From positions 46,817,553 to 46,881,552 of the forward strand of contig NC_092384.1 in assembly GCF_030028105.1 (NCBI RefSeq): 64,000 nt of DNA, given 5' to 3'. Every line of letters begins with the position of its first letter. The first letter of the stretch is position 1. The position numbers were made by a program, and so were the translations under genes. The notes under the pieces are model-generated. The model worked only from the letters and a program-made list of their open reading frames with translations. It ran no database searches and was not told the DNA's origin. Origin of the DNA: Mobula birostris. Lineage: Eukaryota. Of the stretch, positions 1 to 64,000 are shown one piece after another.

Positions 1-3000
1 CTAAATGGAAGCAAAAATAAACGGCGATTTACCTATCTTGAGAAATACATATTATAATGTGGATTTTATATTACTCAATTTTTAAAAATTCATTCATTCG
101 TTCCTTTTTCCCCACCTAAATGAGAATATATACATGGGAGGAATACACAGGGAAATCATTTATGTGCAATGGACATAGACTTTTTTAACTTACTTTTATA
201 GGTACTGCAGCGGGGGCCCTCAACTCACAGATAGGAGGGGTTATCCCCGACGGCTAGACGTTTCTTCTAGCTCAACCCAAGGTCATCTAGAGACCCCAGC
301 CTTGGAATCACACCTTTGTTACCTTTTTTTTATTATTCACGTTTCTTGGCTCTTACTTGTTCAGGGAGTAGATCGATTAAGTTATATTCTAAAAATTTCA
401 ATGATATACTAATAGATAAAAACACATGGCTAAGGACAAAGTAAAATTAATTTCTTTTAATGTCAATGGGCTGTTGAATCCAGTCAAGCACAGTAAAATT
501 CTATCAAAAATGAAAAAAGAACAAGCCCATGTAGCATATTTACAGGAAACTCACTTAAGTGATAATGAGCATGAAAAATTAAAAAGGCTTCACTAATTTG
601 TTTTTCGCCTCATATAAATCAGGACATAGAAGAGGAGTTGCTATTCTCATCTCAAGCAAGCTAAATTTTGAAAGAGTATTCGAAATGGGAGATAAGGAGG
701 GCAGATATATTCTGGTAAGGGGGAATATAGATGGAAATCCAGTTACTTTATTGAATATACGCACCCCCAGGAAGTGATATTAGTTTCCTTCAGAAAATTA
801 CTAATATTATGATAACGGAAATTAAGGTCTCTTGATATGTCGGGGAGAATTAAATTTACAATTACAACCAAAGTTAAACTCTTCCAATAGAAAAACAAAG
901 TCCTTACATAAGAAAGTTAACACTCTTTTTGAGGATGTTGGTCTAATTGATATATGGAGGGACCTTTCCCCCGACAGAAGGGATTACACTCATTATTCTG
1001 CTCCCCCATTCCGTATTTACAAGAATAGACTATTTCATAACATTTGGAAAAGATAGAGACAAAATAATCACTTGTGGAATTGGGACAATAGATGTAAGTG
1101 ACCATGCACCTATATATTTATCTGTTGATTTTGACCTACAACCAAAGGATACTGTTTGGAAACTAAATTCAAGTCTACTCAATGATCCTTATTTTAAGGA
1201 ACAAATTAAAAAAGAAATTGGTCTTTACTTAGAATTCAACGATAATGGAGAGGTTCCACCTCCCATTCTATGGGATATTCCGAAGGCTGTCTTAAGAGGG
1301 AAAATTATAGCGATATCTTCATATAAGAAAAAAATAAGGAATAAAACATTAGAGGAATTACAAAATAAGCTGAAGGAACTAGAAAAAAAACACAAACTGA
1401 GTTTGGGACAGGATACACTAGAGGAAATTTTAAATATTAGGAATGAAATTAATAGTTTGGCTACACAAGAGATTTTTAAAAAATTAATGTTTCTGAAACG
1501 GAGACACTATGAAAGTGGATCTAAATCTATGAAAATACTGGCGTGGAAACTGAAAAAAAGGATAGCAGAAAATACAATTCATAGAATTAGGGATCCAAGA
1601 ACAAAAGTGATAAAAATAAGCTAAGTGAAATTCAAGAAGCTTTTGAAATGTTTTACAAAACTCTATATCCAAAGTTCCAGGGGGAAGCATAACCCAAATT
1701 GACACCTTCCTGAATTCTTTAGAGTTACCCACTTTAAGCAAAGAACAAAATAGAACGATGACTGCTGACATAACTGAAGCTGAACTAAAAACTGCAATTA
1801 GTAGGCTTAAATTAAGCAAGTCATCAGGATCAGATGGATATACGGCAGAGTGGTATAAAGAGTTTAGAAGTGAGTTAATTCCTGTTTTACTCCCCATGCT
1901 GAACAGGGCCCTAAGAAAGGCGCAAATGCCACCCAGCTGGAAGGAGGCGATAATCTCAGCTACACCGAAAGGCAAAGATAAAATGGAATGTGGGTCATTT
2001 AGACCAATATCTGTTCTTAACGTGGATTATAGAACATTTATCTCCATCATGGCCAAATGATTAGAAGAGTTTCTACCCACACTGATACATAATGATCAGA
2101 CAGGTTTTATACAATAACGCCAAACACAAGACAATATACAAAGGACACTTCACATTATGGATTATATTTAAAAAAATGAAATTGAAGCAATAGCGATAAG
2201 TGTGGATGCTGAAAAGGCATTTGATTCAGTTAATTGGAATTTTCTTTACAGAGTTTTACATAGATTTGGTCGACATGACACAATTATTAAAACTAAACAG
2301 GCACCATACAACAATCCTACTGCCAGGATTAAAATCAGTGGATATTTATCTAATAGTTTTACCCTAGAAAGGGGCATGAGACAGGGTTGTGCATGGTCAC
2401 CACTACTCTTCGCATTATACTTGGAACCATTAGCTCAATACATCAGTCAAAATGAAGATATCAGGGGAATTACTATTAAAGGGACAGAGCATAAATTGGC
2501 CTGTTACACGGATGACGTTTTGATCTATCTAGGGCAACTAACATACTCTTTACCTAAATTGATGCAATCCTTTGAAAAATATGGCCAATTATCAGGATAC
2601 AAAATCAACATAGATAAAACTGAACTACTTTCATATAACTATATAGCCCACCAAGAGAAATTGAAAGTTGACATCCTTGGACATGGCAAACAAGAGTCTG
2701 TCAAATATCTGGGCATCCCTTTCAGAACCTACCAATAGAGATTAACCAAAATCAATTCAATGAATGGAACAAGATGCTATCAAGATATATATGGCAAGGT
2801 AAAAGGCCCAGGGTTTGTCTCAAAACTTTGCAATTAGCCAAGGAAAAGGGGGGGATGGGGCCTACCTTCTCTTAGAGATTATTATTTTGCAGCACAGTTG
2901 AGAGCTGTGATATGCTGGTGCAACCCATCGTATGACGCTCAATGGAAAAACATTGAGGAGAGGATACTTTCCATCCCCATGCAGGCAATTTTGGCTGATA

Positions 3001-4221
3001 ACAACCTACAAAGTTACATGAATACTATTGATAACCCATGGATGAAATGGACTCTTAAAATATGCTCTTAAAATATTATAAAAGTGTATAAACTAGACAG
3101 AGACATTGTAATTCTTAAATAGTGTGCATATGACTCGGATTTTATGCCGAATAAACTGGATGCTAGATTTAAGGACTGGACAGCTAAAGGAATAACAGCT
3201 ATTTACAATATAATGAAAGTAGGAAAACTGTTCAGGTTTGAACTGCTCAAAGAGAAACACTTATTAGAAGAACAAGAATTAAAAATGTAACCAAGGCAAG
3301 TACATGTCTGATGGAGCTAATTAGAAAAGCATATAATTCAGACAACAGTAGTAGAATAATTTCAAGCGTGTATAAGGGTTTGTCAAATCTTAAAACACAT
3401 TCGAATTCATACATTAAAGCAAAATGGGAGAAGGAAGGAGGGATAATAATATCTGAGGAAGACTGGACAATAATATGGGGGTACCAATGGAAGTGTACCA
3501 GTTCACAGAAATGGCAGGAGTTTGGGTGGAAAAACTTGATATTTTATTACACCCTCTCAGAAATCCCATTTTGATTGTAACGCCCCTGTTTGCCGGAGAA
3601 ATTGTGGAAATCAAAATGCAAACCATTATATTTTCTGGGAATGCCCCGTTATCAAAGACTATTGGAGTGGGACACATAATGCCCTACAAGACATCTTTAA
3701 ATGTGAAATACCCTTAGCGAGTAAGACCATATATTTTGGGTATATACCTCAAGAATGGTTGAAAAGAGATAAATATTTAATGAATGTACTGCTGGTGGCT
3801 GGTAAAAAGACCCCTACCAGGAAATGGTTATCACAGGAGAGCCCAACTTTAAATGTATGGATGGAAATTACAATGGACATTTACAAAATGGAAAAGATAA
3901 CAGCATCTGTTAATCATATGCTGGAACAATTTGATACATGCTGGAAAAAATGGTTTAACTACATAACACCTCATTGGCCTGATTTTATTCTCACAAGTCA
4001 ATGAATATGTTGTAAAAAAATCACTCTCTACTCTGTACATAGTTTTCTTTTTTCGATTGTTCTTTCTTTCCTCTCCTTTCTGTAAGTGTATACCTCAGAT
4101 AAATATTATGTGGAGATTTGTGACAAATATGATTATATGATATATCTGTACAGTATCTGAAATACATCTTATGGAAATGTTTGATGATGAAATTCAATAA
4201 AAAATAAATTACAAAAAAAAA
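1..4221 (+). mobile_element. L1-clade LINE: inter-ORF spacer, disrupted ORF2 (426-4004; APE endonuclease, RT, C-terminal region), 3' UTR and poly(A)
   Basis: ATG at 426 reads MAKDKVKLISFNVNGL..YLQETHL. Further motifs: [34 protein letters not shown]. Many stops and frameshifts. AATAAA near 4196 followed by an A tail. Confidence 0.92.
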
Positions 4222-4687
4222 GTAAAATAGTCATCTTGAAGCAGTAGTTTATATATTCCACTATATCCTGAGATTAATGGTACTTAAAGTCACCTAAATA
4301 ATTGTGCAACTCCAGAAGCAATATATGAATAAATATGCCACCATTACAGTAAGGTAGTGTAGAAATAACATTGAAACTGACAAAAGATAAATGTAACAAA
4401 AAATTACAACAATGTAATGGTTTTATGTGAAAAACACATAATGTTATTGCACATGCTTGAATTACTACAGATAGCATTTCCAATGCAAATACTCAATGGA
4501 AATAATTTTTTTAAATCTCACAAATGCCTCCTTTAAATTTGTAAAAAGCCATTAATGCTTTGGTGATTATTGTTTTTAAGACAAGCAAATTTCATGCAAG
4601 TCACACAATAAAATAAGGAACATACTTAAAAATCAAGATAGCTGGTCAAATTGTTTGTTAATGTAGCAAACTAAGGTTATACGAAGA

Positions 4688-5165
4688 GCAACACATAAAA
4701 AGCTGGAGAACTCAGCAGGTCAGGCAGGTTAGGTAGAGACCCTTCATCAAAACTAAAATCAAAGAGGGAACAGAGTCAGTATAAAAGGGTGAGGGGAAGG
4801 GTGAGAGTGAATCCAGTTGGTGGTGGAGGGAAGTCACATGCAAGTGAGGGAGGGAGAGAGTGGGAATGTCGCAAGAAACTGGGAGATGATAGGTGGAAGT
4901 GACAAATGGCTGAACAAGATGGAATCTGATAGGGGAGGACAGTAGACCATAGAATAAAGGGAAGGAGGTAGGGAGGGTTACAACTGAGAGGAATATGTGG
5001 GTGATGAGCAGATCAAGAAGGCAAAGATAGAGAAAGATGAGTGATGGGGACTGGTGGGTAAAGGGGGAAAAAAGGACAGAGAGGAGAGATTACCGAAAAT
5101 TACAGAAATCAACATTCATTTTGTCAGATTGGAGACTACCAAGGGTATGAGCTGTTGTTCCTCTA
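4688..5165 (-). mobile_element. Decayed Penelope-like element end
   Basis: Reverse complement of the family terminus (cctgctgagttctccagc; tgatgaagggtctc) followed by a purine-rich tract. Confidence 0.6.
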
Positions 5166-5664
5166 ATCCAGTTTGCCCACCACTGACTCGTACATGTTAC
5201 AATACTTATAAAATGTGATATGAAAGGGGTGGTTACTGCAGTGGGATCATCTGCCAGAAACAGCTGAACTGCAGAGAAGCAAGAACTGCATCACTAGCTA
5301 CAACTTCCATTAAATCCCTGAAACTTATATTTTGAAAGGAAGTTCAATTCCCTCTTCTTGGCGAGTACATGCTCTTTATTGCCAGATAGAATTTGCATAC
5401 ATAATAGCATAGCTTAAAAATAATTACTGAAAAAAAATTTTAAATGGCTAAAATGCTAGTTTATCTTTGCATACATTTTCAGTGCTGATACCTTTTCAGG
5501 CAAGATTATACTTATTACAATTCTTTGATGTCTATTTTAGATTTTCAAACATTCGTTTTCTTAAAAAAATTCATGTTACAGAGAAATTTTTGTATTTCAT
5601 TACAGAAAGTAATATATTAAATAATAAACCACTTTTCAAAGAAAAACTTGATTACTTTGTAGGT

Positions 5665-7002
5665 ATACAGCCCAGTGCATGAGTAAACAAAGGTAACAAA
5701 CAGGTGCTAATTTATCAGACAAGGGGTTGAATTAAGTAAATTGATTAACTGAAACAGAAGCAGGTGTAGAATGACTCAAACTGGGTGAAAGACAACCAAA
5801 CTAAAAAAGGTGAGGATGTGGCAGATGTGACAGTTTAATCAATTCTTATACTACGACAAGAGTGAGTATTGTAACAAGACTCAAGGTGGTCATCATGCAA
5901 CAGCAAGGTCTCTCCAAAGCAGAAATTTTACAGCAGAATGGAGTTTCAAGATGTGCTGTAAAAGGCTCTTCTGAAGAACCACAGAGAAACGGACAAGGTT
6001 GAGGACCAGAAACACAGTGGTAGGCTACGGAAATTGCATGCAGCAGATGAGAGATACATCAAACTGATGACCCTCCTAAATCAGAAGTTCAGCACTGCTA
6101 TCAGCTCTGAACTCCCAGAAACCACTGGAACCTAAGTACATCCCTCTACTGTCCAGAGAAGTCTTATCACAAGTGGTCTTCACGGAAGAGCTGCTGCCAA
6201 AAAGGCATTCCTCCAAAATGGAAACAAAGCCAAGAGATTCATCTACACAAGAACTGAGGTCCTGAACATTGCCAGAAAGTGCTCTGGACTGCTGAGCTAA
6301 AATTTGAAATTTTTGGCTCAAACAGGAGGAAGTTTGTGCATAGAAGAGCTGGAGAGTGATACACGGATGAGAGTTTGTAGCCAATAGTGAAGCACGGCAG
6401 AGGTTCCCTGCAGGTTTGGGGCTGCATTCCTGCAAATGGAGTTGGTGACCTGCTCAGAATTAGTGGAATCTTCAATGCTGAGGAGTACAACCAGACTCTC
6501 AATCACCACGCAATACCATCAGGAAGACGTGTGATCGGTCTCAGCTTCATTCTGCAGCAGGACAATGACCCCCCCCAAGCACGGCCAAGGTCATAAAGAA
6601 CCATCTTCACTGAAAAGAAGAACAAGGAGTTCTGAAACAGATGGTTTTGACCTCCACAGAGCCCTGATCTCAACAGCATCGAGGCTGTCTGGGTTTAGCT
6701 GGAGAGACAGAAGCAAGCGAGACAGCTAAGGTTTGCAAAAGACCTGTGGCAAGTTCTCCAAGATGTTTTGAACCACCTACCAGTCGACTTTTCTCCTAAA
6801 ACAGCATGTCAGTGCACCTAACAGAATTGATGCAGTTTTAAAGGCAAAGGCTGGTCACTCCAAATACTGATTTGATTTAGTTATTTTTACTCTTTACTGC
6901 TCTTTATATCAAATTTTTTGATCGCTAGAAACCTTACATTTTATTATTTTTGAAAGCATCTTTGCTTTTTTTTACATGTGCCTAAGACTTTTGCATATAC
7001 TG
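5665..7002 (+). mobile_element. Tc1/mariner transposon remnant (disrupted transposase)
   Basis: KHGRGSLQVWGC, FILQQDND and SPDLNSIEAVW motifs. Right TIR gtgcctaagacttttgcatatactg followed by TA; left TIR not found. Confidence 0.88.
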
Positions 7003-7179
7003 TATATATCTGTTTTTGTAATTTCTCATTTTTTAAAATATCAGATTACCCATGGTTGCTGTGGCAAAGAAAAATGTTGGCAATAAATATTCCATTGAGT
7101 ATCTTGCCCATGGATTTATTCCATCCCCACAGGACAAAAGGATGTTACTGTGTCTACTTTGTATGAAAGCTGCGGAAGC

Positions 7180-8824
7180 ACTGGGACACAGCTTATAAGC
7201 ACAAGACACTAGATTACTTCAAAAAAAAACTACTTGATAATTTTATGATAGACAAAAGTTTACTTGCATCTTTTGTGATTTCAAACTTAATTACAAAAGG
7301 TGGCAAGCCACACAATATAGGTGGATCATTGATTCTGCCTGCATTTTCTGTTGTAATTTCTACTGTTATGAATCAGAGCACATATGAAACTATTTAAGGC
7401 ATCCTCTTGAGCAACTCATCAGTATCAAGGCATATTGATGATATAAAAAAACAAGTTGCACAACTGCAAGTTAAGAAGTTTGCCCTGGAAATTGATGAAA
7501 GCACATTAAGTGATAATGAAGCCCTTCTGATGACATATGTTAGGTTTTTGAATGATTATCAGGCCAGTGAGGAAATGCTTTTTGCCCGAAAGCTTAAGAC
7601 AGATACCAAAGGTCTCAGCCCGACGCGTCGACTGTACTTTTTTCCACAGGCACTGTTTGGCCTGCTGAGTTCCTCCAGCATTTTGTGCATGTTATGAAAG
7701 GTGATATATCCTTGAAGAAGTCATGAGCTACTCCTTGGAAAACAATATTCTGCTGGAAAATATAATGGCTCTTGCAACTGATGGTGTTGCTTCAATGGTA
7801 GGAACATACAGAGGATTCATTTCTCATTTTAAAAACGCTGTTCCTGATGTTTTTTGCATATACTATGTCATTCCCCTGTCAGCATTTGGTTGCTTAAAAA
7901 AATTGGGAGAATGGTTGCACAACACCCTTGCTGCTATAATTAATCAAATGCACTTCAAGATAATCTTTTTCAATAGCTTTGTGAGGAAAACAAAGAAGAT
8001 ATTGAATAGCTAGTAATGCATACAGAGGTCTGATGGTTATGACAAGGCAATTGTCTTTGTTGCTTTGCTGCACTTTGGGATAGTACTGCAGCATTTCTAA
8101 GTAAGAAGCAACTTCGAGACCTGCTGGAGATGCATATTCTAGATTCCAGACTGGATGCTGGATCCAACTGAAGTGATTGTGAATGGTGTTAACACCATAT
8201 TGCAAGAATGTCTTATTGAACTGTAGAGTGACAGTAACAGCGGAAGCAAAATTCTGTGCTTCAAGCAAGATTTCTGGACAACTAGTGATATTCAAAATAC
8301 AGTTCCACAGCTCTGGAAGAAAGCAAAATTGTTTTTATTTCAATTTCCCACTTCTTATCTAGTTGAATGTGATTTTGGTGAAGCTCCTCACCTGCTGTCA
8401 AAAGCTCGTAACGATCTTGATGTTGTGAAAAGAGGTGATCTTAAATTATCTTTAACCAAGTTGCAACCAGATATTCAAAAAACCTGCTAGTTTGCATCAG
8501 TCACAAGGATCTCATTAAATACCCAAACTAGCAATATTAAATGCTTTCTCGTTCCTGGCTGGAAGAATATTACAGTATTATGAATAAAATATCCTATTCA
8601 GAGCTTTGAAAGAGTTTTATTTTACATATACCTTTACATTATATTTCACATTTAACATATAATACCAGTAATCTATTAAAATAGATATTGACTGTATATT
8701 AGAATAATTAGTACAGTTGACCAAAAAAACTTTAGCAACTAATGGAGATTATGGAGGGTGGAGGCAACAGACAAATGAAAATAATAAGTGAGCCATGAGC
8801 AGAAAAGGGCTGAGAACCACCACT
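7180..8824 (+). mobile_element. hAT (Charlie/Buster-type) transposon remnant
   Basis: GKPHNIGGSLILPA, FALEIDEST, ATDGVASMVG and FPTSYLVE motifs; end resembles ..gagaaccac. Interrupted by a Penelope-type end at ~7610-7696. Confidence 0.82.
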
Positions 8825-9522
8825 CTAATTGGCTAACTGAGGACACATCTTCTCCTTCTGGGGTGGAAGTAGCATGATTTTGGATGACATTATAAAGTCT
8901 ATTCTTAGACAATTTAAATTACAACTTGTTTTAATTTAATTTTTGTACTGTTTAAAAATTAGCAATTTTACTAACAACTGAGGGAATTCTCACCCTTTTC
9001 TAAGAATTATTTTTTATAATCATTACAAGGTAGAATTTGTAATAATTCGTCCATTTTAAATGGACTTTACATATTGTATTCATGCCATTCCGATTCAAGA
9101 TGAGGAAGTTAGATATCTGTTTTTCCATCTAAGTCTCATTTGCTGAAGTTCTTGCAAATATGACCAGATTCTGAATCCTATTTCTCTATCTACTATTGTG
9201 GAAACATGTCTAATTGCGAATTACATTCTTCCAGGAAAATATCAGGAATAATAAACTTAATTTGGATTCTTCCTTGCACTCTAACAATTAAATGTTCATT
9301 CAGATTATAAAGAAAAAAATCAAATACTCAGGGCTAGTAATGAAAATTAAACTAATACTTTTGTCACAACTAGAACTGCAAATACTACATGGCCTAATGA
9401 AATAGAATTGTTCTGTGTACTGCCATATTTGTATTAAAGAGTTGTAAATGTTTTAAATAATCAATGACAATACATTAAATTCAAAATGTTCTTATAAAGC
9501 CAATAATTTAAAATAAACCTAC

Positions 9523-9614
9523 TTTTCAAGTTCTAATTGCATCTTCAACTTTTTCTTTGCTCCTAATGTGAGTGTTTCAAATTTGTTCAGATCTTCTTCA
9601 GTAAGACTGAGGAA
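9523..9614 (-). CDS. ZCCHC14: ZCCHC14-like exon with the C-terminal half of the SAM domain: FLSLTEEDLNKFETLTLGAKKKLKMQLELE(K)
   Basis: tttatatag|TTCCTC...GAAAA|gtaggt; 92 nt, phase 0 to 2. Matches ZCCHC14 FLSLTEEDLNKFESLTMGAKKKLKTQLELEK. Confidence 0.92.
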
Positions 9615-11694
9615 CTATATAAAAAAAAGTCATTTATTAAAAATAAACTAGAATTGATTTTAACTAGCTAACATATCAAAGTTATGGTATTATGTTAAAT
9701 TATAATAACCAAATTACTCATCAGGAAGTTCAAAACACATGTTTCATGCAAATTACATTTTTTTGTATGAACATAGTCTGCTCTCCTGCATAAACAGAGA
9801 GATAGCTCAGAGCAGAGTGCTTGCAAACTCATCTCTTTTCTGTAGGATCAGAGACATGTACTCTATCTTCAGTTACATTCACAATGAGTACTCATTCAAA
9901 GGAGTGACCAAAACCACATAATGAACAGATATATTTTATTAGCTGCCTCTGTTTTGAGTTTTGGATGTTTAAATCATCATAATGTGGCCTGGATCACAGC
10001 AGCTCAGTACACCACTGTCTACATGAGAGGTCACCCTGGGTTAGTAATGTGCCCTTCCTTATCATTACTCAAGTAATAGGTTCATCTGTAACTAGCATCA
10101 CAGATTGTTCATTCAATTGGCAGAAGGTGATGTATCAAAGTCTAACCAGATTCATAGGGAAACAGCATAGCTTGCCCATAGGGAAGCTGGAACACTGCAC
10201 TGCAATAAGACAGTTAAAAAATTTTTAAATTGTAATTAATTCCCAGTAATGGTTTGTATAATTTGTTTTTACTGCTAATATAAATAATATTCACCATTTT
10301 TCTATGTCCCAAATTATCTTCAGTGTGGAGATTTACTGGGCTTGCAATTGTAGGCACCAGTGTATACCTGGCCATCCCTCACTGAAAAAAGCTGTAAGGG
10401 TCTTGCATTTATGTTCAGGTCACAGTGGATGGTTGGTAGCTGTTGGGAGGTATTTTTAAAGTAATGAACATCTTCCTAACAAGCTGCACTTAATTGTGAA
10501 ATAATTAAGATTGTTCCCATTCCCACCACGTAAGTCTACTGATGAATAAGCCCTTTAATTTCCAATTAATTTCCTATTGAATATTTGTATTGTGATCATC
10601 ACAAAACAATATTATTAGGTTTCTCGGTGAAATATTGCACTGTCTCTGTTTCAATACTTGATATTCCAATCAGCTACTGCAGGAACGTGCAGCTGTAAAA
10701 ATACAGCCAGAGTTCTGACCCTGAAAGACAGCTCTCAAAGTGATACATGCACAACATAAGCAGCCATTCTGCAACTACTGGAGAGTGATACCTCTTCAGA
10801 AATGGCAGCTGCAATGATAGAAGAGGGGGAAGAGACCTGGACAAACTTGTGAAGAACAACACTGCCAGGTGGGATGTTCTCTGTTCTCCAACATGAACCT
10901 TTGGCCATCATGGATCTTCACAAAACCATTAATGCAGCACTGAGTAGCACAATGTGAGACATTGTATAGATCAGCAGCATTCGCTTAGAATGATTCTGAG
11001 GCTAAGAAGCTGACAGTAGTATTATCATGACTTTGAATGTGACTATGGTCCAATTGTATGTCTGAGTTTTTAATCATAAAGGAGGCATAGAACTACTGCT
11101 CAAAAATGTATATACAAAATCTGGGGTTCCATTGAATTCTGGGTGAAGGATCTTGTATGATACATCTGAAACCTATGGTCTATATTCATGTCATCCAGCA
11201 AAACTGTTAGGTTTTGATACTGGAAGCAAGTTTTGATTATAGGAACATGGTAGATCTTAATATTTGGTAGCATCAAGTGTTGGTCCATTAAATAAAGTAG
11301 CTTCAGGGAGTACGTAAGAAAATAGTAATTTTTATTTTTCAAATAAGAGAGGATGAAATAATATTAGAGTCAAAAAATGATGTTGGACTACTGCTAATGT
11401 CATTGAGGGGAGTTTTTATGCTGGAATTACATTAATAAATTTACTGAAAATCTCAGTGCAAAGAAGAGACTGAATTTTCCACTACATGGTAAGGAAGCTA
11501 GAAAAGGGCAAAGTTTTGCTCAGCATTGTTGAACCTATATGCACTGTAACTTTTTACAGTTGAAGTGAATTAAATTTGAGAAAATGAATTTGCCTGTCAC
11601 TTTAGTTCTCTGTCCTATTCCTCTTCTGTTTCCCTGTCTTCAGCCAACTACATTGTTCCAATAATGCCCAAGCTTAAGGAATAGCATCTCATCT

Positions 11695-12510
11695 TAGAGC
11701 CACATATAGCATGGACACAGGACCAATTAATACATTAATCCTATAATCCAAATAATACATACTGACTGAAAACCTCAGCTAAACTAGTCCTATTTGTCTC
11801 CCAAAGTCCTACTTTGGTCCAAATCCCTCTAAAGCAGGGGTTCCCAACATGGGATTCATGGACCCCTTGCTTAATGGTATTGGTCTATGGCACAAGAAAA
11901 AAGTTAGGAACCCCTGATCCAAAGCTTTCCTTTCAATGTACATTTCCAAGTATATTTTGAATGTTTTAATATACCTACATCAACTACTTCCTCTGGTAGT
12001 TTATTCCATATTCTTACCATCCTCCAGGTGAAAAAGTTACCCCTTAGGTTCCTATTAAATCTCTACCCTCTCACTTCAATCCTATGCCCTCTAATCTAAT
12101 CTCTAGGTAGGGTGAATGCATGAATTCACTCTATCTATGCCCCTCATGCTTTTATACACCAAATAAGATCACTCCCCCGACCTCATTTCCCTACACACCA
12201 ATGAAAAAAATCTCAACCTTTCTCCATAACACAGTCCCATGAAGACTGGCAACATTCCTGCAGATCTCCTCTGCACTCTTTGACCAAAACCAGTCACAAT
12301 ATTCCAAATATAGCTTCATCAACATCTTGGACAATTGCAATCTAACACCACAACTTCAATATTCAATTCCCTGACTGATGAAGGCCAGTGTACAGAGTAA
12401 GCCTTCTTTACTACCCTGTCTATTCGTGATGCCACTTTCAGGCAACCATATACTTGAATTCCCAGGTTCCTCAATTCCACAAGCCCTCTGTGCTCACTGC
12501 AGCCCCAGGG
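11695..12510 (-). mobile_element. Old CR1 3' fragment(s)
   Basis: ORF 12319..12576 contains LGIQVYGCLKVASRIDRVVKKAY; typical CR1 3' UTR. Confidence 0.7.
11835..11916. mobile_element. 82-bp hAT MITE inserted in a CR1 fragment
   Basis: TIRs caggggttcccaac / gttaggaacccctg; imperfect 8-bp TSD ctctaaag/atccaaag. Confidence 0.75.
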
Positions 12511-12660
12511 ACTTGATACTAAAAATAGCTCAAAGCACGTTTTAAAAACTGACTCAGAATCCATGGCTGAAATCAAAAAGGAAATTGCAGCATATTAATT
12601 GTCTGTAAAAGGAAGAAAATGTACAAAATAGTCAAGTAGATTCCTCAAGATTATTGATTT

Positions 12661-15433
12661 ACATAGAAACATAGAAAACCTACAGCACAATACAGGCCCT
12701 TCAGCAAGCCTCTGACTATCCACACGATCAATGCCTCTCATCATCTTATACACCTCTATCAGGTCACCTTTCATCTTCCGCCACTCCAAGAAGTAAAGGC
12801 CAAGTTCACAAAACCTATTCTTATAAGGCATGCTCCCCAATCCAGGCAACGTCTTTGTAAATCTCCTCTGTACCCTTTCTATAGTGTCCACATCCTTCCT
12901 GTAGTGAATTGACCAGAACTGAGCACAGTACTCCAAGTGGGGTCTGACCAGGGTCCTATATAGATGTAACATTACCTCTTGGCTCTTAAACTCAATCCCA
13001 CGATTGATGAAGGCCAATGCACCGTATGCCTTCTTAACCACAGGGTCAACCTGCACGGCAGCTTTGAGTGTCTTATGGACTCGGACCCCAAGATCCCTCT
13101 GATCCTCCACACTGCCAAGAGTCTTACCATTAATACTGTATTCTGTCATCACATTTGACCTACCAAAATGAACCACCTCACACTTATCTGGGTTGAACTC
13201 CATCTGCCACTTCTTAGCCCTGTTTTGCATCCTATCAATGTCCCGCTGTAACCTCTCACAAGCCTCCACACTATCCACAACACCCCTAACCTTTGTGTCA
13301 TCAGCAAATTTACTAACCCATCCCTCCACTTCCTCATCCAGGTCATTTATAAAAATCACGAAGAGTAGGGGTCTCAGAACAGATCCCTGAGGCACACCAT
13401 TGGTGACCGACCTCCATGCAGAATATGACCCGTCTACAACCACTCTTTGCCTTCTGCAAGCAAGCCAATTCTGGATCCACAAAGCAAGGTCCCGTTGGAT
13501 CCCATGCCTCCTTACTTTCTCATAAGCCTTGCATGGGGTACCTTATCAAATGCCTTGCTAAAATCCATATATACTACATCTATTGCTCTACCTTCATCAA
13601 TGTGTTTAGTCACATCCTCAAAAAATTCAGTCAGGCTTGTAAGACACGACCTGCCTTTGACAAAGCCATGTTGACTATTCCTAATCATATTATGCCTCTC
13701 CAAATGTTCATAAATCCTGCCTCTCAGGATTTTTTCCATCAACTTACCAACCACTGAAGTAGGACTCGCTGGTCTCTAATTTCCTGGGCTATCCCTACTC
13801 CCTTTCTTGAATAAAGGAACTACATCTGCAACCCTCCAATCCTCCAGAACCTCTCCCATCCCCATTGATGATGCAAAGATCATTGCCAGCAATCTCCTCC
13901 CTTGCCTCCCACAGTAGCCTGGGTTACATCTCATCTGGTCCCGGAGACTTACCCAACTTGATGCTTTCAAAAATTTCCAGCACATCCTCTTTCTTAATAT
14001 CTATATGCTCAAGCTTTTCGATCTGGTATAAGTCACCCCTACAATCACCAAGATCCTTTTCCGTAGTGAATACTGAAGCAAAGTACTGATTAAGTACCCC
14101 TGCTATCTCCTCCAGTTCCATACACACTTCTCCACTGTCACACTTGATTGGTCCTATTCTCTCATGTCTTCTCCTCTTGCTCTTCACATACTTGTAGAAT
14201 GTCTTGGGGTTTTCTTTAATCCTGTCCATCAAGGCCTTCTCATGACCCCTTCTGGCTCTCCTAATTTCTTGCTTAAGCTCCTTCCTGCTTGCCTTATAAT
14301 ATTCTAGATCTCTATCATTACCTAGTTTTTTGAACCTTTTGTAAGCTCTCCTTTTCTTCTTGACTAGATTTTCAACAGCCTTTGTACACCACGGTTCCTG
14401 TACCCTACCATCCTTTCCGTCTCACTGGAACATACCTATGCAGAACGCCATGCAAATATCTCCTGAATATTTGCCACATTTCTGCCGTACACTTCCCCGA
14501 GAACATCTGTTCCTAATTTATGCTTCCAAGTTCCTGCCTGATAGCTTCATATTTCCCCTTACTCCAATTAAATGCTTTCCTAACTTCTCTGTTCCTATCC
14601 CTCTCCAGTGCTATGGTAAAGGAGATAGAATTGTGATCACTATCTCCAAAATGCTCTCCTGTTGAGAGACCTGACACCTGACCAGGTTCAGTTCCTAATA
14701 CCAGATCAAGTACAGCCTCTCCTCTAGTAGGTTTATCTATATATTGCGTCAGGAATCCTTCCTGAGAACACCTAACAAACTCCACCCCATCCAAACCCCT
14801 CGCTTTAGGGAGATGCCGATCAATATTTGGGAAATTAAAATCTCCCACCAAGACAACCCTGTTATTATTACACCTTCCCAGAATCTGTCTCTCTACCTGC
14901 TCCTCAATGTCCATGTTACTATTGGGTGGTCTATAAAAAACACCCAGTAGAGTTATTGACCCCCTTCCTGTTTCTAGCTTCCACCCACAGAGATTCAGTA
15001 GACAATCCCTCCATGACTTCCTCCTTTTCTGCAGCCATGACACTATCTCTGATCAGCAGTGCCACGCCCTCATGTCTTTTGCCTCCTTCCCTGACCTTTC
15101 TGAAACATCTAAAGCCTGGCACTCTAAGTAACCATTCCTGCCCCTGAGCCATCCAAGTCTCTGTAATGGCCACAACATTATAGTTCCAAGTACTGATTCA
15201 CGCTCTAAGCTCATCCACTTTGTTCATGATGCTTTTTGCATTAAAATAGACAGATCTCAAACCATTGGTCTGAGCACATCCCTTCTCTGTCACCTGCCGA
15301 TCCTCCCTCTCACACTGTCTCCAAGTTTTCTATTATTTGTGAGCCAACAGCCCCTTCCTCCATCTTTTCAGTTCAATTCCCACCCCCTTGAAATTCTAGT
15401 TTAAACTCTCCCCAGTAGCTTTAGCAAACCTCC
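12661..15433 (-). mobile_element. CR1 LINE, long disrupted ORF2 (endonuclease + RT)
   Basis: ITETW, YRPP, GDFNFP, SDHNSI, DFSKAFDKV, GVPQGSVL and KFADDTK motifs; terminal (ttctatgt)n tail at 12661-12678. Confidence 0.93.
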
Positions 15434-15614
15434 TGATTTCTACAATATGTATTTAGTATTATGATACTGCATTCACAAAACAATAAATTCTTTCCCAATG
15501 CACTTTAGTACACTCTTCCCATATACAAAAACAATATTTTTAAAGACTTAATGCAATGAAGTATTTTTCTCTTACATAGAATTCACAATTCAAATTTAGC
15601 AAAGAGAAACCTAC

Positions 15615-15843
15615 CTTATCCATTGTGAGTTGTTTAAAAACAGGATAATACTTGTGCAGTCGCAACTTTTTAAGCCAGTCAAGAATTCCAATTTGTTCTG
15701 TATTTTGTGGACTCAAGTTCTCAGCATGCGGCCAAGCAACTGGTGCTGAGCTTCCACTGACAGTGTGTGGGCAAGATGAAACAGAAATTGATGGTTGTAG
15801 CGTGTTATGGGAACACTGGATGCTGGCTACACCACATATTGGC
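15615..15843 (-). CDS. ZCCHC14: ZCCHC14-like exon with the N-terminal half of the SAM domain: PICGVASI...EQIGILDWLKKLRLHKYYPVFKQLTMDK
   Basis: tttgcag|GCCAATA...GATAAG|gtaggt; 229 nt, phase 2 to 0; lies within ORF 15540..15872. WL..LRLHKY is the Smaug/Vts1-type SAM signature and is near-identical to recalled ZCCHC14. Confidence 0.92.
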
Positions 15844-17079
15844 CTGCAAAAACAAAAATGGATTTTGCACATTTTTCTTTAATAAACCACATCCCTCACA
15901 CAGTTATAACAGAATCACATGGTAATGTGCCCAAGTAATTCTACAGACAACTCATGTTTAAGGCAGATTGCACTTTTCTATTTTCATCCTCAACATCTTA
16001 TCAAGAGGATGTAAAACCAAAAAGCACTTGTGCCGTTCAGTAATAAGTGAGAATAAATTAACTCACAAATCAAAGTCTGTTTTCATGATAGCTACCTCTC
16101 TGTTAATTCTGAATATAAATAATTTATTTCAGATATCATTAAAAAGAAACCTTTGAGCTGAATTCTGCAGTCAGTTACTGGCAAAGAAATGCTGCTTGCT
16201 GCCATTCTGCATATTTTTGGCTGTACACTCTACTCAGGCTTTTGAGTGGCAACAGGCTATCACCCTCTACAGGATATCTGTGGCATCTGCATGAATGACA
16301 ATACTCTTTGAAAAATCATCACTGAGGCAGGCAAGGACAAACTAAAAAGTATAAACCATTTAAATTCAATTCAACTCATGTATAGAGAGCAATATAATGA
16401 GCAAAATAAAAGAAAGGATTTGGAGAAAGAAAGAGACCATAGCTTCAAGATTTCCTCAATGACTAAGCATGAGTGTACTCCAGAAGCTGCAGGTGGATAT
16501 CTTCCATTATAGTCATACTTGCGCTTAACCTCACCAATAATTTCAATACAAAACATATATTTATGAAATTAATCTTCTTATTTTTAGTCTGAAACCTTTA
16601 AAGCGGGCAGAGTTTGTCAGATGCAGTTTAGAGTTTGTAACTGGCAATAAGAACTGTTTAGAGTAATTAACAACGACCAGTAGACTGTTGGGGGAGTTGC
16701 TCTGATTGGGGAGACAGATTGCTGGTGGATTGGGGAAGTAGGGTGTGGGCATACATTGGCAGCTAGAAAAAACTGAGTCAGGTAATATTTGGAGTAGGCG
16801 TTAAAATCAGAGTCAGTGGGCTTCGAGAGAGATCAAATCATGTAGATCAGACAAAATGGGGAGGACTTAAGATTTAAAGTAAGCACATAATATCCTTTAT
16901 GCTCTCTCAGTTTAGCTTTGAGGAGTGAAGACATGTTGAGGGGGAGGGAGGAAGGATAGACACTTTATTGATCCCAAAGAAAACCACAGTTTCACAATAG
17001 CATTACAAATGCACAGATATACAAAATATTAGAAGCAGAGTAAGACAATATTTTTTAAAAATTAAAAATTGGCACCCCA

Positions 17080-17520
17080 GGATAACGTGCTCCTGCAAAG
17101 TTTCCCTGCAATGTTCCAAAAGGAAAATAATATCATTCTTCTATGCTCTGAGGAATAAAGTCCTAACCTATGACTCAGGTCCTCCAGTCCCAGCAACATC
17201 CTTGTACATTTTCTCTGTACTCTTTCAATCTTATTCACATCTTTCCCATACGAAGGTGACTAAAAGTGCACAATACTACACATTAGGCCTCACCACCATT
17301 TATACAACTCCAACATAACATCCGAACTCCTGTATTCAGTACTTGAATTTATGAAGGCCAATGTGCCAAAAGCTCTCTACAACCCTATCTACCTGTGACG
17401 CCACTTTCAAAGAGTTACGGATCCGTATTCCCAGATCCCTCCATTCTACTGCACACCTCCATGCCCTATTACTCACTGTGCAAGTCCTAGCCTAGTTTGT
17501 TCTCCCAAAGTGCAACATCA
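17080..17520 (-). mobile_element. CR1 fragment
   Basis: Sequence similar to the other CR1 3' portions in this window. Confidence 0.65.
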
Positions 17521-17934
17521 CTTATACACTCTCATTTCTAGTTATATTTTAGGTCAGCATTTTTATAAGAAGGCTTCCTATATAGCCAATCAGTAACTGC
17601 TGAAATGTTACTTTTCTAACAAGAATATCACTATTCAATGGGATATAGAATGTAGTGTGAGTCTTTGCTATGGTGAGTTGAATGACAGTAACAACACAGT
17701 TTAGGGTGCATTGAACTGCTCATTAAATAATTCAGCTGTTAAATGGAAGAAGAAATCAAGTAAATAGCAATAAATGACTGCAGTCAAAATAATGCAAATT
17801 ATTTGACACTTTTGTATCATATACCTAGAATTTGAATCATAAGCATAATAAAAGACAGAGATTCTACTCAATGGGTGACAAGAGTTTTCTTATTCTTTCG
17901 AGAAGAATGTCTTAGTGTAATAAGTATGTTACAC

Positions 17935-19930
17935 CAGTGGTCCCCAACCACTGGGCCACAAAGCATGTGCCACCGGGCCACGAAGAAACAATATGATTTG
18001 GTGGTATGAAACGATATGTGTCAGCTGCACTTTTCCTCATTCCCTGTCACGCCCACTGTTGAACTTGAACGCACATGAGGTCATTACTCACGCAAGGTCA
18101 TCAGTCAGTCAGTAACCCGCAACTACTCGATGAGTAAAAAACAAACGTCGCTTGAGAGTTTCCTTGGAAGAGATGGTAGGGGACATAAAAGGCCTTACTA
18201 TGATGATAACGCAGAGACAGCTGAGGCCGAGACTGCAAAAAAAAAGGAAGCTTCCTTCAACAGAAAATACGACGAGTCATACATGAAATATGGCTTTATT
18301 GCGACCAGTGACTCGCACGCTCCAAGCCCCCTGTGTGTGACATGTGGAGACAAGCTGTCTAATGAGACAATGAAGCCCTCAAAACTGTTTCGGCACCTTG
18401 AGTCCAAGCACCCTGCACTTAAAGACAAACCCGTTGAGTTTTTTGAGTGGAAAAAACATGAGCAAGCAGAACAGAAGAAAGTGCTGAGAGCAACCACCTC
18501 CACAAATGCTGCTGCTCTGAGAGCATCGTACTTAGTGGCTATTCGTATTGTTAAGGCTAAGAAGCCTTTCACTGTTGGTGAAGAATTGATTCTGCCTGCT
18601 GCCAAGGACATGTGCCGTGAACTGTTGGGAGAAGCTGCAGCTAACAAGATGGCACAGGTTTCTCTTTCAGCTACCACAGTTTCAAGGAGAATCGATGACA
18701 TAGTGGAGGACATTGAAGCACAGCTGTTGGAACGGCTTAACGAGTCTGGTTTTACTACCCGAGTCAAAGAGGTTGCTCCTGAACGCCAGTCTACACACTG
18801 TGTCACACACAGGGAAATGCTGGCTAGCCAAAAAATGTCACCTGATCTTAACAGCGTACTGAGTGCATTGTTGAAGTTATCAATCACATCAAAGCAAAAG
18901 CCCTGAACTCACGTCTGTTTGAGCAGCTCTGTGAGGAAATGGATGCAGAGCACAAATGCCTTCTCCTACACACTGAAGTCAGGTGGCTATCAAAAGGAAG
19001 AGCCCTGGCCAGGGTTTTTGAGATAAGAGAGCAGCTACAGAGATTTCTTTCAAGAAAAAAGTCACCACTGGCAGCACACTTCAGTGACGAGGAGTGAATA
19101 GCAAAACTCGCTTATCTGTGTGACATCTTCAACCTACTCAATTTGTCACTTCAGGGAAGAATGACAACTGTCTTCAAGTTGGCAGGTAAAGTGTCTGCTT
19201 TCACAGCCAAACTGGAACTGTGGGGACGGCGAGTGGACAGGGGCATATTTGACATGTTCCCAACATTAGCTGGGATTTTGGGAGAGACTGAGGCTGCACC
19301 ATCCTTCTCACAGCTGGTGTGCGATCACCTATCTTCACTGTTGACAGAATTCGAGCGTCACTTCCCAACCACAAATGACCCAAGATGTGCAAAGGAATGG
19401 GTTTGTGACCCATTTGTGAATGCCCCCGGTGAATCATCCATGTCAGCGTGAGAAGAAGATCAACTCCTCCAGCTTACAAATGATGGTGGGCTGAAAAGTA
19501 TGTTTGACATAACATCTCTGCCAGCATTCTGGATCAAAGTCAAGGCTGAGTATCGTGAGATAGCCACGAAAGCATCGAAAACATTGCTTCCATTTCACAT
19601 CATATCTCTGCAAAGCAGAGTTTTCTGCAATGAATGCAACGAAAACTAAATTGCGGAATAGACTGGACATAAGGAAGCCCCTTATAATTGACTTATCACT
19701 ATATTCATGCGAGGAAAATATGCGCTGTGTGTTTAATATTAAATTCGTTAGATAAACCCTTTTAGAAACAAAATTGAGTGTATTAGCCACTGATAAGTGA
19801 CTTACAGTTGACTTATCACCTATATTCTGGTTGTGATTAACAGCCCCCACCCCCCAACCCCATCAGCCGGTCCGCAAGAATATTGTCAATATTAAACCGG
19901 TCTGCGGTGCAAAAAAGGTTGGGGACCCCG
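17935..19930 (+). mobile_element. hAT Charlie/Buster-type DNA transposon with both ends, internally deleted
   Basis: Perfect 8-bp TSD TGTTACAC (17927-17934, 19931-19938); TIRs cagtggtccccaacc / ggttggggaccccg. BED finger CVTC..HLESKH, KPFTVGEELILPAA, HCVTHRE, EVRWLS. The DESTD catalytic segment is missing at ~18745. Confidence 0.95.
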
Positions 19931-20204
19931 TGTTACACAATATCTCAGGTCAACAATTATCTCCATATTAATAATTCTTTTACACATACTGTAGCTCAAA
20001 GTATGCATCAAAATTCTCATCAGCATTTTAATCTGTTCAGCCTTATTTTAGCAATCTGCTGTAAAAGTTTCACAAAGGCAGCAAATTTGAAAGCAAAATA
20101 ACATTATTAGCTACTTTTGAATAGTTATTAGCATTTCTGCTGTGTTTCTGGAGAAATACAAATTGCCATTTAAATAAATTGTGTTCTTGTACAGTCCACT
20201 ATTG

Positions 20205-21050
20205 AGGGGCGATTTGGATCCACTTTAATTTGCCTACTATCACAACAGATCAACAGCAGATGCCATTTCATTGGCTCTTCACTCAGCCTTGAAATATCTG
20301 GACAATGAAGATACATACATCCAGATTCTTTTCATTGACTACAGCTCTGCTTTAAACACTATCATCTCCTCAAAACTAATTAATAAGTTCCAAGATCTTG
20401 GCATCCTTGTGCAACTAGATCCTCGATTTCCTCACTTGCAGACCGCAGTCAGTGCAGATTAGCAACAAAATCTCCTCCACAATCACCATCAGCACAGGTG
20501 CATCACTAGGCTGTGTGCTTAGTCCCCTACTCTACTAACCTTACACGTTTAGCTGTGAGGCCAAGTACAGCTCCAATGCCATATTTAAGTTTGACTGACT
20601 ATTCTGGGCTGAATCAAAGATGGTGATGAATCAGCATGTAGAAGGAAGAGTGAAAATCTGGCTGAATGGTGCCACAACAACCTCTCACTCAACGTCATCA
20701 AAACCAAAGAGCTGATTATTGACTACAGGTGGAGAAAACTGGAAGTCTATGAGTCAGTCCCTATTGGGAGATCAGAGGTGGTGAAGGTCAGCAAGTTAAA
20801 TTCCTCGACATTGTCATTTCAGAAGATCTGTCCTGGATCCAGAAAATGAGTGCCATTACTCAGAAGGCAGCACAGCGCCTCTACTTTCTTGGAAATTTGC
20901 ATAGGTTCAGCATATCATCTAAAATTTTAACAAACATCTTTTGATGAACAGTGGAGAGTAAGTATACTGACTGGTATTGAAACACCAACGCCCTTGAACG
21001 GTAGTAATGGATACAGCCCAGTCAATCACAGGAAAGGCCTTCCCCAATAC
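20205..21050 (+). mobile_element. Rex1/Babar LINE RT fragment (decayed)
   Basis: [29 protein letters not shown]. Confidence 0.8.
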
Positions 21051-21708
21051 CAGTAAGTGCTTGTAGTTTGTAACTCTGAAGCTTTTAATCCTAATACAGT
21101 ATTTTGTGGCAAACTAACCAAGCTTATTTGAAGTATAAGCCAAAGCCAAACTAATATCAAGCTATGGCAATGAAAAATGAGAATATAATTTTGTATTAAT
21201 ATGTTTTTAAAAAAAAAGCCTTTAGTTTTTTCTACAAACTTTTTTTTTATATTTCTGCATAAAAGTAACTAAACATCCAAATAACTCTATTGGGCAAGTT
21301 TACTGTATTCTTGTGGAGTAGAAAGCAAATTCAATGTATTTCAATACAAGAAAAAAATTGATTAGAATGTAAACTGATAAGATGTTTAATAGGCAAAAAT
21401 AATCAGAGATTTCTCATCTTCAAAATCTAATTTTTGATAAGAAAGGTGATAAAGTTTCAAATATGAGCAATGAGGAAAACAAGTTCTGCACAGAAATACA
21501 AAAACATACAAAAAAGACAATTTGATTTGCAGAAGTAACATTAACATTTTAATGAATAAATGTACATAAGACCATAAGATATAGGAGTAGAATTAGGCCA
21601 TTTGGTATCCTTTAATAAATCAGATTAATTATTAAATTATTAATGACCATTCAGCCAGTTATTTATATTTATTTGCTATAATGCTGCCATGCATAAATCT
21701 ACACTTAC

Positions 21709-21769
21709 CTTACAGCTGCACCATTGCTTGCGTTAGCTTTGTGTAACATCACTGGTATGGGATTGGTAT
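21709..21769 (-). CDS. ZCCHC14: ZCCHC14-like exon: (N)TNPIPVMLHKANASNGAAV(R)
   Basis: ctattcag|ATACC...GTAAG|gtaagt; 61 nt, phase 1 to 2. Exactly bridges the phases of the flanking exons. Confidence 0.75.
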
Positions 21770-22356
21770 CTGAATAGAAAAATACATTACAACACATGTT
21801 AAAGATGTAGCTTATGTATCTTTACTCTACAGATAGAATTCAAAGCTACACAACCACAATCATCATGAACATATTCTTCATAGTTAAAAATATTTTAAAA
21901 ATTATATTTAGAGGATTTTTTGTTGTTGGCTCATGCTTTCACATTTGTATAAGGCAAGTTCACCAGGAGAGAACTATTGTTTTTCAAACTCTGGTATGAA
22001 ATTTGTTGTACCCATGAAATGCAGTTACTCTTTCTTCTTAATATGTGATTTTGAAAAGGCTACTCAGTAATGTTGTTGAAGTCAGGGGGCTAGAAATACA
22101 TTCACACAACTCCATAAATATTGTACTGTACTGTTAAAAGTTAGCTTAACCATGAGTAGAACAATTTTGCCCACATTTCTGCATATCTTAAAATTAATCA
22201 AGAAATTTTGTTTATTTATTCTTTTGCCAAGGTCTTAATTTTCCTTTACACTTTCTTCCCAAAATTAAAAATATATGTCGACGGTAGTGGAACATGCAAA
22301 TGTCATCTTTGGTGGGATTTTCAACCTCACAGATCTGAAAAAAAATGACTGTTCTT

Positions 22357-22494
22357 CAGCAGGAGTCCTGCTGAAGGGTTTCGGCCTGAAACATCAGCTG
22401 TACTTTTTTCCATAGATGCTGCCTGGCCTGTTGAGTTCCTCCAGCATTTTGTGTACGTTGCTCGGATTTCCAGGATCTACAGATTTTCTCTTGT
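22357..22494 (+). mobile_element. Penelope-type terminal insertion with degenerate hammerhead and short 5' inversion
   Basis: 14-bp TSD aaatgactgttctt (22343-22356, 22495-22508); agtcctgctgaagggtttcggcctgaaacatc. Confidence 0.8.
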
Positions 22495-22789
22495 AAATGA
22501 CTGTTCTTAGTTATTCACAAAACAACATGATCTTGCTTTTGCTGACATCTCATGATATTTAATGGACCAATGTAAAAACTACATTTTTTATCCTCCATGG
22601 GATCTATGAGCTTCTGTGACCTCAAGCAGAAGTCACTTTTCTAGTATGAGTTGACTTCTTAGTCCACGGAGGTCAGGGTCAGGGTCATTCTCAGCATTTC
22701 TGCAATTAACGACCACATCTCACAGCTAATTGCTGATTAGGATCACCCAAACTCCATAATTAATGAGAGAATGTCGAAGCATTCTCTGC

Positions 22790-24404
22790 AAATATCCACA
22801 ATGAAATTAGTTGATTGTGTGCTGAATGTGCAGGAATCTTCCAATGAGGAAGACTATCCAATCATGTGTGAAGAAGTTGAAGCTGCAATACGATCACTGA
22901 AGTGTGGGAAGTCAGCAGGAGTTAACAACATCCTTGCTTAACTGCTGAAGCATGGAGGAGAGGCCATGATAGACATGCTTACCACCATCTGCAATAAGAT
23001 CTGGCAGACAGATGAATGGCCAACACCTTGGACTTAGTCGTTGATATCTGTGCCTCCCAAGAAAGGCAATCTCCAACACTGCCAGAATTACCATACCATC
23101 AGTTTGATCAGCCATGTAAGCAAGGTAATACTCAGAATCATCTTGAACAGACTGAGACCTCAGGCAGAAGACATCATTGCCGAGAAAGAAGCAGGCTTCC
23201 ATAAGGGCAGAAGCACCACTGAGCAGACTTTCAACCTCTGCACCCCCTGTGAGAAACACCTTCAGCACCAGAGAGAGTTCAGTCACGTCTTCACAGACTT
23301 CAAGAAGGCATTTGACAGAGTCTGGCATGATGCCTTATGGACCACCATGAAGAAATTCAACATGGGGCAGAAGCTGATTCATACAATCCATCAGCTTTAC
23401 ACCAAGGCAACCAGTGCAGTACTCGCTCAGGGCACCATCGGGGAGTGGTTCCAATCTGTAGAAGTCCGTCAGGGCTGCCTCCTCTCCCCCACTCTCTTCA
23501 ACATCTTCCTGGAATGAATCATGAGTGTTGCCCTTGAAGATCATGAGGGCACAGTCAGCATCGGAGGGAAGAACCTCACAAACCTAAGATTTGCTGACGA
23601 CATTGATGGACTTGCAGGAAAAGAAGACGAACTGGCCAACCTGGTCAGCCATCTTGACAGAGCCTCCACAAAGTTTGGAATGGAAATAAGTGCTGAGAAA
23701 ACCAAGCTCATGGCAAATGCCAACGGTGCCATCACAACATACATCTCAGTCCATGGTCAAAAACTTGAGACAGTGCAGCAGTTTAAATACCCGTGGGCAA
23801 TCATCAGTGATAAAGGATCAAAACCAGAAGTCCTGGCAAGAACCGCACAGACAATGACTGCACTATCCAAACTCAAGACAATATGGAGAAACAGCAACAC
23901 CACCATGAAGTACAAGATCAGACTCCTGCATGCATTGGTATTCTCCATCATCCTGTACGCTTGTGAGACATGGACCCTCACAGCAGAGCTAACGAGGAAG
24001 ATACAGGCATTGGAAATGAGATGTTACCGCAACATATTGGGTATCTCATACTCGGGCCACATCACAAACGAGCAGGTCCACAAGACCATCCAGCACCACA
24101 CTGGCCCCCCATGAAGACCTTCTCACAACGGTGAAGAAAAGAAAGCTGAAATGGTACAGCCACGTAACAAGATCCAGTGGCCTTACAAAGACCGTTCTAC
24201 AAGGAACTGTGGAGGGGAAAAGAAGGAGAGGTAGACAGAGGAAAAGATGGACGGACAATATTAAAGAACAGACAGGGAAAACATCTGTGGGGACCCAGGC
24301 TCTGGCACACAACCGCAACAGATGGAACAGACTGGTGCAAAGCTTGTAATGACAGCACCCCGACGACTCCACCGGGAGTTAAGGGCACAAGGCAAGACAA
24401 GGCA
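22790..24404 (+). mobile_element. RTE-clade LINE (BovB-like), 5'-truncated
   Basis: KKGNLQHCQNYHTISLISHVSK, DFKKAFDRV, RQGCLLSP, LRFADDI, LYACETWTL and RGRQRKRW motifs; (caagg)n-like tail. Confidence 0.9.
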
Positions 24405-25109
24405 ACTTCATAATTCTTCTAAGTGTGTATTGAACTCTTCATGACTCCAGTGGACAGTGATAGAACTATCTTTGATCCATCTTTAAGCATGGGTTTAAGT
24501 AAAACAAAAAGCAAATGATGCTTTCTCTGTAACCTCTCCTTTATTTCAGAAGAGCCTGAAATGGTCTGAAGTGGAATCTTTCATAGCACCATGCCTACAA
24601 AACCAATTCCTGGTGAGATTAACTACAGCCAAAATGGCATGTAAAAGCCAGGAAATATTCATAGATCCCAAGATATTTTCTACTTGTTAGAGTATTCAAC
24701 ATGCAGAGTGGATTTTTCTAGAGAATCTTCACACAACAAGCATCTCCAGAGAAAGGCATACTTCATCACTATCTGCCCACATCCTCCTCTTTGCATCTAA
24801 TTTTACCTGAACTTTTTATCTCCCTCCTGGAAGACTTCTTGCAAAGGTTAGGTAAGATAATGAAGCATGCAGCAGATGATGATACTCAACTCCCTCAGGA
24901 AAGTACTGAGGTTAGAGTTACCAGAATTTCATCTCAAGGGTTCCAAAGATGCTGCCCATGGACTCCCAAATCTTTACTAGATGTCATTGTAAGAATGTAC
25001 TGCTACATTAGTTGAACCATAGAAAGGAATCAGAAACCAAAGGATAATCTCTAAGGTCCAGCCTTTCATGTGGAATGGTGACTACATTTAATAAGTAATG
25101 TTTTTAATG

Positions 25110-25445
25110 TGAACTCCTCAGATCGACAGAGGGCATAAGTGAGTGTAGTTGCTATTACTAAGGAGAAGGTGCTTGAGAAGCTGAAAGATCTGAAAGTAGA
25201 TAAGTCACCTGGATCAGATGGAACTACATCCCAGAGTTCTGAAAGAGGTAGTTGAGGAGATTTAGGAGGTATTAGTAATGATCTTTCAAGAATCACTAGG
25301 TTCTGGAATAGTTCCGGAGGACTGGAAAACAGCAAATGCCACTCCACTTTTTAAGAAAGGAGGAAGGCAGAAGAAAGGGAATTACAAGCAATTAGCCTGA
25401 CTTTAATGGTTGGGAAGATGTTGGAATGCATTATTAAGGATGAGC
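25110..25445 (+). mobile_element. CR1 ORF2 fragment
   Basis: LKVDKSPGSDG and ANATPLFKKGG on the + strand. Confidence 0.75.
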
Positions 25446-26013
25446 TTTGCCTGAGATCTTGAAAGTGAAAAATGCTCTGAAAGAGGAGGAAGAGTGGATA
25501 GAGGAGATAAGAATAGAGGAACATTGGCCAATAATGATGACGAGAGAACTTCTCAAGCAGCAGAAAACCCCACTGGCCTTCTTATTGGAAAGGTCTGCTG
25601 CAAAATGACATACATGACAGAGATCAGCCATCACTGCTAGAATAATGGCATCTACAAGGTAGGATTCTATCACCACTGACTTAGAAAACATTAAGCTCTG
25701 AATAACGCTTGGACATTAAGGTCTATCATAATGTACTTTTTTTTAAAACTTGGGGAACCTGGGCATATTTGTCCTGCCTCCAACCATCATTGTGGAGCTC
25801 TAGCTAATGTGTAACTATTGCAGAAACAAACTTACTTGAGAGGGTTTAGATGAGATGCACGCCAATAAAAACTTATTTGCCTTGTATGTTTCTGTGGTCA
25901 CACAATTTACAAGAAGGTGTTCCAAATGAATTTATTTTTCCCAATTGTAGATTTAGTCTGGGGTCACATAATGACCAATGCAACACTGCATATTGAGGCT
26001 GTAATAGTATAAT

Positions 26014-26102
26014 AGTCAGGACGAAGGGTCTCGGCCTGAAACGTCGACTGTACCTCTTCCTAGAGATGCTGCCTGGCCTGCTGCGTTCACCAGCAACTTT
26101 GA
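26014..26102 (+). mobile_element. Penelope-type end with hammerhead whose 5' core is micro-inverted
   Basis: gtcaggac-gaagggtctcggcctgaaacgtcgactg; gtcaggac is the reverse complement of gtcctgac. Confidence 0.7.
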
Positions 26103-26344
26103 AGTGGAAAGAGTAACGGTGCAAGGTGATCGTAGGTGATGAAAGAGAACAAATGTTTGAGGAAGTGGCATTTGACAAATAATTATGAGAAATCATCACA
26201 GGATTGTGGAGCAAATGCTAGAAATCTCAAACAAAATTGATGGAAATATATTGACTGTAGTTCATTGATAATAATAACTGGTATAGAGAACCCTCTTCAT
26301 ACCGATAAAGTGCAAACATAAAAATAAAAGATAAAAAGATGTTT

Positions 26345-27240
26345 GTTAAAACCAAGTTTAAATAAATAGATTTTGAGCTGGTGTGCATAAGTACCATCTG
26401 AGAATAATTGAATTCCAGAATTTAGGAGCATAATTCAAAGAAGCCAATTATCTTTTGAGAGAGACTGTTTAAATTTAAGTGACCAGCAGAAGAAGACCTG
26501 ATTGTTTGAGGACGATTATAAAACAAAAGTGGTTCTGTGATGTACTCTGGTCCTAGACCATTAAGAGCTTCAAAACAAATAAGAGAACTTCAAAATCAAT
26601 TTTAAAAGATACAGGAAGCCAATGCAGAGTAGATAGGATGGGAGTGATACGCTCCCTCATCCTAGTTTTAGTTAAAAGTCTAGCAGCTGTGTTCTGAATG
26701 AGTTGAAGTTTGTCAATAATTATGTACAGAAGATGGAAGTACTTGAGCTCAGAACAAAACTGTTTTAAACAAAAAGTGGAGGGATCTGAGTGAAGCAAAA
26801 AGATGAAGAATTAATGCATCAGATAGTTGGAAATTCGTGGTCACATTTCAGCTGTTTCAAAAAAAAAATGCAGTCATCCAATCTACTTTTGGCTTTGCTG
26901 AGAGCAGAATAGAAACTGACAACCAAGGTGATAAACTCAATACAAGAAGCGGAACTTTCTGTTATCAAAATACCAGCAAAAGAGGTCGGGTATATGTCAT
27001 ACATAAAAAATAAATCTGTTATAAGCTCTATTTTTATGAGAAAAGTAGGTCTTTTAAAGCAGTTATGACATTTATAACCAGTTAATAGCAACTGATCTTA
27101 AGTGAAGCTCATATTCCAATCTACTTTTAGGATACAGTCAAATTTTCTACTTTTACATTTGCTCAAAAAGCACAGGAATTTGAATCCCCAGCTTTTGACT
27201 TCAAAAGACAGAGGAAGAGGAAACAAAGAAGGACAAGGCT
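26345..27240 (-). mobile_element. L2 LINE remnants
   Basis: LQLIQNTAARLLT...ITPILSTLHWLPV is the characteristic L2 ORF2 C-terminus. Confidence 0.8.
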
Positions 27241-27579
27241 AGAAACTGGTTGGCACCTAAAACAAAATTACACCTTGTTATCTGCTGATTTGCAGTTTCT
27301 GGATTTATGTACTCATGAAGTCAGCCCCAGTCCATATCTTTTTTTACAAATAAGTGTACTATAAAAATATGTCCATTGAGGAATCAATGATTATCAACAT
27401 AAATGCAGTGATCTGTTTGCAGAACACTTGTATTTCAGGGACTCTTAGCTGTACTGGTACAGGTAGGCACACAGGAAGAACCTGAGATTCTGGGGGTATC
27501 TCCAGGACGGGAAAAGACGATGGGATGAGATGGGAAAGAACATAGTTTTAATTTCATAAATCCTTCTTTATTCATAGAA

Positions 27580-28816
27580 TTTGCAAAAATTTGCCTATCG
27601 CCACAATAGGTCAACGGCAGATACAATCTCAATGGCTCCCCACAAGGCTTTAGACCACCTAGACAACACAAACACCTACGTCAGGATGCTGTTCATTGAC
27701 TATAGCTCAGCATTTAATACCATCATTCCCACAATCCTGATTAAGAAGTTGCAGAACCTGGGCCTCTGTACCTCCCTCTGCAAATGGATCCTTGACTTCC
27801 TAACCGGAAGACCACAGTTTGTGCGGATTGGTGATAACATATCCTCCTCGCTGACGATCAACACTGGCGCGCCTTAGGGGTGTGTGCTTAGCCCACTGCT
27901 CTACTCTCTGTATACACATGACTGTGTGGCTAGACATAGCTTAAATACCATCTACAAATTTACTGACGATACAACCATTGTTGGTAGAATCTCAAGAGGG
28001 CGTACAGAAGTGAGATATGCCAACTAGTGGAATGGTACCACAGCAACAATCTGGCACTCAACATCAGTAAGATGAAAGAGCTGATTGTAGACTACAGGAA
28101 GGATAAGACAAAGGAGCACATACCAATCCTCAAAGTGGAGAGAGTGAGCAGCTTCAAGTTCTTCGGTGTCAAGATCTCTGAGGATCTAACCTGGTCCCAA
28201 AATATCCAGGTAGTTATAAAGAAGGCAAGAAGGCAAGACAGTGGTTTGAAGAGATTTGGCATCTCAAAAACCTCTATAGTTGTAACGTGGAGAGCATCCT
28301 GACAGGCTGCATCACTGTCTGGTATGGAGAGGCTATTGCACAGGACCGAAAGAAGCTGCAGAAGGTTGTAAATCTAGTCAGCTCCATCTTGGGCACTAGC
28401 CTACAAAGTACCCAGGACACCTTTAGGGAGCGATGTCTCAGAAAGGCAGCATCCATTATTAAGGAACTCCAGCACCCAGGGCCTGCCTTTTGCTCACTGT
28501 TACCATCACTGAAGACACACACTCAGCGATTCAGGAACAGCTTCTTCCCCTCTGTCATCTGATTCCTAAATGGACATTGATGCTTTGGACACTACCTCAC
28601 TTTTTTTTTAAATATACAATATTTCTGCTTCTGCACATTTAAAAAAATCTATTCAATATACATAACTGATTTGCTTGTTATTTATTATTATGTTTTATTT
28701 TATTTATTATTATTATTTCTCTCTCTGCTAGATTATGTATTGCATTAAACTGCTGCTGCTAAGTTAACAAATTTCACATCACATGCTGGTGATAATAAAC
28801 CTAATTCTGATTCTGA
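27580..28816 (+). mobile_element. Rex1/Babar LINE, 5'-truncated
   Basis: [34 protein letters not shown] and RFRNSFFP motifs; tail aataaacctaattctgattctga. Confidence 0.9.
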
Positions 28817-29678
28817 TACAGGACATTCAATTGTCACCACTTTCAGAAAATGCTGCATCATTACATGACATCAGTACGACATAAATATGCCTTTCTATAC
28901 ATTCCTTCAGCAAAGAATCTTGAATCCAAGATCCCAAGGGTTTTCTTTTAATGAACGACAGCCCCTCAGTAAGCAACAGGCCCTTAAATGATACTGTTCT
29001 CCCCTTTCTACATTTGCTGTGACTGTACCAAACATCAGTGTGTCCCTCAGAATGACATCCTAGGTTTGTAATGTCCCAGTGATAACAGACTATCACAGAC
29101 AGCTCTAAGCACTGGAAGACCAGCAAGTTTTGGTCAGATCAGAGGGCATCTTTTACTGATTTGATAATACTCCAGCAATACTTGCCATACGCCTTTACAT
29201 GCCTAGACAGGAAAATCTCATAAAGCACAGAGTCGGTGTTATATAACCTCTGAAAACAAACCTCAAAGAGCACAGCAACATTTTCCACAAAAACAAAACA
29301 CATAAAATAGAAAGAACATGTAATAAGGAGTACTTAACTGGAAGGCAATGGTTTCTAGCAAAGAACCATATGAGCTAGTGCACATTTAAACTCATAGTGA
29401 ATTCCACCTCAACACTCTGTTAAGATCTAGCTAAGTGTGTAAAACAACTTTTCAGAAGAGACATCAAAGTGTGTATTCCCTGCTATTTGATGTCTCTGTG
29501 TTTGGATGCCAGTCTCTTCACTTTCTTGCATACTACATTCAGAAAGCCAGGAATAAATTTCTAAAATTTGTGCTACTCGCACAGTAAATGCCTGACTGCT
29601 GATTCAGTTTTTTGATGAAATCCTATTGCATTTCATGCAAAAACATAAAACAAAAAAAAACTGTATCAAGTTACTTAC

Positions 29679-29773
29679 TCAGATGCTGGCTGGTCTGATT
29701 AACTGTTGTGGTGCTGAAAAATTTCTGTATGTGGTCAGTTTTGATCATATGAGAAGGCAAGGATATCAAATAT
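29679..29773 (-). CDS. ZCCHC14: ZCCHC14-like exon: YLISLPSHMIKTDHIQKFFSTTTVNQTSQHL
   Basis: ttgtcag|ATATTTG...CATCTGA|gtaagt; 95 nt, phase 2 to 1. Resembles ZCCHC14 YLASLPSHVLKNDHVRRFLST. Confidence 0.82.
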
Positions 29774-30523
29774 CTGACAAAATATAAATTCAGTAAAATA
29801 AATGTACAGGACAATTAATACTACAATGGTTTCATTTTGAAATGCTGATTACACAATACAATGGTCAATTAAGTTAAAGCATACTAGCTGTTTATAGTAC
29901 TATCATCTGTAATCAACACTAGAAGAGGAAAAGGGCCTTTACACTTACAAAATTAAGATATTGGGCTTTTCCTCCAATAAGAGCACAACCAATACAAAGG
30001 GGAAAATATTTTTTAAGCAGACAGCTTACATTAAAAACCTACAAACATAAAAATATAACTATTAATTTGAAATTAACCCTAAAGAAGTTTAAAAGCTCTT
30101 TTCTGGCTTTAAATACCGGTTGAACTGTTGTATACTGTGGTCGGTAGTATACGTTTGTAGCTTAAATTAGGTTTGCATTTAAAGTTCAGAGTAGCACTTA
30201 AAACACTCTCCATCTCATTTATAGATTGTTGTTCTTGGGATTATGTCAGTTGGGATTTCATTCTTTTGTCAGCTCTTTCTGTGTAATAACAGCATCGAAA
30301 AAAACTGTAGTCAGACACTGAGGTCTGGACAGCTTTTTGATTATGCCCATAAAGTGGTGCTCCAGGCAAATGTTAAGAATATTAAAAATTCTAACACACA
30401 TGTTGTAATAAGACTGGACATGTTACTTTGTTTATCAGCTGAATCTAAAATGCCTCTGTTTTTCTAAGTGTAAATGAGCACAGACTAAGTAAGGGGTTAG
30501 TGCAAGTCCATTTTAAAAGTGTA

Positions 30524-30721
30524 AAAGGCATCCGTTAGTCTTACGAGACCATGGATCTGTGCCTGAAAAGTCTTCACTCTCCAGGGTGCAGGCCTGGGCA
30601 AGGTTGTCGCACAGCAATGTGTGATTAAGTGCCTTGTACAACATTTTGCCTCAGCTGGGGCTCGAACTCACGACCTTCGGGTCGCTAGTCCAATGCCTTA
30701 ACCACTTGGCCACATGCCCGC
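30524..30721 (-). mobile_element. tRNA-derived SINE
   Basis: Minus-strand head with A box TGGCCAAGTGG and B box GAGTTCGAGCC; 12-bp TSD tttaaaagtgta (30512-30523, 30722-30733). Confidence 0.85.
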
Positions 30722-32986
30722 TTTAAAAGTGTATTTGTTTAATTTACTTTTAATTTCCCAGTTAATTGGGTAACCAGCTAGAAGCAAGGTGATTCGAATG
30801 GGAATATGGGAATATAATTGTTAATATGCCTAACAATGTGGTATGTTTTAGTACATCCTCCAAAGTTGGACTTTGGTGAGTAAGGAACCTCAGAGAGGTT
30901 GTAGTGATAGTGATTAAATAAATTAACTTAATTAAATAAAATTTTAAAATGGCCAAATCAGTTGATGCATTGCAGCTGTAGGATATGGAGATGATGGAAA
31001 ACAATTTGAATCCCTACCAACCATATCAGTGGTAAATGTCTGCATCTTGAGAGGAACAACACATTGGATTTAAAGAGGAGGAGTCTGAGATTTGAATACT
31101 GCAATGTATCAAGGGAGAAAATTACTTGGATATATTGTTTAAGGAGCAGTTACACCCCTGAGATTAAGTACTGCCAGGTCAAGAGGTAGAAAAAAAAAAC
31201 ACTTGATCATAAGCAGGGTAGACATGGGTATCCAGAAGGTATTGTTAGGAGTTTCAGCTCTTGCATTTGTCCAATGAGTATGAGTTTCTTCCAGCCTTTG
31301 TGCATGAGAGCAAAGACCTCAAAGCAAACAAGCAAAGTAACAACAGCATCGTGGAGTTGCCATTCATGTTGGAGAAAACAAAATATTGTTATTGGGATCA
31401 CTATAATTTGAGATTTAGGGTGAAAGCCTAAGGTCTGAAGATTGTTTTGCCTTCCTGAGACTAGTGTTGAAGATAGTTCCTTGGGGCTGGAAAAGCACTT
31501 GGTGGAAGATCATGATATTGATAGGATAAAGGAAGAGGTTCCCCTGAAGGGATATGAGCAGCAAGAGATCAAATTTAAAAGCAGAAAAACAAAGGCAATA
31601 ATTTCTGGATTATTAATAAAAACTTCTGCAAATTGGCCAAGGATAAATTATATCAGAAAATCCTGCCTGGCTCATGGATGCTGTAGGAGAAATGGGTTTC
31701 AGTTATGAGGCTCTGGCACCAGTACTGAAGAAAGTTGGGTCTGTTACATTGCAACAACAAACAATCAGCTGGAGGAACACAACTGTAGGAGGAAAGGAAC
31801 TGTTGACACTTCAGGTCAAAACCCTTTATCAGGACTCACTGGGACTGCCCCATGGGAATGGGTTTCATTAGAATGGAGTCAGGCCAGTATCTCAGAAAAC
31901 TGAAAAATTATGATGATAGATAAAGCTTAAAACAAGATAGTTGGGGGGTGGGTGAGGGGAAATTTATAAACTTAAAAAAAGATGTATAGTGGTATATGGT
32001 AGCAAAATGGAAATGATAGCCATAGTCTGTCAGGAAGGGACAGAGGGACAGCGTAAACATTAAAGAATACTTCTAATCAGAGAGTTGGAGTAGGGGATAA
32101 ATGGCACAGACAAAATTGAAGGTATTTTGTCATTTATATATCACACATATAACAAAATATGTGAATAAGTAGTGTAATGCCCTCATTCAGATTTCTACTG
32201 CTTTGCTGTGAGATAGTTTATTCTAGCAGCTTTCTGTAAAATCAGTGTGCCATGCTGGAAGGAGTGTTTTGGCTTCAGTTAATGATGAGGAGCCATGTTG
32301 TCCAACTTAGAAATGTGTGTCACCCAATCAGGATTGTGGGATATGACAGAAGGTTCTAGAACTATGGGGAAGAGTTTGCTGAAGGGCAGTAGTCTGGGTT
32401 GTGGTCTTTTGGCAGGAGCTGCAGAGTGGGGCCTAAGAGAAAATGCTGCAGAATGCCGTTAGAGAGTCCCCATTGCAAGAAGTGCTTTGTGTAAATGAAT
32501 AGCTCCAAGGAGGAAGCGCTGATACTCCCAAGGGACAGTCAGTTTGAGATGTCTTCAAGGAAAGTTCGGAATGTGGCGGCTGCTTTCACGTAGACTCTGG
32601 GTCTAGAGCGTGAGTAAAGAGATACTCCCATGGATACTCCCATGGCTACTCCAGAATGAGCTCCAACATTTATGTGCACATTGGACTGGTTTAACTGTAA
32701 TGGCCCCTTTTATTTTTCTTTTCTTTTACTGTAACATCTTTGTTAAAGTTGAAAATTTTGTAAATATATTTTCTTTATAATTTTATGCTGGTGTACCATC
32801 TGTCACTTCTGGACTATCAATAATTGTGTATAGGCAGTATTTACACAGCACTCACTCAATCAGAACAACGCAATGTTCTTGTTTGGTTGAACTCCAAATC
32901 ACAGCAATCAGAGAAGGATATTGTTTATGAAAGGTGGCCTTCTCACTGCTAAGTCATGTGGCTGTTCACAGAGTTAGCTAATGAGC

Positions 32987-35540
32987 CATTATTCTTTTTT
33001 TTGCACTATTTGTTTTGTAATTTATACTAATTTTATGTAATTGCATTGTACCCCTGCCACAAAAAAGCCGAATTTCATATGACATAGGCAATTAAAATAA
33101 ATTGCTTCTGAATCTGTTTCTGATAATTAAGTCAGATGATAATGGGAATTATTTAAGAAAGAGGTGGCAAATGGAACCAGATGGGGGAATAAATCTGATA
33201 GGTGAATTATGTGACTGTGGACTACCTCATATTCTACCTGGATTATCTACAGCCTAACAATAGGAACACTGAACTTTCCATTTTCAGGAAATCCCTATCC
33301 TTCTGTTTACTGTGAATAACTGAGATCTCTTTTTCATTTCCTCTATTTCTTGAACTTGTGCTCTCACCTTCCTCTCCCTCTAAAGTGAACAGATAGAATT
33401 TCTCTTGTTTCCTGAAAAAAAGACATTTTACAGATATCCTGGAATAGAACCCCCCCCCCCCCAAAAGCAGATCAAAGTTCAAAAAAGTTCGAAGTTCAAA
33501 GAACATTTATCACCCTTACAACATACAAGGCAGGAGGAGGTGTAGTTAGTCTCTAGAAACACCTTAGCTATCAGATTCTCCATTAAAGCTTTTTCTTTGC
33601 ACAATGCTTGATCGAAAATGGACTGTTCCCTTGTTTCTTAAATGTACTGATTGTCAAAGTTAAGAAAGTTTGGATGGAGATGCGTGTTTTTGTTCATTTG
33701 TTTTTAGGCCTCCTAACAGTATTGCAGGGGACAGTATGAATCAGGCAGTTAGATGAGCAATGTAACAAGGATAATAGAACAGGAGACTTTATATATAGAC
33801 TAGGAAACCTAATAAGTAATTGTAGTATGTTGTTTTTATGACGATCAGTGCATTTTATAAGTAAACAAGATTGAGTTAGACATTCTAAGCTGTTTAACTT
33901 GTGGGAGAGATGGGCAAACTGAAAGTGGAGCAGATATTAAGGAATGTGATAAAGGCAGCAAAGAAGAAAGATCTTTGTTCATACTACAATTACTTTAGGA
34001 GGACTAAAAACAAATGAACAAAAACAAGTATCTCCATCCAAACTTTCTTAACTTTATTTTCTGAACAAAGATCTTTCTTCTCTGCTGCCTTTATCACATC
34101 CCTTAATATAACCATTACAGCACAGAAACAGGCCATCTCGGCCCTTCTAGTCTGTGCTGAACTCTTACTCTCACCTAGTCCCACCGACCTGCACTCAGCC
34201 CATAACCCTCCATACCTTTCCTGTCTATATAGCTATCCAATTTAATTTTAAATGACAGCATCTAACCTGCCTCAACCACTTTTGCTGGAAGCTCGTTCCA
34301 CACAGCTACCACTCTCTGAGTAAAGAAGTTCCCCCCTCATGTTACCCCTCAACTTTTGCCCTTTAACTCTCAACTCATGTCCTCTTGTTTGAATCTCCCC
34401 CACTCTCAATGGAAAAAGCCTATCCACGTCAACTCTATCGATCCCCCTCCCCCCTCAACCTTCTACGCTCCAAAGAAACCCAACTTGTTCAACCTTTCTC
34501 TGTAACTTAGGAGATGAAAGCCAGGTAACATTTTAGTAAGTCTCCTCTCTACTCTCTCTATTTTGTTGACATCTTTCTGCTCCACTTTCATTTTGCCCAT
34601 CTCTCCCACAAGTTAAACAGCTTAGAATGTTTAACTCAATCTTGTTTACTTATAAAATATTTCTATATAAATGGCTATTCACACTACTTTCATGGAGAGG
34701 GAAGATAGCCGGAATAAAGAGGAGCACAGGAGGGTAAGACAGGGGTCAGTTTGATGAGGACCAAGGAGGGGTGAGAAATGATGGCTAGATAGAGCTGGAT
34801 GGAGGGAGGACATGGTGCATGAAGAGACTGGAGGGTAATAAGTTGGGACACAAAAGCTATGGCTGCTGGGATCTCATAACATTCTATGAACACTTCTTCA
34901 TTCTGCCTTTTTTCAGGAAACATGGGAAATTCTCTTTGTAGAGGGAGAGGAAGGTGAGAGCACAAGTTCAAGAAATAGAGTAAATGAAAAAGAGGTCTCA
35001 ATTATTCACAGTAAACAAAAGGATACGGATTTCCTGAAAATGGAAAGTTCAGTGTTCATGTTGTTAGGCTGTAGATAATCCAGGTAGAATATGAGGTAGT
35101 CCACAATCACATAATTCACCTATCAGATTTATTCCCCCATCTGGTTCCATTTGCCATCTCTTTCTTAAATAATTTCCATTATCATCTGACTTAATTATCA
35201 GAATCAGATTCAGAAGCAATTTATTGTAATTGCCTATATGATGTGAAATTCAGCTTTTTTGTGGGAGAGGTACAATGCAATGACAAAATCAGTATAAGTT
35301 GCAAAACAAGTAGTGCAAAAAAAGGAACAATGAAGAAGTGTTCATAGAACGTTATGAGATCCCAGCAGCCATAGCTTTTGTGTCCCAACTTATTACCCTC
35401 CAGTCTCTTCATGCACCATGTCCTCCCCTATCCAGCTCTATCTGGCCATCATTCCTCACCCCTCCTTGGTCCACATCATCTACCGACCCCTGTCTTACCC
35501 TTCTGTGCTCCTCTTTATTCCGGCTATCTTCCCTCTCCAT
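32987..35540. repeat. Cluster of four interleaved local inverted duplications
   Basis: ~32987-33421 vs ~34908-35332; ~33656-33727 vs ~33984-34055; ~33852-33981 vs ~34062-34658 (split by a CR1); ~34692-34902 vs ~35329-35540. Confidence 0.88.
34110..34576 (-). mobile_element. CR1 3' fragment inserted into one inverted-repeat arm
   Basis: CR1 3' UTR (ccattacagcacagaaacaggcc); the arm sequence resumes at 34577. Confidence 0.8.
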
Positions 35541-35782
35541 TCTCAGTTCTGATGCAGGGTCTTGACCTGAAATATTAATAATTTCTTCCCCCGTCACCTA
35601 CCCCCGTTCCCCACCACAGGAGGTTATTATTTTCTTTCCTCCAGTAGTTTGTTTTCTGCAATAAGAAACATTTTTGGACTGGGGGCCTGTAACTAGTAGG
35701 GTACCACATTAAACCATGGTGAAGCCCTAGCTGTTCAAAGATTTGAATTAGGTGACTAAGTACAATATATCCATATTTTCAG

Positions 35783-36225
35783 CGGCATGTCGCATGGTCA
35801 GGTAGTCGGCGACTAAACCGGCTCCACCACTAGGTTTGTCTGGTGAGGAGGGTGGCTAGACTCCCTGCAGGACGAAAAACAAGATCTGTCAAAGGGTGGA
35901 TGAACCCTCTCGTAGGGTCAACGGCCATCTAGCAAACACGTGCCGTGAAGTGCGGAAAGGGCATCCCTTGCATCGAAGCTTGGTCTAGCCATTCACTGCA
36001 ACCGAACTTCCCCCAGCCGTCTTGGACCCCACCGTGCCACTGGATCCGGGAGGGGATGTCGAGAGGGTGGGTCTGGACCTGTGCAACCCCCTACTCACCT
36101 AAAATCCATTCAAGCACACACTGTTCCTTTCTGAGGAGTGGGGTATCCTCACGCACATATCAAACCCCACTAACTGACTGAAAGGAACCATAATCATCCT
36201 ATGGGATGGATAGCCACACAGAGAG
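35783..36225 (+). mobile_element. GC-rich non-autonomous retroposon, possibly RTE-related
   Basis: Perfect 14-bp TSD atccatattttcag (35769-35782, 36226-36239); no recognisable coding homology. Confidence 0.75.
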
Positions 36226-37133
36226 ATCCATATTTTCAGTGGATACAAAGCTGATGATCAATTAAGATCTATAGAACTGAAAGAAGACCTCCTTTCTGCT
36301 GTATTGAAATTATTTTGTAATAAAGGCTAACATACCATTTGCCGTATAATCGTTTGAAGCATCTTATATTGACAACTTGTATACAAGCACAGCCAGGTTC
36401 TTTTGACACTCAATATTGCACAATTTCTTACCATTCAACAAATAGTCTGTTTTTCTATAAAGTATGCCAAAGTGGATAACATCACATTTTTCCTACTTTG
36501 CCCATCTGTCATTCAACTTGTCATTATTTCTTTGATGCATCTTTAAATTGTCTTACATGCTTACATATACTTAGCTTGTGAGCAAATTTGAAAACATAAC
36601 CTGAGCCAAATCATTGATGCAAAAAGTTGGGGTTAAGCACTGATCTTAAGCATATCAAGATGAGAATGATTTGTTTTATTGCCAATTACCATGTTAAGTG
36701 CAGGACCTAATCAATAGCCTCTGAAAATCCAAATACACTCTGTATACTCTTCCCCCAGCTTCATTTTGAAAGAACTCTGCTCAATTCTTTTTTTTTCTCT
36801 CAGTGTGCTCTGTTATTACATTCTACATTATATGTTTCAACATCATTTCTTCCACAGGGTGATAAAACAAAAAAGCAAGAAGCTTAAATCTGTAGAAGTC
36901 AGAAAATATTTGAAACACTCAACAGGCCTGGTAGGATCAATGGAAAGGGAAGAGAGTTAACACTTTGGTTTGAAGAGTCTTTGTCAGAACTCCACTTCTC
37001 TTTCCTTAAGTGCTGTCTAATGAGCTAAGCACTTCCAACATTTATTGCTTTAATTCCAGAATCAAGAGAACTTCAGGATATAATATATTTTATTATTTTA
37101 AATACTAACTGATCATGTAATTGAGATTTTTAC

Positions 37134-37243
37134 CTGAGGTAAGGCTCCAGATCCACAAGTTTTCTCTCCTCTGTGCAAAAGTCATGGCTGTTGATTTCTG
37201 GAATGGCACTTTCCAAGTTTTCATCTGGGAACATTTGAGGAAG
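37134..37243 (-). CDS. ZCCHC14: ZCCHC14-like exon: LPQMFPDENLESAIPEINSHDFCTEERKLVDLEPYL(R)
   Basis: ttcacag|CTTCCT...CTCAG|gtaaaa; 110 nt, phase 0 to 2, open and compatible with both neighbours. Confidence 0.8.
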
Positions 37244-37619
37244 CTGTGAAGTTAAAGTAACTTTTAGTTTACTACGTAGTCTTGTTCAATCATGTTTGGA
37301 CAGGGTTTTCTAATATTGGTATTCTAAAAAAAGATCGATTCCCAAACAAAGAAGATGAAAGAGGCATAGAAGTCAGCATTGCAGCATAGAAAGGCCTTTT
37401 ACGTACCTACAGGAATTCAGGGATTCCTAAAACTGGTATATCATAGTGTTGGCAAGTAAACAAGATAGTGGCAACGTTAAAATCAGATTCAAATGCTACT
37501 TGTTGCATACCTATTTCAGGCTTAATGGACAGGTGCATGATATTTAAAACATCTTCTGCTGGATCAGTACCTGGGTATATAACCCAAAGAATTTATTTGA
37601 GGAGTCGTTTAGAAATATC

Positions 37620-38219
37620 ATGGACCCTGGCACCTGGGAGGCAAACTACCGTCTGTGTTTATTTTTCGTGTCCACAGAATCACCTATCTATCCCCCTAAC
37701 TATAGAATCTCTTATTATTGCTGTCATCCTCCTCAATTCCCTACGCTTCTGGGCCACAGGGCCAGACTCGGTGTCAGAGGCACGGCTGCTGTTGCTTCCC
37801 CCAGGTAGGTTCCCACTACCCACTCCCCACCCTCCCGCCACCAACAGTACTCAAAATAGAATACTTATTGTTGAGGGGGACAGCCACAGAGGTAATCTCC
37901 ACTATCTGACGTTCTCCCTTCCTTCTCCTGACAGTCATCCATTTATCTGTCTCCTGTAGCCTTGGGGTGACTACCTCCCTGTAGATCCTGTCTATCACCT
38001 GTTCAGTTTCCCTAACAAGCTGAAGGGCATCGAGCTGCAGTTCCCTAACACAGTCTCTAAACAGCTGCACCTCGAAGCACCTGGTGCAGATGTGGCCATC
38101 GGGGAGGCTGGTAGTCTCCTGGAAATCCCACACCTGACACCCAAAACAGAACACTGGCCATGTTGATACACCCACTGTTCTCTCAAGAGTTAAATAAGAA
38201 ATAAGGAATGAACTTACTT
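37620..38219 (-). mobile_element. CR1 ORF1 fragment
   Basis: CFGCQVW..HICTRC zinc finger followed by a leucine-zipper-like segment and VPLNNKYSIL (ORF 37816..38175). Confidence 0.8.
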
Positions 38220-40988
38220 GAGAAAATCAGGTTGGTGTCGGATCGCAAGAGAGGGAATTTGTTGAATGCCTACGAGATGGCTTCTTAGAGCAACTTGTGC
38301 TCGAGCCTACTTGGGGAAAGACCGTCTTAGATTGGGCGTTGTGTAATAAACCAGATGTTATTAGGGAGCTTAACATAATGGAACCCTTAGGAGGCAGTAA
38401 TCATAATATGATTGAATTCATATTACAATTTGAGAGGGAGAAGCACAAATCACATGGAATAATGGGAATTATAGAGTCATGAGAGAGGAGCTTGCCTGGG
38501 TGGATTGGAGTAGGATACTAGCAAGGATGACAGCAGAGCTGAGATGGCTGAAGTTTCTGGGAATAGTTCACAAGGCACAAGATAGATATGCCCCACAGAA
38601 GTAGTTGTTCTCAATGGCAGGGGTAGGCAACTATGGCTGACAAGAGAAGCTCAGGTCTGCATAAAAGCCAAGGAAAGGCATATAAGGTAGCAAAAGCAAG
38701 TGGGAAGTTGGATGATTGTGAAGCTTTTAAAATCCAACAAAAGGCAATTAAAAAAAGCCTTAAGAAGGGAAGAGATGAAATATGAGGACAAACTAGCCAA
38801 TAATATAAAGGATACTTTAATTTTTTTCAGTTATACAAAGGTGAGGTGAGAGTTAATATCGGATCATTGGAAAATGATGCTGCTGAGGTAGTAATGGGGG
38901 ACAAAGAAATGGAAGATGAACTTAATAAGTACTTTGCATCAGTCTTCACTGTGGAAGACGCTAGCAGCGTGCCTGAGGTCGGTGAGTGTCAGGGAGGAGA
39001 AGTGAGTGCCATTGCTATTACAAAGGAAAATGTGGTAGGTAAACCCAAAAGGTCTTAAGATGGACGTCACCTTGACCAGGTGGACTACATCCCAGAGTCC
39101 TGAGAGAGGTTGCTGAAGAGAGAATGGATGCATGGTCACTATCTTTCAAGAATCACTTGATTTTGGCATGGTCCCACGATTGGAAAATTGCAAATGTCAC
39201 TCCATTTTTTAAGAAGGGAGGAAATTATAGGCCTCAGTGGTTGGGAAAGTGTTGGAGTCTATTACTAAGGCTAAGGTTTATTTTAATGATAAAATAAGTT
39301 AAAAGTCAGCATGGTTTCTGTAAAGGGAAAGCCTTGCCTGACAAATCTGTCAGAGTTATTCAAGGAAGTAACAAGCAGGGTGGACAAAGGAGATTAGATT
39401 AGATTAGATTATGAGGACACTCAGTCCTCGTTTATTGTCATTTAGAAATGCATGCATTAAAAAATGCTACAACGTTCCTCCAGAATGATATCACAAGAAA
39501 ACACAGGACCAACCAAGACTAAAACTGACAAAACCACATAATTATAACATATAGTTACAACAGTGCAAAGCAATATCATAATTTGATAAAGAGCAGACCA
39601 TGGGCACAGTAAAACAATTCTCAAAGTCTCGATAGACTCATCATCTCATGCAGGCGGCAGAAGGGAGAAACTCTCCCTGCCATGAACCTCCAAGTGCCCC
39701 GCCAACTTGCCGATGCAACACCATTGGAAGCACCCGACCGCAGCGGACTCTGAGTCCGTCCGAAAACTTCGAGCCTCCGACCAGCCCCTTCAACACAGCC
39801 TCTCTGAGCACCATCCTCTGCCGAGCGCTTCGACCCTACCCCAGCCGCCAAGCAACAAGCAAAGCAAAGGACTTGGGGCCTTCTCCTCTGGAGATTCTGA
39901 ACCACACAGTAGCAGCAGCAGTGAAGCAGGCATTTCAGAAGTTTCACCAGATGTTGTCTCACGTCTGTCTCCATCAAATCAGGATGGTGCACAGCACCCT
40001 ACTTGACAAATAACAGACATCATCACCGGAGTGGCCGCTGCGCGCTGCGTCGCGCCGCCATCTTCTCCAGTGCCAGTGGATGTCATTTATTTAGATTTTC
40101 AGAAGGCATTTGATAGATGCCACACATGAGGCTGCTTAACAAGATAAAATCCCAAGACATTGCAGGAGAGATACTAGCATGGACAGAGGAATGGCTGGAT
40201 ACTAGCATGGACAGGAGGCAGCGAGTGAGAATAAAAGGAGGCCTTTTCTGGTCGGCTGCCAGTGATACGTGGTGCTCCTCAGGGGTCGGTATTGGGACCA
40301 CTACTTGTCATATTGTTTGTCAATGCTTTGATGGCTTTGAGGCAAAGTTTGCAGATGATATGAAGACAGGTGGAGGGGTAGGCAGTGCTAAGGAAGCAGT
40401 GCGATTGCAGTAGGACTTAAACACATTGAAAGAAAGGGCAAAAAAAGCGGCAGATGGAATACTGTGTTGGGAAATGTATGATAATGCATTTTAGTAAAAG
40501 GAACAATAGTACAGACTTATCTAAATGGGGAGAAAATTCAAACATCAGAGGAGCAGAGGGACAGGAGTTGTGAAAATGATAATGAGAGGCATAAATACAG
40601 CAGGCAACAGGTATCCTTTCAGCAGGGTCAAAATGTCTAATACTTAAGGCGAGGGGGAAAGTTCAAGGAGCAGTGCAAGGCAAGTTGTTTTCTTAAACAC
40701 AGAGTGGTGGGTACATGGTATGTAAGCTGGGGTGATAGTGGAAACAAATGTGACAGACTATCTCAGCATAGCAGTAGAAATCTGAATCAGGGCATTACAC
40801 TACCTACTCACAATTAAGAGGCTTTTAGACAGGCACAGGAATATGCAGAGAAAGCAAGACTATGGACATTGTGCAGGCAAAAGGGATTGGTTTAGTTAGA
40901 CATTTAATTACTAGTTTAATTAGCTTGGCACAATATCATGAGCCGAAGGGCTTGTTCCTGAGTTGTACCGTTCTATGTTCTATGTTCT
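38220..40988 (+). mobile_element. CR1 ORF2 and 3' fragments (decayed), interrupted at 39391-40068
   Basis: LGGSNHNMIEF, ELNKYFASVFT, DFQKAFD and KFADDMK motifs; (ttctatg)n tail ending ~40988. Confidence 0.85.
39391..40068 (-). mobile_element. Non-autonomous LINE-derived element (SINE-like)
   Basis: CpG-rich 5' end gaagatggcggcgcgacgc, AATAAA and a (ctaat)n tail on the minus strand; it interrupts a CR1 RT. Confidence 0.75.
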
Positions 40989-40995
40989 CTTTTAC

Positions 40996-41067
40996 CTTTG
41001 CAAGAAATTCTTTCAATTCCCGGTAAGACTTGGTTACAAAAGTCACTGAAGCATCTGACCACAGAAC
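40996..41067 (-). CDS. ZCCHC14: ZCCHC14-like exon: VLWSDASVTFVTKSYRELKEFLAK
   Basis: ttcctag|GTTCTG...GCAAAG|gtaaaa; 72 nt, phase 0 to 0. Matches the VLWSDSSITSVTKS motif of the ZCCHC14/ZCCHC2 family. Confidence 0.85.
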
Positions 41068-42844
41068 CTAGGAATCAGAATAAAATATATACATTTTATA
41101 ATACAAAACATCTCAAACAGTTTAAGTAACCAATTGCATTTACTTGTGAGAATACTGAAATCATGTTTAGCAGTGACTCTAAATTATAGTTCAAAACATT
41201 CACATAAGATCCTATTTCACCAGACTAATGCTACAAAGATGGAAGGCAGCATAACTTAATTTTACTAATATTAATCTTCCACATTGCCACTTCCACAACC
41301 TATCAATATGCAATCATTATCCAAAATAAGATTCATAATCGTAATATAGAACTTCAGATCAGATAGACACTTTCATTATCCAAAACACAGAACCGATGAA
41401 AACAATCTGGATACTGTTAAATTTCTTTTATTGTGAACGAAGTTTCATTTGTTAAAGATTTTAACATGTTATTCTGATGCGGAGACAAATAATCAGTGAT
41501 GCAACCTGGGGTCATTTGGTGTTTTGGATCTTTCAACATCAGTCACTTTCGCCCAAGTGACCCAGCCATGGTTGATGAGGCCCTGGCTTGTGCCCCAGCA
41601 GCATTGATCTATGGGTCACACTTCTTGATCCACTGCCATCTAGAGGCTCGCTCTAGCAGCCTCTGTGACAGTACTGATGGTCTTTTCTTTGCAGCCCCAG
41701 TAATTTCAAGGAGAGAGTAGGTTCTGCACAAAATTAGCACGGTTGAAATGTCTTTAGAACCAGCATGCAAGTCAGTTGCAATTAACTAATTAAAAGAATG
41801 GACAGAAAACAGAAAGAGATGTCAGAATTTGAGTCAAGCTTTCAAAAAATATCTGAATTTCATATACAGAATTGAAAGAAAAATTAGGAAAAAATGTCAG
41901 ATAGAAGAGCCTTTTATTACCATAATGCCCAAATTTTATTTTCTTCCTGTATCTTAGAGCCATCGCTCCATTACCTCTCTTCCTCCAAGCGGGCTTCCAA
42001 TCATCTGGCTTTGTTGTGTAATTTTTGTTAACTTTCTCCATTTTTAAAACTAAATCTAACTTGCTCTTGCAAATTTTTGATAAATGATGTGTAGTCCGTC
42101 CAGAAACCTACTTAGCATGGAAAACAATTATAATCAAGAAAGAAAACATACCAAATTCTCAATAGGTTTGGAGGAGAGAGTTACTTCAGCCTTTTGGGAA
42201 TTATTTGGCTTATCAGATATCTGATTAGATGTAGAGAGGACATAGACACACAGAACGGAGGAATCTTGAGTCAGTAAATTATGGAAGCTGTTGTTGTGTT
42301 ATCTGATCTTTTAAAAAGGATTTGTTAAAACCTCCAATCCCAGCAAGTAGCCTGGTGAATCTCTTTTGCAGTGCCTCCATTGTTATAATATCCCTTTTTA
42401 AGATACAGGAACCAAAACTGCACACAGTTCACCAAGTGAGGCTGTTCTTTCTTCCAGTCACAAATGAAAATAGTGAACAACTGCAGGCCCAGAACTGATC
42501 CCTGTGATATTCCATTAGTTACCTCCTGCCAATCTGAAAATAACCTATTTATTCTAACTCTCTATTTTCTATGAGGTAGCCAGTTTTCAATCCATTCTAA
42601 CATACTTCCAGATATCGCAGGCTTTTAGTTTATGTATCAGCCTCATGTGCCTTATCAAATGGTTTTTGAAAAGTTAACACACTACATCTACAGGTTCCCC
42701 TCCATCAACTTTCCTTGTTACATCCTCAAAGAATTTGAGCAAATTTATTAAACATGATTTAGAATACAGAACATAGAACATTACAGCATTGTATAAACCC
42801 TCTAGCCCACTCTGTTGTGCCCACCTTTTAACCAACTAAAATCA

Positions 42845-44188
42845 GAAGAATCAGAATCAGAATCAGGTTTATTATCACTGGCATGTGTCGTGAAATTTGT
42901 TAACTTAGCAGCAGTAGTTTGATGCAATACATAGTATAAAAGAAAAAAATAAATAAATAAATTACAGTATATTGGAGATTAAAAATCGTGCAAAAACAGA
43001 AATAATATATATTGAAAAATTGAGGTATGTTCATGGTTTATTGTTCATTTAGGAATCAAGTGGCAGAGGGGAAGAAGCTGTTCTTGAATCACTGAGTGTG
43101 TGCCTTCAGACTTCAGTATCTCCTACCTGATGGTAACAATGAAAAAAGGGCATGCCCTGGGTGTTGAGAATCCTCAATAATGGACCCTGCTTTTCTGAGA
43201 CACTGCTCCTTGAAGATGTCCTAGGTACTTTGCAGGCTAGTATCCAAGATGGAGCCAACTAAATTTATGACCCTCTGCAGCTTCTTTCGGTCCCGTGCAG
43301 TAGCCCCCTCCCCACCATACCAGACAGTGATGCAGCCTGTCAGAATGTTCTCCAAGGTACATCTATAGAAGTTTTTGAGTGTTTTGTTGATATAACAAAT
43401 ATCTTCAAACTCTAATGAAGTATAGTCACTGTCTTGCCTTCTTATAGCTGCAACTCCAGCTTAGGTCCTCAGAGATCTTGACACCCAGGAACTTGAAACT
43501 GCTCACTCTCTCCACTTCTGATCCCTCTATGAGGATTGGTATGTATTCTTTCATCTTACCCTTCCTGAAGTCCACAATCAGCTCTTTCGTTTTACTGATG
43601 TTGAGTGGAAGGTTGTTGCTGCGACACCACTCCACTAGTTGGTATATCTAGTTCCAATTCGCCCTCTTATCTCCATCTGAGATTCTACCAACAATGGTTG
43701 TATCATCAGCAAATTTATAGATGGTATTTGAGTTGTGCCTAGCCACACAGTCATGGGTATACAGACAGTAGAGCTAAGCACACACCCCTGAAGTGCACCA
43801 GTGTTGATCGTCAGCAAGGAGGAGATATTATCAACAAACTACACAGGTTGTGGTCTTCCGGTTAGGAAGTCAAGGATCCAAATGCAGAGGGAGCTACAGA
43901 GTCCCAGGTTCAATAACTCATCAATCAAGATTGGGGGAATGATGGCGTTAAATGTTGTGCTATAGTCGATGACATAGGTGTTTGTATTGTTCAGGTAGTC
44001 TAAGGCTGTGTGAAGAGCCATTGGATTGCATCTGCTGTTGACCTATTGTGGTGATAGGCAAATTGCAGTGGGCCCAGGTCCTTGATGAGGCAGGAGTTCA
44101 GTCATGACCAACCTCTCAAAGCATTTCATCACTATAGATGTGAGTGCTACTGGGCGACAGTCATTAAGGCAGCTCACATTCTTCTTCT
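42845..44188 (-). mobile_element. Rex1/Babar LINE, 5'-truncated
   Basis: [25 protein letters not shown] and EWCRSNNL motifs; (ttctga)n tail. Same family as 27580-28816. Confidence 0.88.
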
Positions 44189-44604
44189 AATCATTCTAAC
44201 CATTCCCTCCTACATATTCCTCCATTTATTTATCATCCATATGCCCATCTAAGGGTCTGCCAAAATCCATAATGTATCTGCTGCCGTGGCCACAACCACC
44301 ACTCCTGATAGGGTGTTTGATGTGCCCACCACTCTTTGTGCAAAGAACTTACCTCTGACATCCCTCCTATACCTTCCTCCAATCACCTTAAAGTTATACC
44401 TCCCTGCATTAACCATTTCTGTCCTGGGAAAAAGAGCTCTTATCAACTTGTATACCTCAATCAAGTCACCTCACATCCTCTATTGCTCCAAACAGAAAAG
44501 CCCAAGCTCACTTAACCTATCATAACAAGACATGCCCTCTAGTCCAGGCTGCATCCTGTTACATCTCCTCCTTACCCTTTCTAAAACTTCCACATCCTTC
44601 CTAT

Positions 44605-47600
44605 TGTAAAGGGATTTCGACTTTTATGTTACTGCGGAGGCTAATTAAAATGGCCTCTTTGTTATGTTAATCTGGGGAATGTGGCTTTGTTGTGTTAAAC
44701 ACTGAGAAAGTTTGCGCTAGCAGCTTGTTTTGGTTTAGACTGTGATAAGAAAAATGTTATTAACCAATGGGGATAGTTGTTATGTTTTTGGTGTATTGAA
44801 GATACTGTATGTGCGGGGTTTTGGGGGAGAAGGCGGGAGAGCGAGACAGAGGATGGACGAGGTGCTGTGAGGTCCGCTAACGGGGTCGGACCCCGAGAGG
44901 GGCATTCGGCGAGGAGCGGAGACGGAGACGGACTCGTGTGGAGCGTCTGGTCGATCACCGTTGTTGGTCCCAGGCGGCCAGTCGAGGTGGTCCGAGGGGT
45001 CGCAGGTTGAAGAAGGTGGTCCTTGAGCTCCAACTGTTTTGTGCACGAAATGATTGAACTTTGACAAGTGTGGCACCTTTTTTTTTCCTTTTATATTTTA
45101 TTCTTTCTTAATTATATAGTTCCAGTAATATCTATAAACTGTAAATCATTTAATTGCATCTGGTGTATTGTCTGTTATTTGGGCGGGGTGGGGTACCTCA
45201 CACAGCATCCACACAAACTAATTACTCAGTTTGGCGGGGCCAAGGCTGTTTCCCTAGACGACAGCGAGCCGAGCGACCCTGAGGGTGGCCGGGGGGGGGG
45301 GGGGCACATTGTGTGGGCTTTGTCCGGGATTGAGTCTGCTGGTATGCTGTGTGGGTGCCCTGTTTAAATCTGTAATGTGTGTCTCTGTGGGTTATTTGCT
45401 GGTGATTGCTGTATGCGTGGTGGGTGAGGTCTTTGTTCCAGTTCAGACTAGCATTGATGGGTTGGAGGTGGCACTCGGGGCTGTCCATGCGGTTGGGTGA
45501 GAGGGGAAAGAGTGGTCTGATTTGGAGGTAGGGTCTGCGAATGCTCTGGCAGGCTCCGCCTGGCACTTGGGATAGTGTCCACCCCAAGAGAGGCGGAGGC
45601 ATGTGAGACGTGGGCGGAGCAGATCTTGCAGTTGTTAGATGAGTGGCAGTGCTCGGTTGAGGGAAGAGCAACAGGGATTGGTTGAAAGTTTGAGTAGGCG
45701 GGCTGGTGACAGTGTTAGAGCTGTCAGGTTCACCTACACCGTAGTGACAGCTGTTAGTTATTTGAAAGAGGGGGGAAAGTTTTCAGTGTGTCTTCTCTGG
45801 CTAGGAGGGCGGCTAAATTGCTTGCAGTGCCAGGGGGATCAGCCCCTCCTTCAGTTGTTCAGCTGAGCAGAGAAGTGTCGGGAAACTTAGTGGAGGTCCA
45901 GTGAGGGGAACGGCTTGGGGTCTCTGGGGAAGCTCGTTCCCAGCAACGTACCGATGAACTTCCGAAAGGAAAAGACCCTATTCCTGAAGGCCTAGAGGGG
46001 CCACGCCCCAGGGTGTCACTATGGATAGAGGGAAGCGATGCTAAAGCTATCCTCGACCCCGGGGCACAGATCAAGCTGTTGTACAGTTCGTTTTACAACC
46101 GGTGTCTGAAGCATTTATCCTTGACAACCACAAGGGCAACGGAGACTTTGGGTATTAGTGGCAGTAGTTATCCAGAAGACGATGATTGGTTAATGACCCT
46201 GGAGTTCATGGGGGCATTGTCTGGGCACCCAGTGTGTCGAGTTGCTTCTGAGGACGTGTGTAGCAGCCTTGAGCCAGTACCGAATTTAAACGACACCCGG
46301 CGGTGGTACGGCTTGGGGAAAGTAGCTGAGGGTGAGACCCTCTTAGTAGATGCTCCGAACTACCACGAGGGAGGGTAGTTGACCGCTGAAGACACCTCAG
46401 TGAGAGAGAGGTCGTGGCAACTGGACCCTAGCGGCGTGGAAGATGAAGGCAGTGTGTGTGTGGATTATGTGATGTGGTTTAATGTGCTGCATCTGAGGAG
46501 TGGATGTTGCCAGATCCTGAGGAGTGCGGCTGTTGAGCTGAAGATGGCCGTTACTAGTTCCCCAGGATTCTTCCGATCCGAAAAGATGCCCAAGGGCATA
46601 TCCGGAGCCCCTGCATCCTTCCCGCGGATCATGAGGAAGACCACGGGGGAAGAGAAGGTGTGTGGAGTTTTGACGTATGTGGATGACCGCCTAGAGCTTG
46701 AATTCACCTGGGGGGACTATGAGGCGAGGCGAGTGGTTGAGCCCGGGCGACCGAAGTGAAGTGTCAAATGTGGAGGGGTTTTTGGCCGAAGGAGTTTGGT
46801 GCAATGTGAGAAAAATGACCCGACATACCAGTTGAACTTCCTGGTGTTGGGAAGAGACGGTGGCGGACCGGGGGATGGAAACCCAGGTCGTCAATCTAAA
46901 TGAGACACAGGGAAGTGAGGGGATTTGCACCACACTGCGGTCATGTACTGATGAATTAATCCAGCGAGAAGAAACAATGACCCACCTTCGAAGGGGTCAG
47001 CAGAAACTCAAGACGTCCATTCAGAACAGATTGGAAGACTTACAAGTTGGGGAAGATCAAGGAAGTGTTCTGACTAAGGTCAACAGAAAACCGAGAGCCC
47101 AGGGAGGGGAGTTTGACTACACTCCCGAGGAGGTGAAGAAATGGAGGACAGATCTCAGAAAAGGGAGGCGGACGCTTGAAAGGAACCTGAAGGTGACTAT
47201 CGGGAGTTTAAATGGTGGAAAAGCTGAAAGTCGACCTGGAAGACGTCCTCAGGAAGAAACAACCAGAGGCTGAACATTCTTTAACTGCTGCTTTTCAGGT
47301 CAGGATGGAAGAAGCTGGTGGGGTAACTGCATCCCAGATTGAGATGGCCAGGAACCCTTAGTCAGAACTGCTGAGGCTGTGGCAAGAGTTGAAGGAGTCC
47401 CCAAAGAAACTGACGTCTCAACTGCAGGAGGCTGAAGGGGTAGCCCCGGCTAAATGTTTCAGTTTGGAGAAACTCAAACAGCAGCTACCGATCGAAGGAA
47501 TGAGAAACGATAGGGACTCGAAGGATGATGTGCTGCACATGTGGTGGTGATTGAGGAAGAGACCTTTGGCCCTTCTCCCACTGAGTCAGGTGTAGTGGGG

Positions 47601-48654
47601 AGGGCTAGCTGTGGGCAGACTGAGTTACAGCAGGATCAGGAAGGAGGAGAGGCGGGGCCCCGAACACGGAACAGGGGGCTCCGAGCTGTAGTGGTGGCCT
47701 GAGTGAGAGAGGAGTTGGCAAGCAGGCCCGAGGTATCCCTAGTAGTGTCTGAGCCTTTTGGGTTTAGGTGAGGGGGTACAGAGGTCTCAGAGGGTTAAGA
47801 AGCTCCCAGATAGGTTGGCCTATGTAGTGCCCATGGGACGGGAGTAAGGTCCACTGTTTGGGGAGCACTGTCACCGTGTGTTGTGTGTCTGCAGCACTGG
47901 TTGGCTAGTTATTTAGAAGTCATGAGGACATGACTTTATTTGGTGGGGGGGGAAGAGTGTAAGGGGTTTCGACTTTTATGTTACTGCGGAGGCTAATTAA
48001 AATGGCCTCTTTGTTATGTTAATCTGGGGAATGCGGCTTTGTTGTGTTAAACGCTGAGAAAGTTTGCGCTAGCAGCTTGTTTTGGTTTAGACTGTGATAA
48101 GAAATATGTTATTAACCAATGGGGATAGTTGTTATGTTTTTGGTGTATTTGAAGATACTGTATGCGCGGGGTTTTGAGGGAGAAGGCGGGAGAGCGAAAC
48201 AGAGGATGGACGAGGTGCTGTGAGGTCCGCTAATGGGGTCGGACCCTGAGAGGGGCATTCGGCGAGGAGAGGAGACGGAGACGGACTCGTGTGGAGCGTC
48301 TGGTCGACCACCGTTGTTGGTCCCAGGCGGCCAGTCGAGGTGGTCCGAGGGGTCGCAGGGTGAAGAAGAAGGTCCTTAGGCTCCAACTGTTTTGTGCACG
48401 AAGAGATTGAACTTTGATAAGTGTGGCGCCTTTTATTTTCCTTTTATATTTTATTCTCTCTTAATTATATAGTTCCAGTAATATCTATAAACTGTAAATC
48501 ATTTAATTGCATCTGGTGTATTGTCTGTTATTTGGGCGGGGTGGGCTACCTCACACAGCATCCACTCAAACTAATTACCCAGTTTGGTGGGGCCGAGGCT
48601 GTTCCCTAGACGACAGCGAGCTGAGCGACCCTGAGGGTGGCCAGGGGGGCTACA
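44605..48654 (+). mobile_element. Non-autonomous Ty3/Gypsy LTR retrotransposon with both LTRs
   Basis: LTRs 44605-45308 and 47958-48654 (TG...CA); 4-bp TSD CTAT; tRNA-Pro-like PBS (tgtgggctttgtccgggat) at ~45312; PPT before 47958. Degenerate protease (AILDPGAQ) and RT (MPKGISGAPASF, TYVDD). Confidence 0.93.
46935..47496 (+). pseudogene. Captured intronless fragments of sarcomeric myosin heavy-chain rod (possibly MYH16-like) inside the Gypsy element
   Basis: Four segments in myosin order: LEDLQVGEDQGSVLTK..KKWRTDLRKGRRTLERNLKVT, VEKLKVDLEDVLRKK, RMEEAGGVTASQIEM, KKLTSQLQEAE..AKCFSLEKLKQQL. Confidence 0.85.
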
Positions 48655-49311
48655 CTATAATGAGGTGACCAGAACTGAAGACAATACTCTAAGTGTTGTT
48701 TTACCAGGGTTTTATAGAACTGTAACATTACGTTGTGGCTCTTGAACTAAATCCCTTGATTAATGAAGGCCAACATCTTTTTAACCACCCTATCAACTTG
48801 CACAGCAACTTTGAGGAATCTTTGGGCATGGACCCCAAGTTCCCTCTGTTCATCATACTGCTAATAATCTAATCATTGACAATGTATTCTGCCTTAAAAT
48901 TCAACCTTCGAGATTGAAGCACTTTACACTCTTCCAGGTTGAACTGCATCTGCCATTTCCCAGCCTAGCTCTGCATTCTGTCAATGTCCCAGTGCAATCT
49001 GCAGAAACCCACCACACTATCCACGATTTCACCAATCTTTATATCACCTGCAAACTTACTAACCCAGCCTGCCACTTCCTCATCCAAGTCATTTATAAAA
49101 TTCCCTGAGCAGGGGTCTTGGAACAGAAACCCCCAAAACATCACTGATCACCTCCAGACTGAATACTCTCCATTTACTACCACTCTCTGCCTTCTATCCT
49201 AATTGCTGGAATAGGGAGATTGTCCTCTCAAGAGAGGGTAAACAACTTGGATTTACATTCAATGGCATTTACAAAAACAAGGGGTGACGCTAATCATAGA
49301 TATATGGATCA

Positions 49312-49540
49312 GCATGATAGCAAAGTGGTTAGCATCACACTTTACAGTACCAGCAACCAGGTTTATTTCCCATCGCTGACTGTAAGGAGCTTACACATTC
49401 TCCACATGACTGCATGGGTTTCCTCCAGGTGCTCCCACAGTCCAAAGACATACAGTTAGTAAGTGATTGTAAATTGTCTTGTGATTAGGCCAAGGTTAAA
49501 TCGGGTGTTGCTGGGCGGTGCTGCTCAAAGGGCCTATTAC
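49312..49540 (+). mobile_element. V-SINE (HE1-like), decayed
   Basis: tRNA-like head (aagtggttagc) and V-domain-like core attctccacatgactgcatgggtttcctccaggtgctcccacagtccaaagac. Confidence 0.75.
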
Positions 49541-50304
49541 AAACAGAATAAAAATATAAAACCCTAAGAGGACTTGACAGGGTAGATGCTGAGAGGTTCC
49601 ACAAACAAGAGGATAGCTACAAAATTAATGGTCAGTTATTTAAAACTATGTACAAATTTCTCTGAGAGGGTAGTGAATCTCTGGAATTCTTTGCTCCTGA
49701 ATGTGGTGGAAGCCAGATCATTCAATATACAAATAATTGAAAAATCGAGGAACTAGGAGTTATGTGGAACTGGGACAGAGGGGAATTCAGGCTACCATAG
49801 ATAAGTCATAATCATATTGAATGGTGGGGGAAACACTGAAGGGGCAACTGGCTTACTCCTGTTCAAATTCAGGTTGCGAACAAACTGTTAAAATTTCAAG
49901 ATTGCGATCTAAGTAATCAAAGTACATGCACATTAAGATTCAACCAAAACAATTACCAAAGCCATAAAGCTTACTAAGAACTCTTACTTGAGTGAAACAT
50001 CTCAGTTGGATAAAATTAATGAAAAAGTACAAACCAAAATACCAACAAACTTAGGTCTATTAAGAACACAAAGGCATGTATTGAGATCAAGAAAATGCCT
50101 GCTACTGATTTCAAGACTGCGTGGTCGGTTTGATTGAACATGTGAATGATTGAAAGAGTTAATGGGATGCACAGTCTTTTTTAATCAAAAGAAACATGAA
50201 ACTTGTAATAAATTACAAAAACATGATAGAGACAGTAAAAAGTCTAAAGAGTAAATCTCTGTACTAATCAAATGAACAAAAAAAAACAGTAATTCAATCG
50301 AAGT

Positions 50305-50384
50305 TACAGACACAAACTGCTGGAGGAACTTGTGTTTGTGTGTTACTCTGGATTTCCAGTACCTGCAGAATCTCTTGTGTTTTT
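50305..50384. mobile_element. Short Penelope-type end insertion with 5' inversion
   Basis: TSD aattcaatcgaagt (50291-50304, 50385-50398); inverted acacaaactgctggaggaact followed by the forward tail. Confidence 0.78.
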
Positions 50385-50849
50385 AATTCAATCGAAGTGC
50401 ATTGTTCAGGGCTCAGAAACAAACTGAGTCAGTTTCAGGCGACGCAGCCATGACTTCAAGTGGGTAGTCTTCTAATAACACTACTTCCAGACTCCGCTCA
50501 GGGGAACATCTACTTCTGAAGCTCCATTCAAGAAATTACAGCTCATATCAAGCAGTCTCCCTGAACAGCGATGCCATCTGAACTTACAAATGAGAACTAC
50601 AGCCTACATTGGACAGTCCTCTGTGAAAGTGCCACCATCTGAGCTCCAAAGAATTACAGTATGAACATGACATGTACTCTGTGGTGGCCCTGACTCAAGT
50701 GAAGGTGATACTGATGAAACAATACGATTGACAGCTATGTCAGTTTGCTGTAATAAAGACCACACAAGTGAAGACACGCAAGACTGAAAATGAAACCACT
50801 GCTAATCGATGTACAATGGCAGATCTATCAATCATTTTCAATGCTCTAA

Positions 50850-53225
50850 GCCTGTCACACAGGTGGTTCACATTCACTGATATGGGCAATGGATTCTGGT
50901 CAGTACCATTGGCACCTGAATGCCAATCACAGTTGGCTTTTACAATTGATGATCAACAATATCAGAAGACGAGGCTACCACAAGGACTACACAACATTCC
51001 CACTGTCTCTCACATGGTTCTGAGATCTTCCAGACCTTGATTCGACTATCATACAAATGTGAATGATATCCCGATTGCATCCGATGCTGCAGACAGCATG
51101 AATATGAGGTGCTTTATTTGCTCAATTATCTGTTCTCTGAGAATCACAAAGCAAATCTAGATAAGGCACAACTACAACAAGAAGAAGTAATTTACTTGGG
51201 ACAAAAAACTTAATGGCAAAAGCCATTAAGTCAGCAAAACCTCCCACAATAGTTCAGCAACTCCAGTCATTTCTGAGTTTGTGGAATGACAACAGAGCAT
51301 TCATCCACTCATATGCTGAAATTGCTCAGCCAATCAATTATCTGCATTCAAGACAACCATGTCACTTTTGATGAAGAACAGCTGAAAGCATTTCAAACTT
51401 TAAAAGCAGCATTGCATCCTGCATCTGCATTAGGAATCCATAATGCAGGTAAATCATTCACTGTGTATGTCAATGAGGAAAACATGATAGCAGTTTTAAC
51501 TCAAGGACATGGAGATGAACAGTGTCCTGTTGGCTATCACTCTGCTAAAGGCATGATTCTATATATCGCTGGCTCCTCAATGATTGAAATAGGAATCTGA
51601 ATGGCTGGATGAGCAGTTGTTTATGAAACTGAAGTGCTGGCAGGAAGCACGGCTACTGGTACCTCTGTGCAGCAGGCAAAACTTAAAGCTTTGATTGAAG
51701 CCTGTAAGTTAGCAGAAGGAAGATCAGCTAATATCTACACTGATTCTTGATACCTTTTTTGAATTGTTCATGATTATGCAAACTTATGGGGACAAAGATG
51801 ATTTCTTACTGCAGTAGGAATCCCAGTCAAGAATGGCCAACTAATACAAGAAGTTATGGATGTCATACAACTGCCATGAGAAGATGCTATATTAAAATGA
51901 AAAAGCCACTCCAAAATGACTACAATGGAAAACCGTGGAAATGCATTTGTGGACAAAACTGCAAAAACAGCAGCACAGCAAGAAATAAAGGAAATAAAAG
52001 AATTATCAAGAATGTATGTAGTGAATCCAAGAACTGGTATTATGGAAACAAAGTTGAACTCTGTATCACAGATGAACATACTGGATATCTGGGAATTGAA
52101 AGCTCAATGCTCCAGACAGAAAAAGTGGTTCTGGATGGAGAATGGTGGTAAGTTAAATAGTGATGGAGTATAGATACTTGTCACGGACTAGTAGCTCCAA
52201 CTGAGCTGCTTCTTTACTGGGCACAGCAAATACACTCCCAAGGTCATACTGGAGTGCAAAAGATGATTGACAGATTCTCCCCATGGTGATGGAATCCAAA
52301 GTTCAGGGCACAAGCTCAACAAATGTTTGAAAGATGCATGACATGCCAGAAAACAAATTCTGGAGTAGTGGAAAAGCTATCACAATTAGGTGCTCCTGCC
52401 CCACCTGGTCCATTTGTACATTTACAAGTAAACTACATCCCTTTCACCAAGGTGTCAAAAATACTCAGACATACTGCTAATAGTGGACCAGTATGAGGTG
52501 GGTGGAAGCTAATCCAGCAAGGAAAGCCAATACCACACAAAAGGCAAAAACTCTGATCAAGGACTATATTCATAGATGGGACTCTGACCAAGGAACACAT
52601 TTCACTGGGAGTGTGTGTCAGGAATTATGTCAATTGATGAATATTGAGAGGACTTTTCATTGTCCACATCGCCTAGACCAAGATTCCCAACCTTATTTTA
52701 TGCCATGAACCAATGCCACTAAGCAAGGGGTCCATGGACACCAGGTTGGGAATCCCTGTTCTAGAGTCATCAGAATAAGTTGAGCGAATGAATGGAATCA
52801 TGAAGCAATGATTGACAAGTGTCATGAAGAAGGCATACCATGGCCTACAGCTCTTCCTATGCTCTTACGTAACATCAGAGCAAACCCAAACAAGGAAACT
52901 AAACTACAGTAAGTCCATTTGACGTGATAACAGGGGACCCTTGATCCCAGAGAGGCTGATGTTTATGGCAGACAGTTTAATTGACTATTGTGTGAAAGTA
53001 GCTCAAGCAGTACAGTCTGCTTCTCAACAGATTTCTGCTGCTTGGAGTGATCCAACAGATGAGCGACACACTATTTCCTGCCAAATAGGTCCCAGTTATG
53101 AAACTGCAAAGGGACCACTAAAAGCTGGACGGGAAGGTCCTTATCGAGTGCTGTTAATTATCAACTCACAGTGAAAGTAGAAGGTAAGTGGGTACACGCA
53201 AGTCACTGGAAGCATACTAAGTGTT
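50850..53225 (+). pseudogene. pol: Endogenous retrovirus pol remnant (RT, RNase H, integrase)
   Basis: RT: WFTFTDMGNGFWSVPL..LAFT..RLPQGLHN. RNase H: SVQQAKLKALIEAC..ANIYTDS. Integrase: HSQGH..CMTC, DSDQGTHFTG, VERMNG, EGPYRVLL. Confidence 0.9.
52679..52758. mobile_element. hAT MITE (same family as 11835-11916, opposite orientation) inside the ERV integrase
   Basis: TIR-like ends caagattcccaacc / ggttgggaatccctg; imperfect TSD gcctagac/ttctagag. Removing it rejoins HCPHR..ESS..VERMNG. Confidence 0.75.
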
Positions 53226-53381
53226 ACCAGACAAAGACAACAAGTGCAATGGTGCATGTAATAGCAACCTTTCTTAGTCACAGTGTATACTCTTCTTGGG
53301 CTACAGTAAGCAAATCACTAAGCAACCGTAAGACTTCAAGCAAGTTAATAGCTAATGGACATTATGATGTTTATTGTGATA

Positions 53382-53453
53382 GTCGTCGTCGTCGTCTTCT
53401 TCTTGTTTTACTATGGCAGTCGGCACCCAACTTAATGGTGCGTTACCGCCACG
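53382..53453 (-). mobile_element. Extreme 3' end of an I/Nimb-like LINE
   Basis: 10-bp TSD tattgtgata; gtggcggtaacgcacc..ggtgccgactgcc stem-loop followed by a (gaa/gac)n tail. Confidence 0.6.
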
Positions 53454-54472
53454 TATTGTGATATTACTTGCTGTTGTTTTTATCCTAGTTTCCCTATCCA
53501 TAATGTGCCAGTTGAGATGACTCATGATGTATACTTGCCAATATCACATGAATTTGCTGATGCAGTTAATGACTCCAACTGCTGGGTATGTCAATATATA
53601 CCACACACTTCAAAATATTCACTAATGCTAGGCACCCCTACAGATTCAGAACATGCACTCTCTTTATTAAGTATTCCAGGAATGGTGATGCAGACATTAT
53701 GCCTGTGATTTATTATTCTCAAGGGAGACCTAAATATATAATGATCATGCCACCCACATACCATCATAAACTGGATCATTTATGTAAATATAATTTAGGG
53801 AATATCATACCTGACCCTATTCATGTTCTATCCTGGGATACATCTTCTAATGTTCATGACAAAGCTATTACGTCCTTTCGTGTGTTTACAGTAAACGCTA
53901 CCTTATGCCTGAGTGCATAAGGTACCATTCCTGTAGGGTATAGTTTATACAATTACATTATCCTAAATGGGTAATGATTCTGGAATTTTAGTGACAATCA
54001 GAAAAATATTACAATCCAACAGAACTCTCATAAAGGCGTAAGAAATGGTCTAAGTTCATGGAACAGTATGTACTTTATGTGTGGAAATGGAGCCTCCACC
54101 TCTCTTACACTTAATTGTTTAGGATCTTTTTATTTAGGGTAAGTTTTTCCTGCCGTGAGACATATGCTCACCTTACCTTTACCGAGCCCCCTCACCCACC
54201 TCCCAAATTTAAAAGTAAACAAGATAGTTCAGAAGGAGGTAGTTTTGTATCAATTCTGTTCACATTTTATGGTGTTGCAAGAAGTATGAGAGGTAAGCAA
54301 TGAGAAGCCTTGGGAAAAGTAACAAAAGAAATTGTTGCCATGTGCTAAGATGGTTCCTCAAAATCATATGGCTTTAGATCTTTTCATAGCAGTTAAGGGA
54401 GGAGCGTGCTGAAATGTGGCAAGAAATGTTGTACTTACGTACCAGACAAATCTGAAAACATAATTAATTTGG

Positions 54473-54830
54473 AAAAGATCGGTCGACGTTTCGGGCCGGA
54501 ACCCTTCATCAGGACTGTGGAGGGAAGGGGCAGAGGCCCTATAAAGAAGGTGGGGGGGAGGGTGGGAAGGAGAAGGCTGGTCAGTTCCAGGTGAAAAACC
54601 AGTAAGGGGAAAGATAAAGGGGTGGGGGAGGGGAAGCAGGGAGGTGATAGGCAGGAAAGGTGAAGAAAGAATACGGGAAAACACAATGGGTAGTAGAAGG
54701 AGGCGGAACCAAAAGGGAGGTGGTAGGCAGCTGGGGGAGGGGGCAGAGTGACATAGGGATAGGGGAAGGGAGGGGGAGGAGTTGTGCTGTGAGTGTTGCT
54801 TTGACAGCATCTGCAGATTATTTTGTGCTT
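54473..54830. mobile_element. Penelope-type end insertion: long inverted 5' part plus forward tail
   Basis: 16-bp TSD aacataattaatttgg (54457-54472, 54831-54846). Confidence 0.85.
54480..54517 (-). ncRNA. Minimal (short stem III) type I hammerhead ribozyme motif
   Basis: Minus strand CAGUC-CUGAUGA-AGGGUUCCGGCCC-GAAACGUC-GACCG: intact catalytic core, stem II GGG/CCC, stem I with one mismatch. Confidence 0.75.
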
Positions 54831-54881
54831 AACATAATTAATTTGGCTGATCATATTTGTAAAGCAGTTAAAATACATCAT

Positions 54882-55180
54882 TTCCCATTGTGTTTTCCCC
54901 TATTCCTTCTTTACCTTTCTTGCCTATCACCTCTCTGCTTCCCCTCCCCCACCCCTGTATCTTTCCCCTTACTGGTTTTTCACCTGAAACTTACCAGCCT
55001 TCTCCTTCCCACCCTCCCCCCACCTTCTTTATAGGGCCTCTGCCCCTTCCCCTTTCAGTCCTGATGAAGAGTTCCGGCCCAAAGCGTTGACTGATCGTTT
55101 CCACGGATGCTGCCCGACCTGCTGAGTTCCTCCAGCGTGTTGTGAGTGTTGCTTTGACCCAGCATCTGCATTGTGTTTAC
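54882..55180 (+). mobile_element. Second Penelope-type end of the same family, with mutated hammerhead
   Basis: cagtcctgatgaagagttccggcccaaagcgttgactg; inverted relative to 54473-54690. Confidence 0.82.
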
Positions 55181-55218
55181 AATCTCATAGAAGGGATTTC
55201 TTTGATTGGATTCATTCA

Positions 55219-56000
55219 AGTGAGGTATTGCACTTTGGAAGGACAAACCAAGGTAGAACATACAAGGTAAATGGTAGGGCACTGAGGAGTGCAGTAGAAC
55301 AGAGGGTTCTGGGAATAAAGATACAAAGTTTCCTAAAAGTGGCGTCACAGGAAGATAGGGTCATAAACAGAGCTTTTGGTACATTTGGCCTTTATAAATC
55401 AAAGTATTGATTTTAAGAGTTGGAATGTTATAGTGAGGTTGTATAAGGCATTGGTGAGGCCGAATTTGGAGTATTGTGTGTAGTTTTGGTCACCAAATTA
55501 CAGGAAGGATATTAATAAGGTTGAAAGAGTGTAGAGAAGGTTTACAAGGATGTTGCCGGGACTTGAGAAACTGAGTTACAGAGAAAGGTTGAATATGTTA
55601 GGACTTTATTCTCTGGAGCATAGAAGAATGAGGGGAGATTTGATAGTATATAAAATTATGATGGGTATAGATAGAGTGAATGCAAGCAGGTTTTTTCCAC
55701 TGAGGCTAGGGGAGAAAAAGACCAGAGTACATGGGTTAAGGGTGAAGGGGGAAAAGTTTAAAGGGAACATTGGAGTGGGGGGGGCGCTTCTTCACACAGA
55801 GTGGTGGGAGTGTGGAATCAGCTGCCAGATGAAGTGGTAAATGCGGGCTCACTTTTAATATTTAAGAAAAACTTGGACAGGTACATGGATGAGAGGTGTA
55901 TGGAGGGATATGGTCCAGGTGCAGGTCAGTGGGACTAGGCAGAAAAATGGTTCGGCACAGCCAGAAGGCCTGTTGCTGTGCTGTAATGTTCTATGGTTCT
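55219..56000 (+). mobile_element. CR1 3' fragment inside env
   Basis: EVLHFGRTNQ and MLPGLEKLSYRERL; tail ttctatggttct. Confidence 0.9.
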
Positions 56001-56323
56001 AAGTCTTGGAAGCTGGGGTTACTCAATATTCAGAATCATATTATTCATACTAATATGCCTTATCATAATTTATCTTTTTTAACTTGCTTAAAGCCAATCA
56101 TTAACAGAATAGTTCAAACTCTTGTAAGTGTAGTACCTACAAATCTGCCTAACTATGACGTGATCTTATGAATACTTTGAGGAATATATACATATATACC
56201 CTCTGATATTTTGTCACCTAAGTAGTTGTTGATTATTTTACACATTTTACCAAAAGTTTCTCTGCCCCTGGATTTTCAGATGTAATGAATCTAAACATGT
56301 GCTTTAGAATCAAAGGGGGGACT

Positions 56324-56731
56324 TGTTGGATTTGACTATTTAATTACCTGCTTGTATTTTAAGCAGCCTTTACATGCATGGCAGATTAATATGCCCCTGG
56401 TGGCTATACAAAGTATAATTCTGGACATTTCTTAGCTTCTCTGTACCCAAAGAGTATTCCTCATTGGCTGATTTTATACCAACATTTTCTAATTGGAATA
56501 TCCTTGTCTATGAAATTTTCCTATTTTTAGATTTTTAAAAAAGTAGCTGTATTATGTCAGGTGCCATCTCTTTCTTCCAGCTTCCCTTCTTCAAGTAGAA
56601 GACTTCCGTCCCTGTTTGTTTCATCTTCCTTTTGTTCTATCAATTCTTAATAAAGCTATCAAGAAGCAACAAGTTTATGCCTTGACCCTGACTTCTAAAA
56701 CAACCTTGGATTTCAACACCAAAATCCAACA
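56324..56731 (+). repeat. ERV 3' LTR (~408 bp)
   Basis: Preceded by PPT aaagggggga; 10-bp terminal inverted repeats TGTTGGATTT / AAATCCAACA; AATAAA at ~56649. Confidence 0.8.
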
Positions 56732-57139
56732 CCAGCAACAATAAAGAAAGCATCAGGGTATGCATCAAAGTCTAAATAAATTTATTATCAAAGTACATAT
56801 ACGTCACCATATACTACCTTGAAATCAAAGTAAACTGCATAAAAGAAACATTTGTTTTAAATGCACATAAGAGTTTTGTTTTAGTAAATCAGTACATGGC
56901 AAGCCCAGCAAGAGATGGTACTTGACTTAGTTTTAAGTCTGAACAAATGAAAAATGTGCCTGCAAGAGATCATATTATGGACACTATGTAAAGTTTACAT
57001 AGGTCTTCTTACACTCATGTAGAACTTGAATATTTTATTAACTTTGCTGTTGAATTCTACTTTGCACTCATCTTTGTATTTTCCATCTCTGACTCTTCTC
57101 TTTCCTTCATGAGATACTCTATCTCAGCAGATGACATAG

Positions 57140-57860
57140 CCATAACATCCATGACAGGTGTACAGAATGCCACAGCTAGTTTGAATCTAATTCTTCCTAT
57201 TCTGCCTCCTGCAAGCACTTCATTCTATTTTCCTAGTTTCTCAGTATCTGTCATAATTGTTCTGATAATGAGATTTCCCACACAGATATACTCTTTCTTC
57301 TTATACCATAGTGGACAGAACCCATGACCATATCTCATCTATTTCTTATACCTGCAGTCTCATCCTGTAGAGCTGATCCTGATCTTCTAGCTTAATACTC
57401 ATCCCTCTTCTGTTCTGGCTTCTCTCTTTGTGACCTCCTCCACTGCTAGTATGAGGACCAAGGTAAACTACAGGAACAGTACCACATCCATCTGTGAAAT
57501 TTGCAGCTGTCTCTAATAAACACGGAATTTTCCAACATCGGGTAAGTTGCTCATCACTGCTTTCCATTATGCCAAAGTTCCTTTCGCACCTTGTTTCCAT
57601 AATATTCCTTACAAATGGTTTGTACTCATGCTCCTTACCACTTCATCTGTCTTCACCTTTGTCCATACAGTATTTTTTTACTACACTTCTCTGCTTCCCC
57701 CAGCTGTTTTGAAAATGTAAGCCCTTCCCTCTTTTCATTTCTGAGGAAGATCTCTGACCTGAAACTTTAATCTCCTTCTCATTCCACAGATGCTGCTTGA
57801 CTCTGAGTTCTTCTAGCATTTTCTATTTTGTTTTGAATTCCAGCAACTTCAGTTTTATAT
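57140..57860 (+). mobile_element. Old Penelope-like element remnant
   Basis: Degenerate terminus ctgaggaagatctctgacctgaaac...gatgctgcttgactctgagttcttctagc. Confidence 0.5.
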
Positions 57861-57919
57861 TTTCCAAGAAATTATTCATGTTTTCATGTGCTACAAAAAC
57901 AAATCATAGAGATCTTTAC

Positions 57920-57993
57920 CTCAAAGGAATATTCCGTCATTTTGTCATTCTTCTTGTGTTGTAATCCTTTAAGATCTATTCTCTCAATGCTTA
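57920..57993 (-). CDS. ZCCHC14: ZCCHC14-like internal coding exon (first of 7 found in window): (V)SIERIDLKGLQHKKNDKMTEYSFE
   Basis: Minus strand tttttcag|TAAGCATT...TTTGAG|gtaaag; 74 nt, phase 1 to 0. Resembles recalled ZCCHC14 VSIEKIDLKGLSHTKNDRNVECSFE. Confidence 0.85.
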
Positions 57994-60137
57994 CTGAAAA
58001 AGAAAAATGGGACAATATTTGAGAAATATTCTTTGTTACAGATCATATAGCAATATTACGTGAATGAAACTTGGGAAAAGTAATGTGTATTCAATAGCTT
58101 GTGATACTTGAGGAAACCATAAATTGTTGATATAGTCTATTGTATTGTATTCCAAACACAAGACCATTTGCTGTCTTGTATTTCAACAATTATAAAACCA
58201 TGTCAACTTAATAAATAGAAAGCTGGTGTTGTTAGTGAGGCAGATAGTCTTGGGTTAGAGAATGAAATTAACTGATAATTTGGGAAGAGCAATAACAGAT
58301 GAGAGCAAGATGATATTTTTTGATAGGTCTCATAAAAGTAGGTCATAAACCATGAATGTTAGTTGCTGGGGAATATTAAGGACATGGAGCTTGGTATACA
58401 AGTACCTATTCTCCAAAGGTGGTGCCACAATTGGCATGGAAGCCTTCATTAGCTAGGGCACAGAATACAAGAACATAGAGATCATAGTTCAAAACTTTGG
58501 TTAGACCACAGCTGGAGATTTGTGCAGTTTGACTCGCCACACTATGGCAGCGCAATTTTGCAATGAAGAGGGTGAAAAGATTCACTACGATGTTGCCTGG
58601 GATGGAACACTTCAGTTACAAGGACAGACTGGATAGGTCTGTTTTCTTTGGAGCAGAGGCAGCTAAGTGATGCACAAAACTTAAGAGGGGTATGATACAG
58701 TGCATAATTTTGAACTTTTTCCCCTTTACCGAGATGTCTAAAACCAGAGGGCACTCATTGAAGGGAAGTGTAAAGCAGTTAGGGTTTAAATAAAATAACA
58801 TCTCTCATAATAGTATTTTGCTTCCCAATGTAATTTTATGGAAAGCTGTTGTTTTTTGCTATTTTCTCAGAACTCGATGAATAACAACTGCAGAAATTCT
58901 AGGCATATCTAAGTGAGAAATTATTAGGTAACATAAATTTCCTTTTCCCAGTTTCTGTGCTGGACTTCTCCATGACTCTAAGATGCTCAAGACTCACAGA
59001 TATTGCTGTTTCAAAGGCAAATAAAGAGTGGATAGAGATGGACGTCTTTCTACCATGTGTGTTTCAAATCAAAATCCCAATTAATCAGTGCAAGAAGTGA
59101 TGTAAAAAAAAACAGCTTACAAACAGGAAGGGATATTTGTACAAAATGAACAGTGCCTCTAAAGGCTAAACAACATTATGTAAATTTCCTTTTCCCTCAG
59201 GGTCCTTAAACATGTTCATCCCTTATGATGCCTAAATACCAGCTCCAAGTCTTCCAGTGGAAGCATCAGGCATTCATCCTTTGCAAAGAGTTTTTAAATC
59301 CTGCAAAAACAGTGGTCTCATTAGTCAACATGTCAATTCAAAACACAAAGATTCAGCACCCTGTCCAACTAAATCATATTCTTTCTATAGCATGGTGACC
59401 AGAACCATACTCAACACCCCAAGTTCAATGTAACCAAGGATTTGTATAATTATAATTTGGCATCCCAACTCCTCTACTCAATAATCGGATTCCAATTCCA
59501 ACCTTCATTGTCCACTATACCATCAATGTTGGTGTCATCTGCAAATTCACTTATCACGTACTTACATTCTCTTACAAATCATTAATATATAACAAACAAT
59601 AAAGGACCCTGAAATTATCTCTGCAGCATATCGTCAGATTACAGGTCTTCAATTTAAAAGGTAATCCTCCGCTACCACCCTCTGTCTCTTATCACAAAGC
59701 CAATGTTATTTCCCATTTGTTATTTCATCCTTGGTCCCATGTATTCTAATCTTCTGGTTAGACATTTCTGGTCTCTTAGCCTTTGCTGTATCCAATTTTC
59801 ATTGAATCGGCTTAATACTAGGCTCTATTACTGTAGGGTAACACAAGTGGTGGAAATGTACATAATTCACAACTACTGACATTGAGTTGGGGTTTCACTA
59901 AGATGCTGGTCTGAAGTGGTGACTTATTTACAAAAATGGTTTTTAGTGTGCTATGTATTCAGCTTTTGGTGTACAATAAATGAGTTGCTATGGCTTTTCT
60001 ACAACATAAAACATCTCTGCTGTTTTATTTGAAAACCTACATTACAATAAGATGTCAAGGCAAAAATCATGATGTAGCATTAATTTGGCTTCTCTGGCTG
60101 AATATGGTTGGAAATGTTTCAGTGAGGTCTTTAGATT

Positions 60138-62657
60138 TAAGACCATAAGACATAGGAGCAGAGTTAGGCCATATGGCCCATTGCATCTGCTCTGTCATTC
60201 AATTATGGCTGATCCTTTGTTCCCTTTCCCAGCTCCACTCTCAGCCTTCTCCCCATAACCTTTGATGCCGTGGCCAATCAAAAACCTATCAATCTTCACC
60301 TTAAATACACCCAGCATCCTGGCCTCCAAAGGTGCCTGTGGTAACAAATTCCACAAATTCACCATCCTCTGGCTAAATAAATTTCTCTGCATCTCTATTT
60401 AAAATGGACACCCTTCTATCCTGAGGCTGTACCCTCTTGTTCTCAACTCCCCCATCATGGGAAACATTCTTTCTACATCTATACTGTCTAGGCCTTTCAA
60501 CATCCGAAAGGTTTCAATGTGATCCCCATTCATCCTTCTAAATTCCAGCGAGTACAGGCCCAGAGCCATCAAATATTCCTCATATGATAACCCTTTCATT
60601 CCTGTAATCATCCTTGTGAACCTCCTCTGAACCCTCTTCAATGCCAGCACATCTTTGTTTACATAAGGTGCCCAAAACTGTTCACAATACTCATGTTAAG
60701 ACCTCACCAGTGCCATAAGACCATAAGACAAAGGAGCACAAGTCGGCCATTTGGCCCATCGAGTCTGCTCCGCCATTTTATCATGAGCTGATCCATTCTC
60801 CCATTTAGTCCCACTCCCCCGCCTTCTCACCATAATCTTTGATGCCCTGGCTACTCAGATACCTATCAATCTCTGCCTTAAATACACCCAATGACTTGGC
60901 CTCCACTGCCGCCTGTGGCAACAAATTCCATAGATTCACCACCCTCTGACTAAAAAAATTTCTTCGCATTTCTCTTCTGAATGGGCGCCCTTCAATCCTT
61001 TAAGTCATGCCCTCTCGTACTGGACTCCCCCATCATGGGAAACAACTTTGCCACATCCACTCTGTCCATGCCTTTCAACATTCGAAATGTTTCTATGAGG
61101 TCTCCCCTCATTCTTCGAAACTCCAAGGAATACAGTTCAAGAGCAGGCAAACATTCCTCATATGTTAACTCTCTCATTCCCGGAATCATTCTAGTGAATC
61201 TTCTCTGTACCCTCTCCAATGTCAGCACATCCTTTCTTAAATAAGGAGACCAAAACTGCCCACAGTACTCCCAAGTGAGGTCTCACCAGCACCTTATAGA
61301 GCCTCAACATCACATCCCTGCTCCGATACTCTATTCCTCCAGAAATGAATGCCAACATTGCATTCGCCTTCTTCACCACTAACTCAACCTGGAGGTTAAC
61401 CTTAAGGGTATCCTGTATGAGGTCTTTCAAGTCCCGTTGCATCTCAGAGCATAACCATACACTTTCCAACATTGTATTTCATTTGCCACTTCTTTGCCCA
61501 TTCTTCCAATCTATCCAAGTCTCTCTGCAGACTCTCTGTTTCCTCAGCACTACCGGCCCCTCCACCTATCTTCGTATCATCAGCAAATGTAGCCACAAAG
61601 CCATCTATTCCATAATCTAAATTGTTGATGTACAATGTAAAAAGAAGTGACCCCAAAATGGACCCCTGTGGAACACCGCTGGTAACTGGCAGCCAACCAG
61701 AATAGGATCCCTTTATTCCCACCCTCCGTTTCCTGCCAATCAGCCAACGCTCTATCCACGTATGTAACTTTCCCGTAATTCCATGGGCTCTTATCTTGTT
61801 AAGTAGCCTCATGTGTGGCACCTTGTCAAAGGCCTTCTGAAAATCCAAATATACAACATCCACTGCATCTCGCTTGTCTAGCCCGCTCGTAATTTCCTCA
61901 AAAAATTGTAATAAGTTTGTCAGGCAGGATTTTCCTTTAAGGAATCCATGCCTATCTTGTCATATGCCTCCAGGTACTCTGTAACCTCATCCTTGACAAT
62001 TGACTCCAACAACTTCCCAACCACCGATGTCAAGCTAGCAGGTCTATAATTTCCTTTTTGCTTCCTTGCCTCCTTCTTAAATAGCGGAGTGACATTTGCA
62101 ATCTTCCACTCCTCTGGAACCATACCAGAATCTATCGACTTTTGAAAGATCATCACTAATGCCTCCGCAATCTCCACAGCTACTTCCTTCAGAACACGCG
62201 GGTGCATTCCATCTGGTCCGGGAGATTTATCTACCTTTAGACTATTCGGCTTCCTGAGTACTTTCTCTGTCGTAATTGTGACTGCACACACTTCTCTTCC
62301 CTGTCACCCTTGAGTGTCTGGTATACTGCTGATGTCTTCCTCAGTGAAGACTAATGCAAAGTACTCGTTCAGTTCCTTCGCCATCTCCGTATCTCCCATT
62401 ACGATTTCTCCAGCATCATTTTCTATCGGTCCTATATCTGCTCTCACCTGTCTTTTACTGTTTATATACTTGAAAAAGCTTTTAGTATCCTCTTTGATAT
62501 TATTTGCTAGCTTCCTTTCATAGTTATTCTTTTCCCTCTTAATGACCTTCTTAGTTTCCTTTTGTAAGGTTTTAAAAACTTCCCAATCCTCTGTCTTCCC
62601 ACTAATTTTTGCTTCCTTGTATGCCCTCTCCTTTGCTTTAACTTTGGCTTTGAACCA
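60138..62657 (-). mobile_element. Two stacked CR1 copies (60138-60714 and 60715-62657)
   Basis: Two separate (tcttatgg)n tails; RT motifs DFQKAFDKV, GVPQGS and FADDTK. Confidence 0.9.
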
Positions 62658-64000
62658 TACCATAGAAACCATAGAAACTACAGCACAGAAACAGGCCCTT
62701 TGGCCCTTCTTGGCTGTGCCGAACCATTTTCAGCCTAGTCCCACTGATCTGCACATGGACCATATCCCTCCATACACCTCCCATCCATGTATCTGTCCAA
62801 TTTATTCTTAAATGTTAAAAAAGAACCCGCATTTACCACCTCGTCTGGCAGCTCATTCCATACTCCCACCACTCTGTGTGAAGAAGCCCCCCCCTAATAT
62901 TCCCTTTAAACATTTCCCCCCTCACCCTTAACCCATGTCCTCTGGGTTTTTTTTTCTCCCCTTGCCTCAGTGGAAAAAGCCTGCTTGCATTCACTCTATC
63001 TATACCCATCATAATTTTATATACCTCTATCAAATCTCCCCTCATTCTTCTACACTCCAGGGAATAAAGTCCTAACCTATTCAACCTTTCTCTGTAACTA
63101 AGTTTCTCAAGTCCCGGCAACATCCTTGTAAACCTTCTCTGCACTCTTTCAACCTTATTTATATCCTTCCTTTAATTTGGTGACCAAAACTGAACACAAT
63201 ACTCCAGATTCGGCCTCACCAATGCCTTATACAACCTCATCATAACATTCCAGCTCTTATACTCAATACTTCGATTAATAAAGGCCAATGTACCAAAAGC
63301 TCTCTTTACGACCCTATCTACCTGTGACGACACTTTTAGGGAATTTTGTATCTGTATTCCCAGATCCCTCTGTTCCACTGCACTCCTCAGTGCCTTACCA
63401 TTAACCCTGTATGTTCTACGTTGGTTTGTCCTTCCAACGTGCAACACCTCACACTTGTCAGTATTAAACTCCATCTGCCATTTTTCAGCCCATTTTTCCA
63501 GATGGTCCAAGTCCCTCTGCAGGCTCTGAAAACCTTCCTCACTGTCTACTACACCTCCAATCTTTGTATCATCAGCAAACTTGCTGATCCAATTTACCAC
63601 ATTATCATCCAGATCATTGATATAGATGACAAATAACAATGGACCCAGCACTGATCCCTGTGGCACACTACTAGTCACAGGCCTCCACTCAGAGAAGCAA
63701 TTCTCTACCACCACTCTCTGGCTTCTTCCATCGAGCCAATGTCTAATCTAATTTACCACCTCTCCATGTATACCTAGCAACTGAATTTTCCTAACTAACC
63801 TCCCATGCGGGACCTTGTCAAAGGCCTTACTGAAGTCCATGTAGACAATATCCACTGCCTTCCCTTCATCCACTTTCCTGGTAACCTCCTCGAAAAACTC
63901 CAACAGATTGGTCAAACATGACCTACCACGCACAAAGCCATGTTGACTCTCCCTAATAAGCCCCTGTCTATCCAAATGCTTGTAGATTCTGTCTCTTAGT
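62658..64000 (-). mobile_element. CR1 LINE 3' portion, runs off the window
   Basis: ORFs 62833-63975 with DFSKAFDKV, PQGSVLGP and KFADDTK; tail (tttctatgg)n. Confidence 0.92.

What the first reader, a model, noticed from the sequence alone, without database searches (positions are those of the whole stretch)
46935..47496. Gypsy LTR retrotransposon carrying captured, spliced myosin heavy-chain rod sequence
Seen: between the RT remnant and the 3' end of a TSD-flanked, two-LTR element are four peptide blocks. LEDLQVGEDQGSVLTKVNRKPRAQGGEFDYTPEEVKKWRTDLRKGRRTLERNLKVT aligns without gaps to recalled sarcomeric myosin [56 protein letters not shown] (23/56 identical by hand count). After a frameshift come VEKLKVDLEDVLRKK, then RMEEAGGVTASQIEM (cf. 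RLEEAGGATSAQIEM), then KKLTSQLQEAE..AKCFSLEKLKQQL (cf. KKLAQRLQDAE..AKCASLEKTKQRL). The blocks are in myosin order, separated by deletions. Known: this rod region spans several exons in vertebrate MYH genes. Inference: a myosin mRNA was captured by template switching during reverse transcription and is carried as cargo by a non-autonomous family. The KVTIGSLN..KVDLEDV wording is closest to what I recall of MYH16. I am not aware of a description of such an element in cartilaginous fish.
Basis: partly seen in the sequence, partly recalled or inferred. Interest (0 to 1): 0.9.

Follow-up and report, generated by a model that had tools for sequence, protein, structure and literature searches.

The report
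Ray retrotransposon carrying captured myosin fragment
This is a dead copy of a jumping gene from manta and stingray genomes that long ago swapped the back half of its own enzyme gene for an intron-free piece of a muscle myosin gene and then spread; it is a known kind of event whose copies are often mislabelled as myosin genes.

Summary
Window 44605-48654 is a 4,050-bp element with two LTRs (95.5% alike), TG..CA ends and a 4-bp target duplication. It sits in another repeat whose uninterrupted paralogue lies at 12735-13145. Downstream of a protease-like stretch and a truncated RT, 46820-47490 holds collinear, decayed pieces of a sarcomeric myosin rod (MYH7 numbering about 932-1105, 1149-1181, 1390-1424).

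Piece 1 alone hits only myosins (E 3e-6). A profile of the family gives MYH7 E 1e-14 and Ty3 RT E 7e-9.

The cargo is not a one-off. Nineteen RefSeq proteins of Mobula birostris, M. hypostoma, Hypanus sabinus and Hemitrygon akajei carry it; those long enough show the same RT-myosin, inner-deletion or myosin-tail junctions. Eight are named as myosins. Thousands of contig pieces from three organisms cover the element.

The DNA runs unbroken across at least two intron positions of MYH genes, so the source was spliced RNA. In a tree the copies form one clade. Its sister is a Narcine gene model that NCBI names MYH16. No bona fide MYH16 was tested.

Capture by template switching is inferred, not shown.

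This scan had already found the family on other DNA of this genome (17 notes). It is a new member of a known kind, LTR-mediated retroposition.

The parts
44601..44604 (+). left target-site duplication (CTAT)
   Evidence: Read. The same four letters follow the 3' LTR. The paralogous uninterrupted site lies at window about 12899-12908.
44605..45308 (+). 5' LTR (704 bp, TG...CA)
   Evidence: 95.5% identity to the 3' LTR (29 mismatches and 2 gaps in 690 columns).
45309..46012 (+). leader / remnant upstream of the protease; a primer-binding-site-like stretch lies just after the LTR; no gag found
   Evidence: One search shows no long ORF here. Pfam finds nothing in 45639-45863. The PBS assignment is by position only and was not tested against a tRNA.
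46013..46378 (+). protease-like stretch (motif ILDPGAQ at 46049-46069), ending in a stop at 46376-46378
   Evidence: No Pfam hit. Collinear with the N-terminal parts of paralogues P0015 and P0020.
46379..46819 (+). truncated Ty3/Gypsy-type RT remnant (YVDD at 46676-46687; last RT motif KCGGVF at 46766-46783); stop at 46757-46759
   Evidence: Pfam RVT_1 reaches only E 0.087 on the window piece. Paralogue P0020 matches Ty3 RT at E 2.1e-13. Family profile matches Ty3 at 7.2e-9. P0015 aligns at 88% identity over 219 aa.
46820..47301 (+). myosin block 1, MYH7 numbering about 932-1105; frameshifts near 46853 and 47213
   Evidence: The real-MYH fragment P0010 aligns to 46872-47210 (E 6.5e-10).
47302..47400 (+). 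myosin block 2, MYH7 about 1149-1181; stop at 47359-47361
   Evidence: weak alone. domain 5 and (the family aligns through MYH7 1140-1180). Coordinates.
47401..47490 (+). myosin block 3, MYH7 about 1390-1424
   Evidence: (E 2.5e-9 for P0009 against the MYH7 1361-1425 chimera).
47491..47941 (+). element tail of unknown origin, shared by other copies (VIEEETFGPSPTESG at 47547-47591)
   Evidence: Aligned with the C-terminal parts of P0007, P0008, P0011 and P0016, and seen in P0019 and P0022. No Pfam hit. No usable Atlas hit.
47942..47957 (+). polypurine tract directly before the 3' LTR
   Evidence: Read.
47958..48654 (+). 3' LTR (697 bp, TG...CA)
48655..48658 (+). right target-site duplication (CTAT)

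Best explanation
Window 44605-48654 is a dead copy (three stops, at least two frameshifts) of a non-autonomous Ty3/Gypsy-type LTR retrotransposon family of myliobatiform rays.

In the family's founder, everything after the last RT motif (RNase H, integrase) was replaced by an intron-free fragment of a sarcomeric myosin heavy-chain mRNA. The fragment is in sense orientation and, in intact paralogues, in frame with the RT.

The most likely mechanism (inferred) is that of LTR-mediated retroposition. Inside a virus-like particle, the RT switched from element RNA to a co-packaged spliced myosin mRNA and then back to the element's 3' region. That would give a chimeric cDNA with both LTRs, primer site and polypurine tract.

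Such a chimera can be transcribed and copied in trans by autonomous relatives. It spread to many chromosomes in at least four ray species and split into subfamilies through further inner deletions and one duplication, at least one of them between short repeats.

This copy inserted into another repeat, made a 4-bp target duplication, and has since decayed. Its LTRs differ at 29 of 690 positions plus 2 gaps.

Shown: the element's anatomy, the myosin homology, the lack of introns, the shared junctions, the many copies, and the single origin of the cargo.

Inferred: template switching, trans-mobilisation, and neutrality of the cargo.
For: Anatomy: LTR pair, TG..CA ends, CTAT duplication, polypurine tract, and an uninterrupted paralogue of the host repeat at 12735-13145.

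Myosin homology. Profile A4 against the PDB gave 14 sequences at E<=1e-3: 12 myosins (best 1.2e-14) and 2 Ty3 entries. In the whole 64-kb window, myosin-like matches occur only at 46872-47445, so the window is not an MYH locus.

Gypsy type: Ty3 RT at E 2.1e-13 for paralogue P0020, with no retroviral RT among 7 hits at E<=1.

No introns: passages of PMC3546296 place a MYH7 intron at c.2923 (codon 974|975), exon 23 at codons 927/932, and exon 25 at codon 1056. The window is gapless over 975-1066 and P0010 aligns across 46934|46935. Narcine isoforms P0023/P0024 differ by one 29-residue block that maps to window 47025-47111.

Family census: of 27 proteins at E<=1e-3 among 8000 scored, 18 are ray copies, plus P0013 from a cluster. 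They lie on records of 5, 5 and 6 different lengths in M. hypostoma, M. birostris and H. sabinus.

Shared junctions: RT and myosin sit in one protein in P0003, P0005, P0007, P0009 and P0014, P0015, P0020. The 1181|1390 junction is present in 15 of the 19 proteins and in the window. Two proteins (P0019, P0020) have a larger deletion over it and two (P0004, P0005) end before it.

Contigs: 27,146, 29,024, 2,088 and 1,869 pieces at >=85% likeness in four runs of three organisms, with all 30 bins covered. At the 8 listed places in 46854-47409, 1-40 distinct contigs per run differ from the window.

Deletion variant: a contig joint 47033->47308 with 5 shared letters equals the deletion seen in P0007/P0009.

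Tree: 16 family rows form one clade (100/99), sister to Narcine P0023 (100/99).

Signs of decay: protein identity to paralogue P0015 is 88% in the RT part and 91-92% in the myosin part. P+G+C+W make up 7-13% of the family rows against 1.7-3.3% in clean MYH fragments.

The mechanism as described in print: abstract and passages of PMC5131818.
Against: - No autonomous parent element and no donor mRNA were in hand. So microsimilarity at the two capture junctions, the hallmark of template switching, could not be tested.
- The tail 47491-47941 has no recognisable origin. That it is the element's own 3' end rests only on its presence in other copies.
- The window's own RT remnant is barely recognisable (Pfam E 0.087). 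Typing as Gypsy leans on paralogues.
- The intron argument uses human MYH7 and RefSeq isoform models as proxies.
- Only this one copy was checked for LTRs and a target duplication. The other copies are known only as proteins and short contigs.
- Contig pieces give no copy number (one search says so).
- Annotated proteins are biased towards open frames.
- Pfam does not call the myosin tail in any family member tested: 0 of 4 (P0006, P0014, P0015, P0016).
Confidence: 0.85

Rival explanations
1. The myosin piece first became an ordinary LINE-made processed pseudogene. It landed inside a Gypsy element, or a Gypsy element recombined with it, and the chimera then spread.
For: LINE-type RT remnants lie right next to the element (ORFs at 43839-44177 on the minus strand), so LINE machinery exists in this genome. 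The capture junctions were not examined at the DNA level.
Against: The cargo is an inner part of the coding region (about codons 932-1424 of about 1935), without 3' UTR or A-run. None is visible at 47490-47560. It replaces RNase H and integrase rather than interrupting them. PMC5131818 reports exactly this for LTR-mediated retrocopies (passages). Old poly(A) tails can decay, so this is not excluded.
Confidence: 0.07
2. The copies arose by DNA-level duplication (segmental duplication, gene conversion) of one chimeric locus, not by retrotransposition of a cargo-carrying element.
For: Only this copy was checked for LTRs and target duplication. The other copies are known here only from proteins and short contigs.
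Against: This copy has its own 4-bp target duplication and sits in a repeat with an uninterrupted paralogue. The annotated copies lie on 5-6 different chromosome-sized records per species. Contig variants cover LTR, RT, myosin and tail alike in three organisms.
Confidence: 0.03
3. The myosin-derived open frame is kept by selection. It could serve as an oligomerising part of a PR-RT-myosin fusion that helps the element's spread, or as a source of RNAs acting on the donor myosin gene. It would then not be neutral cargo.
For: Several copies keep long open frames through RT and myosin (P0015 432 aa, P0020 403 aa, P0016 355 aa). The cargo is in sense orientation and in frame. The family is old and successful. 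One run guessed to be RNA holds contigs over the whole element (X9).
Against: This copy has three stops and at least two frameshifts. RT remnant and myosin part have diverged about equally from paralogue P0015 (88% against 91-92%). Helix-breaking and odd residues are three to seven times as frequent as in clean myosin fragments. Subfamilies have lost different parts of the cargo. Annotation favours open frames. The RNA status of X9 is a guess by the tool.
Confidence: 0.05

Closest known systems
LTR-mediated retrocopies / 'pseudo-LTR retrotransposons' of animals (Tan et al. 2016, PMC5131818; abstract and passages read)
   Same: A partial host mRNA copy lies inside an LTR element and replaces part of its inner ORF. 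Both LTRs are kept, orientation is sense, frames can be in phase, there is no poly(A), and further rounds of retroposition follow.
   Different: Those cases are young and mostly single or few-copy (fly, mosquito, zebrafish, chicken, mouse, human). Here the chimera became an old, multi-copy family shared by several ray genera and split into subfamilies. Microsimilarity at the fusion points was not testable here.
Maize Bs1 and rice LTR elements carrying cellular gene fragments (cited in passages of PMC5131818; not read themselves)
   Same: A non-autonomous LTR retrotransposon carries host gene fragments as cargo and spreads with them.
   Different: Those hosts are plants, and Bs1 carries pieces of three genes. 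Here there is one animal gene, a muscle myosin rod, with several inner deletions.
HERV-K with captured FAM8A1 in human (cited in passages of PMC5131818; not read itself)
   Same: A vertebrate LTR element holds a processed host gene copy.
   Different: That is a single locus, not an amplified family.
Acutely transforming retroviruses carrying cellular genes (own knowledge; PMC5131818 passages mention retroviral capture of host mRNA)
   Same: Replication genes are replaced by spliced host sequence through recombination during reverse transcription. The product is defective and depends on a helper.
   Different: Those are infectious viruses with selected, active cargo. Here the element is an endogenous Ty3/Gypsy type with decaying, apparently neutral cargo.
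Sarcomeric myosin heavy chain rod (MYH7/MYH4 structures; Narcine bancroftii model that NCBI names MYH16)
   Same: Collinear homology to rod codons about 932-1424. The nearest relative in the tree is the Narcine model.
   Different: About 30-35% identity to MYH7/MYH4-type fragments and 40-68% to the Narcine model. Large inner deletions, many helix-breaking residues, and no Pfam Myosin_tail_1 call.

Membership tests
Ty3/Gypsy (Metaviridae-type) LTR retrotransposon | Two direct LTRs with TG...CA ends, flanked by a short target-site duplication | tested here: met
   LTRs at 44605-45308 and 47958-48654 are 95.5% alike. CTAT lies on both sides. An uninterrupted paralogue of the host repeat is in the window.
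Ty3/Gypsy (Metaviridae-type) LTR retrotransposon | RT of the Ty3/Gypsy lineage | tested here: met
   Paralogue P0020 matches Ty3 RT 4ol8 at E 2.1e-13 and Ty3 Gag-Pol 7q5b at 1.2e-12. The next hit is a plant-virus-type polyprotein at 0.0025, and there is no retroviral RT at E<=1. The family profile gives 7.2e-9. The window's own remnant reaches only Pfam RVT_1 E 0.087. No RT tree was built.
Ty3/Gypsy (Metaviridae-type) LTR retrotransposon | Domain order PR-RT-RNase H-integrase, and a gag | tested here: not met
   A protease-like stretch and a truncated RT are present. No RNase H, integrase or gag was found. This fits a non-autonomous derivative, not an autonomous member.
Ty3/Gypsy (Metaviridae-type) LTR retrotransposon | Primer-binding site after the 5' LTR and polypurine tract before the 3' LTR | tested here: inconclusive
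   A polypurine tract at 47942-47957 is clear. A PBS-like stretch follows the 5' LTR, but no tRNA was compared.
LTR-mediated retrocopy (template-switch capture) | Host gene fragment inside the element, replacing part of its inner ORF, with both LTRs kept | tested here: met
LTR-mediated retrocopy (template-switch capture) | Cargo lacks the introns of the parental gene | tested here: met
   Tested indirectly. The DNA is continuous across the MYH7 intron place at codon 974|975, across at least one more intron before codon 1056 (PMC3546296 passages), and across both ends of the block that Narcine isoforms P0023/P0024 skip. The rays' own donor locus was not seen.
LTR-mediated retrocopy (template-switch capture) | Microsimilarity between element and mRNA at the fusion points | not testable with these tools
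Short repeats were seen only at a later inner deletion (47033->47308, 5 shared letters).
LTR-mediated retrocopy (template-switch capture) | Secondary retroposition of the chimera | tested here: met
   Nineteen annotated copies in four species on many chromosome-sized records. Thousands of contig pieces in three organisms. This copy has its own target duplication.
Sarcomeric myosin heavy chain rod | Specific, collinear sequence homology to the rod | tested here: met
   (best E 1.2e-14); tree.
Sarcomeric myosin heavy chain rod | Pfam Myosin_tail_1 above its cut-off | tested here: not met
   No hit at E<=10 in the three window pieces. None in P0006, P0014, P0015 or P0016 at E<=0.01. The cargo is derived from the rod but is too decayed to be a member.
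MYH16 as the donor paralogue | Groups with bona fide MYH16 to the exclusion of other MYH genes | tested here: inconclusive
   The family is sister to a Narcine model that NCBI names MYH16, then to the unnamed fragment P0010, and lies apart from MYH7/MYH4/cod fragments. Five of the 19 copies carry MYH16-type names. No verified MYH16 sequence was available, and the length limit of the protein search kept full-length myosins out.

The most novel reading that the evidence does not exclude
The myosin cargo may not be mere baggage. One version: the in-frame PR-RT-myosin fusion kept open in some copies helps this non-autonomous family to be packaged or copied. Another version: RNA from hundreds of sense copies acted on the donor MYH16-like gene and contributed to its decay in batoid rays. 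The only non-element relative found, the Narcine model, itself looks degraded (8% P+G+C+W, Pfam below cut-off).
Probability: 0.06. Interest if true: 0.7.

Novelty: new member of a known kind. Interest (0 to 1): 0.35.

Why it matters
This is a clear vertebrate case in which a host-gene-carrying LTR element did not stay a single locus. It became an old, multi-copy family shared by manta/devil rays and stingrays. That shows how far LTR-mediated retroposition can go in animals.

It also has a practical side. At least 8 of 19 RefSeq proteins made from its copies are named as myosins (MYH16, cardiac, skeletal, striated). One SDHAF3 isoform model carries the cargo as its C-terminus. Myosin gene counts and orthology tables for rays are therefore polluted.

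The shared inner junctions give ready-made markers for dating subfamilies in batoid phylogeny.

Tried and rejected
**Searches that gave little or nothing**
- Pfam on the three myosin pieces, the protease-like ORF, an upstream ORF and the tail gave nothing except RVT_1 at E 0.087.
- Pfam on four family proteins (P0006, P0014, P0015, P0016) found no Myosin_tail_1. P0020 gave RVT_1 below its cut-off, and the Narcine model P0023 gave Myosin_tail_1 below its cut-off.
- The representatives search did not reach full-length myosins at E<=1e-3. One of its 12 hits, P0002 (E 7.5e-22, 15 stretches), is a tandem-repeat protein of the ctenophore Pleurobrachia bachei. I reject it as a repeat artefact.
- The protein Atlas gave no usable hit for the tail. 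The idea of an integrase tail, from an earlier first-reader note, therefore stays untested rather than refuted.
- The search with Narcine P0023 gave only 6 hits, none named MYH16 outside Narcine. The donor paralogue stays open.

**Tests that could not be completed**
- Codon positions: read laying prints only 40 of 490 differing places, 8 of them in the myosin part. That is too few for a test of codon positions, so I dropped it.
- Expression: no listed run is on record as RNA. X9 is only guessed to be RNA. No claim is made.
- Shared insertion: whether this very insertion is shared by organisms A and B could not be told, because contigs end at the repeat border.

**Literature**
- The first search for MYH7 exon borders found nothing useful. 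The second found PMC3546296.
- Three searches found no paper on a myosin-carrying element in rays. They cover only the held library. Supplements were closed, so Supplemental Table 8 of PMC5131818, which lists vertebrate cases, was not seen.

**Rows left out of the tree**
- P0007, P0009, P0020 and P0022 lack most of block 1.
- P0024 is an isoform of P0023.
- P0031 and P0034 were left out as well.
- P0002, P0025, P0028 and P0029 are not myosin.
Full report
**1. What is in the sequence**

Their coordinates were fixed:
- LRSCTDELIQ at 46935
- NRLEDLQ at 47025
- VEKLKVDLEDV at 47215
- RMEEAGG at 47302
- PKKLTSQLQEAE at 47401
- AKCFSLEKLKQQL from 47449

The window has no N and 40% G+C.

**2. Is it myosin?**

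I searched the Protein Data Bank with each piece.
- Piece 1 (46860-47270) gave 13 sequences at E<=10. The best 11 are all myosin heavy chains, with vertebrate MYH7/MYH4 at 3.2e-6 to 2.4e-5. The alignment to full-length MYH7 975-1066 has no gaps.
- Piece 3 (47362-47547) has MYH chains as its best 8 of 24 hits, at 1380-1422 (8.8e-4 to 0.11).
- Piece 2 alone is not significant (0.55), but it points to 1145-1165.

Order and spacing are those of the rod. Pfam sees nothing in the pieces.

A profile of ten family proteins (A4) raises the MYH7 match to 1.2e-14. Its RT-derived columns pick up Ty3 RT at 7.2e-9. In all, 14 sequences reached E<=1e-3: 12 myosins and 2 Ty3 entries.

In the whole 64-kb window, tblastn with six real or model myosin fragments finds matches only at 46872-47445. 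So this is not a myosin locus.

**3. The element**

A self-comparison shows one direct repeat pair, 44609-45297 and 47961-48649, 95.5% alike (29 mismatches and 2 gaps in 690 columns).

Read at the base level, the LTRs are 44605-45308 and 47958-48654. Both run from TG to CA. CTAT lies on both sides (44601-04 and 48655-58), and a polypurine run lies at 47942-57.

The two flanks together match one continuous stretch elsewhere in the window (12735-12908 and 12899-13145, about 74%). The element therefore sits as a discrete insertion in another repeat.

Inside the element lie, in order:
- a leader without ORFs;
- a protease-like stretch (46013-46378);
- an RT remnant with YVDD at 46676 and a last RT motif at 46766-46783;
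- the myosin-derived 46820-47490;
- a 450-bp tail.

No gag, RNase H or integrase was found.

The copy is broken by stops at 46376-78, 46757-59 and 47359-61, and by frame changes near 46853 and 47213. Places 46376 and 46757 are among those where nearly all other contigs differ from the window. Paralogues read through all of them.

**4. Type of element**

The window's own RT remnant is weak (Pfam RVT_1 E 0.087). Paralogue P0020, which aligns to window 46208-46771, matches Ty3 RT at 2.1e-13 and Ty3 Gag-Pol at 1.2e-12. No retroviral RT is among its 7 hits at E<=1. I therefore file the element as a non-autonomous derivative of a Ty3/Gypsy-type element. No RT tree was built.

**5. Is the cargo propagated?**

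- The word-index search with piece 1 found one protein, P0001 of Mobula birostris. It is 94% identical and reads the three blocks as one open frame.
- The exhaustive representative search gave 12 hits at E<=1e-3: nine ray proteins, two real myosin fragments and one ctenophore repeat artefact.
- The profile search gave 27 at E<=1e-3 among 8000 scored: 18 ray copies, 2 Narcine isoforms, 3 RT-only proteins and 4 real myosin fragments.

With P0013 from a cluster, that makes 19 copies: 7 in M. hypostoma, 5 in M. birostris, 6 in Hypanus sabinus and 1 in Hemitrygon akajei. They lie on records of 5, 5 and 6 different lengths in the first three species.

Eight of the 19 carry myosin names. One is an SDHAF3 isoform model, and ten are 'uncharacterized'.

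The alignment and the sequences show three shared features:
- The RT remnant is fused to the cargo in seven proteins (P0003, P0005, P0007, P0009, P0014, P0015, P0020).
- The same tail follows the cargo in P0007, P0008, P0011, P0016, P0019 and P0022.
- The junction between rod positions about 1181 and 1390 is present in 15 of the 19 and in the window. Two of the 19 have a larger deletion over it, and two end before it.

Laying contigs of four runs from three coded organisms on 44300-49000 at >=85% likeness gave 27,146, 29,024, 2,088 and 1,869 pieces, with all 30 bins covered. At the listed places, the number of distinct contigs per run that differ from the window is:
- 1-40 in the myosin part;
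- 1-80 in the RT part;
- 7-58 in the tail.

These are contigs, so they show many variants, not a copy number.

A flank contig of run X1 (44368-44603) is identical to the window and stops at the insertion border.

**6. Spliced origin**

Passages of PMC3546296 list the following for human MYH7:
- c.2923-18 in intron 23, so an exon starts at codon 975;
- Glu927 and Met932 in exon 23;
- Glu1056 (c.3168) in exon 25;
- c.3337-3dup, so an exon starts at codon 1113.

Hence at least two introns fall between codons 932 and 1056.

Two bird MYH7 partial models in hand (P0012, P0027) break into unrelated sequence exactly before codon 975 and after codon 1112. This agrees with the paper.

In the window, codon 975 corresponds to 46935. 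The real-myosin fragment P0010 aligns from 46872 to 47210 across that point. The stretch 975-1066 is gapless.

The Narcine isoforms P0023 and P0024 differ by one 29-residue block. By my alignment, that block equals rod codons 1005-1033 and window 47025-47111. The window DNA is continuous at both ends of it.

The two Narcine isoforms also part company right after the residue that aligns with MYH7 codon 1112. This suggests that the model has real introns at canonical places.

So the cargo lacks introns where myosin genes have them. This rests on proxies, because the rays' own donor locus could not be fetched.

**7. Donor and single origin**

By BLASTP, 15 of 19 family proteins score best against the Narcine model (40-68% identity). 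Against MYH7/MYH4-type fragments they reach 25-37%. The other four lack most of block 1.

The maximum-likelihood tree had 24 rows and 183 columns, and was rooted on two marine metatranscriptome myosin fragments.
- All 16 family rows, the window included, form one clade (100/99).
- The Narcine model is its sister (100/99).
- Next comes the unnamed fragment P0010 (98/95).
- MYH7, MYH4 and cod fragments lie apart.

This fits one capture from a paralogue of the lineage that NCBI names MYH16 in Narcine. No verified MYH16 was in the set, so the name is not tested.

The window belongs to a Mobula-only subfamily (6 rows, 100/100). A second Mobula subfamily groups with the stingray copies (92/95, not starred). 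This hints that subfamilies predate the split of the two groups.

**8. Later history**

Subfamilies differ by inner deletions and by one 40-residue duplication (P0016, P0017).

One deletion is documented three ways:
- Proteins P0007 and P0009 jump from the first block straight to the second.
- One contig of X1 joins 47033 to 47308 with 5 shared letters.
- The window itself has the same short repeat at both places.

The junction 1181|1390 lies between two rod sites that both read LEEA in MYH7 (alignments). With MYH7 as proxy, this is a hint of homology-guided switching.

**9. Is the cargo used?**

Identity to the open paralogue P0015 is 88% over the RT part and 91-92% over the myosin parts. P, G, C and W make up 7-13% of family rows against 1.7-3.3% of clean myosin fragments. 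Different subfamilies lost different parts. This looks neutral. Without DNA of other copies, no dN/dS could be computed.

**10. Mechanism and rivals**

The anatomy matches what PMC5131818 (abstract and passages) describes as LTR-mediated retroposition:
- a partial mRNA copy replaces part of the inner ORF;
- both LTRs are kept;
- there is no poly(A);
- the chimera behaves as a pseudo-LTR retrotransposon that can be copied again.

I take template switching in a virus-like particle as the most likely origin (inferred).

A LINE-made pseudogene nested in the founder cannot be excluded without the fusion points. DNA-level duplication is unlikely, given the copy's own target duplication and the spread over chromosomes.

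**11. Novelty**

This scan had already noted the same family on other DNA of this genome. There are 17 notes with 'myosin', four of them followed up with the same reading. I re-derived the main points independently.

I added:
- the Narcine model as nearest non-element relative, with its exon marks;
- the tree;
- the documented short-repeat deletion;
- the SDHAF3 chimera.

Three literature searches found no description of such an element in rays. Supplements were closed.

The kind is known. The member, its age and its spread are new, of modest interest, and useful as an annotation warning.

An age in years is not given. Converting the 4.2% LTR mismatch would need a substitution rate for rays that no call provided.

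Noticed in passing
protein P0022 (Hypanus sabinus, named SDHAF3 isoform X1): This gene model joins about 57 residues of a real SDHAF3 N-terminus (Pfam PF13233/PF05347 on record) to about 120 residues of the family's myosin blocks 2-3 and tail. It is either an exonised copy or an annotation chimera.
   Followed up: partly
proteins P0023/P0024 (Narcine bancroftii): This short, degraded-looking myosin model (Pfam Myosin_tail_1 E 2.4e-4, below cut-off; 8% P+G+C+W) is the nearest relative of the cargo. It may be a decaying MYH16-like gene of an electric ray, or an older form of the cargo. Its locus could not be fetched.
   Followed up: partly
window 12735-13145 and flanks 44437-44603 / 48659-48891: The element sits in another dispersed repeat, about 74% like a second copy in the window. 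Hundreds of loose contig ends at 44350-44397 and 48655-48696 show that this repeat is itself high-copy.
   Followed up: partly
window 43839-44177, minus strand: ORFs here have the look of a LINE-type reverse transcriptase (for example the stretch [17 protein letters not shown]) just left of the element. The LINE reading is from my own knowledge and was not tested.
   Followed up: no
window 50850-56731: An earlier first-reader note of this scan calls this a decayed class I endogenous retrovirus with gamma-type Env. I did not look at it. It shares no sequence with the element studied.
   Followed up: no
protein P0002 (Pleurobrachia bachei, 1761 aa): A ctenophore tandem-repeat protein scored E 7.5e-22 against piece 1 through 15 repeats of one 22-residue match. 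This is a reminder that summed repeat hits can look significant.
   Followed up: yes
proteins P0012 and P0027 (bird MYH7 partial models): Both public models run into non-myosin sequence exactly at canonical exon ends (before codon 975, after codon 1112), apparently by reading into introns. This was handy here as independent marks of intron places.
   Followed up: partly
proteins P0016 and P0017 (Mobula birostris): These copies hold a second, diverged copy of the first 40 or so cargo residues in tandem. The window's subfamily form has only one, so a duplication or a deletion between repeats took place within the cargo.
   Followed up: no
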